Shown piece after piece: positions 1-64,000 of a stretch of 64,000 bases of DNA. Both the position numbers and the translations under genes were made by a program. This DNA comes from Eledone cirrhosa (Eukaryota): contig OZ024740.1 in the NCBI GenBank assembly GCA_964016885.1, positions 174,530,001 through 174,594,000 of the forward strand. Reading direction: 5' to 3'. Under the pieces are notes generated by a model. It did no database searches and was not told the origin of the DNA. It saw only the letters and a program-made list of their open reading frames with translations. Every line of letters starts with the position of its first letter. Position 1 is the first letter of the stretch.

Positions 1-117
1 CTGCAACATCGTCAGTGGTGCTATTGTTTCCTTCCGTTACATTGTATGTCTACGCCATTTTTATTTAGTCTGTCTATATACATATATATATTTCGTATAT
101 ATGTATATATATATATG

Positions 118-156
<39 letters not shown>

Positions 157-182
157 TTCGTATATATGTATATATATATATG

Positions 183-325
<143 letters not shown>

Positions 326-428
326 AAGTATATATCCCTACACGCAAAATACATATAGGGACACATGTATTATCCAACCATATGCCAATGTGGTTCTATG
401 GCAGGTTAATAAATTAACGAGCCAGAAC

Positions 429-933
429 ATATATAATCAAAGTTTAGCAAATGAGAAAAAGTTTTAAAATAAATTTAAAAAAATTCACTGTACTTGCTGT
501 AGTTACCTTTACCGTACGGTTTCGAGTCTTTGCGTGTTGGGATATATACTTTATTATTATTAATCACCCCCTGGTCGAGATAACATTTGGTCGTTTTGAC
601 TGCTGCTATTTATAGTAATAGTAGATTGACCTTTCCGCCTCTGCCTTCTATCTTTGCACACGGCACTGGACAGAATTGCTTCCACATCATTCATTCTCAT
701 CTCGGGAACAATTTGGAATAGCGCCAGTTCGTAATTCGAACTCGGGAATTTTATATTCTCCGAGTGAAAAGAACCTTCTGGCGAGAGTCTTTCTTTTCAA
801 TGAAGGCCCGTAAGGGCTATCCATTTATTTTTGAGACTCGAAACCGTACGGTAAAGGTAACCATAGCAGGTACAGTGAATTTTTTCAAATTTATTTTAAA
901 ACTTTTTCTTATTTGCTAAACCTTGATTATATA
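429..933. mobile_element. Foldback element (~100-bp inverted arms 429-529 / 834-933), likely a truncated Penelope-like pLTR inversion
   Basis: Arms are near-perfect reverse complements (ataatcaaagtttagcaaat...ccgtacggtttcgagtct / agactcgaaaccgtacgg...tttgctaaaccttgattat). TA-rich flanks. Contains an HHR motif. Confidence 0.7.
773..858 (+). ncRNA. Hammerhead ribozyme motif, one core substitution (CUGGCGA)
   Basis: ACCUU-CUGGCGA-GAGUCU...AGACUC-GAAA-CCGUACGG-UA-AAGGU. Stems I, II and palindromic III all pair. The A6G change is probably inactivating. Confidence 0.7.
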
Positions 934-1780
934 TATATATAGATTTACATATACATAAACTAGACAGAGCCATAGATATATATATATGTGTGTTTGGGGC
1001 AACCATTCACGGTGTGACTCAATGACGAATTAATTAATTAAATAATCAACAGTCAGAGCAATATACAAGAAAGTACGTCCATAGAATCATTTGATAAAAT
1101 ATATACAGTATTTCCTCTCCCAATAAGCATAATCAACCACACAAAAAATCAATTAAACAAGGCTATAAGATTAAAAGGCACCTATGAAGAAACAATAGAT
1201 AAATAAACGATAGCTATTATATTCGCGATCAACAGCCACAGAATATTTACCCAGTATTTCTAATAGCCCGTGGAAATCGATTAGATAAATAGCCAATCCA
1301 TTCACAATTAGGTACAAAATCAAAGTTAGAAGAAAAAATGTATATAAGCATACCAAAATTATGTCTCTACCCCATGAGATTTCATTCGCTTTTTGGAAAT
1401 ATCCGATCAAGGATAAATTCACGAGTTTCGAAATCATCAGGAAACAAACTCAATTGGACAAAGATTTTTCTTAAATGATCTTAAAATCTCACCGCCCCAC
1501 ATAATGACGTATTATCTTCTTCGATTTTTCCGTTCATTGCCAGAGAACGTCTCCACGAACCACCTAATAGAATATTAGTCTACGACTTCATTTATACCTT
1601 AAACGTGGTTTTGTCTTTGCGTGTATTTGTTTTCATCACTCCAAATAATGACGTATTATCTTCGTTTTTTCCGTCTTTACCTGGGAACGTTTCCACGAAC
1701 CAAAGTATCGTCTTCCTGTCTTCCTTCGGTTGTAACGTTTTTCGAAATATTTACTTCTGCGTTCACAGATTGATTTTTTT

Positions 1781-1831
1781 AGTTTCAGGAGATCCCGTTA
1801 AGGGTGAAAGCAGCGATTCTTTGCTTAAACT
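1781..1831 (+). ncRNA. Degenerate hammerhead remnant (second copy at 11504-11554)
   Basis: AGUUU-CAGGAGA-UCCCGUUAAGGGU-GAAA-GCA..UGC-UU-AAACU. The other copy has core UAGAAGA, so the implied ancestral core is CUGAAGA. Confidence 0.45.
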
Positions 1832-1867
1832 TTAATCTGTTATTTTAATAAATATATATATATATCG

Positions 1868-1973
<106 letters not shown>

Positions 1974-2040
1974 GCACACATATATATATACACACATATA
2001 TATATTTCGTATATATATATATATATAGATATATATAGAT

Positions 2041-2134
<94 letters not shown>

Positions 2135-2439
2135 GAAAAGTAAACGAAAACAACAAAACAAACAATACAGTACTATGAAGAAATATATTAGTTTAACTCT
2201 TGATACAGTAGGAAAAGATTCTTAACGTTTCGGACACCAGTCCTGCATCTGAAGATAGAGTAGGAAATAAAAGAAGAAATAGAAATATAGATAGTGAGAA
2301 GAGGAAGGAACGGAAAAATGTTTTGGAGGAAAAGCTCTCTCCAAAATATGATCTTTCCGTTCCTTCTAGTTTTTACGCATATATATATATATAACTGGGG
2401 GCTGGGGGGATTCTAAGAACGCAGCGTTGCAGGATGATT

Positions 2440-2755
2440 GGGAAGCTCGCTTCGCAATCATTTGGTCCGGGTTATATCCCACTGTGTGGCATCTTCGGCA
2501 GGTGGCATTTACCATAGCTTCGACTCGACCCAAGCCTTCTGAATGGAAATGGCTAGGTGGAAATCTGTTGAAAGCCCGTCGGATGTAGTATAATTCCACC
2601 ATTTTCGCACACTATCACATGCTGGATCTCTCAGAGAATTACGTTAAGTGTACACGTGTCTGTGAAATGCTCAAACACTAACACGTTAAATCTATGAGCA
2701 AACTTTTCTGCTGATCGAACTACTGGAACACTCATCGTCGAAACCCAGAGGAGTT
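2440..2755 (+). mobile_element. Old SINE-like interspersed repeat (related copies ~47770-48080, 54500-54840, 55135-55685)
   Basis: Shared block gaattacgttaagtgtacacgtgtctgtgaaatgctca...tcatcgtcgaaac. The 55135 copy has a tRNA-like head. Confidence 0.5.
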
Positions 2756-3421
2756 CATCCTAGTCTGAGTGGGAATGGGCAACACTCATGGCGCTTTTCG
2801 GAGTTTTTGAGATGGTAAGATCGTAGACCTGACTCCAATGTTTGCAGTATAGCGGTCTCCACTAACACATGGCACAGGCCAAGGGATCATCGTAAGTACA
2901 GCTGCAAAATTCACCCAGTGCCCTTACGATGTTGATATATCACGTTAAAAACATGTAGGATGGGGTTTCTCGTTTGAGAACTGGTGACTTCATTGTAAAG
3001 TATTAGCATATCTTGCCATTAAGGCTAGGGAATTCAGCAGACATTTCAATATTAGCCAAATGTCTGTCCCATTTGAATTGAAAAATCTTGGAAAAGGTTT
3101 AAATGTGCCCTAAAAAACCTATCTGTGTGTAAAACATGAAAAACAGTATGTTGATTTTTGTAAGGGCTTGCATACACGACAACCCCTGATGTCTATCATG
3201 GACAGAACTGTTACTTACGATGAGTGGTGGATTCTTATCACAATATTAAGCGCCATTATCAATTGCTTATACACGTTTCTGGTATATTTCTGAACACACA
3301 AGCCAAAACCGTTTGGCGCTGCATTGGGGATTTATATATCTCTATACCCACTCTACATCTTCCCATGCATTGAATACTCTCATGATTAGTGGTTTCCCCG
3401 GTCTCAACACCGCAGACTCTC

Positions 3422-3551
<130 letters not shown>

Positions 3552-3750
3552 TTAATTAAATTAAATTAACGGCTCCTTAATTGTAGAGCTTATTCAGTTG
3601 AAAGGACCTTGCTGCTATTTATAGCTGTTATCACCCTATTCACGCCAATGTGGTGACGCTAGCATGTTGTTAGTAGTTTTAGAAATGCAACACGTGCGAT
3701 GGCTCACTCGCAGATTTGCATTAGATGTGTAAGCACAGATCGTTAAATCT

Positions 3751-3812
3751 TAAATAGCTCTGTTCTATTCATAGAGCACTCTTTTTTCCTTTGTTTTTTC
3801 TTCGGAATTACC

Positions 3813-3887
<75 letters not shown>

Positions 3888-3889
3888 AT

Positions 3890-3936
<47 letters not shown>

Positions 3937-3998
3937 GGAAATTCCGAAGAAAAAGCAAGGAAAAATGAGTTCTCTATGTATAGAACAGAGCTATTTAA
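3751..3998. repeat. Inverted repeat around a (CA)n-(TA)n-(GT)n centre
   Basis: taaatagctctgttctattcatagagcactc...cggaattacctaac mirrored by gttaggaaattccg...gagttctctatgtatagaacagagctattta. Confidence 0.7.
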
Positions 3999-4145
3999 TT
4001 AGAACGTGAACAACACAAATATAACTACTCCATTACCAAAGGTTTCTGAATCCCAGACAATAATAATATACCTCTAGATCGGTCGTCAGACAGAGATGTT
4101 ATAGATAAATATAACAAGTAGTTATATTTTGTGTTGTTCCCTTTC

Positions 4146-4234
<89 letters not shown>

Positions 4235-4300
4235 AAAGGGTAAACAGAAATAACAACACAATCGGTACAGCATATGGAAGGTATATATTAGGTTAACGCT

Positions 4301-4391
<91 letters not shown>

Positions 4392-5979
4392 TGTATGTAT
4401 GTATGTATGTATGTATGTATGTATATATATATGAATGAAAAGATGGCGTGCTGCGTTGTTGCGAATGTGAACATATAAATGAAAATAGACCGAGAAACAG
4501 GATTGTCCATCATCAGTAGTCTGCTAATTATCATTGTATTTCTTCGCATTAAAGACTAGATACCTAAAATCAGTGCGAGCGATAACTAAATTAAGTTATC
4601 GGGACAGAGCGAATTGGAAGGGGAAATGAAACAAACAACATGTTAGTAATACAACGTAAAGAGAGGAAAAGAGAGACAAGTCAATGAATCTTGTGCGCAT
4701 AAGAACAGATCAAATGACGAGAAGAGGCAGACACGTCCGAGCCACGCGAAAAGTGAGAGAGAAAAGAATTTCACACAGGTCAGGCGGGAGGAAGTGAGAG
4801 AGGGGGAGTGAAAGTATGAGGAAGAGGCCAGCCAAGAGTGTGTGATCAGCAGTGGGGGGTAAAAGAAAGCAAGAGGTAAAGGAGAGAGAAGGGGGAGAGA
4901 GAAGGGGGAGAGAGAAGGGGGAGAGAGAAGGGGGAGAGAGAAGGGGGAGAGAGAAGGGGGAGAGAGAAAGAGGATAGCAATAAGGTGACAGAAAAAATAC
5001 GAAACAGAGAAGGAAAAAAATATATGTGAATGAAAAAATGGCGTGCTGCGTTGTTGCGAATGTGAACATATGAATAAAAATAGACCGAGAAACAGGATTG
5101 TCCATCAATAATCATAAGAAGTTGACGGACCCAGCATATTTAACAATGCCAGGACAGGTTGTATTTCAGCCTACTCAATAGATAATGTAGAATACATTCC
5201 AGAGTATACACATAGTTATTCGCTTCAATACAACACACGTAAAACGGGTGCCTATATTAGTTCCCGGACTCGAGTTTTGGCCACACTTAATGCAGCGGTA
5301 GGGTGCACTGCACCCTCTGACTGCATATATTATGCAACAATGCATAATCGGTGCATGTGGATTCATCAATATATATATATATATATGTGTGTGGGGTGGG
5401 GGGGGGTATATCGTATATTTATTTTATATTCTGTTTGGAGACACATTTATTTACTAATTTTTATTTCTACTTACTGAAGCTAGATGTTGGATGAAATTCA
5501 TGAAGTGATCTTTAGTCTAAATTGCCTGAGGATCTTTGTGTTATACTATGATTTGAACAGTAGGCTGTGATTTTAGCCGGTTGAGGAAGCGTGTAGGGGC
5601 TTGTTATTTGGCACATGCTTCGTGGCGATAACTTCGAAGACAAAACAAGTTTAGAGTTTAATTACAAGATAGTAATAAAATCTGGCAGTGCCAAAGATTA
5701 TGTCGGTAGCATAAATGACGTTATGGTGATTGTTATGTAAAATGACAGCTGTGTCACTGATGGAAATAACACAAATGACAATAAGTACAAAAATCTGTGA
5801 ATGAAACATATCTTCCACTTAGTTACTAGACTTGAAATGCTGATTTAAACAGACAGGAACATATTTTTAAAGGTATCATTAATATTGTTATTGCTGTTGC
5901 TGTTATTATTAATATTATTATTATTATTATTATTACTATTATTATTATTATTTATTATTATTATTATTATTATTGTTGT

Positions 5980-7275
5980 TCTTTGAGTCTCAGTCATTGA
6001 TGTTAGTTAACTGGAAAGTTTGTTGAAATGAATATCAAGCCACTACCTGCAGCCTCAGATATTCAGGACGTATCGGAGGGTTCTTGCTGTTCCCAGCAAG
6101 CATGCCTTTTGACGCGTTCCAAAAAGCGTGAAGGGGCCAATTTTCTTTAACCATCCCTGGAAACTTTTTGAGATAGTACCTAGTGCGCCTATGACAATCG
6201 GGACCACTTTGACTTCATGGCAGTTCCAAATCCTTTTTACCTCCCACTTTAAGTCCTGGTATCGGTTAATTTTCTCCCTCTCCTTCTCTTGCACTCTAGT
6301 GTCGAATGGGCAGGCCACATCCACAATCAGGCACGATCTTTTTTCTTTGTCCAAAGCCACCAGGTCAGGTCTATTGTGTTCCAGTTTCTTGTCCGTCTGT
6401 ATCCTAAAATCCCACAGCACCTTCACCTGATCGTTTTCTATCACCGACTCTGGCTTATGCTCATACCACTTCTCAGAATGTGGTAAATTGTTTACTTTGC
6501 ATAGGTGCCAGTGGATCACCCTGCCCATCACATCATGTCTCCAGCCCTTATAGTGAGTCTGGGCTAGGTGTTTACACTCGGATACAATGTGAGCCACAGT
6601 CTCCTCTCTCTCTCCACAGATCCTGCACAGTGGGCTAGCCTCCTCCTTGTAAATATGGTGTTTCAACCACTTCGTTTTGAGGGCCTGCTCTTGCGCGGCC
6701 ATTAACATTCCTTCTGTAGCCTTTTTAAGGTCTCCTCTTTTCAACCAGCTCCATGTCTGTGGATCTCTGAATTCAGTTTTCTCAAAGAAGGTACTATGAA
6801 GGGATTTTTCATGGAGGCTGCTCTTTCTCCTTGTTGTTATTTCCTCCTTGGACATCCCATGATCTATTGTCCTCTCCTTCAGTACAATTCTGAGCATTGG
6901 CTCCTTACTATCAGTCACGTATTTGTGTAGGTTGTTTTTCTCCATCTGAACACAGTCCTCTATGCTGATAAGACCTCTTCCACCTTCAGATCTCCTTAAG
7001 TAGAGTCTATCGACATCACTCCTCTTGTGGAACATGTTGTAGATAGTCAATAGCTTCCTAGTCTTCCTATCCATTTCTTTTTGTTCAGCAACATTCCATC
7101 TCAAAATTCCCGCACTGTACCTAATAATAGACACAGCTCGGGAATTTACTGCACTTATGGCATTCCTACTGTTCAGATGTGACTTTAATACGCTCCTTAC
7201 TCTCCGAATGTATTCAGATCTTATCAATTCCTTCATTTTTTTGTTTTTGATGTCATCAGCCTCCAGAACACCCAA

Positions 7276-7276
<1 letters not shown>
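5980..7276 (-). mobile_element. 5'-truncated R4/Dong-like non-LTR retrotransposon inserted in (TAA)n
   Basis: ORF with RT thumb region, CCHC knuckle and REL motifs, short 3' UTR, (TAA)n on both sides. TAA-repeat targeting is known for Dong. Confidence 0.85.
6055..7276 (-). CDS. C-terminal part of a REL-endonuclease retrotransposon ORF (thumb, zinc knuckle, restriction-like endonuclease)
   Basis: GGRGL; CRICGEREETVAHIVSEC; RHD; WDFRIQTD; RPDLV..IVDVACP; KEREKINRYQDL; PIVIGALG. Frame is open to the stop at 6055. Confidence 0.85.
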
Positions 7277-7317
<41 letters not shown>

Positions 7318-7318
7318 A

Positions 7319-7503
7319 GGGCGGTGGATTGGCAGTATCGGTAGAGGGTCGGACGCCATGCTTTCCAGCATAGTTACGTCCCTTTACGATCGGAGTTCAA
7401 ATCCCGCCGAGGTTGACTTTGCCTTTCATCCTTACGGGGTCGATAAAATAAAGTACCAGTAATACACTGGGTAATTGCTGGCCTTGTGCCTAAAGTAGAA
7501 ACA

Positions 7504-7506
<3 letters not shown>
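7319..7506 (+). mobile_element. tRNA-derived SINE, family A (young, high copy)
   Basis: A-box TGGCAGTATCGG, B-box GAGTTCAAATCC, core gcctttcatccttacggggtcgataaaataaagtaccag, tail aaagtagaaacaatta. More than 10 near-identical copies in the window. Confidence 0.9.
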
Positions 7507-7564
<58 letters not shown>

Positions 7565-7678
7565 GTGTTGTTGTTGTTGTTGTTGTTGTTGTTGTATATA
7601 CATCCTGTACATACAATTATATACCTTCATACATACAGATACACACACACTCTCTCTCTCCCCACACACACACGCACG

Positions 7679-7767
<89 letters not shown>

Positions 7768-8126
7768 TTATCGAACTTCAAGCACTGAAACTACGAGGGT
7801 CTTCGGCAGTCGACTGTTGAGAGGGGACTGTCCTGTGTTTCGTCAGTTTTTCTGTTGACTTCAGCCAACATTTATTACTGATTTTGTATGATCTTAGCCA
7901 GATGAGACGTTTTTTCAAATTTATATATATATTCCTATTACCCACTCTACTACCCTAAGTATTGAGTACTTTGGTGCGTTATGGTCCACCTGGTTCCTTA
8001 CCACATTTCCTTCGTTATATATATATATATATATATATATAGTATGTAATTCAGTGAATTACTGGTGGTGGTATTAAAACAAGCACTCTATGCACAGGCA
8101 GAGTGTTTATATTAAGAAGAAAAAAA

Positions 8127-8355
8127 ACGATGAAGTTTCGTTTACAAGTATTACATTTTTTATTGTATATCGACCTGTTACGCGCGTTTCGCAGTTGATT
8201 GGCTCAAGATCACCCATAGGAGTTAGAGATCCGATTCCATTATCAATACGCTCTTCGGCCTGGTAATGTGGCCACAAATATAGTATTTGTTCAAACGCGC
8301 ATAACAGGTCGATACACAATAAAATTCTAATACATGTAGACGAAACTTCATCATG
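8127..8355. mobile_element. Foldback element with a degenerate HHR on the minus strand (related fragment 49110-49245)
   Basis: Inverted arms ~8127-8190 / 8293-8355. Minus strand reads CCGAAGA-GCG...CUGC-GAAA-CGCGCG-UA-ACAGG. The 49125 copy has CUGAAGA-GCAG. Confidence 0.55.
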
Positions 8356-8404
8356 TTTTTAATATATATATACATATATACATACTAGATCCATAACCAG
8401 GGCA

Positions 8405-9785
8405 GTGGTGAAGAGTGTCTCGGACAGGATCTCCAGCCTATCCGCAAGTAAGCAAATATTCAATAACCACGCGGAATATTACAACGCAGCTCTAAAGAAG
8501 GCGGCACATGGACAAAATATAACATATAGTCCGAAAAGCCGGGATGGGGATAGACCAACAGACACCCACAACCGCGTTTCCCGGGGGGGGGAGGGCGAAC
8601 CCTAACAATACAGGCAGAGCAGAATCAAATAGGCACCATGTGCCCGACACCACCACACGGGCGGTGGGGACTAGTGCGATTGACCACGAGATGGACCACA
8701 TTATGAGTAGTAGTCTCAGGCGTGTCGCTAACCACCCCAGGACGGACGACCCCAACCGCAGGACACGTTGGGGGGGAGGGGGGAACAGGCGACCACCCCA
8801 CGATGGATCTCCCGGGGCGGACAACGACCACCCCACAAATTCGGGCCGCGAAGATAACAAAAAGCATAGAGCCCAAAGGGGAAGCAACAGTGCGGAAATC
8901 ACCAGCAACCCAACAAATCTCCAACAAATCACGAAGCCCCCGACCCACACATATAGGAGGAGACACCGAAAAATCACGTGGTACAACCCACCCTACTCAG
9001 CGGCCCTAAAGAAAAGCTGGCCCAATTATTCTTTGGAGCACTTGACAAATGCTTCCCGAGGGACCACAGATACCTCAGGCTCTTCAACAGACGCACTGTG
9101 AAGCTTTCGTATTCCACCACGAGAAACTTGGCCCAAACACATAGCTAGCATCAAGAGAAGTAGGCTTAAAAACCACACACAACCAGAAGATGGCAATACA
9201 AACACTCAGTAGAACCATGTGAAAGGAGGGAAGGGGAGACCCAGAGCCCGCCCAAGAAACCCAAACAAACCCGAGGACCTCCCACCGAGCCTGGGGGAAG
9301 ACCAACATGTAACACATAACGGGAACCCTAATCTAGGCACGCAGAGGCCGAACACCCTCTGCAACTGCAGAAACCCCGAATCATGCCCCCTTGGTAATGA
9401 ATGCCTCAAGAAGAACCTAGTGTACGGTTGTAGGGTTAAAACCCCCAACTCCGAACACCTCTACATAGGAGCCACATCAACGAGCTTTAAAGACCGCTGG
9501 TACAACCATCGCCATTCATTCAAGAAGGAGGGCAAAAGGAAAAGCACAGCTCTCTCCGACCTGATCTGGAAGCTTAAGCTGGACAGGACCCCATACTCTC
9601 TGGTCTGGTATATAATCAGGAAAGTACCACCCGATAAAGGGGGTTCTTGCATATGCAAACTATGCCTGAACGAGACCCTCGAGATACTAAGAGGTGGAAG
9701 CGGCCTGATAAACCTCAGAACCGACTTCTTCGGGACATGCAGACACCTTAGAGCCGGGACCTTTCTCAAGATATATGGACAGTAG
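8405..9785 (+). pseudogene. Frameshifted Penelope RT-thumb / linker / GIY-YIG endonuclease
   Basis: RISSLSASKQIFNNHAEYYNAALK; RKITWYNPPYS; CNCRNPESCPLGNECL; VYGC..YIGATSTSFKDRWYNHRHSF; STALS; CKLCLNE; CRH. Split over three ORFs. Confidence 0.85.
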
Positions 9786-10220
9786 CAACACAAGAAGATG
9801 TGAACTCCCCTCAAGCTATAGGGACTTCTACTGAACATGAAAACACCTCTCGGCCAGACCTCCCTCAAGCTATATGGGCAGTAACAAACCCTAGGTTGTG
9901 AACTCCCCTCAAGCCATAGGGAACAATAATTTGGCCAGCATCTATATAACACAAACACTTTTTAATTTACTAGATTTCTGATTTTCAAGTTCCAATCTTA
10001 AATCTTGATTTCTCTTTATTAATTTGTTATTTGTTTTCTGCCCTCTTCACTGTATCACCTTATATTTATTTTCAAGTTGAGATTGATTATAACACAAACA
10101 CATTTAGTTTGATTATCTCATCTTAACATCTTGTCTCATACCAATCTATCCAACATATTCTGACCTTGAGATTGGTTAAGCACGCACACACTTTATCCTA
10201 CATTATTTCTCACTTCACCA

Positions 10221-10409
10221 GGGCGGTGGATTGGCAGTATCGGTAGAGGTTCGGACGCCATGCTTTCCAGCATAGTTACGTCCCTTTATGATCTGAGTTC
10301 AAATCCCGCCGAGGTTGACTTTGCCTTTCATCCTTACGGGGTCGATAAAATAAAGTACCAGTAATGCACTGGATAATTGCTGGCCTTGTGCCTAAAGTAG
10401 AAACAATTA
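10221..10409 (+). mobile_element. SINE family A with target-site duplication
   Basis: Full-length copy. attatttctcacttc(a/t)cca is repeated at 10202-10220 and 10406-10424. Confidence 0.9.
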
Positions 10410-11145
10410 TTTCTCACTTCTCCATATTCATTTTCATTACTTTTTCACCAATTTTTCATTTATTCTTTATTCTTTATTCTTTATTCTCTATTTATTTATT
10501 TATTTTCAAATTATACAAATTATAATAATTATTTTATTATATTATTTATTTATTTTCTGTTTTCTTCATTTATTGCCTTATATTTCTTCATATACATGGA
10601 AGAAGCCCCCCCCCCACCACCACCACCACTATGATGGTGGCTGGAGGGATGAAGAAAAAACACACACTGGATACTTCTAAATTGTTAGCACCAGCAAGAT
10701 ATAAGCTGACCACAACACCAACAACACTACCAAAATAATGGTAGAGGTCAAATGTACTGAACAATAGCAAGCAAAAACACTACAGGGAGCCTCATCCCAG
10801 AAAGAATTCTATAGACTTCTGACTGAGGAATGCTCTCAGAACTGACCAATGGGAAGTTTGACACTTTTTTTGTTATTTTGTTCCTTTAACACCTTGTCCC
10901 TTCTACCATTCTATCAATTTTTTAAGCTAACTCCAGCAATAACAACACTTAGAATGAGGAATGTTCTAATAACTGACCAATGAGAGGAGAAGAGGACCTT
11001 TTACACTGAAATTCGTTTGTTTGAATTCATATGACTCCAGTTCCTCAGTGAAATAACAACCCAACAAAGAACTGGGCATATCAGAATATTGACAATATTA
11101 TACACCTAAACAACATATGTACTTGTCTATACCATACTAATTCAA

Positions 11146-11207
11146 ACTGCCTGAAGACTGAAGAGGTCACAGCCAAAGATGGCTGTCACTGAAATATATA
11201 TAGCAGT
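11146..11207 (+). ncRNA. Minimal HHR with a duplicated CUGAAGA, in the presumed Penelope pLTR
   Basis: ACUGC-CUGAAGA-CUGAAGA-GGUCACAGCCA-AAGA-UGGCUGUCACU-GAAA-UAUAUA-UA-GCAGU. Confidence 0.75.
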
Positions 11208-11254
11208 AATAAACGAAGCTAAATTTTAATCATTTGACTTTTATTTAACTTTTT

Positions 11255-11309
<55 letters not shown>

Positions 11310-11312
<3 letters not shown>

Positions 11313-11428
11313 AAGTATGACCTCGACGGCAGAGCTCAAGCCGTTTCGACGGCTATTTCTTAACGCACCAGAGTATTGAGTACTCTGGTGCGTTATGGCC
11401 TCTCTGGTTCCTTACCACAATTCCTTTG

Positions 11429-11430
<2 letters not shown>
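11310..11430. mobile_element. Family B TA-inserted fragment (HHR 3' half plus tail); related copies 7931-8017, 17911-18080, 19399-19549, 33414-33578
   Basis: Shared gacggcagagctcaagccgtttcgacggcta and tail gagtactctggtgcgttatgg...ggttccttaccaca. Confidence 0.7.
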
Positions 11431-11505
<75 letters not shown>

Positions 11506-11574
11506 TTTTAGAAGATCCCGTAAAGGGTGAAAGCACCGATTCTTTGCTTAAACTTTAATCTGTTATTTTAATAA

Positions 11575-11630
<56 letters not shown>

Positions 11631-11854
11631 GATAAATATGATAAATTTGATAAATATGTCTTCAAGAGACCACTGGTAAATGAAATAATTGTCTTATGTT
11701 GTTTATTACATAACTAATAATCTCTGTAGCCTACATAGAGCACTCTCTTTTCCTGTACCTTTCCTACGGAAATATTTCATATATATATATATATATATAA
11801 TATATATATATTTTATCGTTCCTGGGGGTTTTAACCCTAGGATAGGAAAATGCT

Positions 11855-11930
11855 TCTCTGATGATCTTTGCTTTTCCATTAATATCCACGTGATATCTAA
11901 TGTTTTGCAACATGAAACTGTACAGTTAGG
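11855..11930 (+). ncRNA. Degenerate HHR motif
   Basis: CUGAUGA (11858-64)...UUGC/GCAA stem II...GAAA-CUGUACAG-UU. Stem I is weak. Confidence 0.45.
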
Positions 11931-12048
11931 TCCATTTGAATAGGTAAATATTTATATTATATTTTTTAATTTTGATTAATTTTAATTGTATATTAATTTT
12001 GATTTATTTTGAAAAATTGGTTGAATTTTACTTGTTCTGCTTATCTTG

Positions 12049-12074
<26 letters not shown>

Positions 12075-12080
<6 letters not shown>

Positions 12081-12345
12081 TAATATAGAAATTGATTCTA
12101 CAGGGCTAGAACTGTTTCATTCGAAAGAAATTATCGGGTAAACCGACTGTCATTGTAATATGGTTGTAGTATGTTTTCTGGTGGTTGGGGAAAGTGATGG
12201 TTTTGTGGATGGGCAAAGATCGTTGATTTCTTTCGAATGAAACAGTTCTAGTCTTGTAGAAGACATTTCTATATTAAATTTGATGTTTACGCTCTACAAA
12301 TGTATTGAGTACCTTACTGTAGTTGCCCCCGATTGAACACAGGAC
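12075..12345. mobile_element. Family C foldback (HHR 3' half GAAACAGUUCUAGUC); related copies 19763-20000 and 46025-46068
   Basis: Inverted arms ~12078-12130 / 12226-12278, flanked by microsatellites. Confidence 0.6.
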
Positions 12346-12449
<104 letters not shown>

Positions 12450-12468
12450 GTACATATATGTACATATA

Positions 12469-12500
<32 letters not shown>

Positions 12501-12593
12501 CTGTATATGTGTATATATAGTCAAGAACTATTCACTCCCCTTCTAGTAATACAGAAGAAATTCCTGATTAACAGGCCTTTGATTTGACCATTA

Positions 12594-12675
<82 letters not shown>

Positions 12676-13268
12676 TCTCACTCTTTATTTCGCAACGAAA
12701 TAGAACTTAGAAGGCCAAGGCTAAACAGAAAAAAATGAATGGAATAACAACAACACCCAAACAAACAACACTGATCTAAGAGAAGTATAAATAAATAAAT
12801 ACATACACAAGCACAATAACAACAAACACATATAAACACACACTAGTAAACTAAGATAGAATACAATAACCAATACACAGTCACCCAAACACGAACACAC
12901 ATCAAACAAAACACTATACACACACGCAAACGCATGCGCAGAGAAGACAAAAAAAAAATAAATAAACAGACTAAATAAAGATGGCATAGGCATACAATAC
13001 ATAATAGCACCACTGACGATGTTGCATATGTGCAACGAAAGAACTTTGTTAGACTATATATATGTGTTTGTGTCTATATTGTATCTGTATTTTTGACCGT
13101 TGGTCAGTCAATGGCAACATTGAGGACCGAATAAATTAAATTAACCGATATAAAAGACACAGAAGCGAAAACCAACCAAACAGTGAGTGTGTTCTGTTAT
13201 TAATTCTGGCAATATTATTACACAAATATGACCCTCCCCATATATATATATGTATATATATATATACA

Positions 13269-13318
<50 letters not shown>

Positions 13319-13360
13319 ATATAAAACGAAAAATCAGTGATGCATCTGGACTCAGTTTAT

Positions 13361-13450
13361 TGTGTTACAATTGTTTCGCCGGCAGAGAACTCGAGACACG
13401 ATCATTGTATGGATCTTTCTGACTCTAAATCTGCAGGTTCTTCGGGCACA
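13361..13450 (-). ncRNA. Degenerate HHR motif
   Basis: UGUGC-CCGAAGA-ACCUGCAG...CUGCCGGC-GAAA-CAAUUG-UA-ACACA. Confidence 0.5.
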
Positions 13451-13807
13451 TGCAATACTTTCGGAAAAAATGTTCTCACTGAGGTGTTAGCTTCAAAAAA
13501 CATCTTCCTCTCTTGTTTTTCTACGTCATCATAAATTCTGGTCAATATTTGCTGCCATACTGGCCATCAGCTACTCTCCGCCCGATTCAATGGACTCATG
13601 CTGGGTTTGGTATTTCACAAGTCCGCTCTCACACACACATATATACCCACACATACACACACACTTATATACACATACACATACACATACACACACACGC
13701 GCACACATACATATATACGCATACACATATGTACACACACATATGTACATATACACACCCATATACATATACACACACACTCTCTCATATACATATATAT
13801 ACATATA

Positions 13808-13874
<67 letters not shown>

Positions 13875-13876
<2 letters not shown>

Positions 13877-14287
13877 CGTGACTATCTCCCCCTCCGCCTT
13901 TTGGGATTCTTTCTCACGTCGTGTAGACGCGTTCTTGAGACTAGTAAAATGAGGTATCCTCTTGATAAGTCGGCAGACCTCGCAGGGACTCTATATCTTT
14001 ATGATATATTGTTTTTGTTTATGCCACGAAACTACGTAGTCGAGGAATTTAGGAGCAGTTTAGGTATGATACATTTTATTACTAATTATATCTAAATGTT
14101 TCTTCTCTCTTCATAATGTATTTTTAACTCTGATACTGGTTCAGTCTGGTTCAACTGAATTGGTCTGTCCCGGTCATTCATTGAGCAACATCGGTGAAGT
14201 TGGCACCCTTAACTCACAGTTGGGTGCGGATGCATTCATGTATATATGTGTGTGTCCGCATGTATCTGTGTGTTTCTAAATATATTG
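13875..14287 (+). mobile_element. Family D HHR element, single 5'-truncated copy between (TA)n tracts
   Basis: Nearly identical to the reverse complement of 45405-45817. Confidence 0.85.
13957..14046 (+). ncRNA. HHR with U3-A8 variant core
   Basis: UCCUC-UUGAUAA-GUCGGCA...UGCCAC-GAAA-CUACGUAG-UC-GAGGA. Confidence 0.75.
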
Positions 14288-14340
<53 letters not shown>

Positions 14341-14439
14341 ATGAAATACCAATGATGGTTGGAAAATCACTGACGAAGGACTATTTTTATCATATGTAAC
14401 CCATGTGCAAACCACGCAGTATTCTTCTTTCTTCTCATG

Positions 14440-14517
<78 letters not shown>

Positions 14518-14665
14518 ACAGAGGGAGGGAAAGACAGAAATAAACAGATAGAGCATCCGATTGCAGACAAACAGATCGAAAGATAAAATGAGAGTAAAAA
14601 ATACACTTTCTCTTTCCCGTTATCCCTTCTTTTTTTTTTCACTTCTCTGTCTCTCTCCCTCTCTC

Positions 14666-14781
<116 letters not shown>

Positions 14782-14877
14782 ATATATATATATATATATA
14801 CACATATATACATATATACATATATATATATATGTATAATATGTATATATATATATATGTATATATATATATGTATA

Positions 14878-15032
<155 letters not shown>

Positions 15033-15147
15033 TACACATATATACATATATACATATACATATATATATATATATGTATAATATGCATATATATATATGT
15101 ATAATATGTAAATGTATATATATATATATATATATATGTATAATATG

Positions 15148-15211
<64 letters not shown>

Positions 15212-15793
15212 TATTTATGTATATGTATGCATGTATATATATATATATACAATTATGCATGTATACATATATATATGTCTGTGTGTGTGTTTATGTATGT
15301 GTGTATGTGTGTATGAGTGATTATGTTGATACATTTAAAAGTCTATACAACCAATTAGTAATTATTCCATGAACCGCTCCCTCATTTCTTCTCGTTCTCT
15401 TTTCCCCATACTACACACGAAAACACACTTAGACGGGCACACACACACACATACATACTACACACACACACACACGCGCATGCACACACACACACACACA
15501 CATACTACACACGAAAACACACTCAGACGGGCACACACACACACACACACACACGCGCACGCACACACACACACACACACACACATACTACACTCAGACG
15601 GGCACACACACACACACACATACATACACACGCACGCACACACGCGCGCATGCACACACACACACACACATACACATACTACACACGAAAACACACTCAG
15701 ACCGGCACACACAGACACATACACATGCACACACATACACGCGTGCATGCACACACACACACGTACTACACACGAAAACACACGCAGACGGGT

Positions 15794-15834
<41 letters not shown>

Positions 15835-16573
15835 TACACACACACTCGCACATACACACTCGCACACACACACACGCTCACACACACACATACACACACA
15901 TAAATGTGCATGTGTGTGTCTGCATACATATACATGTGTGAGTATGCACATACAGAGAGAGAGAGACAAACAGACAGACAGACAGAGAGAGATGGAGAGG
16001 CAGCGACAGACAGAGAGAGGTAGAGAGAGAGAGAGGAGGAAAGACAAAGGTAGGGAGAGAGAGAAGGACAGATAGAACTAGATAGAGAGAGGAGAGACAG
16101 AGGGAGAGAGCGAGAGAGAGAGAGAGTGTGTGTGTGATAGACAGAGAGAGGGGGAGTGGCAGAGACAGACAGATAGAGGGAGAGAGAGGAAAGGAGAAAA
16201 GACAGAGCTAGATAGAGAGAAGCCAGACAGAGAGGGAGGCAGATAGGCAGACCAATTGAGGGGGAGAGGGAGAGAGGAGGAGGAAAGACAGAGCTAGATA
16301 GAGAGAGAAAAGACAGAGTGAGAGGCAGAGCGAGATGAAAGACAGCGATAGATAGATGTACCCATCTCTCTCTGTAGCACTCATTGTTTTTATTCTCTCT
16401 TCCAGTCTCCCTTTCGCTCTCTATATATCTATGTATATATCTATCTCCTACATCTCTCATTTGTAGCTCTTCATCATACAATCTTACTTTTCTCTTATTC
16501 TCTCTCACTTGCACTCTTAACTCATCATTCATTCTACACGCAGTGTGGTATGAACGCACACACACACACACAC

Positions 16574-16636
<63 letters not shown>

Positions 16637-16670
16637 TATATACATATATGTATATATAATATATACATAT

Positions 16671-17109
16671 ATGTGGCGAAGGGTAAGGAAAGCAGGACAT
16701 GCAGTCTAATCGCCATGGCGGAAAATGGGGCTGTGCAGCCTTCACCCCCCCTCCCCCCCGCCATCCGCCACCCAATTCCCTCTAAATGACCCTCCCAGTC
16801 AAAGCCGCATCTAAGTAGTGTGTGTTTGTGTGTGTGTGTTATTTTTATGTGTCTACGAATTAGTAAGCAGCCAAAATTCTGCTTGCCCCAAAGCTGTCGT
16901 GTGTTTGTGTGTATGTGTGTGTGTTTATGTGTGTGTGTGTATGTGTGTGTGTGTATGTGTGTGTGTATGTGTTAGCTTTTTTTGTGTCTATACGTTTTAT
17001 TAAGCAGCCAAAATTCTGCTTGCTTCAACCGACGCAATTGATCAACTCAAGATTCTATTCTATAACGCATGCACTGCATGCGTTGCATGCACGGACCCTT
17101 CGCCCCTGG
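16671..17109. mobile_element. Possible MITE with short terminal inverted repeats
   Basis: ggcgaagggt (16675-84) / acccttcgcc (17095-104). Sits between (TA)n tracts and has an internal duplication of aagcagccaaaattctgcttgc. Confidence 0.35.
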
Positions 17110-17131
17110 TATATATATATTTGAGTGTGAG

Positions 17132-17168
<37 letters not shown>

Positions 17169-17195
17169 GGTAAACTCGTGAACGAAATTTCATCG

Positions 17196-17247
<52 letters not shown>

Positions 17248-17257
17248 ACATATATGC

Positions 17258-17341
<84 letters not shown>

Positions 17342-17365
17342 GCATATATACATATACATATATAT

Positions 17366-17466
<101 letters not shown>

Positions 17467-17504
17467 CTTATACATATATACATATATATATTATACATAT
17501 ATAC

Positions 17505-17581
<77 letters not shown>

Positions 17582-17852
17582 TATATATATATATATATGC
17601 ATATATATATATATACATATATATATCACGAGTAGACAAACTGACATCGCCTAGCTAAATGTCTATCACTCACTGTTCACTGACCGAGAGACACGCAACA
17701 GTGCTGACCTTGAACAAGGACACTATCCTACCCAACCACTCGTTTTACAAGCGACCAGCGACAAATCAATGGCATTAATCGATTTTCTTTTATTACAATT
17801 TCTCTATTGATTCATAACTGTCGATATATACACACACACATACATATATATG

Positions 17853-18178
<326 letters not shown>

Positions 18179-18193
18179 TATATACATACATAT

Positions 18194-18266
<73 letters not shown>

Positions 18267-18312
18267 AATATATATACATACATATATATATACATATATA
18301 TATATATGTATG

Positions 18313-18384
<72 letters not shown>

Positions 18385-18390
18385 TATAAT

Positions 18391-18465
<75 letters not shown>

Positions 18466-18474
18466 TACATATAT

Positions 18475-18531
<57 letters not shown>

Positions 18532-18540
18532 TACATATAT

Positions 18541-18595
<55 letters not shown>

Positions 18596-18699
18596 TGTTG
18601 ATACAAACACATATGCATTCATGCACACTCATACATACGCATATCTATATGTATTATGTATTACATGCATATATATGTGTGTCTGTCTGTTTGTGTGTT

Positions 18700-18772
<73 letters not shown>

Positions 18773-19114
18773 GTGTGTGCGGGTGTATATGTGTGAACTC
18801 TTATGCACACGTACATGCATTCACACATATACCCACAGAGATTGAGATTATATCAGAAAATTAAATTTGAGCCTGGGGATCAACCTTGTAATAGTGTTCC
18901 TGAATTATTGTTATATTTAATTGCCTTTTTATGCATATGTTGAATTCAAAACTTTTAGAAAAGCCCTCCTGTATATGTTTACAGAGATACATACATGTGT
19001 GTGTATGTGCTATGTAAGTGTGAGAATTACTTATGTTACTAATTATGGGAAAGTATTATTCCTATCTCTATGCCTCTATTTATATAGCTATCTCCTTAAA
19101 TATATAATTCCCTC

Positions 19115-19194
<80 letters not shown>

Positions 19195-19340
19195 CACACA
19201 CACACATACACACACACACACGCATATCGTCCGAAACGTTAAGACCCACTTCCAGCTATATCAAGCGTTAACCTCCTAATATATCCCTTCCATATACTGT
19301 ACCGATTGTGTTTTTATTTTTGTTTACCTTTCACATACAT

Positions 19341-19398
<58 letters not shown>

Positions 19399-19403
<5 letters not shown>

Positions 19404-19546
19404 AACAAGTATGACCCCGACGGCAGAGCTCAAGCCGTTTCGACGGCTATTTCTAGAAATAGCCGTCGAAACCCACTCTACTACACTAAGTATTGAGTAC
19501 TTCGGTGTGTTATGGTCCATCTGGTTCCTTACCACAATTCCTTCGT

Positions 19547-19549
<3 letters not shown>
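19399..19549. mobile_element. Family B foldback
   Basis: Perfect central palindrome gtttcgacggctatttctagaaatagccgtcgaaac. Minus strand reads GAAA-CGGC-UUGAGCUCU-GCCG-UC-GGGGUC. Confidence 0.75.
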
Positions 19550-19582
<33 letters not shown>

Positions 19583-19586
19583 ATAT

Positions 19587-19655
<69 letters not shown>

Positions 19656-19762
19656 AATGAATTCCCTTTTCTATCAACCAATGACCTGCACCCATCCCAC
19701 TCCCCACCCTCTCCTACCACTTGTAGAGACCTATAAATACCATATTTATTTTTTGATACCCA

Positions 19763-20000
19763 GATTCCTGATGATTTCAAATGAATGAAACAGTTCTAGT
19801 CCTGTAGAATCTCATCTATATTAAAACTGTTATACTCTGCTATGTATTGAGTACCTTACTTACTGTGGTTACCTCCGATTCAACCCGGAATAACGTATAT
19901 ATATATATATAACCACAGTAAGTAAGGTACTCAATACAAAGCAGAGTATAAATATTTTAAATATAGAAATGGCTTCTACAGGACTAGAACTGTTTCATGC
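19763..20000. mobile_element. Family C inverted pair with an HHR-like core
   Basis: CUGAUGA (19768-74)-UUUCAAAUGAAU-GAAA-CAGUUCUAG-UC-CUGUAG. 19783-19870 is mirrored at 19912-19998. Confidence 0.6.
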
Positions 20001-20340
20001 GGGAGAAACCATCATATATGTATATATAGATGCAGAGAAATAGAATGATAGCTTGATAAGATATATTATAGGCATATACAACTCTATACATGTATATATA
20101 TTTGCGTATCAATATAGTGACATAGGTGCTTCTATCTTATCAAGCTATTATTCTATTTCTCTGCATCTTTCACAATTTCTCTTTCTATATCTTTCGTTTA
20201 ATCTCTACCTCCTTTTTTACACGGTGACACACACTCCGATTATTGGAGAGTGTGTGTGTTTGATTTATATGCTTACGTCGTGGGCTTTGTGAATGGGTCA
20301 TATTGATGCTTTCATAATATTTTCGTATGAGTATATATTA

Positions 20341-20413
<73 letters not shown>

Positions 20414-20550
20414 TGTGTGTGTGTGTGTAGGAAAGCTATTTATTTGTAAGTTCTATAAACACACGGGTGGTAATATATAATCATACGAAAATATTATCAA
20501 TGCATCAATATATATATATATATATATTTATAGTGTGTGTGTGTGTGTGT

Positions 20551-20735
20551 GTTCGCTTTTTACACGAAGATGCGTTCATGAACGCGGCGCGTAAAGCAGA
20601 GTCGCGTAAATCAAGTCTAATTTTCTGATAAATAAAAAACGCATTATTCGCGCAAAGTGAATATTTAATGATATGTTTTCAAGACGCCTTAAAGCGAATT
20701 CGCTTATTTCAAGTCCGCGTAAAAAGCGACCAGAC
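20551..20735. mobile_element. Possible MITE
   Basis: Imperfect TIRs tcgctttttacacg / cgcgtaaaaagcga. CpG-rich island between microsatellites. Confidence 0.4.
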
Positions 20736-20828
20736 TTTATATATATATATATATAAGGTAGTAGGAAATTACTGACCTTTCCTGTTTATAGTTGTTTATA
20801 CCATATACATAACAAATACTATTATTAT

Positions 20829-20890
<62 letters not shown>

Positions 20891-20892
<2 letters not shown>

Positions 20893-21600
20893 TTCTAGGG
20901 CTGCTAAGCCAAGGTGAGGTAGTGGGGATGAGCTCCAACTGATTATAAAGTGCTTCTCGCGATATGCGCTTCAAATAGCCACTGGCAACCAACTTCTGTC
21001 CTTCTGTTGCTTAACATGCAAACTCATCGGAAATCTCCTTATTGACAGAAGGGGCGTGGGCGGTTTCTGGCGGATTCTGGTGCCTTCAAATCAGTGCTTC
21101 AGTAGATAGAGTGAAATCCGCCTGGGAGAAGACAAACTCTAATTTTAAACATGCGTTGCCTTGCGACTATACCAAATTAGGGGAGAGGTTTGGGGAGTAG
21201 CCCTGAAGATGAATCCGGAGCTGGAGTCCCTGAGGCTGTCCGATGTAACATCCAACCTCATTCTGGCAACTTCTCCGACCCCACCGATACCAAGTTGTAT
21301 TGGGGCCTGTCTTTCCCTTGAACAACATTGGTGGTGTGGAGAGGGGAGACGTGATACATGGGCAATTTCCGCCTTCTAATAAAATCCTACCAGGAATCTA
21401 CTCTAGAGAGGAGACTTCAGTGTCTCCTCATCGTAGCGGCAAAAGAAACGGAAAGCAGCAGCGTACCAGTGATAAACATACGCAGGATTGGCGTAGAGCA
21501 AAGCGCCAGGGGATGCTTTCGACAGAGGGAGAGGCGATTGTGCCTCAATGGACAGTTACCGCCCGACTCAAGATAGGTAGTTCCAATTAAAAGCTATTCC
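20891..21600 (+). mobile_element. Decayed 5' region of an RTE-like LINE
   Basis: ggagaagacaaactctaattttaaac RTE-type 5' motif. Ends in LKIGSSN, resembling the APE endonuclease start (IGSWN). Confidence 0.45.
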
Positions 21601-22260
21601 GTCACAGACAACCTGCTCAAATAGAGATACCAGTATCCTTAATTGTTGGCTGTAAACACTGCGCCAAGAAAAACAGCAAGGAAACAATGTAAGAAACCAG
21701 CACGCAGTCTTGTATGCTGGAACATACAAATCATGACTAGACTACTGTGCTCTTTCAGATGACCTATTATAACAAGGAGCAATTACAATACACTAAAACA
21801 CTCTTCATGAAACAAAGTCTTACGGACAAGACGTTTGTCACATACAGAATCTGAACAAAAATAGGCAATTAATCATAGAAGCTATATTTATATCGTAATT
21901 TGGTTGCCAAATCAATACCTAATATGGTGTCAGCCATATGAGCAGCATACACTCGTCATGAACACGTAATATGTGATGTGAGGGCTTAACGGTCAAGTTT
22001 AACACTCAAATTCCGGTATGAAATCCATAGAATAATGACGAGGTAAGGAGAACAGCATATAACTTTATAAAATACTTATGCCTATAATAAATGAGGCGGT
22101 TAAAATAAACCAACAACACTCCAGATGATGAAACTGTGAGGATCTGGAATCGTTAACAAGATTATGAACATAAAGACGTTGTTCTAAACGAATTATAGAC
22201 GCCCTCTTAGCTATTGTAACAGGAATGTAGTCGTGTGTTCAAAAACAACATACACACATA

Positions 22261-22359
<99 letters not shown>

Positions 22360-22951
22360 TTATATATATATATGTGTGTGTGTGTGTGCGCGCGCGTGTA
22401 TGGGTGTGTGTGCGTGTGTGTGTGTAAAAATGTCATAATAACTATAGCACTGCGTTCGTAATATTTCCTATTAGAGGACCATTTCCTCCGACTCGATTAC
22501 CATTTCCGGTCATAACTTATTCTCTTCAATGGCGTCGTTATTACACTTCTGGTAATGTCACTTGCGTTCTGTCTATCTTTGTACGTTTTAAAGGTTATAA
22601 TGTAGTGTCTGTAACAGCAAGCATGATGGAGTACCATGTAATTACTTGACTGGTTTTCAGTGAACCATTCATTCTTCAAAGTATCAGCGAAAATACCATC
22701 AATGTGGTCGCTTCCCATCTAGAAACACCAACCAGATCATTCCGCTACTATACGGAAACTGCACAATGGAGTCCTGTGTGAGATGGTCACTGCTGGAATA
22801 TTTTTAGTATATATATCTTGGTGTAATGATGACCTGAGTCTAAACCATCACAGTTGATGATTTACACGAGTCGATAACCTAGAAATAGTTTCTAAGTCGT
22901 AGAATAATATGGGGTGGTTATGCTCGGAGTCTCATTAATGATATGTTTTTG

Positions 22952-23138
22952 CCGTGAATTGGCAGTACCGGTAGAGGGTTGGACGTCATGCTTTGCAGCA
23001 TAGAGTTACTGCCCTTTATGGTCTAAGTTTAAATCCCACCGGGGTTAACTTTGCCTTTCATCCTTACGGGGTCGATAAAATAAAGTACCAGTAATACTGG
23101 GATAATTGCTGGCCTTGTGCCAAAAGTAGAAACAATTA
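22952..23138 (+). mobile_element. SINE family A
   Basis: Matches the 7319-7506 copy. Confidence 0.9.
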
Positions 23139-23256
23139 ATTCGGTAGGCTAAAAAACAACAACAAAAAGAAAGCAAAAACAACTTGTGGATACTGCAAGA
23201 CAATAAGGAAACCTAAGCAACCATTCAACTGAATCTGGAGGCAAAAAGATCAAGCT

Positions 23257-23443
23257 AATAATTGTTTCTACTTTTGGCACAAGGCCAGCAATTACTCAGT
23301 GTATTACTGGTACTTTATTTTATCGACCCCGTAAGGATGAAAGGCAAAGTTAACCTCGGCGGGATTTGAACTCAGACCATAAAGGGACGTAACTCTTTGG
23401 TGCAAAGCATGTCGTCCGACCCTCTACCAATACTGCCAATCCA
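23257..23443 (-). mobile_element. SINE family A, inverted relative to its neighbour
   Basis: Reverse complement of the family A consensus. Confidence 0.9.
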
Positions 23444-23460
23444 GTGGAATATTACATGTG

Positions 23461-23557
<97 letters not shown>

Positions 23558-23609
23558 CACAATAAAACTCACCTCCTACATATATATATATATTTATATA
23601 TATACATAC

Positions 23610-23666
<57 letters not shown>

Positions 23667-25109
23667 ATGAACGGAAAACAACACTGGGAACGATACAGTA
23701 AAGAAGCCTAGTTGATAGAAATTCTTTCAATACGTAGCCGTTCTTCTCAAGGTTCATTAGCGGATTAGAATTGAGCAACAGGGCTCTAGTTACTCTTGTT
23801 AATGTGTTATGTCTAGTTATGCTATATATTTACTGATAAAGGACTGGTTCGGTCTTGTAGAGAGAATTTGTCATGAATACTGTAGTGGCATGATGATAGG
23901 ATATATCAAGTTGTCTCTAGAGTCAAAAGTGTAAACGGTTTGTTTTGAATATTTTATTTCAATGAAATACATATCACTGAGGACGCCACATCCGGTAGCT
24001 GAAAACTCTCTCCAATGAAATTGGAAGTATGTATACAATCACTCGACCAGATAGAACTAGAAAACTGATTTCCTCAAACCACACCCCTTTAAAATAAAAG
24101 GAAGGACACATTGGCCAATGTAGTCTTAGATATACAAAAACATAGTTGAAATGCCTTTGTTCAATTACATGTCAGAATCCCAATAAGGGAAATGTTACAT
24201 GATAGTTCGACCTATTAGAAATAGCAGCCAAATTATCCTTATATTATACTCAACTGTCTTAAAGAGGGAAAGGAACATATTAGAAAACGTTGTCCTGAAC
24301 ACTTTACCCACTTTATGCTAATTGCATCTTAGAATGTTATTATTGCTGTTTTGTTTGACCTCAGACCAGCCTTGATCAAGCTAACTTATGATCACTTATA
24401 TCTGATGTATTAGGAGAAACTAAATAAATATGGTAAACTACGAATTGGCTGAGTCGCGTTAGAAAATTATATAGAATATTTTGCAGTATACTTTCTTGCT
24501 CTTTGTAGTCTGAGTTCAAATGCCGTTGAGGGAAACTCTGCCATTCATTCTTTCGTGGGTGATAGGTAACCTACAAATACTGGAGTCGATACTTCCTCTA
24601 TACCTCTTTCCCATTCTCCTTTTTCCCTGGAAGAAATCAGTTGTATTCAGACCTGGAAATGGATGGGCTCTGCCATGTTTAAATGGTCAAGACAGGCCAT
24701 GTAACCCTACGGTACCCGTACGACTCCATAAGGAGTTAACAGCCCATGGATGTAAATAAATATAAAACCACAAGCAGATTATGAACGTGTTTATTCTGGT
24801 AACTTTTACAAAGTCAATACGAAAAATAATACTTTATTCTCAACGTTTCGTTAAGTGAAAAAAAAACTATCCTGAAAACTGTTAAATTCAGAATGAAATA
24901 TAAAATGAAAAACTATATATAAAACAATCTACATAGAATACGATCTCAATGTAAAGCTGTTATATTCTTATGCATACAGACCATAAACTATTTGCAAGAG
25001 ACCATTAATTGCTATTGTAAATACAATTAAATTGCTTCCTTCTTTAAGACGGCGTGATATTTGAAGAGGATGTCTCCTGTTTCTAGTAAGTGGAGCGACC
25101 TTGTAGAGC

Positions 25110-25829
25110 GTTGATTCACAAACTGAGCGTTGGAAAGCTTAAGAGTTGCGGCTACTATCACTTTCCGGGTATTAACAGCCATTTCTCTAAGAGAAGAAGA
25201 GACACTGATAGAAGAAATGAGAAAGAGATATAGAAGAAGAAGTGCCTCCAGTACTGGAATGGTATTTTTTTATTCCCCGGGTGGGGAACTCAGAGCACAG
25301 AGAGGTGGGAAAATGTTTTGATCAACGTTACAGCGTTGGCACAGATGAAATATATTCTCTAAAGGTAGGCGGTAGAATCATCCCAATAACCCAAAAATTT
25401 GTGTGTCGCAAATTGGCAGTGTTGTTAGTACGTCCTATAAAGAGAGCATTTAATAGGACACACAAATTTTTAATAGAAGCTTAAATTAAGATTCTAACAC
25501 GGACTTATGGGAGAGACCATGCACTAGAATTCCCAAACTTGTTTTGGGTTATTGGGATGATTCTACCGCCTACCTTTAGAGAATATATTTCATCTGTGCC
25601 AACGCTGTAACGTTGATCAAAACATTTTCCCACCTCTCTGTGCTCTGAGTTCCCCACCCGGGGAATAAAAAAAATACCATTCCAGTACTGGAGGCACTTC
25701 TTCTTCTATATCTCTTTCTCGTTTCTTCTATCAGTATCTCTTCTTATCTTAGAGTAATGGCTGTTAATACCCGGAAAGTGATAGTAGCCGCAACTCTTAA
25801 GCTTTCCAACGCTCAGTTTGTGAATCAAC
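25110..25829. repeat. Long inverted repeat (arms 25110-25396 / 25542-25829, ~145-bp spacer)
   Basis: ~287-bp arms with only a handful of mismatches. No HHR, no TA flanks and no clear TSD. Confidence 0.9.
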
Positions 25830-26990
25830 AAGAAGTTTTTCAAATATCGTTTCTGTTCTATGTGCCCTGAGTTCAACCCCACTCCAAAGAAGTCTACTTT
25901 TATTTGCATCCTTTCGAGATCGATAAAAAGGTATCAGTTCAATACTGTGGCCGATTCCTCTTCCATATATTTATTACTTCATCTCTTTCCCTTTCCATCC
26001 TTCTTTAGGAGATATTGGCTGTGTTCAGACCTTAATTGGGATCGGTTTCGCCAGGCTTAAGATGCCTGAGACATGTCGTACGACTATCAGGCATTATGGG
26101 TCCATACATCCATACTAATTTGTAGTCTTTGCTCTTTCCTCCCTCATATCTCTTATGAGACGTTGGCACTCACAAAGACCTACCAGGAGGTATAGATTAA
26201 TACATAAATTGTACATTTACCGGTTAAATCAACTTCTCTAGCTATTACAGTTACAGAAAGAATAGGTCATATTTAGTGACATTGTAATCAGTCAAGAAGA
26301 GAGGTGTAGCATTTTAAGTGCTTGAATAACTCCTGGGAGAGAAATTTGTCCATTGGAAGTTAAAGTAACAATTGAAAAGATACTAACAATTTGTATGGAT
26401 TACAATTTATTCTCTCATTGTTTAGTGATTAAGCCTCTTTAAACTAATCTTTGTATTCAAATAGACAATGTTTTCCTACCGACATCATACTCTATTATTC
26501 CTTGATTTAAAATTCAAAAGATCACGTTGTCAGATCAGATGCCTTTCAGTTTCTAACTACTACAATAACAGTTATTATAGCTCAAACAAAGGTGGGTGGC
26601 TAAACAGAATCAGCGAAACATCGGGAAAATGCTTTCTCAGTTCAAATCCAAACGAGGTTAACTTTGCTTTTCATCCTTCCAGGGTTGATAAAATAAAATA
26701 CCAGGCAAATACTGTTATGGCTTTATTTCTGTATATTATTGTTTTATCTTGTCTTTTACTCCAGGGACAGTGCTTTGACTTGTTTGTCAGACGCTGTGAC
26801 CCCGGCTGGATCAGTAGCACCGTTAGTAGGGGTCAAACTTACCTAAGTCCATCTCAACGGCTGAAGAACTCGAAGTTCTGTGTCTTTCATTTGTCTTTTT
26901 GCCATTGTTTTTTCTTTTCAAAAAAAAAAATTAATCTTTATTTTTTTTTCGTTCTGCCCTGTTTCCCGTCGTCTTTTCTTTGCCTAATTT

Positions 26991-27184
<194 letters not shown>

Positions 27185-27769
27185 AGTAAACGAAAAGAGC
27201 ACAGTAAATGATGCAGTACAATGAGGATGCATATTAATTTAGGTCTTAATATAGCAGGAAAAGAGTATTTACATTAGTCCTTCATCAGAATATAGAATGA
27301 GTAATAAAAGAAGAAATAAAAAGATAAATAGAGCGAGAAGAGGATGAAACAGAAAATACAATTTTTAAAGAAAGTATGGGTGTGCTCATTCAGCCATTAC
27401 AGAAATATTTGTGTTGTGGGGAGTGATTAAAAGAGACCGAGTCATATCAAGAGAATATATATACGCAGAAAAATAAATAGATAGATAGATAGATAATTCT
27501 CTTTTTATTTGCCACCAGGGCATCAAAAAGTGGGACAAGTACAATGGGGGGAGTTTACATAAAAAGGCATCCTCAATAAGGAGGAGGGAATAACAAGATA
27601 TAAAAATAAAATAAAATATAACAAAATAAATTTTATAACAAAATCCTCAATAGGAAGGAGGCGCCTTGGGGGGTCACACACACCCCCGAAAAAAAGTGTG
27701 CAACCCTTCTTCTCAGGAGCACAGAGAGGGGGTGCTCCCTTGACCTTTCATCTTCCTCACCTATAGTCT

Positions 27770-30700
27770 GATGTAGAGTAAAGGCCCATTCACACGGGCC
27801 ATTCTCGCCACTTTCACCCACCTTTCATAAAAACGACTGGGGTGCAGCACCTCTCTCTCCATCCTGATCCTTCTTCCGAAATGATATCGGAAGAAACGGA
27901 CCAGTTGTTGGCCAGAGAGAAAGGTGTCTGTCCTCAGTCATTTCAGACGCGTCCACCATACAACCTCTTTCGCCATGGCTATTACGCACAGAAACACCGC
28001 CTCTCCTTCGTTTTTGAAGAGGAGAGGCGGCTTGATCGTTACAATAGACTCGGTGGTCAACCGGATCGGTCCCACCCTTGATAGCAGTTGTTCGACATAG
28101 CCCCACAGATCGGCAATGCCCGAGCAGTGTACCAATGCGTGTGCAACGGTTTCCTCGTCGCACACGCATCTGGGACAGATCTTTTTCGAGGGGTCCCTAC
28201 CCGGGCGCCCGTGTCTGTAGAGCCTTTCTCGAACGGGCAGAGCCCCACGGTAGCACTGCCAGGCCAGGGACCTCTGGAAGTTATCCATGGGTCCCGGGCT
28301 GAATGTCCTACCGAACAGGTTGGCCAAGTCGTCTTCCTCCATGCCTAAGGCTTCTCTGAGGGCGTCGTCGCACCTGCTAACCACCAGCCCTCTCTAGAAT
28401 GACGAGGTGGATTCTCCACTGACAGCCGGGTCCGCATGCCAGAGAGCCGTGAGCGCCTGGGCACACACGGTGTGCCAGGTGCCCAGTTTTCTCGGTCTTT
28501 GCTTGACCCAGGATTGCAGCTCGGTGAGTGAGACGAATCTGGGAAAGGCTCGCCTCACAAACGGGGCCCACACCGGTTGGCCGGTGAGGAATACCTGGAG
28601 GTGCCGTAGCCTTAATGCGAGTTTACGTATCATTAGCCACGGCATCCCCAGCCCTCCTTTCGAAGGGTGTTGACAGCAGATGGATCTCCTCACCATAGGA
28701 GCCCGCTTCTTCCAAAGGAATTGGAAGAGTGCGTGCTCCATTTTGGCGAGCGTTTCCCTTGGGCAAGGCACAACGGTCAGGCGGTAGTAGATGACGGACG
28801 CTATATAAGTGTTCGTCACCTCCGCCCGACCTTTCAGGGACAGTTTGCACTCATCCCACTTCTGGGTCAGTGCAGACACCCTGTTCGTTACCTCACCCCA
28901 GTTCTTCTCCACCTGGAGGTCTGGTCCGAACCAGACCCCGAGCAACTTCACCGGGCCCTCCGTCCAGCGCCCGACGACGCCATCGGAGGGCATCGATCTG
29001 CCCCTCCACGTGCCGAGTTGCAGACCGATCGACTTGTCCCGGTTCAGCTTAGCCGCTGTAAACCTTTCGTACTCCTCCAGTAAGGTGCCTATCGCCCCGA
29101 TTTCCGAGGCCGTCGACACCATTACTGTTACGTCATCGGCGTAGGACGACACCGCTTTCCGCAATCCCGGTTCCAACGGGATGCCCTGCAACAACTCCAA
29201 CTTCCGCAGCAGTGGCTCTAGAGTCATTACATACAGAAGGGAGGAGAGAGGGAACCCTTGTCGGATGGACCGTGCGATTTCGAACGGCTCTTAGAGGTAG
29301 CCGTTCACCTTGACCCTAGAGCAAATGCGGCTGCTGTGCATGGCATTGATCCAGCCCCTGAAAATGGGTCCCAAGCCTGCCGCCGCTAGCACCGCATCCA
29401 GGTAACCATGGTCGACCCTATCGAACGCCTTAGATTGATCCAAGTTGATCAGGGCCCCACCAAAGCCGGGTTCGTTCCCAACCCTCTCTATGATGTATCG
29501 CATGAGGTGGAGGTTGTCGTGGATGGACCTGGACGGGATAGCACATGTCTGCGCCTCTCCCACCAGGTTGCCCAAGACAAGCGCCAACCTCTTTGCTAGC
29601 ACCTTGGCCAAAATTTGTAACTCTGTATTTAGCAGAGTTATGGGCCTGAAATTATTTATATCGTCCCCCTTGTTCTCGTCCTTCCTCACTAGCGTGACTA
29701 CGCTTCGGTCACAGCACAGGGAATTCTCCCGTTCTGTTGCCAGTTGCAGTAGACCGCCTCGAGGAGATCGGGGAACAAGTCCGGCATAGCTAGATATAGT
29801 TCGTATGGAAGACCATCGAGACCCGGGAATTTGCGTTTGCCGCATTGGCTCAGCACGTCCTCTATCTCAGCGGCTGAAATCGGCTCCTCGCAGGACTTCG
29901 CCTCCCTGTCCGAGAGACGCGGCAGGCCGTCGAGGTATGGACCGAAGTCCACTTCCCCAACCGGCTCCCCGCCCCTTCCGAACAATCTTGCAAAGTGCTT
30001 TTGAAAAGCCTCGCACATCTGCTTAGGTTCAAGGATCACCCGTCCATCCTGGTCTCGCAAAGACCGGATAGTGGATCTACTCCCTCTTTTGGCTTCTGTC
30101 ACGCGGGCCCAGCTAACAGCTTTGGTCCCCTCGTTTCCCAGAGCACGTATTTTGCTTCGGACGATGCAGCCTTCGTGTTTCGCGTCGAAGAACTGGCCCA
30201 GGGCCGTTCTCGACGCTAGCATTCTGGCCACGTCGCCGCCTCTAATTGCCTCTTCTACACTATCTATTTCTATCCCTTTCCTTCCTATTTCTATTTGAGG
30301 CTAACTCCTTACTAAATTCTATAGAGACTACTCTAATCTCTCTTTTGAGAGATCCCCACCACCTGCTGTTGACGATGGCGCCCGTCAACCGCTCCTTAAC
30401 TAAAATGCTAATCCGGTCCCTGTAAGCCTTACTTGCCGGTAAGGACAAGTTGAGCTTCCAGTAACCGGGTCTCTGTCTATGCGTTCTGTCAAGGTTGACC
30501 ATGCAGGTCACTAACTTGTGGTCTGAATAGCCAGCCATGCGCATTTTTTGACAACTTAAACAGTCCTTATCCTTATTTCTAACTAAGAACCTATCTAGGT
30601 ACGACCTAGATGATCCGCTGCGGTTTGCCCAAGTCCAGGTTGGCGCAGTCGGAAAATCTAGTCGATGTCTATCGGCCAGGTCAAATCGACCGATTAACCC

Positions 30701-31198
30701 TTTGAGGCTATTACACCCCACTCTATCGGGACAGGCCCTTACGTAGTCCCAACGTGCATCTAGGATACCATTCCAGTCCCCCACTAATTGCAAGGAGCGG
30801 GACGTCCCTAGAAAAGTCTCTAGACGATGGAAGAAGTCCGGCCGCATTGACCCGAAAGGGCCGTAGACGGCTACCAGCCTAAACGCTCCGCCTTCACCAC
30901 TGCTAAGGTCCAGAACCACTAGTCGACCCTCCGGGTCCAAATGTACCGTCTGTGTTGCGAGACCCAGATGTTTTTGCAGCAGAACGACAACCCCACCCCC
31001 ACCTCCGGGCTGACAGAGAGATGCGTGCATCTCAAAGTCATCAAAGGTGGGGGCCAGCTGTCGCACGTTGCTGATCCGGGCCTCGCAATTAACCAACACA
31101 TCAATACGTTGTGACCTGAGGTCATTTAGCAGCATTGCTTGCTTCCAAGTTGAGCCCAGGCCACGCGCATTTAGACAGCCTACTCTTAGCATAGCCAT
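27770..31198 (-). pseudogene. Tx1-like ORF2 (APE endonuclease, reverse transcriptase, zf-RVT), several frameshifts
   Basis: GCLNARGL, VGDWNG, SYLDRF, YSDH (APE); PGLDGLPYE, FRPITLLN, LDQSKAFDRVDH, SYADDV (RT); CPRCVCDEETVAHALVHC. Confidence 0.9.
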
Positions 31199-31222
31199 GT
31201 TGGTGGTGAAGAGAAAAGGCAC

Positions 31223-33130
31223 TTACCTCTCTGCGTCCCGGGTATCGGGCTGCACAATTTCCATGGGGGTGTTGGAGGGTATGTTTGATGGGATGGTGGT
31301 TTCTGGCGGGGTGGGGACGGAGGTGTTTGGTGGGGAAGGGGTGTCTGGTGGGATGGGGATGACTTGAGTGGGGGTGCCTGTGGTGGGGAGGCCTTTGTAG
31401 AGGACGCGGTTGATTGGTTTCACGAAGGAATTCCCCACGTCCTCTACAAATGTTTCTTTTAGGGATCTATAAGTTCTTATAGGGACCCTGATCAATTTTA
31501 GGTTCATTTTTTTGTTTTTGTTGGAGCTATCCAAAGTTTTCCCTTCGGTTTTGACCAAAGGGTTGTTTCTGATGGTCTCCATCAGTGTTCTATTTTCTTC
31601 GTTTATGTAAGTGTATGTGTACTTTTCCTGTGTTGTGTTTGTTTTTGTCTGTGGTTCCTGCATGTGTTTTTTCTTTGTTGTGGGTGTTTTGTTTTCGGGA
31701 GGGGGAACTTTTGTTTGTGATTTTTGTGCTGTTTGTGCTGGTGTTTGTGTGTTTGTTTCGTTTTTGTTCATGCGGTTCTTTCTTTTTATTCTTTTGACGG
31801 GTTGGAAGGGTTTCCTCATCGCCGCTGGGTGCCGTCAATAGGGGTTCCTCATCCGTGTTGATGGGTAGGGGTATGTTCTGGGGTTCTGTAGTGTCTGTGT
31901 TTGTTTTTGTATTTGTTTTGGGTGAGGAGGGGTTGGGTGGGATAGTGTTCTCTGTTGTTTTTTCTTGTCATGGTGGTGGTGGTGGTTGTGTTGTTATTTG
32001 TGGTGTTGGTAAAAGTGGGGTTTTTTTTGTCAATTGAGGACAAGCAGCCCTTAGGTGACCTCTGCTTGCGCAGTGGTAACATGCGGGCCGCCTACCCTCA
32101 ACCGAAATGTTTATGTAGGTCTGTCCATCCAGAGGTACTCACTGTGAGATTTTCATTATACGTTCTGGGATCATCTGCACCAGAATTTCGACGCTAGTCC
32201 CACTAAATATATCTCTGGAGGATTTTCCTACTGAGATCAAAGTGTCTTGTTCAAAGTCAATTAGGCCATAAAATATCCACCAAATATCTACTTTGGGTCT
32301 TATGCATGTAATTTTTATTTTTTGCGTTCTTTTTCCCATGTATGTAGGGAAAAATGTAAAATGGGTGGACACAGTGGGCGCGATGGAATATTTTTGTGCT
32401 GTTATGTTGTTTTTCATTAGCACCGAGATGCTGCCGAAAAGTTTGGCTTTCTGAATAAATAAAATGTTATCCATGTGGTTCCTTAAAACTAGCTCAATCT
32501 CACTCTGAGATAGTTGAGCTGGATTTTTGATGCATTTGAGATTGTCCTGAAAACCACCGTGTTCAGGGCATTTTCTCTCCTTAGTTCTTGTGGTGAACTT
32601 ATGCTAAATGACCCATTAGGTCCAAAAGTCACATATTGTTTAGCTTCTTCCAACTTTTGTTTCGCGTTGGTTAAATCCAAAAGTTGAAATATTTCCGTTT
32701 TTTTTACGGTATCAGCAAAAGAAATTTTGCTGTTGTTGTCTTTCTTGTTGTTGTTGTCACTGTTGTTTGTATTTTCTTTGGTGTTTGTGTTGACATTTTT
32801 TTCTTTTTGATTGGTATTGTTGGATGTGTTTTCAATTTTTTCATTTTCTGTATTTTTTGGTGTCTGTTGTGGGCTGTTATTTTCATTTTTTGTTGTGTGA
32901 ATTTCCATTTCTTTACGAAGGGAAGTGTTTACTACATATATATATCTTTCTGTGTGTGAATACATGTGACGTTTATGACGTCAGGCGTGTTCAGTTCCAC
33001 TTCTAGATGTTGAGGCGATGATGTTGGCCTTTCTTTGTTCATGTCTGCTACTACCTGCTGGTCAAGTAGGCATGGCTTTCCCTTCCCATTTTCTTGTTTT
33101 GGCAAAGAAGTAGGTACTTCGGCCATTTTT
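31223..33130 (-). pseudogene. Tx1-like ORF1 (gag-like), frameshifted
   Basis: Minus strand ~32030-32135 translates to ISVEGRRPACYHCASRGHLRAACPQL (CCHC knuckle), with N/K/T-rich low-complexity flanks. Stop at 31223 lies just before the ORF2 ATG. Confidence 0.75.
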
Positions 33131-33340
33131 TTTTTAAATGTACTGTTTTGCAAAAATATTTTGGATGTTTTTGCCCTGAGGGGCACGATATTTTGGAGGA
33201 CTGACCAGATCAAAATTTGACCTGTCAGTCCCTCTACAAATTGGTATAAAATTAAAAGTTCGCAATGACGAATTTCTAAGGAAATTTAAACAAAACTTAC
33301 CGAGCAAGTTTAACACGTGTCCATCCCAAGGGAAACGTTT

Positions 33341-33413
<73 letters not shown>

Positions 33414-33416
<3 letters not shown>

Positions 33417-33578
33417 CAAAGAAAGTGTGGTAAGAAACCAGGTGGACCATAACGCACCAGAGTACTCGATACTTAGAGTAGTAGAGTGGGTAATAGGAAG
33501 AGAGTCAGGACCTGTTCGGATCTAACTATCGAAACGACCAGAGCTCAACCGTCGGGGTCCTGACTCTTTTCCTGTTAG
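33414..33578. mobile_element. Family B foldback
   Basis: aggaagagagtcaggacc / ggtcctgactctttttcct, with GAAACGACCAGAGCUCAACCGUC-GGGGUC. Confidence 0.65.
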
Positions 33579-34174
33579 ATAGATACATAGATAGACAGAT
33601 AAATAGATAGATATATAAAGAGATTGTGTGTATGCGTGTGGGAGAGAGGATGATAGCGATTTTTTTTTATATAGATGAACTTTTGTGTTATATTACATTT
33701 ACGTCACTACAAAAGTCACTTATTTGCAAGATCTAATGTATGATTTCAAATATGTTATTTTTGTCAGATATGCAATGATATTAAAGGGTTGAGATTAATA
33801 TAGACTGCTTCGAATACAATTGTTTCCACTCCGCCTCATCTTTATTCAGATGATTGTCATGTTGGGTCAATCAACGAACATCTTTTACTTACGTTTTAAC
33901 TTAATTCGTGTCCACTCAGGTAAATCGATAATACAACTATAACATTTTCAGGTCAGGTTCTATATTTTTCATCATATACACTGCCAAATATTTTTTTCTT
34001 TCTATCTATTGTTGAGAATAGCTTACTTCCTCAAGGGAATTCTTGCAATATGTTTAGGAAAAAAAATCTATTTTCGTTCAGCAAAATTTTTAACGGAGAC
34101 ACCAGAAACAGTGATCGTCTGGTGACCATGTAAATTGTTTATTTTGTCTGCCTACATATATACACTCAAATATC

Positions 34175-34249
<75 letters not shown>

Positions 34250-34496
34250 CTCTCTCTCTCTTTATATATATATATATATATATAAATATATATATGTATA
34301 TGTATATGTATATATATATATATACGTATGTATATGTGTGCGCATAGGTGCAAAAATGACGCCGAGGAAAGAGCAACAATGTAAATAAATGTAGTTATTA
34401 AGTTGACAATTTGGGAATAGAAATAGAAGGTTCTTTGACGCTTGACCATAGTGTTTACTTTGTCTACATTTTGCACATATATAGAGACATTCATGC

Positions 34497-34552
<56 letters not shown>

Positions 34553-34592
34553 GATATTAATAAATGGAAACTATATTTATAAAACCATATTT

Positions 34593-34655
34593 ATTTCATT
34601 ATATATATTTCAAGGATACCAAGTTACATTATGGTATGTCTTCATCAGACAAAAT
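34593..34655 (-). ncRNA. Minimal HHR (left arm)
   Basis: AUUUUGU-CUGAUGA-AGACAUACCA..UGGUAUCCUU-GAAA-UAUAUA-UA-AUGAAAU. Confidence 0.75.
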
Positions 34656-34756
34656 ACAATATATAACAGTTTTATAAATAGACATTGACGTACCCCTTTA
34701 AAAATTGACCGTTGCTTTTGGAGGCCATCATTATTTATAAAACTGTTATATATTGT

Positions 34757-34819
34757 ATTTTGTCTGATGAAGGCATACCATAATGTAACTTGGTATCCTT
34801 GAAATATATATAATGAAAT
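34757..34819 (+). ncRNA. Minimal HHR (right arm)
   Basis: AUUUUGU-CUGAUGA-AGGCAUACCA..UGGUAUCCUU-GAAA-UAUAUA-UA-AUGAAAU. Confidence 0.8.
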
Positions 34820-34991
34820 AAATATGGTTTTATAAATATAGTTTCCATTTATTAATATCGTATATCTACTCCAAATATTTATCGAGTGCTTTATATCAGT
34901 TATAAAAATATTTGCTTGTTGTATCCCAACAATTTAAATAGAACTTTTGCATATATATATATATATAAAATAAAATAATTAAGTCATATGT

Positions 34992-35035
<44 letters not shown>

Positions 35036-35083
35036 AAATAATTAAGTCAATATTTAAAATTTGGCTTCGTTTATTAAAGGTGT

Positions 35084-35138
35084 ACAGCTATATATATTTC
35101 GGTGACAGCCATCCTTGGCTGTGACCTCTTCAGGCAGT
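35084..35138 (-). ncRNA. Minimal HHR (left arm, one stem I mismatch)
   Basis: ACUGC-CUGAAGA-GGUCACAGCCA-AGGA-UGGCUGUCACC-GAAA-UAUAUA-UA-GCUGU. Confidence 0.75.
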
Positions 35139-35342
35139 CCGAATTGGTGTGGTAGAGACAGGTATACATGTTGTTGAGGTGTTTAACTCCGTCAATACAT
35201 CGATATGCCCAGTTCCTGGTTGGGTTGTTATTTCTCTGAGGAACTGGAATCATATTCGAACCCAACCAGGAACTGGGCATATCGATGTATTGAGTTAAAC
35301 ACCTCATCAACATGTATACCTGTCTCTACCACACCAATTCGG

Positions 35343-35397
35343 ACTGCCTGAAGAGGTCACAGCCAATGATGGCTGTCACCGAAATATATATAGCAGT
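35343..35397 (+). ncRNA. Minimal HHR (right arm, canonical)
   Basis: ACUGC-CUGAAGA-GGUCACAGCCA-AUGA-UGGCUGUCACC-GAAA-UAUAUA-UA-GCAGU. Confidence 0.85.
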
Positions 35398-35542
35398 ACA
35401 CCTTTAAACCAAAGCCAAATTTTAAATAGTTGACTTAATTATTTTATTTTACATTACTCCGGAGTAACCAAACCAACCTGCGTACTTCGTCGAGTGGTCC
35501 ATTCTGCATACTGAGGTGTCGGTAAACAGCCAACATATACTT

Positions 35543-35608
<66 letters not shown>

Positions 35609-36214
35609 TTTTTGAAGTTCTGGTCAACTTTATTTAGTTACCTACCTAGCTATGTGTGGTTACACACTTGTACAAATTATCTCCTGTGATTATTCATGTT
35701 TATTTATATGTTAATCAATCTCTAGTTATCATGATCTATAAAGATCAGTGTATGGTCATGTTTCTTTGTTATAGAAATCTACGATATAGAATTTTTTCAA
35801 TTGAAATTTACAATTCAGTATTCGAAATAGCTTCAATTGGATCATGGCACATATATTATTTTCAATTTCACCTACAATTACGCAAAAAATCGATAAAACT
35901 CCATATTTTACGATTTAACTCTCTCATTTCAACTGGTTATCTCTTTCCATTACCCTTCAAAATCTATACAACTTCATACTTTCTGCTACTTTCTCTTTCC
36001 AAGCTGAAACAACACATAAAATGAAACTAAATTATTCTTTTCATTTTACATTGTTCATGTTGATGGTGATACTGTTCGTTTTACTCTCTCATATCATCTG
36101 CCTACCTCTATCTACAACCCACACATTTTGTACTTTTATACTAAATTTGGTTTATTCACCGTTAGCAGTTACGCGTATCTTTTAAAAATGTGAGTTACAT
36201 GTTTTTCAATCGTT

Positions 36215-37047
36215 CCTCGGTCTAAGTTTTAGTTGTTTCAAACTTACTGATTTATTTCCAAACGCATACAAACACACACTCACTTCAAATGATAAAAAAA
36301 AACATTTAAAGAAATTAAACAACGTGCGTGATTTATAACCACACTAACTTTTAGTTGCTTCAAACTTAATGATTTATTTCCAAATACATACAAACACACA
36401 CTCACATAAATTGATAAAAAAAAATGTAAAGCAATTAAACAACGTGCGGGATTTATAACCACAAATACACACTTCATTAAAAAATAAACTAATAATTTGC
36501 GACAATTCTTTTCTTTAAATCGTAAAATTAAACGACATAATTATTTTCATTTTCGGCTGTTAATTTTCATGGGGATACTAATACCCTTACATTTCAACTC
36601 ATACACTTTACAGACTAAACAACAAAAACATTAGCCACATTAACGTACAATTTCGTTTATTCTAAATGTGAGTCTTCCAACTGATTTATTTATTTGCAAA
36701 CACATACAAACACACACTCACATCAAATGAATAATTAAACTTTAAATCAATTTAACCACGTGCCGGATTTCTAACCACACATACACACTTCATTAACAAA
36801 TAAAAATTCTAGTTTGCGACAATTATTTTCTTTCAATCGTAAAATCAAACGACATAATTATTTTCATTTTCGGTTGTTAATCTTCATGGGGATAATACTA
36901 CCATTTCACATCATGTGAGTTAACAAATAATTTTTTAAAACACTATTTGCAGACTTCCTTAAACAACAAGATCAATTGCGTAGCCGGTATTTATTATGTA
37001 GCCGGTAAAGCTATTCAGCCCCGAGCAACGCCGGGCACTTCTGCTAG
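36215..37047 (+). mobile_element. Non-autonomous Helitron 3' part with internal tandem repeats (5' boundary uncertain)
   Basis: Subterminal hairpin cccgagcaacgccggg followed by cacttctgCTAG|T (37044-48). ~115-bp and ~340-bp internal direct repeats. Confidence 0.7.
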
Positions 37048-37109
<62 letters not shown>

Positions 37110-37393
37110 CCCGTAAATGGCTGACTGAAACACACGTGCTTTTTCTCTAAAAAATGTTTGTTCTGTTCTTTCCACTTCTCAATCTCTCTCATTCCATTTC
37201 ATCTATTATTTTTCATTCTACTTTCTGCTGAAGCCCTGGTGTCCGAAACGTAAAAACACATTGCCTACTATACCAAGGTCCATTTTCCCAAAATAGGTGA
37301 CTGAAACAAACGTGCCTTTTCCTCCCAAATTTTCTTTTCCGTTCCTATCTTTCCTTTTTATATCATCTTTTATTATATACATGCACACACACA

Positions 37394-37494
<101 letters not shown>

Positions 37495-37702
37495 GTATAT
37501 ATATATTACTTTTTCCAAGAGCAAGAGAGATTATACATACATATGTATATATATGTATAAATATCAAGTAAGTATGTTTTGAAACAGTGAGCAGGTTTGA
37601 AATTAGAAAATAGAATAGCTTTCACCGTATTTTTGACTAAAGGAATTTTAGCCTGATAATGGGGTTTAGAACCCTCAGATAAATGGAAAAAGATGAGTAT
37701 TC

Positions 37703-37811
<109 letters not shown>

Positions 37812-37812
37812 G

Positions 37813-37855
<43 letters not shown>

Positions 37856-37888
37856 TAATAGAATACTCATCTGTTTATATATATATAT

Positions 37889-38440
37889 ATGGTGGCTGCC
37901 AACTCGTTTTCGAGTGCGGCCACTACTTTATATCCATGTAGGAGAACTCCTACCGATGCGCTGAACGAGTGTGATATTTTAGTCCAGCCAGCGACTTGAA
38001 AACTCTGGTACAAACACTACACTTGTGACAATTATTGACACATAGTGCTGGGCCTATGGTACCATGTGACGACAAGTGCAGAGAGATCTCCAGATATAAA
38101 GCAATGCCTGTGCCGTGAAGCTTTTATAGTGAGCAAAGGCACTGCACAAAGCCAGTCCCACTCTCTTAACCAAGATGATATTTACCAAAAAGAAGAACAA
38201 GTCAACATCATTGGATACCATCAGAGTTGCAGGTGTTATATCAGAGTTTTCCTTCTCCTAGAATTCTGCCTTGACAAAGGCTAAGGGGTCATCTCTCCCG
38301 GTGATTTTGGATGGCCATTGACTCTTAAGAGCTCCTTTGCCCTTTGACAGGTTTTGTTTTTTGTCCTGCAGGATGTCCAAAGTCACCCTCCTCACCAAGA
38401 AACCTTGGTGGGGTTGCCAGTTTAGTCGCCAACGACCCGA
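37889..38440 (-). mobile_element. Non-autonomous RTE-derived element (copies at 46114-46567 + and 49744-50382 -)
   Basis: RTE-type 5' motif ggagaaggaaaactctgatataac joined to an ORF-end remnant ([23 protein letters not shown]). All three copies end at ...ggcagccaccat followed by a microsatellite. Confidence 0.65.
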
Positions 38441-38510
38441 CATACATACATACATACATACATACATACATACATACATACATACATACATACATACATA
38501 CATACATACA

Positions 38511-38544
<34 letters not shown>

Positions 38545-39333
38545 CATATATACATATATATATGTGTGTGTGTGATAGAGAGATAAATAAAGTTAGAAAA
38601 AAAGAGAAGACGGAGAAAAAAAAATGAAAAAAAAAGACATCAAACTGTCAAACAGACATGCAGGCAAATATTGCTGTAAGACAGAATGAAATTGAGGAGA
38701 AAACCAAAATACAGAAAACAAAGTTACTTTAATTAAAAGAATAATTACTTCTTATTGGCAAAAAAAATCGATAATATGCATAGATATATTATAAATAGAA
38801 TTCCCATTAGTGATAAAGACTTACTGCCGCTTATTGTGAATTTGTGAATGCATGGGCAACCGCGACAGACTAATAGATAGACAAATAGATAAATTATTAA
38901 AGCAATGAACTGAAAACGAATGAAAGTCTTGTGAAATATCACCTTAAACCCATGCACACATACAAACACACATATGTAACTTCCAGCTGACTAATAACTC
39001 GTGAGTGGAATTCGATAGGCAGAAACTATACAAAATCACGTCGTGTTTACATATATGAAGCAGGTAAAATAGTAAAAGAGACTATACACATAATAAACTA
39101 ATTTATTCCGACTAGTGTCTTCATTTTGGTTGTCATATTCACAGCTTTTCAGCATTTGCTTCCTCCTGATTTCTTTGGATACCTGTCGTATTCAATAATG
39201 TTCTCGGTATTTATAGCTCTTTCTATCACATAATTACTGGTTAAATGAGCATATTGATATAATGAGGTTGTTTTGTATTTTGTTTATTTGTTTGTTATAA
39301 ATAAATCCAAAAAGAAGAAATGTAACCTCATGA

Positions 39334-40010
39334 TTATTTTGTAGTCTTACCGGATAAAATAGCGAAAGTGTTACCCCGTATGGTGGCCAGAGATGCGCTG
39401 AAAGAACAATTCAAATCGCAAAATTCTTTTTTATTGATGGCCATCTTCATTTCAACCGAAGTACGTGGGAAGATGGTTTGTGTAGCTAGGACACCAGATG
39501 ATTCCAGTGCCATGGGTTCGTCGAGAACCTTAACAGAGAGCAGCCAGTACTTCTTCAGCTTGCGATAATCAATTTGTCGGTCGACGAACCCTTGACCTGA
39601 CGCTGATTGCATAGGCTGTGTTGCATAAAATGTCGTTATAAATTGCATTCAAGATAAGGAGCTTAGAACTACGGACTAAACAAATTGGAAAGCCATCAGG
39701 CCTTTTGCTATCCCCTCGATCTAAACCCACAGGTTCCAGTTGCGATAGGAAGCCAGTTGCGCCCAAGCCGCGTTTAACGATGTCCTTGAGAGTGGCATAT
39801 CGAGGCAAGGGTAGGTGATGAGGTAGCATGAAAGCGAATGAAGTCTAAAAGAATGCTGTAGACGTGCAACATTTCTGTGACTCGCAGATTCAGAGACTAG
39901 GCCTGAGTTAAACGCCAATACAGAAACAGTTATTATGTAGCTGGGTACCAGTTGACGGCGAAGATTTGTCATTTGTCGCACTGGAGGGCGTCCCACTTGT
40001 GTTTAGCAAA
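39334..40010 (-). pseudogene. Decayed REL-endonuclease end of a CRE-like non-LTR element
   Basis: RYATLKDIVKRGL, LEPVGLDRGDSKRPDG, PMALESSGV, LATIRGNTFAIL. Confidence 0.65.
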
Positions 40011-41099
40011 TGGTTACGTCCACAGGATCAAGACTAAACCTGGGCACATTCATATACCTTGATCTTAATATGTTCTCTCGTGTTGGGAAAATCTTGTTAA
40101 TTAAAGTTCAAGAGGCCAATGAGAAAAGAAATGCTGGCAATGCTAATGTAAGAGGAACCAAAGACCAGGACTACCGTATTTACGTAGAGAGTGGCTTTTT
40201 GTCTTACTGGACGATGTATATCTCCTCCTCAATACGCCAGATGGAGTGACCGATTTCTGATTGTTGCACTGCAGAAGGTATCCCAAAGTTTTAGCATGGC
40301 AAAGTAATTCTTCAAAAGGGAATACGCATCAATAAAGCGTCTCTAATTATAAGCCCGCTACATTCCCTGGGTGATCGTAGTTTAAGCAAAACGTTACAAA
40401 CAATGTAACTAAATAATATGAGGATTACACAGGCCTCAACAACGGCATGTGAGCAGTCAGCAACCTTGGTCTAAATACAGGATTAGGTTAAACATTTTGA
40501 GAACAAGTATTTAAAGAAGGTCGGAAGGTACAAAAGCCCAAGCCCTGTGGTTATAACCAAGACGAGGACACTCATTCGAATAAATCAGTATATAATCATA
40601 AAAATTCCAAATCTCAATTATTTAGACATATGAATGTGCGTGTGTGTGTGCGCGCGCGCGTGTGATTGTGCTTCTGTGTTCATGTTTATGTTATGTCGGT
40701 CTAGAAACTGATGTTGTTTAAGTTGTGTTTATGTCACGTAATTTAGTTGTTCAATATATAGTAATTATAGTGATTGATAAAATGCAAGTACCAGATTCAA
40801 ATAAGGCAAAGATGCTATTGCTGGGGACTTGAACAGGTTTTCAAGATCACCGTTACAACCAAAATCGTCTGGTTTAGGAGCTGGAACGAAGAAAATATCC
40901 AAAAACTACTTTGCTAATTTGCTTTTCACAACACGAGACTGAGTGATGACACCTGGAAAGCCGACTGAAATTTTCATATCACAATCATATCATAAACTGA
41001 CAGTTCAGCTACTTTCTTAACACGAACATCCAGCAGAAAATCGAAGAGAGCAGAGACAATAACAAAATTACTGTTTCCGATTTCCCTTAGACCATCCTT

Positions 41100-41530
41100 T
41101 TTAATGGGTATTTTTAGAGTAACGTTACTTGATAAATGCGCAGCTCGGAGATTAGGGACTCACTCCAGATAGAGCTACTACTTCCTCCAATTGAGAGATC
41201 ACAGCTCCGGTATTACGGACATGTCAGGATCGCTGGACAAATGCTACGGGCAAAACCAGTCAGAAGGAGATCCAGGGATGGAGCATGAGCAAGATGGTTG
41301 GATAACATCATTGAGTTTGGTTGATTTCGCTTGGAAACTGTTGCTTCTGACATGACCTGCAGGTAGGCATATTTGAGGCCTTTGTCCCCACGATCCTCAC
41401 AGGAATACGTGAGCGAAGAAGAAGAAGAAGAAGAAGAAGAAGAAGAAGAAGAAGAAGAAGAAGAAGAAGAAGAAGAAGAAGAAGAAGAAGAAGAAGAAGA
41501 AGAAGAAGAAGAAGAAGAAGAAGAAGAAGA
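41100..41530 (+). mobile_element. Decayed RTE LINE 3' end with a (GAA)n tail
   Basis: ELLLPPIERSQLRYYGHVR motif; (GAA)n at 41415-41530. Confidence 0.6.
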
Positions 41531-41674
41531 TTCAGTACTTATTGAGACCAGATATTATCTAGGCTTCTGAGACGAGTTCCTTTTACTGGAGTTCCTTTTA
41601 CTGGAGCTAACTTTGTCTGGGAGGAAAGAGAGCGTGAGGTGTAAGAAAAGAAGAGAACAAAATATCAGCATTTG

Positions 41675-42211
41675 TTGGCGGACTGCTAGAAGAACGTGTA
41701 GAGAACCAGATACATAACATGGAGAATGAAAGTCTTAATAGGGCCATTGTCATTACGACATTGCATAGTACAAGAGCAACTAAGAATTACATGGATGAAA
41801 TAAGGGGGTGTCTGGATGGTTCTGGCTAAAAAGAAGAAACCAATGGTGGTCAGCAGAATGCCACTTGTAGACTTCATCAACACCGGTAGGCTCACCTGGT
41901 ATGTCATGAAACTCCTCAAAATGACCAAAACTCGGAGCAGCCAGCACGTGGGACCCCATTTGCTCATAATACAGAGAGATGGGGAGGGCGTGAGAGATGG
42001 AGGCGATGATTGTGAGAATTCGGCTCATCCGTATTCGGACACATTGGTAAGCACTTGGAATTGGATTTGTTTCCTCGATTGTTGGAAGTGAAGCATTCTA
42101 TGTAATTTATTTGGGATGAGTTTATAATGGTTGGCATCTTATACATTTATTTAATTTTTGTAGTATTGTTTTTCAATAAACTGGTGTGACTATCAAAAAA
42201 AAAAAAAAAAA
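41675..42211 (+). other. Poly(A)-tailed retroposed insertion of unknown origin
   Basis: AATAAA at ~42175, A17 at 42195-42211, degenerate TSD aaaatatcagcatttg / aaaatatccagaatgtg. Confidence 0.45.
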
Positions 42212-43583
42212 TATCCAGAATGTGACATATGATGTGTCCAGTTATTTGCACCAGTAGGTGTATGAATAACTTCTTAATTCATCATGTTATATTTACTTAT
42301 TGTGTTGTTTTTTTTTTTTATTATTTATTTCGTAGGGCCTATGGAATAATTGGCCTAACAGTATTGCACAGTACACGAGCAGCTAAGAATTACATATATT
42401 TAATTATTTATTGAAATATTACTTTTAATTTCAATTTGGCATTCATTTCTGCTTTTCTCGGCATTTATTGTTAAATATATGTGTGTGCGTGTGTGTGTGT
42501 GTGTGTGTCTTTGTCTTTGTGTGTGTACATGTATGTGTGTATATGTATGTATAGATGGATCTATGTATGTGTGTGTTTGGGTATGTGTATATATTTGTTT
42601 TTGTTCTTACACGTTTAACTTTAAGTATTAGGTTTACATAAGATTTAATTGTTTATATGCATATCTATATATGTAATTATAGGTTTTCGCTTTAAAATTA
42701 TGTTTTATCTCTATATATATCTAATTTTATTTCTTACATTTTAATTATTCTAATTACATAAATCTTCTCTACGAAAATATCGAAGAATAGCTATGTACTT
42801 CCTTTTGTTTTCACCTGTTTCCCGGTTTCTTAGAACTTTTGATTTGACTCCGGTAAGCCCAAATTAAAACTTTCCTTATACATTAATTTAATATAGATTT
42901 CAATAAACTGAGTATTTTCGGATTAATTACTCTGTAATAAATATTAATCCAATTACTCTGTAATAAATATTAATTCATAAAATATACATTCTCAATTGTC
43001 ATAAAGTTTTCTATACTTATACGAAACTGCCTGAAACCGCTCCTGTTTCGTCGATATTAAGCTGTTTATTTTTAAATGTTTATATTTATCTAACAAATTT
43101 CTATCATAACTTTATGAAAGAACCTTTTTTAGGTTATGTTCCAAATACAAGATAGACAATGAGAAAGTTGGTGATATTACAAAATTCCTACAAATTCTTG
43201 ATTATTTTCAAATAATCTGTCATGAGAATGTTGGTAATATATGTGATATGCCAGAAAACACGGTTTCCATTAATGATACCTGGTCAGAAACTAATTATAA
43301 CATCGATTTGGAAATTTTCAACATTAGTGTAGAATGATTTTCTTTAATAACAACATTGTGTGTGTTTTATGTAATCAGTTATCGAATTCTTTCGTTTATT
43401 TAAATAATGACATCATTTGATTAATTGAACTTAATAAACAAATTTAACCAATCCTACTTTCCTCCTCTTTCCCACTTACACTCCTTATCATTTTCCATTC
43501 TTTTCTTTTGTTTATATGTCACTTTCCTCCCCTCTTTCCTTCTAATTTAATCCCACCGATCATCTTGTCTTTCTCTTGTTACT

Positions 43584-44031
43584 AGGGCAGTCGATTGGCA
43601 GTATCGGTAAAGCGTCAGACACCATGCTTTGCATCTTAGAGTTATGGCCCTTTATGTTCTGATTTCAAATCCCGCCGAGGTTTGCTTTTTATTTCATCCT
43701 TACGGGGTCGCTAAAATAAAGTACCAGTAAGCACTGGGGTCGATTTAATCGACTTTCCCCTCCCCTATAAATTTATGCCTAAAGTAGAAACAATTATTTA
43801 TCTTATTAGTAGGGGGGGGGGGTTGGCAGTATCGGTAGAGGGTCGGACACCATGCTTTGCAGCATAGAGTTACGGCCCTTTGCGGTCTGAGTTCAAATCC
43901 TGCTGTGGTTAGTTTTGCCATTCATCCTTATGATGTCGATATAATAAAGTACCAGTCACACACTGAGGTTGATTTAATCGACTTTCCCCTCTCTCAAAAT
44001 TGCTGGCCTTGTGCCTAAAGTAGAAACCATT
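43584..44031 (+). mobile_element. Two tandem SINE family A copies (long variant with extra gtcgatttaatcgactttcccct)
   Basis: Copies at 43584-43797 and 43812-44031. Confidence 0.85.
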
Positions 44032-44189
44032 ATTTCTTTTGTTACTTGTGCCTGTTTGTAACGGTAATTTCTCTCTCTAATAAATACAATGATACTAAAT
44101 AATTTCATTGTTTATGCTATTTCTGATGAGTCATGAAATAACAAAAACGAAACTTCAGCCGAAAGATGTTTTTAATAAATCTATTATTC

Positions 44190-44249
<60 letters not shown>

Positions 44250-44285
44250 CTGTGTGTGCATATACATATATATATACACACACGC

Positions 44286-44372
<87 letters not shown>

Positions 44373-44506
44373 GATAAATCTACCAAGAGTTTACGGTAGT
44401 GTCCAATCCGTATGAAGAACTCAATGTATTCCGGATATCATGGAAAGAAGAGATGTAATGAAAAATCACTTTCGGTGAAAGATAAACGGTATACAGAGTC
44501 AAGATA

Positions 44507-44549
<43 letters not shown>

Positions 44550-44574
44550 TCCTTTTATATATATATATATATAT

Positions 44575-44941
44575 CCAGGGAGTGTAACTTGGAGTTACTT
44601 TAGGTTCACCCGGCTGAGCACTCGATGTTTAGGTTCACTTCAGTGTCGAGGTGTAGAGCTAGACAGAGTGTATTCTAGTGAAAAGATAACAAGGACTATT
44701 GGTTACTCCTTCATTACATTTATTGGTTGGTGACGCGCGTTTCGACACTGATCAGCTCAATGTTCGATCTGTATCGATCTTACCCGACTCTGTAATCTGC
44801 GGCTCAAGGGGTCCGTCGAGCCGCAGATTATAGAGTCGGCTAAGATCGATACAGACCGAAACTTGAGCTGATCAGTGTCGAAACGCGCGTCACCAACCAA
44901 TAAATGTAATGAAGGAGTAACCAATTGTCCTTGTTATCTTT

Positions 44942-44947
<6 letters not shown>
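44575..44947. mobile_element. Family G foldback: arms 44676-44805 / 44818-44947, 12-nt loop, one-sided tail
   Basis: Near-perfect hairpin. Each arm carries GAAA-CGCGCG-UC-ACCAACC (HHR 3' half) but no CUGANGA. Confidence 0.8.
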
Positions 44948-44984
<37 letters not shown>

Positions 44985-45053
44985 TATGAAGAGAGAAGAA
45001 ACATTTAGATGTAATTAGTAATAAAATGTATCATACCTAAACTGTTCCTAAAT

Positions 45054-45141
45054 TCCTCGACTACGTAGTTTCGTGGCATAAACAAAAACAATATATCAAA
45101 GATATAGAGTCCTTGCGAGGTCTGCCGACTTATCAAGAGGA
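45054..45141 (-). ncRNA. HHR with U3-A8 variant core (downstream copy)
   Basis: UCCUC-UUGAUAA-GUCGGCA...UGCCAC-GAAA-CUACGUAG-UC-GAGGA. Confidence 0.75.
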
Positions 45142-45644
45142 TACCTCATTTTACTAGTCTCAAGAACGCGTCTACACGACGTGAGAAAGAATCTCAAAAG
45201 GCGGAGGGGGAGATAGTCACGCGATATAACGGTCGAGAAACAGAGCTAAGCCTCTTATAACCACGAAGAAAATACCACGGAGGCGGAGGGGGTATTCATA
45301 TCGAGGCCGTAGAAGAGGTAGTGAAGAAGGCGAGAAGTATGAGTTATGGAAGCTTTCCAGTTGTCCCCACACCTCGAAGATTGCTCGACCAGAGGGAGTT
45401 ATTAATATATTTAGAAACACACAGATACATGCGGACGCACACATATATACATGAATGCATCCGCACCCAACTGTGAGTTAAGGGTGCCAACTTCACCGAT
45501 GTTGCTCAATGAATGACTGGGACAGACCAATTCAGTTTGAACCAGACTGAACCAGTATCAGAGTTAAAAATACATTATGAAGAGAGAAGAAACATTTAGA
45601 TATAATTAGTAATAAAATGTATCATACCTAAACTGTTCCTAAAT

Positions 45645-45732
45645 TCCTCGACTACGTAGTTTCGTGGCATAAACAAAAACAATATATCAAAGATATAGAG
45701 TCCTTGCGAGGTCTGCCGACTTATCAAGAGGA
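45645..45732 (-). ncRNA. HHR with U3-A8 variant core (upstream copy)
   Basis: Same sequence as 45054-45141, offset 591 bp. Confidence 0.75.
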
Positions 45733-45973
45733 TACCTCATTTTACTAGTCTCAAGAACGCGTCTACACGACGTGAGAAAGAATCTCAAAAGGCGGAGGGG
45801 GAGATAGTCACGCGATATAACGGTCGAGAAACAGAGCTAAGCCTCTTTTAACCACGAAGAAAATACCACGGAGGCGGAGGGGGTATTCATATCGAGGCCG
45901 TAGAAGAGGTAGTGAAGAAGGCGAGAAGTATGAGTTATGGAAGCTTTCCAGTTGTCCCCACTCTGTGTGTTTC

Positions 45974-46021
<48 letters not shown>

Positions 46022-46113
46022 TTTTATTATAGATACTGGCCTCTACTGGCCTTGAACTGTTTCGTTCGTATGTATGTATGTATGTATGTATGTATGTATG
46101 TATGTATGTATGT

Positions 46114-46567
46114 AGGCAAAGGAGCTCTTAAGAGTCAATGGCCATCCAAAATCACCGGGAGAGATGACCCCTTAGCCTTTGTCAAGGCAGAATTCTAGGA
46201 GAAGGAAAACTCTGATATAACACCTGCAACCCTGATGGTATCCAATGATGTTGACTTGTTCTTCTTTTTGGTAAATATCATCTTGGTTAAGAGAGTGGGA
46301 CTGGCTTTGTGCAGTGCCTTTGTTCACTATAAAAGCTTCACGGCACAGGCATTGCTTTGTATCTGGAGATCTCTCTGCACTTGTCGTCACATGGTATCAT
46401 GTGCCCAGCACTATGTGTCAGTAGTTGTCACAAGTGTAGTGTTTGTACCAGAGTTTTCAAGTCGCTGGCTGGACTAAAAAGTCACACTCGTTCAGCGCAT
46501 CGGTAGGGGTTCTCCTACATGGATATAAAGTAGTGGCCATACTTGAAAACGAGTTGGCAGCCACCAT
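46114..46567 (+). mobile_element. Non-autonomous RTE-derived element in (TATG)n
   Basis: Reverse complement of 37889-38340. Confidence 0.7.
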
Positions 46568-48510
46568 GTATGTATGTATAAGTACACATACCAGCATCAT
46601 CACTCCCACAATGATATATGACTGGACAATGTGGGAGAAGGCTATGCGATGTGCAGATCCCCCGGCATATGTCGCTTCGTGGTCCCAACAGACAGAATAG
46701 GCAAACCGTTTCCCCGGAAGATAGCAGGGGGGGGGGGCCTTTGAAATAGCCATTCAACTCGCGAAGCTCACTCCTGCGGTAGCCAATTTCGCCCTGATTG
46801 CAGCTATTAGGAAGATGGTTCGAGGAACTCAGAACACCAGTAGTCTCACCGCTATAGGTTCAAAGAGAAACCTATCGGATAGTAACTGATACTTCAATTG
46901 TTTACGATCTTCAGCTTTTCAGGCAATGAAACCTGGATCTGTTGCCATTTTGGGATATCGGAATTTGAAAGTCGTAATTTTCAACCTGTATTTATTTTCA
47001 GAGTATTTAATCTTGGATCCATAAAGATATTACTTCTTTTGGAATGTTGCTACTTAATACATAGTATAGAATATTGTCTGTGTAGTTCTTGATAGTCTAT
47101 CATTATTGCTGTTGCTGACGCTGCCACTGTCGATGTTGTTGCTGTGGAATGAACTCTGGTCCCTTCTTCGTCAATAGGCCATTTGAGAAAAAAATGCTCT
47201 ATTGGTTGTTGTTATATCGTCCATGTTTATGTGTGCAAAACCTAAATATGGTATTTCCATTTTATAGTCAGGTTGTTGTTGTGATTGCTGCTAGTAAGAA
47301 TGGTGGATTGGCGGAGTCGTTAGAGCGTCGGACAAATGCGAAGCAGTATTTGTTCCGACGTTTTACATTCTGATTTGAAATACCGTCGACAAAATAAAGT
47401 ACCAGTCAATATAATATAATGAACGCGTGATCAAAGAAACTGCAGACGTGACAGTCTAATCTTTTTTTTTCCTTTTTTTTTTCCTTTTTTTTTTATCCAG
47501 AGAGTATAATTGCGATAACCCTGAACACTGTATCCTTCTCATTTTTTATGGTTGTACTTTGAAAGAGATTTGGCTACGATTTCTAACAGGTCAGTGAACT
47601 ACATAGAGACACCCTTATTGGCTTTAGTTACTTATTTCGGGAGAATTTAACCGCAAAGTAACAATATAAAAACTCTTACTTTATCGCGCAAAATTCGTTC
47701 CTTGGCTTTAAACACATGTCAAAAAACTGTAATAGGTGAGAATCATAAGAAATAACAATTTGTCATTCAAAGCGCGTGACATATCGATTAGTGTTTGGCT
47801 CTCGAGTGTAAAATCGGGAATTCTATTCCTCGAGGTGCGTTGTGTTCTTGAGCAAGTCATTTTATTCCACATAGCTCCAGTTCACTCATCTAACAAAAAT
47901 GAGTTGTTCTTGTAATTCAAAGAGACAGTCTTGTCACATCTCATTCTGTGTCACGATGAATCTCTCTCTAAGATCTACGCTAACGGTACATATATGTGTG
48001 GAATGTTCAGTCACTTGCATGTTAATTTCATGAACAGGCTGTTCCATTGATTGAATCAACTGAAACATTCGTCATCGACAGAGGTCCAACAGACAATTTG
48101 TCAATGACACTAAAAACGCAAATACAAGGAGTAATATAAATGTTAAACTGTGTTCATAACAACAGAAATAACAAAAGCCTTTTACGACATGTGATATGAA
48201 TTCAATGCTGGATCCTGTACTCAATTGATCTGGCGGTAATCTCCTCATCCTGGGAAAACCAACCGATTTAAAATTAATCAAACATCTAGAGCTAATTTAT
48301 CTGTTAATCTCTTGTTAATTCTATTGCGTATGTGTCACAGTGTATATATAGAACCTAAATATGCGCCTGTGTATCATGTAGTTAAAACCCTTCCAACATT
48401 GACTTCTGCTGCTATATAAACCTTTGTCTGTGTATGAGTGTATAAATACACACACACACACACACACACACATATTTATATATATAATATATATATAATT
48501 GTTTTTACAT

Positions 48511-48876
48511 ATAATTGCTTCTATTTTTGGCACAAGGCCAGCAATTACCCAGTACATTACTGGTACTTTATTTTATCGACCCCGTAAGGATGATAGGCAA
48601 AGTTAACTTCGGTGGGATTTGAACTCAGACCATAAAGGCATGTAACTCTTTGCTGCAAAACATGGCGTCTGACCCTCTACCGATACTGCTAATCCACCGC
48701 CTTCTACATATAATTGTTTCTACTTTAGGCACAAGGCCAGCAATTACCCAGTGTGTTACTGGTACTTTATTTTATCGACCCCGTAAGGATGAAAGGCAAA
48801 GTCAACCTCGGCGGGATTTGAACTCAGATCGTAAAGGGACGTAACTATGCTGAAAAGCATGGCGTCCGAACCTCTA
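48511..48876 (-). mobile_element. Two tandem SINE family A copies
   Basis: Copies at 48511-48702 and 48710-48876 (the second is 5'-clipped). Confidence 0.9.
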
Positions 48877-49238
48877 CATATAATGACATACAAACACGCA
48901 CCCGCGTGAGCAAGCAGACACACATGAATCCTTACACGCACACACACACATACAAGAACGTACACGAATATACGTATCTATATACATGCACAAGACTGCC
49001 CTACCAATTGCATTACAACACCCACATACGCCCACACACAAAAAATAGGGCCGATGCTTATATATATATATACCTATCATCTCACAAATCACAACAAATA
49101 CTATATTTGTTTGTCACATCGCCAGTCTGAAGAGCAGATCGATAATGGAGTCGAGTCCATAACTCCTATCCTTTGCAAAACGTTCCCAACAGGTCAATAC
49201 ACAATAAAAATCTAATATATGTAAACGAAACTTCACCG

Positions 49239-49276
<38 letters not shown>

Positions 49277-49281
<5 letters not shown>

Positions 49282-49551
49282 GTCTTAAGCCAGACGGCTC
49301 GTTAGGCCGGTGCTTATCCCGGTTTCATGGCGTGAAGCGACTGAGAGTACAAGACTCCCCCCTGGACAGGACGCCAGTCTATCGCAGGGTTAAAACCCCC
49401 AGCCATTGGTGGTACTATTTACAGCTGAGTATACTGGTGCAACGTGAAATGAAATGAAGGGTTTTCTCAAGAACACAACACGCAACCTAAGAATCGAACC
49501 CATGACGTTATGATCGTAAGTCCAACACCCTTACCACTAGGCGACGTGTCT
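49277..49551 (-). mobile_element. tRNA-derived SINE with a V-domain-like central motif
   Basis: A-box gcctagtgg, B-box ggttcgattc, central cctgcgatagactggcgtcctgtccaggg. Confidence 0.7.
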
Positions 49552-49554
49552 TCT

Positions 49555-50382
<828 letters not shown>

Positions 50383-50618
50383 ATAAATATATATATATAT
50401 ATATATAAGTATGTATACGTACATACATATATGTATACAGACGTACAGTAGTATGTATATATATATATATATACATACATGCACACATATATATATGTTC
50501 GTATGGATTCACCGAACATTTATTATAATGCTCGGTGTGTTTGTAAACAAACATCCCGAATTAAGCCGTACAGTGTCTAGCAACCATCGTTACTCATTTA
50601 TTCAACACTGATAAAGGA

Positions 50619-50661
50619 ACGCTGTACTAGTTTCAAGCTTATTAGCTATCGTCAGAAACGT
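50619..50661 (-). ncRNA. Minimal HHR (left arm, stem I mismatch next to the core)
   Basis: ACGUUU-CUGACGA-UAGCUAAUAAGCUU-GAAA-CUAG-UA-CAGCGU. Confidence 0.65.
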
Positions 50662-50933
50662 ATACCTTCCTGCCAGATGGTTGAACGTCTGAAAGTATAT
50701 ACTTTCCTTATGCATATTAACGGCTGAGCAGCCTAATTTGCATATCGAGTGAGTTAATCGGCCGGGCGTACCGAAAACGATAATCGGAAAAAATGTAACG
50801 AAATTTCATTTCTCACTCTTAGTACGGCTGTTACTTAAATATATGTATGTATACGTACATAGGCAGCTCAGCCGTTAATATGCATAAGGAAAGTATATAC
50901 TTTCAGACGTTCAACCATCTGGCAGGAAGGTAT

Positions 50934-50976
50934 ACGTTGCTGACGATAGCTAATAAGCTTGAAACTAGTACAGCGT
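50934..50976 (+). ncRNA. Minimal 43-nt HHR (right arm)
   Basis: ACGUUG-CUGACGA-UAGCUAAUAAGCUU-GAAA-CUAG-UA-CAGCGU. Confidence 0.8.
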
Positions 50977-51219
50977 TCCTTTGTCAGTGTTGAACAAATG
51001 AGCAACGATGGTTGCTAGACACTGTACGGCTTAATTCGGGATGTTTGTTTACAAACACACCGAGCATTATAATAAATGTTTGGTGAATCCATACGTACAT
51101 ATATATATATATACATACTACTGTACGTCTGTATACATATATGTATGTACGTATACATACTTATATTTAAGTAACAGCCGTACTAAGAGTGAGAAATGAA
51201 ATTTCGTTTCATTTTTCCG

Positions 51220-51300
<81 letters not shown>

Positions 51301-51341
51301 ATATATATATGTATATGTATATATATATATATTTGTATATA

Positions 51342-51424
<83 letters not shown>

Positions 51425-51425
51425 G

Positions 51426-51500
<75 letters not shown>

Positions 51501-51537
51501 ATATATATATATATATATGTGTGTATATATATATATA

Positions 51538-51578
<41 letters not shown>

Positions 51579-51591
51579 ATATATATATATA

Positions 51592-51690
<99 letters not shown>

Positions 51691-51710
51691 TCACATAATC
51701 GAAATATATG

Positions 51711-51780
51711 TTTTATTATATATATTTCGAAGGTACTATGGTACTGTGCTGTTTTTTCAGTACGTTCTCGTCAGATAAAA
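51711..51780 (-). ncRNA. HHR (left arm)
   Basis: Exact mirror of 51896-51965. Confidence 0.8.
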
Positions 51781-51895
51781 TACATGAATTGATGTATGAC
51801 ATACCTCAACGGTCTTGATGGTTCAATTCCAGTATTGCCAATACTTGAATTGAACCATCAAGACCGTTGAGGTATGTCATACATCAATTCATGTA

Positions 51896-51965
51896 TTTTA
51901 TCTGACGAGAACGTACTGAAAAAACAGCACAGTACCATAGTACCTTCGAAATATATATAATAAAA
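51896..51965 (+). ncRNA. HHR (right arm)
   Basis: UUUUAU-CUGACGA-GAACGUACU...AGUACCUUC-GAAA-UAUAUA-UA-AUAAAA. Confidence 0.8.
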
Positions 51966-52108
51966 CATATATTTCGATTATGTGAATGTCTTCATTTATT
52001 AATATTCTGAATAATATTAATAACTTCAGAAAACTTCCTTGTAGAGTGCTTTTAATCTATTGTAAAACTATATTCATTGAGTAATCAATGAACCATATTA
52101 ATCTTTGG

Positions 52109-52147
<39 letters not shown>

Positions 52148-52295
52148 TAAGGAATTATGTGTCCTTTGTTTGTATTTTTTTTATTGTTTTAAACAATTTT
52201 TTTTAAAGGTTTCCCCTTAAAAGATTGTTTTTCGTTTGTTGTCTTGTCCGCTCTTTGTTATTTTCCTTAAGTATATATATATATATATATATATA

Positions 52296-52604
52296 TAAGT
52301 AGAAGTTGTATTTAATTTGTTGGAAGTCCAACAAACATAAATGTTTATAACTGATTTAGAACACTCAACAAGTTACTGGAGTAAATATTCAATGATATTA
52401 AATAAATGGAAACTATATTTATAAAACCATATTTATTTTATTATATATATTTCAAGGGCAACCAAGAGAACATGTCTTGGTCGCCCTTAAAACAAACTTT
52501 GCATTTTATCTGATGAAAGCGTACCAATGTTGCCTTGGTTGCCCTTGAAATATATATATAAAATAAATATGGTTTTATAAATATAGTTTCCATTTATTTA
52601 ATAT

Positions 52605-52608
<4 letters not shown>
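52296..52608. mobile_element. Family E-related foldback (arms ~52390-52465 / 52536-52608) with a degenerate HHR at 52503-52564 (+)
   Basis: Shares aataaatggaaactatatttataaaaccatatttattt and the tail with the 34551 element. CUGAUGA at 52510, GAAA at 52547. Confidence 0.75.
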
Positions 52609-52660
<52 letters not shown>

Positions 52661-54095
52661 ATCTTTTAAGAGGACCTCAAAAAAATTATTTTAAAAAAAT
52701 AAAAAATATAAACGAAGGACACATCACTCTAGGGTCATCGGCTGCCGTTGATGTGGACTTTGACAGTTTCGACCCATACCAAACGTAGTACCAGGGGGGT
52801 AAGAGACGAGAGACAAAACAAAAATGTATAGCAATCAATTAAGCTACAAGTACACATAGAATTTTATGTGACGTCAAGCAAAAAGTGTGGTGCCTCTTAT
52901 AGCACGAGAGTCATGAATGAAACAAAGAAAAAAGTTTTAAAAAGGACGAAAAAAGCACGAAGAAAGTAAGATATCGTGTTAAAAAATGTGTAACCCAATG
53001 CAATAAATGGGTGGAGCGGGGGAGAAGTGATAACACGTCTGTCATATTGGTATTGATAAACTTAAGTAAAATAACGAAGAGAGGACAAGACAACGAACGA
53101 AAAATAATTTTTAAGGTTGCGACCGATAGATAGTATTAGCAATTGGAAAGCCCAATGGAGACATTGTTTCCTCGGTCCGATTTGACGAAAGTCGATCGAC
53201 TGTCGATATATATATATGGGGGGGGGGGCACATTTAGTTCTTAATCACACGACTAGTGTTTATCATGTGTCACCCTATTTAAAGGAAATGATAAATAAAC
53301 CCGCCTAGTATTCGGACTTATTATTGTTGTTGTTTTGCTGGTAGTCACAAGCGATCCAGAAGTGGTCATCCTATTATTTGTTATATAAGGAACAAAATAA
53401 ATTGTTCAATGCGTCTTTTGTTTATCGAGGGAAATCCGGTTGTTATTTATAGCAGTTTGAGCGATCAAATGCAAGCTAGCCCAGATATCGTTTTTCGCGT
53501 GACCGAATGAAGAGAACTTAGAAATACCGGTCAACAACGTACTCGGTTAATTTTATAGTGGTGCCACTGTTTGCAACAGTGAATTACACAATCCGCCACC
53601 CAAGCAAAAGAGGGTAGTTTTTACGTGCTCTCTCAACCTGCTAGCCATAGCACCCAAGTCTCTTCAAATTACTTTCAACTGTTTTAACAGAAACACCATA
53701 TAGCACCATGTAGTCATAAATATGCAAAGAAACATGGTCACGGATGGAACGTCTTTCATCTTTCATCTATTTGATCAGTGCTAACTCAGTCAGGACTAAA
53801 CAACAACTTACAACACATTTCAGTAAAGGTGATTCATAAATAAATGTTAAAAAGTAGTAATATACAAAGTAGCTTCATCTACTTAGTCTTGTTGCATCTT
53901 TATGAATGAGGCTTGCAACTTACTCTAAGACCATATATAGCAGCATGTATGCATGCATATAGGCTCAAGTCACTGTGAGCATGCGTCTGTACTTGAATGT
54001 GTTTGTGTGGATACATTTGCGTGAATGTGTGTGCGCGTGTGTATCAACACTTGCGTCTGTTTATGTGTGTGTATGCGTACGGGTATGCGTGAGCG

Positions 54096-54154
<59 letters not shown>

Positions 54155-55440
54155 TGTGAGTAGAAAGAGTTGTAAATAGAAAGAGGGGATTGAGTGATAT
54201 ATGGAGAAACAAGAGAATACTAATTACTGAAAGGTTTATTGTAATCTCAGTTAATCACATTATCAACAATATTAAAGCCTCGGAGCTATTAACGAGCAGA
54301 TTTTTCATTTTACTCTCTATATTATTTGTTTGTCTCTCGGAAGCGATTAAAAATCTGAAGTCACCATATAGAATAAATCGGAATTATCCATAAAATATAT
54401 AACTAAAGCAATATTGGTTACTGTAACTTGAATTTATAACGTTAACTATAAAATTATAAGTTTTCCACACATGTATGGATGCAAGTACGTGTATATATAT
54501 TACCAGGGTAGTATCCTGGGGTACGTGGACGTAGCACACTTTATGGTTAATCATAAGTTTTTCAGTTCGATTGTGCTCTGTGATGTCTGGGGCAAAGGTT
54601 ATTTACATGCTTTACAAGTGAAATTGGGCAGACGTTTGAAAGCTTGTCTAATAAACTGTACATGTAATTCAAATGGCTGGCTTTGTCACACACTATATCA
54701 AGCTGAGCATCCCTGATAATTATGTTAAAAGTACACGTGTCTTTAGAATGATCAGCAACTTTCATGCTAATTTCGTGAAAAATGCCGTTCAGTTAATCGA
54801 ACTACTGAAACAGTCATCAGCGAAACTGACGGAGATCCATTTCATTCTGCAGTCAATATATTAGATAGTATATGAGGGGGAAAGCAATAATGAATAAAAG
54901 ATTCCAATAAAGAGAAACAAATAAATAAATAATTCAACCTAATATTTGACTGGTACTTTATCCAGAAGGATAAAAAGCAAAAGGAATATCGGCAAGATTC
55001 GAACTCAGAACTAAAGAGCCGGAACAACTATTGTAAGGCATTTTAGCTGATGGTCTAATGATTCTGTCAACTTATCTGTCTTGTTCATATATAATGACAG
55101 CAAACGCTGTATAGTACATGTTGGCTCCATGAACGCAGCCATCGCTGAGTGGTTGAGAAGTTCACTGCGCAATCATGATGTCCCAGGTTCTATCCCATTG
55201 CATGGAATCTTAGGCAAGTATCTTTACCATAGCTTCGGAGTCGAGCCATGCCTTGTGGGGGAATCAGGTAGGCGGAAACTGTATAGAAGCCCATGGAAAG
55301 ACTCTGTAATTCAAAGTTCCAACTTTGTCGCATATCGTATTACGCTGATTCGACATGGGAATTACATTAAGGGAACACGTGTCTGTGAAATACTCAACCA
55401 TTTATACTTTATTTTATGAGTTAGACATTATTTTCAGATG

Positions 55441-55633
55441 AGCGGTTGATTAGTAGTATCGGTCGAGGGTCGGATGCCATGTTTTGCAGCATAGAGTTAC
55501 GCCCCTTTTGCGGTATGAGTTCAAATCCCGCCGATGTTAACTTTGCCTTTCATCCTTACGGGGTTGATAAAATAAAGTACCAGTAATGTACTGGGATAAT
55601 TGCTGGCCTTGTGCCAAAAGTAGAAACAATTAT
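55441..55633 (+). mobile_element. SINE family A nested in an older SINE
   Basis: TSD attattttcag at 55427-37 and 55629-39. Confidence 0.9.
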
Positions 55634-56450
55634 TTTCAGTTGTTCAAACAATTGAATGCTGATCGTCGAAACAGACGGAGGATCCATCATGTAAGTTCCG
55701 AGTGAGCTGACTCTGAAGCCCAGTTTCTTTCCTCGCTATAGCTAGTTTACTTCACCTGGGTTAACTAATGCTGTTGAGAAAAAACATGAGTGAGCGACAT
55801 ATCTTATTTGCATTCTATTACAAATCTAAAACATTTGTACTTATGTAAGAAATCAATATAAGCTTTAAAGAATTCTATTTCAAACTAAACTCAGTGCATT
55901 TACAAAACAAAAAAGAAAAGACAAAAGACAAAAAGACATACAAAAATTAAAAAACAAAAGGAACGTTTTCCTTTTATTGAGTTATTACTGCAGTTATTGT
56001 TGTTTGTTGGGCTGGTGGTAATGGTGGTTGCCAGCTTCAGCCATTTATACACAACAGTGGGTCGGTGTTAGTATTTTTAGAAAGTCGCTGCTCACGGTTT
56101 TATTTTATTGTTTTATTTTTGTTTTTTATTTGTATTTTTATTTTCATTTTCATTCTTCTGTCAGACTCTGGTATTGACTTCATCATTCTGCAGTTGGTAA
56201 TGTGATTTTAGTAGCAATGTAATCAATTCTTTGAGGGGGGCGGGGAGAAAGAACATCAGGAAAATATTATTGAAAATAGAATATGAATGAATAATTCAAT
56301 AAGTGTTCAACACAATGAAAATGGGAGAAGAGAAAAAGAGTAAATAAAATAAAAGAGAGGGGGAAGAGAGAGAGGGAGAGAGAGGAAGAGAGAGGGAGAG
56401 AGAGAGGGAGAGAGATAGAAGGACAGAAAGATAGATTGATATATTGCTGA

Positions 56451-56483
<33 letters not shown>

Positions 56484-56492
56484 TAGATAGAC

Positions 56493-56548
<56 letters not shown>

Positions 56549-57730
56549 GAATTGAAAGCTGCTTTCATTTATAAAGTAATAAATAGAAGAATCTGATGGT
56601 TCTGTTTGGGAAAGCAATATGTTGTTGAGATGTTGCAAGTGCAGAAGATGTAGGCAGAAAGGCAGCAAGAGAAACATGCATGTATCATGGAAGACAAACG
56701 ATCATTAATGATCTACTTATTGATTTCAAAAAGGAACTTAGATATTCGACTTGATATTAAATGAAAAGAACAAGATGTGTGGAGAGTTTATTTATTTATT
56801 TATGTGTTTGTTTGTTTGCTTGATTGTTTGTTTGTTTGTTTATTTATTTATCTATTACAACCATACGCAAACCAAGGAAATTATGGAGTTGTACATAACA
56901 CTGACTGTCACACTTTTCAAGTTAGACATTGCAAGTTGTGATATATGTAGTAAGTTATTATAATTTAAACTTACGTCAAGAAACCGGACGGAGATGTATG
57001 TTACAAATTGATAGTTTTGTAAAATGAACAAAAATACTACATAATATGTTATACAAAAATGTTATACAGAAATGATGTAAAGACATGTCAGAAAAATAAT
57101 TTCATATGTTACGTAAGCATCAAAATTGCTTTGAAACAAGTTAGATTTTATTAGAGATGCATTTCTTGCGTGGAAATTCATGACGTTATATGGATGTTAA
57201 TGCTGTATCACAGCAGCTGATGTACATAACTTGATACATATTCCTTGACAGGCAGGAGATATAAGTGAAATAAGTGAAATAGGACTGCAGCCTGACAATA
57301 CTGTCGGTGGTGCATTAACAGTTGCATTATATAGAGCAATGTTTTTAAAAGTAGGGCTCGTCGAATAGGGGTTAATATATTGAGTGTTCTCATAGTACTG
57401 TCAAAGATCATACTTACTCCCCACTGCATTCATTTTGTTTTTATTTCGGAGTTGTCTCCCCTGCCATTCTTGAACCGAATTTAGCATTGAGATAATGATT
57501 TGTTTTCCTCTTCGTATATTTATCAAACTGTCTTTGATCACTACATAATATTAGTACCAATTCTACTCTGTTCACTCTCTCTCCCTCTCTCTATCTCTTT
57601 CTTTCTCTCTCTCTCTCTATATATATATATAGTATGTGTTTTGTTTATCTAGCGATATAGTAGATAATTTGAATTATTGAGCTTTTCTACTTAGTAACAA
57701 ACATTATACATATTATATGTTGTGATATCT

Positions 57731-57822
<92 letters not shown>

Positions 57823-58082
57823 ATGTATGTATGAATGTATATATATATATATATATTTATATATATTTATATACAAAAAGAAAGAAAGAGAATATATAAT
57901 ACCGTAATATTTAAAACATCCAAAAATTAACGGAATGCCAATTCAATAGTGATGGATATGTGGTACAGTGTAGAAATTTATTTGGTAAGTCGAAAAGTGG
58001 AAGTAACTTTTCAACTTAATTTGACAGCCGGATGAAGCGACAAAGTTAAAACCTCGACGTTATTGCCACTTTTCAGCTTAGA

Positions 58083-58117
<35 letters not shown>

Positions 58118-58235
58118 CAAAAGCAGGGGTGAGAGAGATAAAGGAAAAATAAATGAATCCCCAAAATTGTTTTTTATGCCATAAAATCACAGTGACAGCC
58201 ACCAGCCAGCCTTACGTATATTACGATACTGGACA

Positions 58236-58418
58236 TAATTGTTTCTATTTTAGGCACAAGGCCAGCAATTACCCAGTACATTACTGGTACTTTATTTTAT
58301 CGACCCCGTAAGGATGAAAGGCAAAGTTAACCTCGGCGGGATTTGAACTCAGATCATAAAGGGGCGTAACTCTTTGCTTCAAAGCATGGTGTCCGACTCT
58401 CTACCGATACTGCCAATT
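58236..58418 (-). mobile_element. SINE family A
   Basis: Reverse complement of the consensus. Confidence 0.9.
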
Positions 58419-59907
58419 GAAATGAAATATTATGACAGCATCTCAAATTGAAATACAAAAGAAGTGAAAATCCAATTCTACATTGATGAATGCTATTTCG
58501 AAAATCGAAGGAGAATTGGTAAAATAAATCCATTTAGACAGCTCGACAAGAGAATAGCATTCCCTAACTGTCTCTTATTTTAGCATTGAGAAGAGCTATA
58601 TGCACTTTAAAGAATTCAAATGTAATACAGATGGAAGATTCGTCACTTGAAAAACCACTTTTGCTGTCAAAGTGAAAAGTGAGAAAACAAACGGAACTGT
58701 TGTTTAAAAGTAAAAATAAATTAAAACTTCATATATCTTCTGCATCTTTAAAAGTGTCACTCAATGTGTGCTCGACAGTTTACGAATGATTGGCTAATAT
58801 CTTCTACATGAATTACAGATTTAGTTCATCATGATTTCACAAAGCATTCTCTACCCTCATCATGTCTATCATGTTGTAATTCAGTTTTAAGTATCCTAAT
58901 AGTTGTTGCTGCTACAACTTAGCCCAAGGATTGTCCTGATTGATCAGATTTATGATGATGGTGAGGACCATTCCGTTATCTTTTCAGCTACAGTGTATCT
59001 AGGAATGCATTATCCAATACAGTTTTCTTTACTAAATGTGGTAGGTCAGGATTTAAAGAAGATTTAGCTGTTATTTCTAGAAAGTTGAGATACGATGTAG
59101 ATGTTACTTATGTCCAATAGATAGGGTGTTGAACTACCAGTTCGTGTGGTTAGAAGTCAAATTAATTTCTGGTATTTTCTTTGTTTCGGGACAGAATTCT
59201 TTATCCTGTATTGCCTTAGCTCACCTAAGTTGTTGTTGTGTATCCCCGAGGGTTGGCAGACCTATGAAGCGATGGTAATCGGCCGAACGGCTGAGTGCGA
59301 CCAACATATCTATATTTCTGTATGTCATTCAACCGTCAAGTTGACTAATACACCAGAAATTGGTATAAAATTGTTTTGGTATAATATCATATTGATACAT
59401 AACTTTGATAATGAAAGATCAAACAATTGAATTATTATTTATATGTGGACAAGGTAAATAAATATTGAAGTAATGGAGTTGGATTTAAACAACTTTGGTA
59501 AATATAATTAGTTTACAAGCCGAGTTTACTATCGGAATTCGGTTTATTTTACTGGAGCAGTAGATTGGCAGTATCATTTTAGCAGCGCATCAAATGCTAG
59601 GAAGTATTTAGTTATTATCTTTACGTTCTGAGTTCAAAATCTTGTTTGGGTCTGCATTATCTTTCATCTTTTGGGAATTTATGAAATAAGTATGAATCAA
59701 GTGCAACAGTAGAAACACAATTGACTGCATATGTCCACCGCAAAATAAATCCATAGCATCCTGCGTATGGGCGAAAGCACATGGTCTTGGGTTTGGTACC
59801 ACTGAGTGGTATTATGAACAAGAGAGTGGGGTTGATATAATCAAGTTGCCTCCCTCCTCCACTCAAAAGATTACTAGCTGTGTACGTAATTTACACACCA
59901 TTATTTT

Positions 59908-60096
59908 TGTGGTGGATTGGCAGTATCGGTGGAGGGTCGGACGCCATGCTTTCCAGCATAGTTACGTCCCTTTACGATCTGAGTTCAAATCCTGCCGAGG
60001 TTGACTTTGCCTTTCATCCTTACGGGGTAGATAAAATAAAGTACCAGTAATGCACTGGGTAATTGCTGGCCTTGTGCCTAAAGTAGAAACAATTAT
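59908..60096 (+). mobile_element. SINE family A (plus a 3' fragment at 60220-60289)
   Basis: Matches the consensus; attattttt on both sides. Confidence 0.9.
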
Positions 60097-60555
60097 TTTT
60101 GTTGTTATTGTTGTTGGTAGCAACGACCTTTTGTTATTTCAAATACACTTGTGTGTATTATCTGCACTTCTTGGTATCAGCTATTGCCATTATTTTTATT
60201 ATTGAATAAAATAATTATTATCGATAAAATAAAGTACCAGTAATGTACTGGTTAATTGCTGGCCTTGTGCCTAAAATAGAAACAATTATTTTTATTATTG
60301 GAAACTTTACTCAATTAACACAGGAAATGTACAGTTATAAATTCACTGATACGTCTTTTTATAGCTACGGTTAAAGAATATTAAGGCAGCGAATTGACAA
60401 AGTTGTTAAAATATCGGATAGGATGTTTTGCAGAATTTTTCCGACTCTCTGCATTTTGAGTTCAAATCCTTCGAGGTCGATAAAGAAAATGTGATAGTCA
60501 AGTACTGGTATCAATTTTTCCTCTGTATATTACATCCTCCCTCTCCCCACTTTCA

Positions 60556-60619
<64 letters not shown>

Positions 60620-61029
60620 CCCCTCTCTCTCTCTGGGAGAAATCGGTTGCATTCACACCTGGAGGGAGAAGGGCTCTGCCGGGTCTTAAATATCCAAGGC
60701 ATGTCATGACAGCGCCCTTACGAGTCCACCAGGAGTTATAGGTCTATGGATAGATGGATATACACACATGCATATTGAATATTCACTGGTTGTCACTGGA
60801 TTGTTTGATCCCAAAATGACGGCGTAGTGGAGTTAATGGAACAACAAAATGGCAGGATAGGTAAAATATTGATTTGTTATTAACTTAGGTACAATTAATT
60901 AATTAACTCATTTTGAGAGGAAAAGAACGGGTGATTAAATCAATCCCGTTACTTAACTGGTGCATATTTTAGTAACATCAACAAGTATTTTAGAGCTATT
61001 TTCCCTGCTAGAGCAGGAATTATCTTTGC

Positions 61030-61275
61030 AGGAACCATGCTGAAGCTTTCCCATTTTCACTACCGTCTGCATTCCTCTTAACCCCATGGCTTTCATTTCT
61101 TCCACCATCATCTTTAGCCATGTCTTTCTTGGTCTTCCACTTCCCCTACTTCTTCCACGTTGATTTTCGTCACTCTTCTCACCTAGTCGCTTTCATCTTT
61201 CCTTCTTCAACAGATGACAGAGCCATATTATCCCTTTCCTTCACCACATTCATCACTGGCTCTATTCCATCCTCC
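61030..61275 (-). mobile_element. Decayed RTE LINE 3' remnant
   Basis: Minus-strand translation RGRSRGSGRPRKTWLKMMVEEMKAMGL. Confidence 0.5.
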
Positions 61276-61290
61276 TTTGTAATTCATTAT

Positions 61291-61364
<74 letters not shown>

Positions 61365-61749
61365 CTCAATCTCAGCGATACTTTACTCAACCACAGGTAC
61401 ATATTTTATCGAAAAAGTACAAAGACAACAACAACAACAACAGCAATTCCCCAGAAGGATGAAAGTCGACAAAAGAGGACGCGGATTCGATTTCCAGCAA
61501 GCATTCACTTCTTATTGACTTTCACGTTGACTTTTTAGTATCTGCACAAAGACAATTTGTTTAATAAGAAAATAACAAAAACCAAAAAGGACTGTAAACA
61601 CAATATTTACCGTTCAATAGTATGTACTAGTTTTATCAATCACTGTAAAGAAATAAACATATATTCAATTACATTGTAGATTTTCTTCTGTCTACTTCAA
61701 CGACGTTATATCTTTTCTTTTCTTTTACGCCTCCATCTTTGATTTTTTT

Positions 61750-61756
61750 TCTTGTT

Positions 61757-61807
<51 letters not shown>

Positions 61808-61862
61808 ATATATATATAACTCTCTCTCCTTTCTCTCTAGCTCTCTCTCTCCTCACCCTCTC

Positions 61863-61894
<32 letters not shown>

Positions 61895-62650
61895 TTTCAT
61901 TATCTCCTCTTTCCTTCCTTTTTGTTCTCCTCCACTTCTTTCTTTACCTTTCGCTCTTTTTCTCTCGTTCTTGCTCTTCTCTTCTCTTCTCTTCTCTCTT
62001 TCACTTTCCCTCTCTCTCTCTCTCTCTCTCGTTCTCCTTCTCCCTCGTTTTTCTCTTCTCTTTTTCTTTTTCTCTTTCTCTTTCTCACTCTCTCGTCCTC
62101 GCTCCTCTCTCTCTCTCTCTCTCTCGCTTCTTCTCCCTCTCTCTCTCTCTTTCTCTATCAATTTCGTCCAATCAATCTCTGTCTTATTCTTCCTCTCCCT
62201 CTCCCACTTTCTCTCCCTCCCTTTTTCTTTTTTCTCTCCCTTTCTCTCCTCTTCCTTTCTCCTTTTCTCATTCACTTTCTCTCATTCTCATCCTCCATAT
62301 GTTTATAACTCATTTGTCCTCTTACTCCAACATCCATTCACTCTCTCACCCACTCTCTCACCCACCCTCTCACTCACCCTCTCACCCACTCTCTCACTCA
62401 CCCTCTCACCCACTCTCTCACCCACCCTCTCACTCACTCTCTCACTCATCCACTCTCTCACTCACCCTCACACCCACTCTCTCACCCACCCTCTCACTCA
62501 CTCTCTCACTCACCCTCTCACTCACCCTCTAACCCACTCTCTCGCCCACCCTCTCACTCACTCTCAAACACGCCCTCTCACTCACTCTCTCACACGCCCT
62601 CTCCCTCTCACCCACTCTCCCACTCACCCTTCCATTCTCCCTCTCATTCA
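61750..62650. repeat. Polypyrimidine (CT)n tract and CTCACCCACT-type minisatellite
   Basis: Direct reading. Confidence 0.9.
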
Positions 62651-62834
62651 TCCTCTCACATCTTCCATTGTAATTCTCTGCCTCTTCTTTTTTACTATTT
62701 CACTCTTTGTTTTTTAATTTAACTACCTACCTACAATTAGTTTATTGTTTCTCTCTCTCTTTCTCTCTCTCTCTCACCACTCGTTATCACTCTCCTCTCC
62801 CTCTCTATTTCTCTCGCTCCCTTTCTCCTTTTCT

Positions 62835-62866
<32 letters not shown>

Positions 62867-62892
62867 ATATATATATATATCTATCTATATAT

Positions 62893-63791
62893 CTCTGGCA
62901 AGCGGGCCAGGCCATCGGTGGAGAATCCACCTCATCATTCTATAGAGGGCTGGTGGCTAGCAGGGGCGATGACACCCTTGGAGAGTCGCTGGACATGGAA
63001 GAAGACGAACTGGCCAGCCTGTTCGGTAGGACTTTCGGCCCAGGACCAATGGACAACTTCCAGAAGTCATTGGCCTGGCAGTGCTACCGAGGGGCTCTAC
63101 CCGTTCGAGAGAGGCTCTACAGACACGGGCGCCCGGGCAGGGATCCCTCAAAAAAGATTTGCCCTAGATGCGTGCGTCACGAAGAAACCGTTGCGCACGC
63201 ATTGGTGCAATGTCCGGGCGTGGCTGATCTGTGGGGCTACGCCGAACGACTGCTGTCGCGGGTGGCGCCGATTCAATTGACCGCCGAGTCCGTGATGACA
63301 ATCAAACCGCCTCCCCTCTTCACAAAGGAAGCAAAGGCGGTTTTTCTGTGCGTAATAGCCATGTTGAAAGAGGTTGTTTGGTGGACACGATTGAAAGGTC
63401 TGAGGTCAGGCAACTTCCTCTCTGGCCATAGTCTGGTCTACTTCTTCCGATATCACTTCGGAAGAAGGATAAGAATGGAGAGAGAGGTGCTTGGCCACAG
63501 GCAGTTTTATGAAAGGTGGGTGATAGTGGCGAGAATGGCTCGTGTAAATGGGCCTTCTCTGTATACCATCCTGTAGGTAAAGAAGTAAAGGAGAGGGGAG
63601 CACCTTCTCCATGTGCTCCCCGGGCAAAGGATTGCACACTTTTTCGGGGGTGTGTGCAACCCCCATCACGTCCCTTCCCTTTTGAGGTTATTTTCGATTA
63701 TTTTCATTTTATACCCTTTTTACTCGATTGTATGTAAACTCCCCCTTTGTATTTGTCCCTTCTTTTTATGCCTTTATGGTAAATAAAGAAA
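62893..63791 (+). mobile_element. 5'-truncated Tx1-like LINE (zf-RVT plus 3' UTR) in (TATC)n
   Basis: GESTSSFYRGLV..PGPMDNFQKSLAWQCYRGALPVRERLYRHG..CPRC. Homologous to 27496-28445. The frame is intact here. Confidence 0.9.
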
Positions 63792-63815
63792 TATATCTAT
63801 CTATCTATGTATCTA

Positions 63816-64000
63816 TCTTCCAATTCCTTTGGAAGAAGCGGGCTCCTTTGGTGAGAAGATCCATCTGCTGCCAACACCCTTCCAACGGAGGGCTGGGCGT
63901 GCCGTGGCTGACGATGCGCAAACACGCGCTCAGGCTGCGACATCTCTACGTATTCGCCTCATGCTCGCCTCATGAACGGTGTGGGCCCCGTTCATGAGGC
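63816..64000 (+). mobile_element. Third Tx1-like copy, 5'-truncated, running off the window
   Basis: FQFLWKKRAPLVRRSICCQHPSNGGLGVPWL, starting directly after (TATC)n. Confidence 0.85.

Follow-up and report, generated by a model that had tools for sequence, protein, structure and literature searches.

For EN+ Penelope-like elements (PLEs), published work already describes inverted, 5′-truncated copies, often tailed at a single end, as well as TA targeting, hammerheads and octopus Hydra elements (PMC3846280, PMC8557442), and one of these accounts names the origin of PLE tandem and inverted insertions as an open question (PMC8557442). The same account describes the Hydra clade as generally <3 kb, with a C-terminal GIY-YIG, a hammerhead and (TA)n targets, and gives as its diagnostics the motifs RWK and DKT, no GxKF/Y, a CxCx5C linker, no CCHH, C-terminal CxxC and CxH, and insertion into (TA)n (PMC8557442). 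Metazoan PLE hammerheads are of type I, with a long helix II, a short helix I and a small palindromic helix III, and dual motifs on opposite strands, 100–700 bp apart, have been published (PMC4209133). In a different clade, the Poseidon protein PAc of Anolis, a predicted dimer, cuts and extends both strands of an AT-rich target and initiates at two positions on the RNA, one on either side of the tail; according to the available sections of that account, the start site in vitro is the same for either strand, coupling is not reported, and the two sites are not tied to inverted insertions (PMC11167929).

The locus described here, foldback F, lies in a 64,000-nt stretch of Eledone cirrhosa DNA (the window; contig OZ024740.1, positions 174,530,001–174,594,000). 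In L1 twin priming, a single RNA is primed from both target ends and joining of the cDNAs produces an inversion, the two arms being non-overlapping parts of the RNA and the second priming site arbitrary. Both arms of the insertions analysed here, in contrast, start at fixed 3′ sites and overlap. With Poseidon these insertions would share the two start sites bracketing the tail, the cutting and extension of both strands and an AT-rich target, and they share with published EN+ PLE insertions the head-to-head inverted, 5′-truncated copy, the tail often at one end only and some junction palindromes (PMC3846280, PMC8557442, PMC11167929). They differ from the accounts of EN+ PLEs, as far as the available sections go, in having tails of 90–104 nt in five families, against 30–40 bp in print, and in a one-end tail rule that is counted (78 of 81 pairs), with the tail equally on the shorter or the longer arm (PMC3846280, PMC8557442). 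Element class, inverted form and hammerhead were all known before; what is added here is the counted one-P-one-T rule, the finding that either arm may be the longer, and the rare variants common to partner arms. Neither a counted P/T rule, nor 90–104-nt tails, nor a two-ended PLE model was found in the literature searched, which was largely open-access.

Anatomy of foldback F

Foldback F spans 35029–35547 and sits in (TA)n. In alignments it is a head-to-head pair of 5′-truncated pLTR 3′ ends that face outward. The element has two 3′ end points, P at the end of the pLTR and T at the end of the tail, and TA or TC repeats follow both. The initial annotation had rightly recognised a foldback here and placed its end at 35545, overlooking that 35452–35547 also belongs to the element as its tail.

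35029–35261, minus strand: left arm of F, a 5′-truncated subfamily B pLTR that stops at the pLTR end (P) and directly abuts (TA)n
35255–35261, no strand assigned: inversion junction of F, placed by eye from sequence and alignment
35259–35451, plus strand: right arm of F, a pLTR whose truncation lies about 35 nt 3′ of that in the left arm
35452–35547, plus strand: 96-nt tail on the right arm of F only (T end), followed by (TA)n
35343–35397, plus strand: predicted type I hammerhead motif of the right arm (descriptor scan and fold), with predicted cleavage after 35392
35084–35138, minus strand: putative hammerhead motif of the left arm, with one stem I mismatch (sequence and alignment)

The window is AT-rich animal DNA crowded with microsatellites, which were masked before BLASTN. 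The reverse complement of 35036–35255 then aligned with 11029–11246 at 79.8% identity (228 columns, E=1.3e-43), as did the right arm, 35259–35450, with 11058–11252 at 76.8% (E=2.5e-27), bearing out the earlier claim that F is homologous to the segment 3′ of a GIY-YIG ORF in the same window. The inverted repeat within F covers 35031–35449 at 89% across 426 columns, the centre counted (BLASTN); the arms differ at about 3% plus indels and have three minor alleles in common. Judged by eye, the left arm resumes the family sequence past a 4-nt deletion at the junction and AAC (35259–35261) suits both arms, while our script leaves 3 bases unassigned. A target-site duplication is unreadable inside a repeat such as the (TA)n that flanks F. 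In a comparison of four DNA contig sets over 34600–35560 no piece crosses the junction of F, a result that says little for a repeat of such high copy number. Just left of F, between TA runs, a 21-nt piece at 34963–34986 is identical to the left terminus of F (P end) and may be either a minimal stub or a local duplication.

The right-arm hammerhead motif has a stem I of ACTGC/GCAGT, the core CTGAAGA, a long stem II, GAAA and a 2-bp stem III with a palindromic loop, the same architecture as that of metazoan PLE hammerheads, from which we see no essential difference (PMC4209133). The descriptor scan returned four matches in the window, against 0–1 in five shuffles; a strict descriptor missed the motif of F because its stem II carries a mismatch. 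No hammerhead appears in the window among the 150 of 223 Rfam matches listed, nor in a local Rfam search.

A Hydra-clade element with two subfamilies

The segment to which F aligns lies in a truncated copy of the element, which we place in subfamily A.

8381–9785, plus strand: putative Hydra-clade ORF of subfamily A, 5′-truncated and frameshifted, covering aa 429–894 of the intact ORF, with the GIY-YIG domain at its end and the RT core absent
9786–11028, plus strand: 3′ UTR of the subfamily A copy, with a SINE-like repeat inserted at 10220–10412
11029–11258, plus strand: P-ended 3′ pLTR segment of this subfamily A copy, with a 7-nt duplication in its hammerhead core

To ask whether this segment belongs to the element, the initial annotation had proposed looking for the same ORF upstream of independent copies. 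In all 30 loci picked with the GIY-YIG endonuclease peptide (29 plus the window's own), 11029–11252 follows the GIY-YIG ORF on the same strand, about 1.0–1.3 kb past the stop codon, with 92–95% identity in the other 29 loci, and the UTR between is colinear across the 30. The SINE-like repeat is a secondary insertion, since 26 of the 30 loci have none in the 10220–10412 interval; it occupies the same 3′ UTR position in three of the 30 (the window, L041 and L060), which suggests a preferred site or a sub-lineage.

A full-length unit of about 4.1 kb reads pLTR, 96-nt tail, short 5′ UTR, ORF of ~890 residues, 1.4-kb 3′ UTR, pLTR and optional tail, and the 96-nt tail sequence of F corresponds to that between the 5′ pLTR and the 5′ UTR/ATG in full-length subfamily A copies. 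At 15 subfamily A loci, most with pLTR sequence upstream (e.g. L065), the tail continues into the 5′ UTR. This partial tandem of pLTR, ORF and pLTR with an optional tail was observed in subfamily A copies.

One locus (L062) retains an intact open frame of 894 residues, with YRDD at 353 and YIG at 788. The ORF carries RWK at 39, DKT in place of DKG at 122, a CxCx5C linker (CNCRNPESC) at 754, CKLC (CxxC) at 852 and CRH (CxH) at 880; GxKF/Y is absent, as is CCHH, one cysteine lying between the GIY and YIG positions, and the listed flanks are of (TA)n. By these motifs we assign the element to the EN+ PLEs of the Hydra clade. The ORF had previously been called Neptune-type, a label we reject, as both the CCHH inside GIY-YIG and the CX2-5CxxC linker are wanting. 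A Pfam-type search of the full ORF gave no RT family match, an ORF fragment matched Pfam GIY-YIG at E=0.0013, below cutoff, and Atlas neighbours of the ORF carry GIY-YIG in part. The printed part of Hydra-1_Obim is alike motif by motif, compared by eye only (PMC8557442). That element is listed as 2507 bp without a pLTR (PMC8557442), whereas the family is young and abundant here and its unit, about 4.1 kb with an 894-residue frame and a 1.4-kb 3′ UTR, exceeds the size generally given for the clade.

F itself groups elsewhere. Its left arm is about 80–82% identical to subfamily A pLTRs and has a median identity of 95.5% (substitutions only) to 88 other subfamily B arms; F is up to 97% identical to subfamily B copies, against ~80% to the copy in the window. 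Subfamily B has its own endonuclease, ~85–87% identical to that of A in DNA, and among 30 loci picked with it the pLTR is in view at 22, 20 of which are nearer F than subfamily A. Subfamily B looks older and decayed, the longest open frame among its top 30 loci being 345 aa with no intact ORF among them. Sequence comparison thus places F in subfamily B, apparently the older sister of subfamily A, and the copy in the window is a cousin of F and not its mobiliser, a role suggested by the initial annotation that this copy could not fill because it lacks the RT core, is frameshifted and starts at residue 429, past the YRDD at aa 353. With no intact subfamily B ORF found, F may therefore possibly have been mobilised in trans by subfamily A.

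Two further loci deserve mention. At L061 (G000:C5:94329000-94338900), two near-identical subfamily B copies stand in direct tandem, 4.4 kb apart, with TA and unrelated DNA between them, which is probably a segmental duplication. At L069, an upstream stub that could pass for a subfamily B 5′ pLTR terminates in TA and represents a separate insertion.

Paired P and T ends and their possible origins

We compiled 99 distinct head-to-head pairs from 212 overlapping loci, which are best matches and not a random sample. Four of the 99 were left out as non-contiguous (three P/T and one T/T, the latter, L197, having a 68-nt TA run between its arms), and the 95 contiguous pairs comprise 92 P/T, three P/P and no T/T. 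Among the 81 pairs whose arms both extend to the pLTR end, 78 are P/T against 50% expected (p=3.3e-20), and the longer arm of those 78 is P in 40 and T in 38. The shortest arms measure tens of bases and the longest more than 4 kb; in 46 of the 92 P/T pairs the P arm exceeds the T arm by at least 20 nt, and 14 of the 92 have a tail-only arm. In P-long pairs (about half, F included), neither arm is a DNA copy of the other, because each has sequence that the other is without. None of the 95 contiguous pairs is a mixed A/B pair, and none has a TA run at its junction. Single-armed copies are many, with 19 of 87 termini unpaired in endonuclease-picked loci, some of these being missed pairs.

Three further families in the window have P and T ends. 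With tail-free queries, family G (at 51688) gave 15 of 19 rows P/T and no T/T, with a tail of ~95 nt, and family H (at 44678) gave 14 of 14 rows P/T, with a tail of ~104 nt; two of the G rows come from a single locus, and a pair of rows in G and another in H resemble segmental duplicates. For family E the query contained the tail and is biased toward T, and 16 of 20 rows were P/T with no T/T and a tail of ~90 nt.

34552–34950, no strand assigned: foldback E, with the P arm left, the T arm right, a ~90-nt tail and a hammerhead at 34764
35452–35547, 34860–34950, 52014–52108, 44574–44677, 12279–12345 and 11358–11432: segments with the GAGT(A/G)C motif

The GAGT(A/G)C motif, a candidate protein-binding signal, occurs in tail or tail-like segments of A, E, G and H and in two others, with one change in F itself. 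Hairpins were considered as possible marks of both start sites: those preceding T ends reach z=-2.0 to -2.5 in A, B and G, but in E, H and F itself the signal is weak, as it is ahead of P ends.

Rare variants tie the partner arms together. Doubleton variants fall in partner arms in 30 of 68 cases in subfamily A (1.6 expected, 22 pairs) and in 10 of 25 in subfamily B (1.1 expected, 12 pairs), and common polymorphic sites are concordant between partners at 166 and discordant at 19. Because rare variants and common polymorphisms both agree between partners, the arms have a common source. Gene conversion between the arms, or two RNAs transcribed from a single source locus, could alternatively account for the shared variants; RNA editing is rejected as their origin, as A>G is not in excess (3/61).

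Junction sequences vary from locus to locus, even at the 5′-truncation hotspot. Of the 95 junctions 83 were resolved and 12 were not; 40 are without filler and 43 have filler or unassigned bases. Microhomology of at least 2 nt is present in 24 of the 40 filler-free junctions, against 15% in the null, and some junctions are perfect palindromes at CATATG. The 5′ truncations of subfamily B cluster ~222–232 nt before the pLTR end (window 35250–35261, 11029–11035), where a palindromic CATATG closely precedes a 9-bp hairpin, and it is possible that the CATATG palindrome or a pause at the hairpin produces this hotspot. A transcription start at the ~228-nt hotspot is unsupported, since in 15 copies of full-length type the 5′ pLTRs show no clustering of their extents at that point.

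We think it likely that F arose from a TA target cut on both strands and from two reverse transcriptions of the same RNA, one per DNA end, at two fixed sites, a reading whose basis is genomic evidence throughout: the P/T complementarity, the staggered 5′ truncation, the shared rare variants and the excess of junction microhomology. A GIY-YIG/RT protein, probably a dimer, would cut both (TA)n strands; one 3′-OH would prime at the T end and the other at the P end of one template; each cDNA would halt early, independently of the other; and the cDNA 3′ ends would be joined via microhomology or filler bases to give the foldback. The two-end rule, the staggered arms and the shared variants argue against a simple self-primed foldback and favour two target-primed reverse transcriptions from one template, a reading that accords with the in-vitro behaviour of the Poseidon protein and its two start sites (PMC11167929). 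For two cDNAs to overlap on one stretch of template, either strand displacement or a multi-unit RNA would be required, and the proposal must also allow for the three P/P pairs, the 43 of 83 junctions with filler, and the single-armed copies. With less assurance, we lean toward a general statement for Hydra-clade PLEs, namely that two-ended priming is obligately coupled, a dimer on one RNA giving each (TA)n cut end one of two start sites ~96 nt apart, so that the inverted form and the one-sided tail are the same event and a large share of the MITE-looking foldbacks of this genome are its by-products. The near-strict one-P-one-T rule, the staggered arms and the shared variants yield the sharp prediction that the two start sites are coupled on the two target ends.

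The main rival to this dual priming is template switching to antisense RNA, part of a broader alternative in which one cDNA is made, foldback or a template switch (to itself or to an antisense transcript) yields a second arm from it, and the endonuclease cuts one end back to the pLTR boundary. Both ingredients have been proposed in print, self-priming on an antisense template in one account (PMC3846280) and a tail from endonuclease resolution of an intermediate in another (PMC8557442), and such a route accounts for the shared variants and the T-long pairs and fits the perfect CATATG palindromes at some junctions. Pure self-copying, however, cannot place the tail on the shorter arm, as the 46 of 92 pairs with the longer P arm demand, and the antisense-RNA version must stop exactly at the site unused by the first cDNA; we hold this alternative to be unlikely. 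Less probable by far is that the palindrome is a non-autonomous, retrozyme-like unit, transcribed and retrotransposed whole. Non-autonomous PLE-derived hammerhead repeats have been described (bioRxiv 10.64898/2026.07.22.740005), and both the hammerhead motifs on each arm and the many subfamily B arms that begin near one point ~228 nt before the pLTR end would suit such a unit, yet junctions that vary between loci even at the hotspot and arms of such disparate length do not.

TA tracts do gather several insertions, as with E beside F and with L197, so two independent, opposite insertions into the same TA repeat might be imagined; for contiguous pairs this is refuted by the TA-free junctions, the P/T complementarity, the shared rare variants and the lack of mixed A/B pairs, and we give it almost no weight. 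An equally slim chance attaches to F being a MITE or foldback DNA transposon with TIRs and a TA target duplication, or else an assembly chimera. The inverted arms with TA flanks invite the MITE label, but the arms consist of the 3′ terminus of an element with RT and GIY-YIG, the termini are asymmetric (P/T) rather than symmetric and fixed, and the centre or junction is variable, while the ~3% plus indels between the arms of F are unlike a read chimera. The initial annotation had already preferred a retrotransposed Penelope pLTR stub to a DNA transposon, and on this point we agree. F is an unremarkable, dead stub from a retroelement class already known, likely the by-product of one insertion event and not an element moving as a palindrome. 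Annotators of such genomes should test short palindromes with TA flanks for a PLE-stub origin before labelling them MITEs.

Other foldbacks and repeats in the window

The broader proposal that the foldbacks of the window are generally pLTR stubs holds in part. E (34552–34946) is the pLTR of a second Hydra-like Penelope family, whose tail leads into an ORF ~50% identical to the first (L231, L241). Families G and H obey the two-end rule, although no ORF was found within 1.5 kb at 30 loci each. The foldback at 25110–25829, a 288-bp inverted repeat of 98% identity, does not fit, because it has no TA flanks and no full-length second copy among 43 genome matches; it is a different kind of foldback.

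A larger foldback at 50408–51216 carries a hammerhead on each arm and has its right-hand extension repeated in inverted orientation in the centre (50789–50861). At 436–927, 8121–8360, 12078–12345, 17913–18078, 19403–19546, 19769–20014 and 52303–52609, further foldbacks or stubs associated with TA contain hammerhead-like half cores and probably represent other PLE families. Fragments of other non-LTR retrotransposons lie at 6055–7383 (minus strand), 27683–31222 (minus strand) and 62892–64000 (plus strand); among them are a frame of 442 residues that matches zf-RVT weakly and an element bearing an RT, of which there is a second, partial copy.
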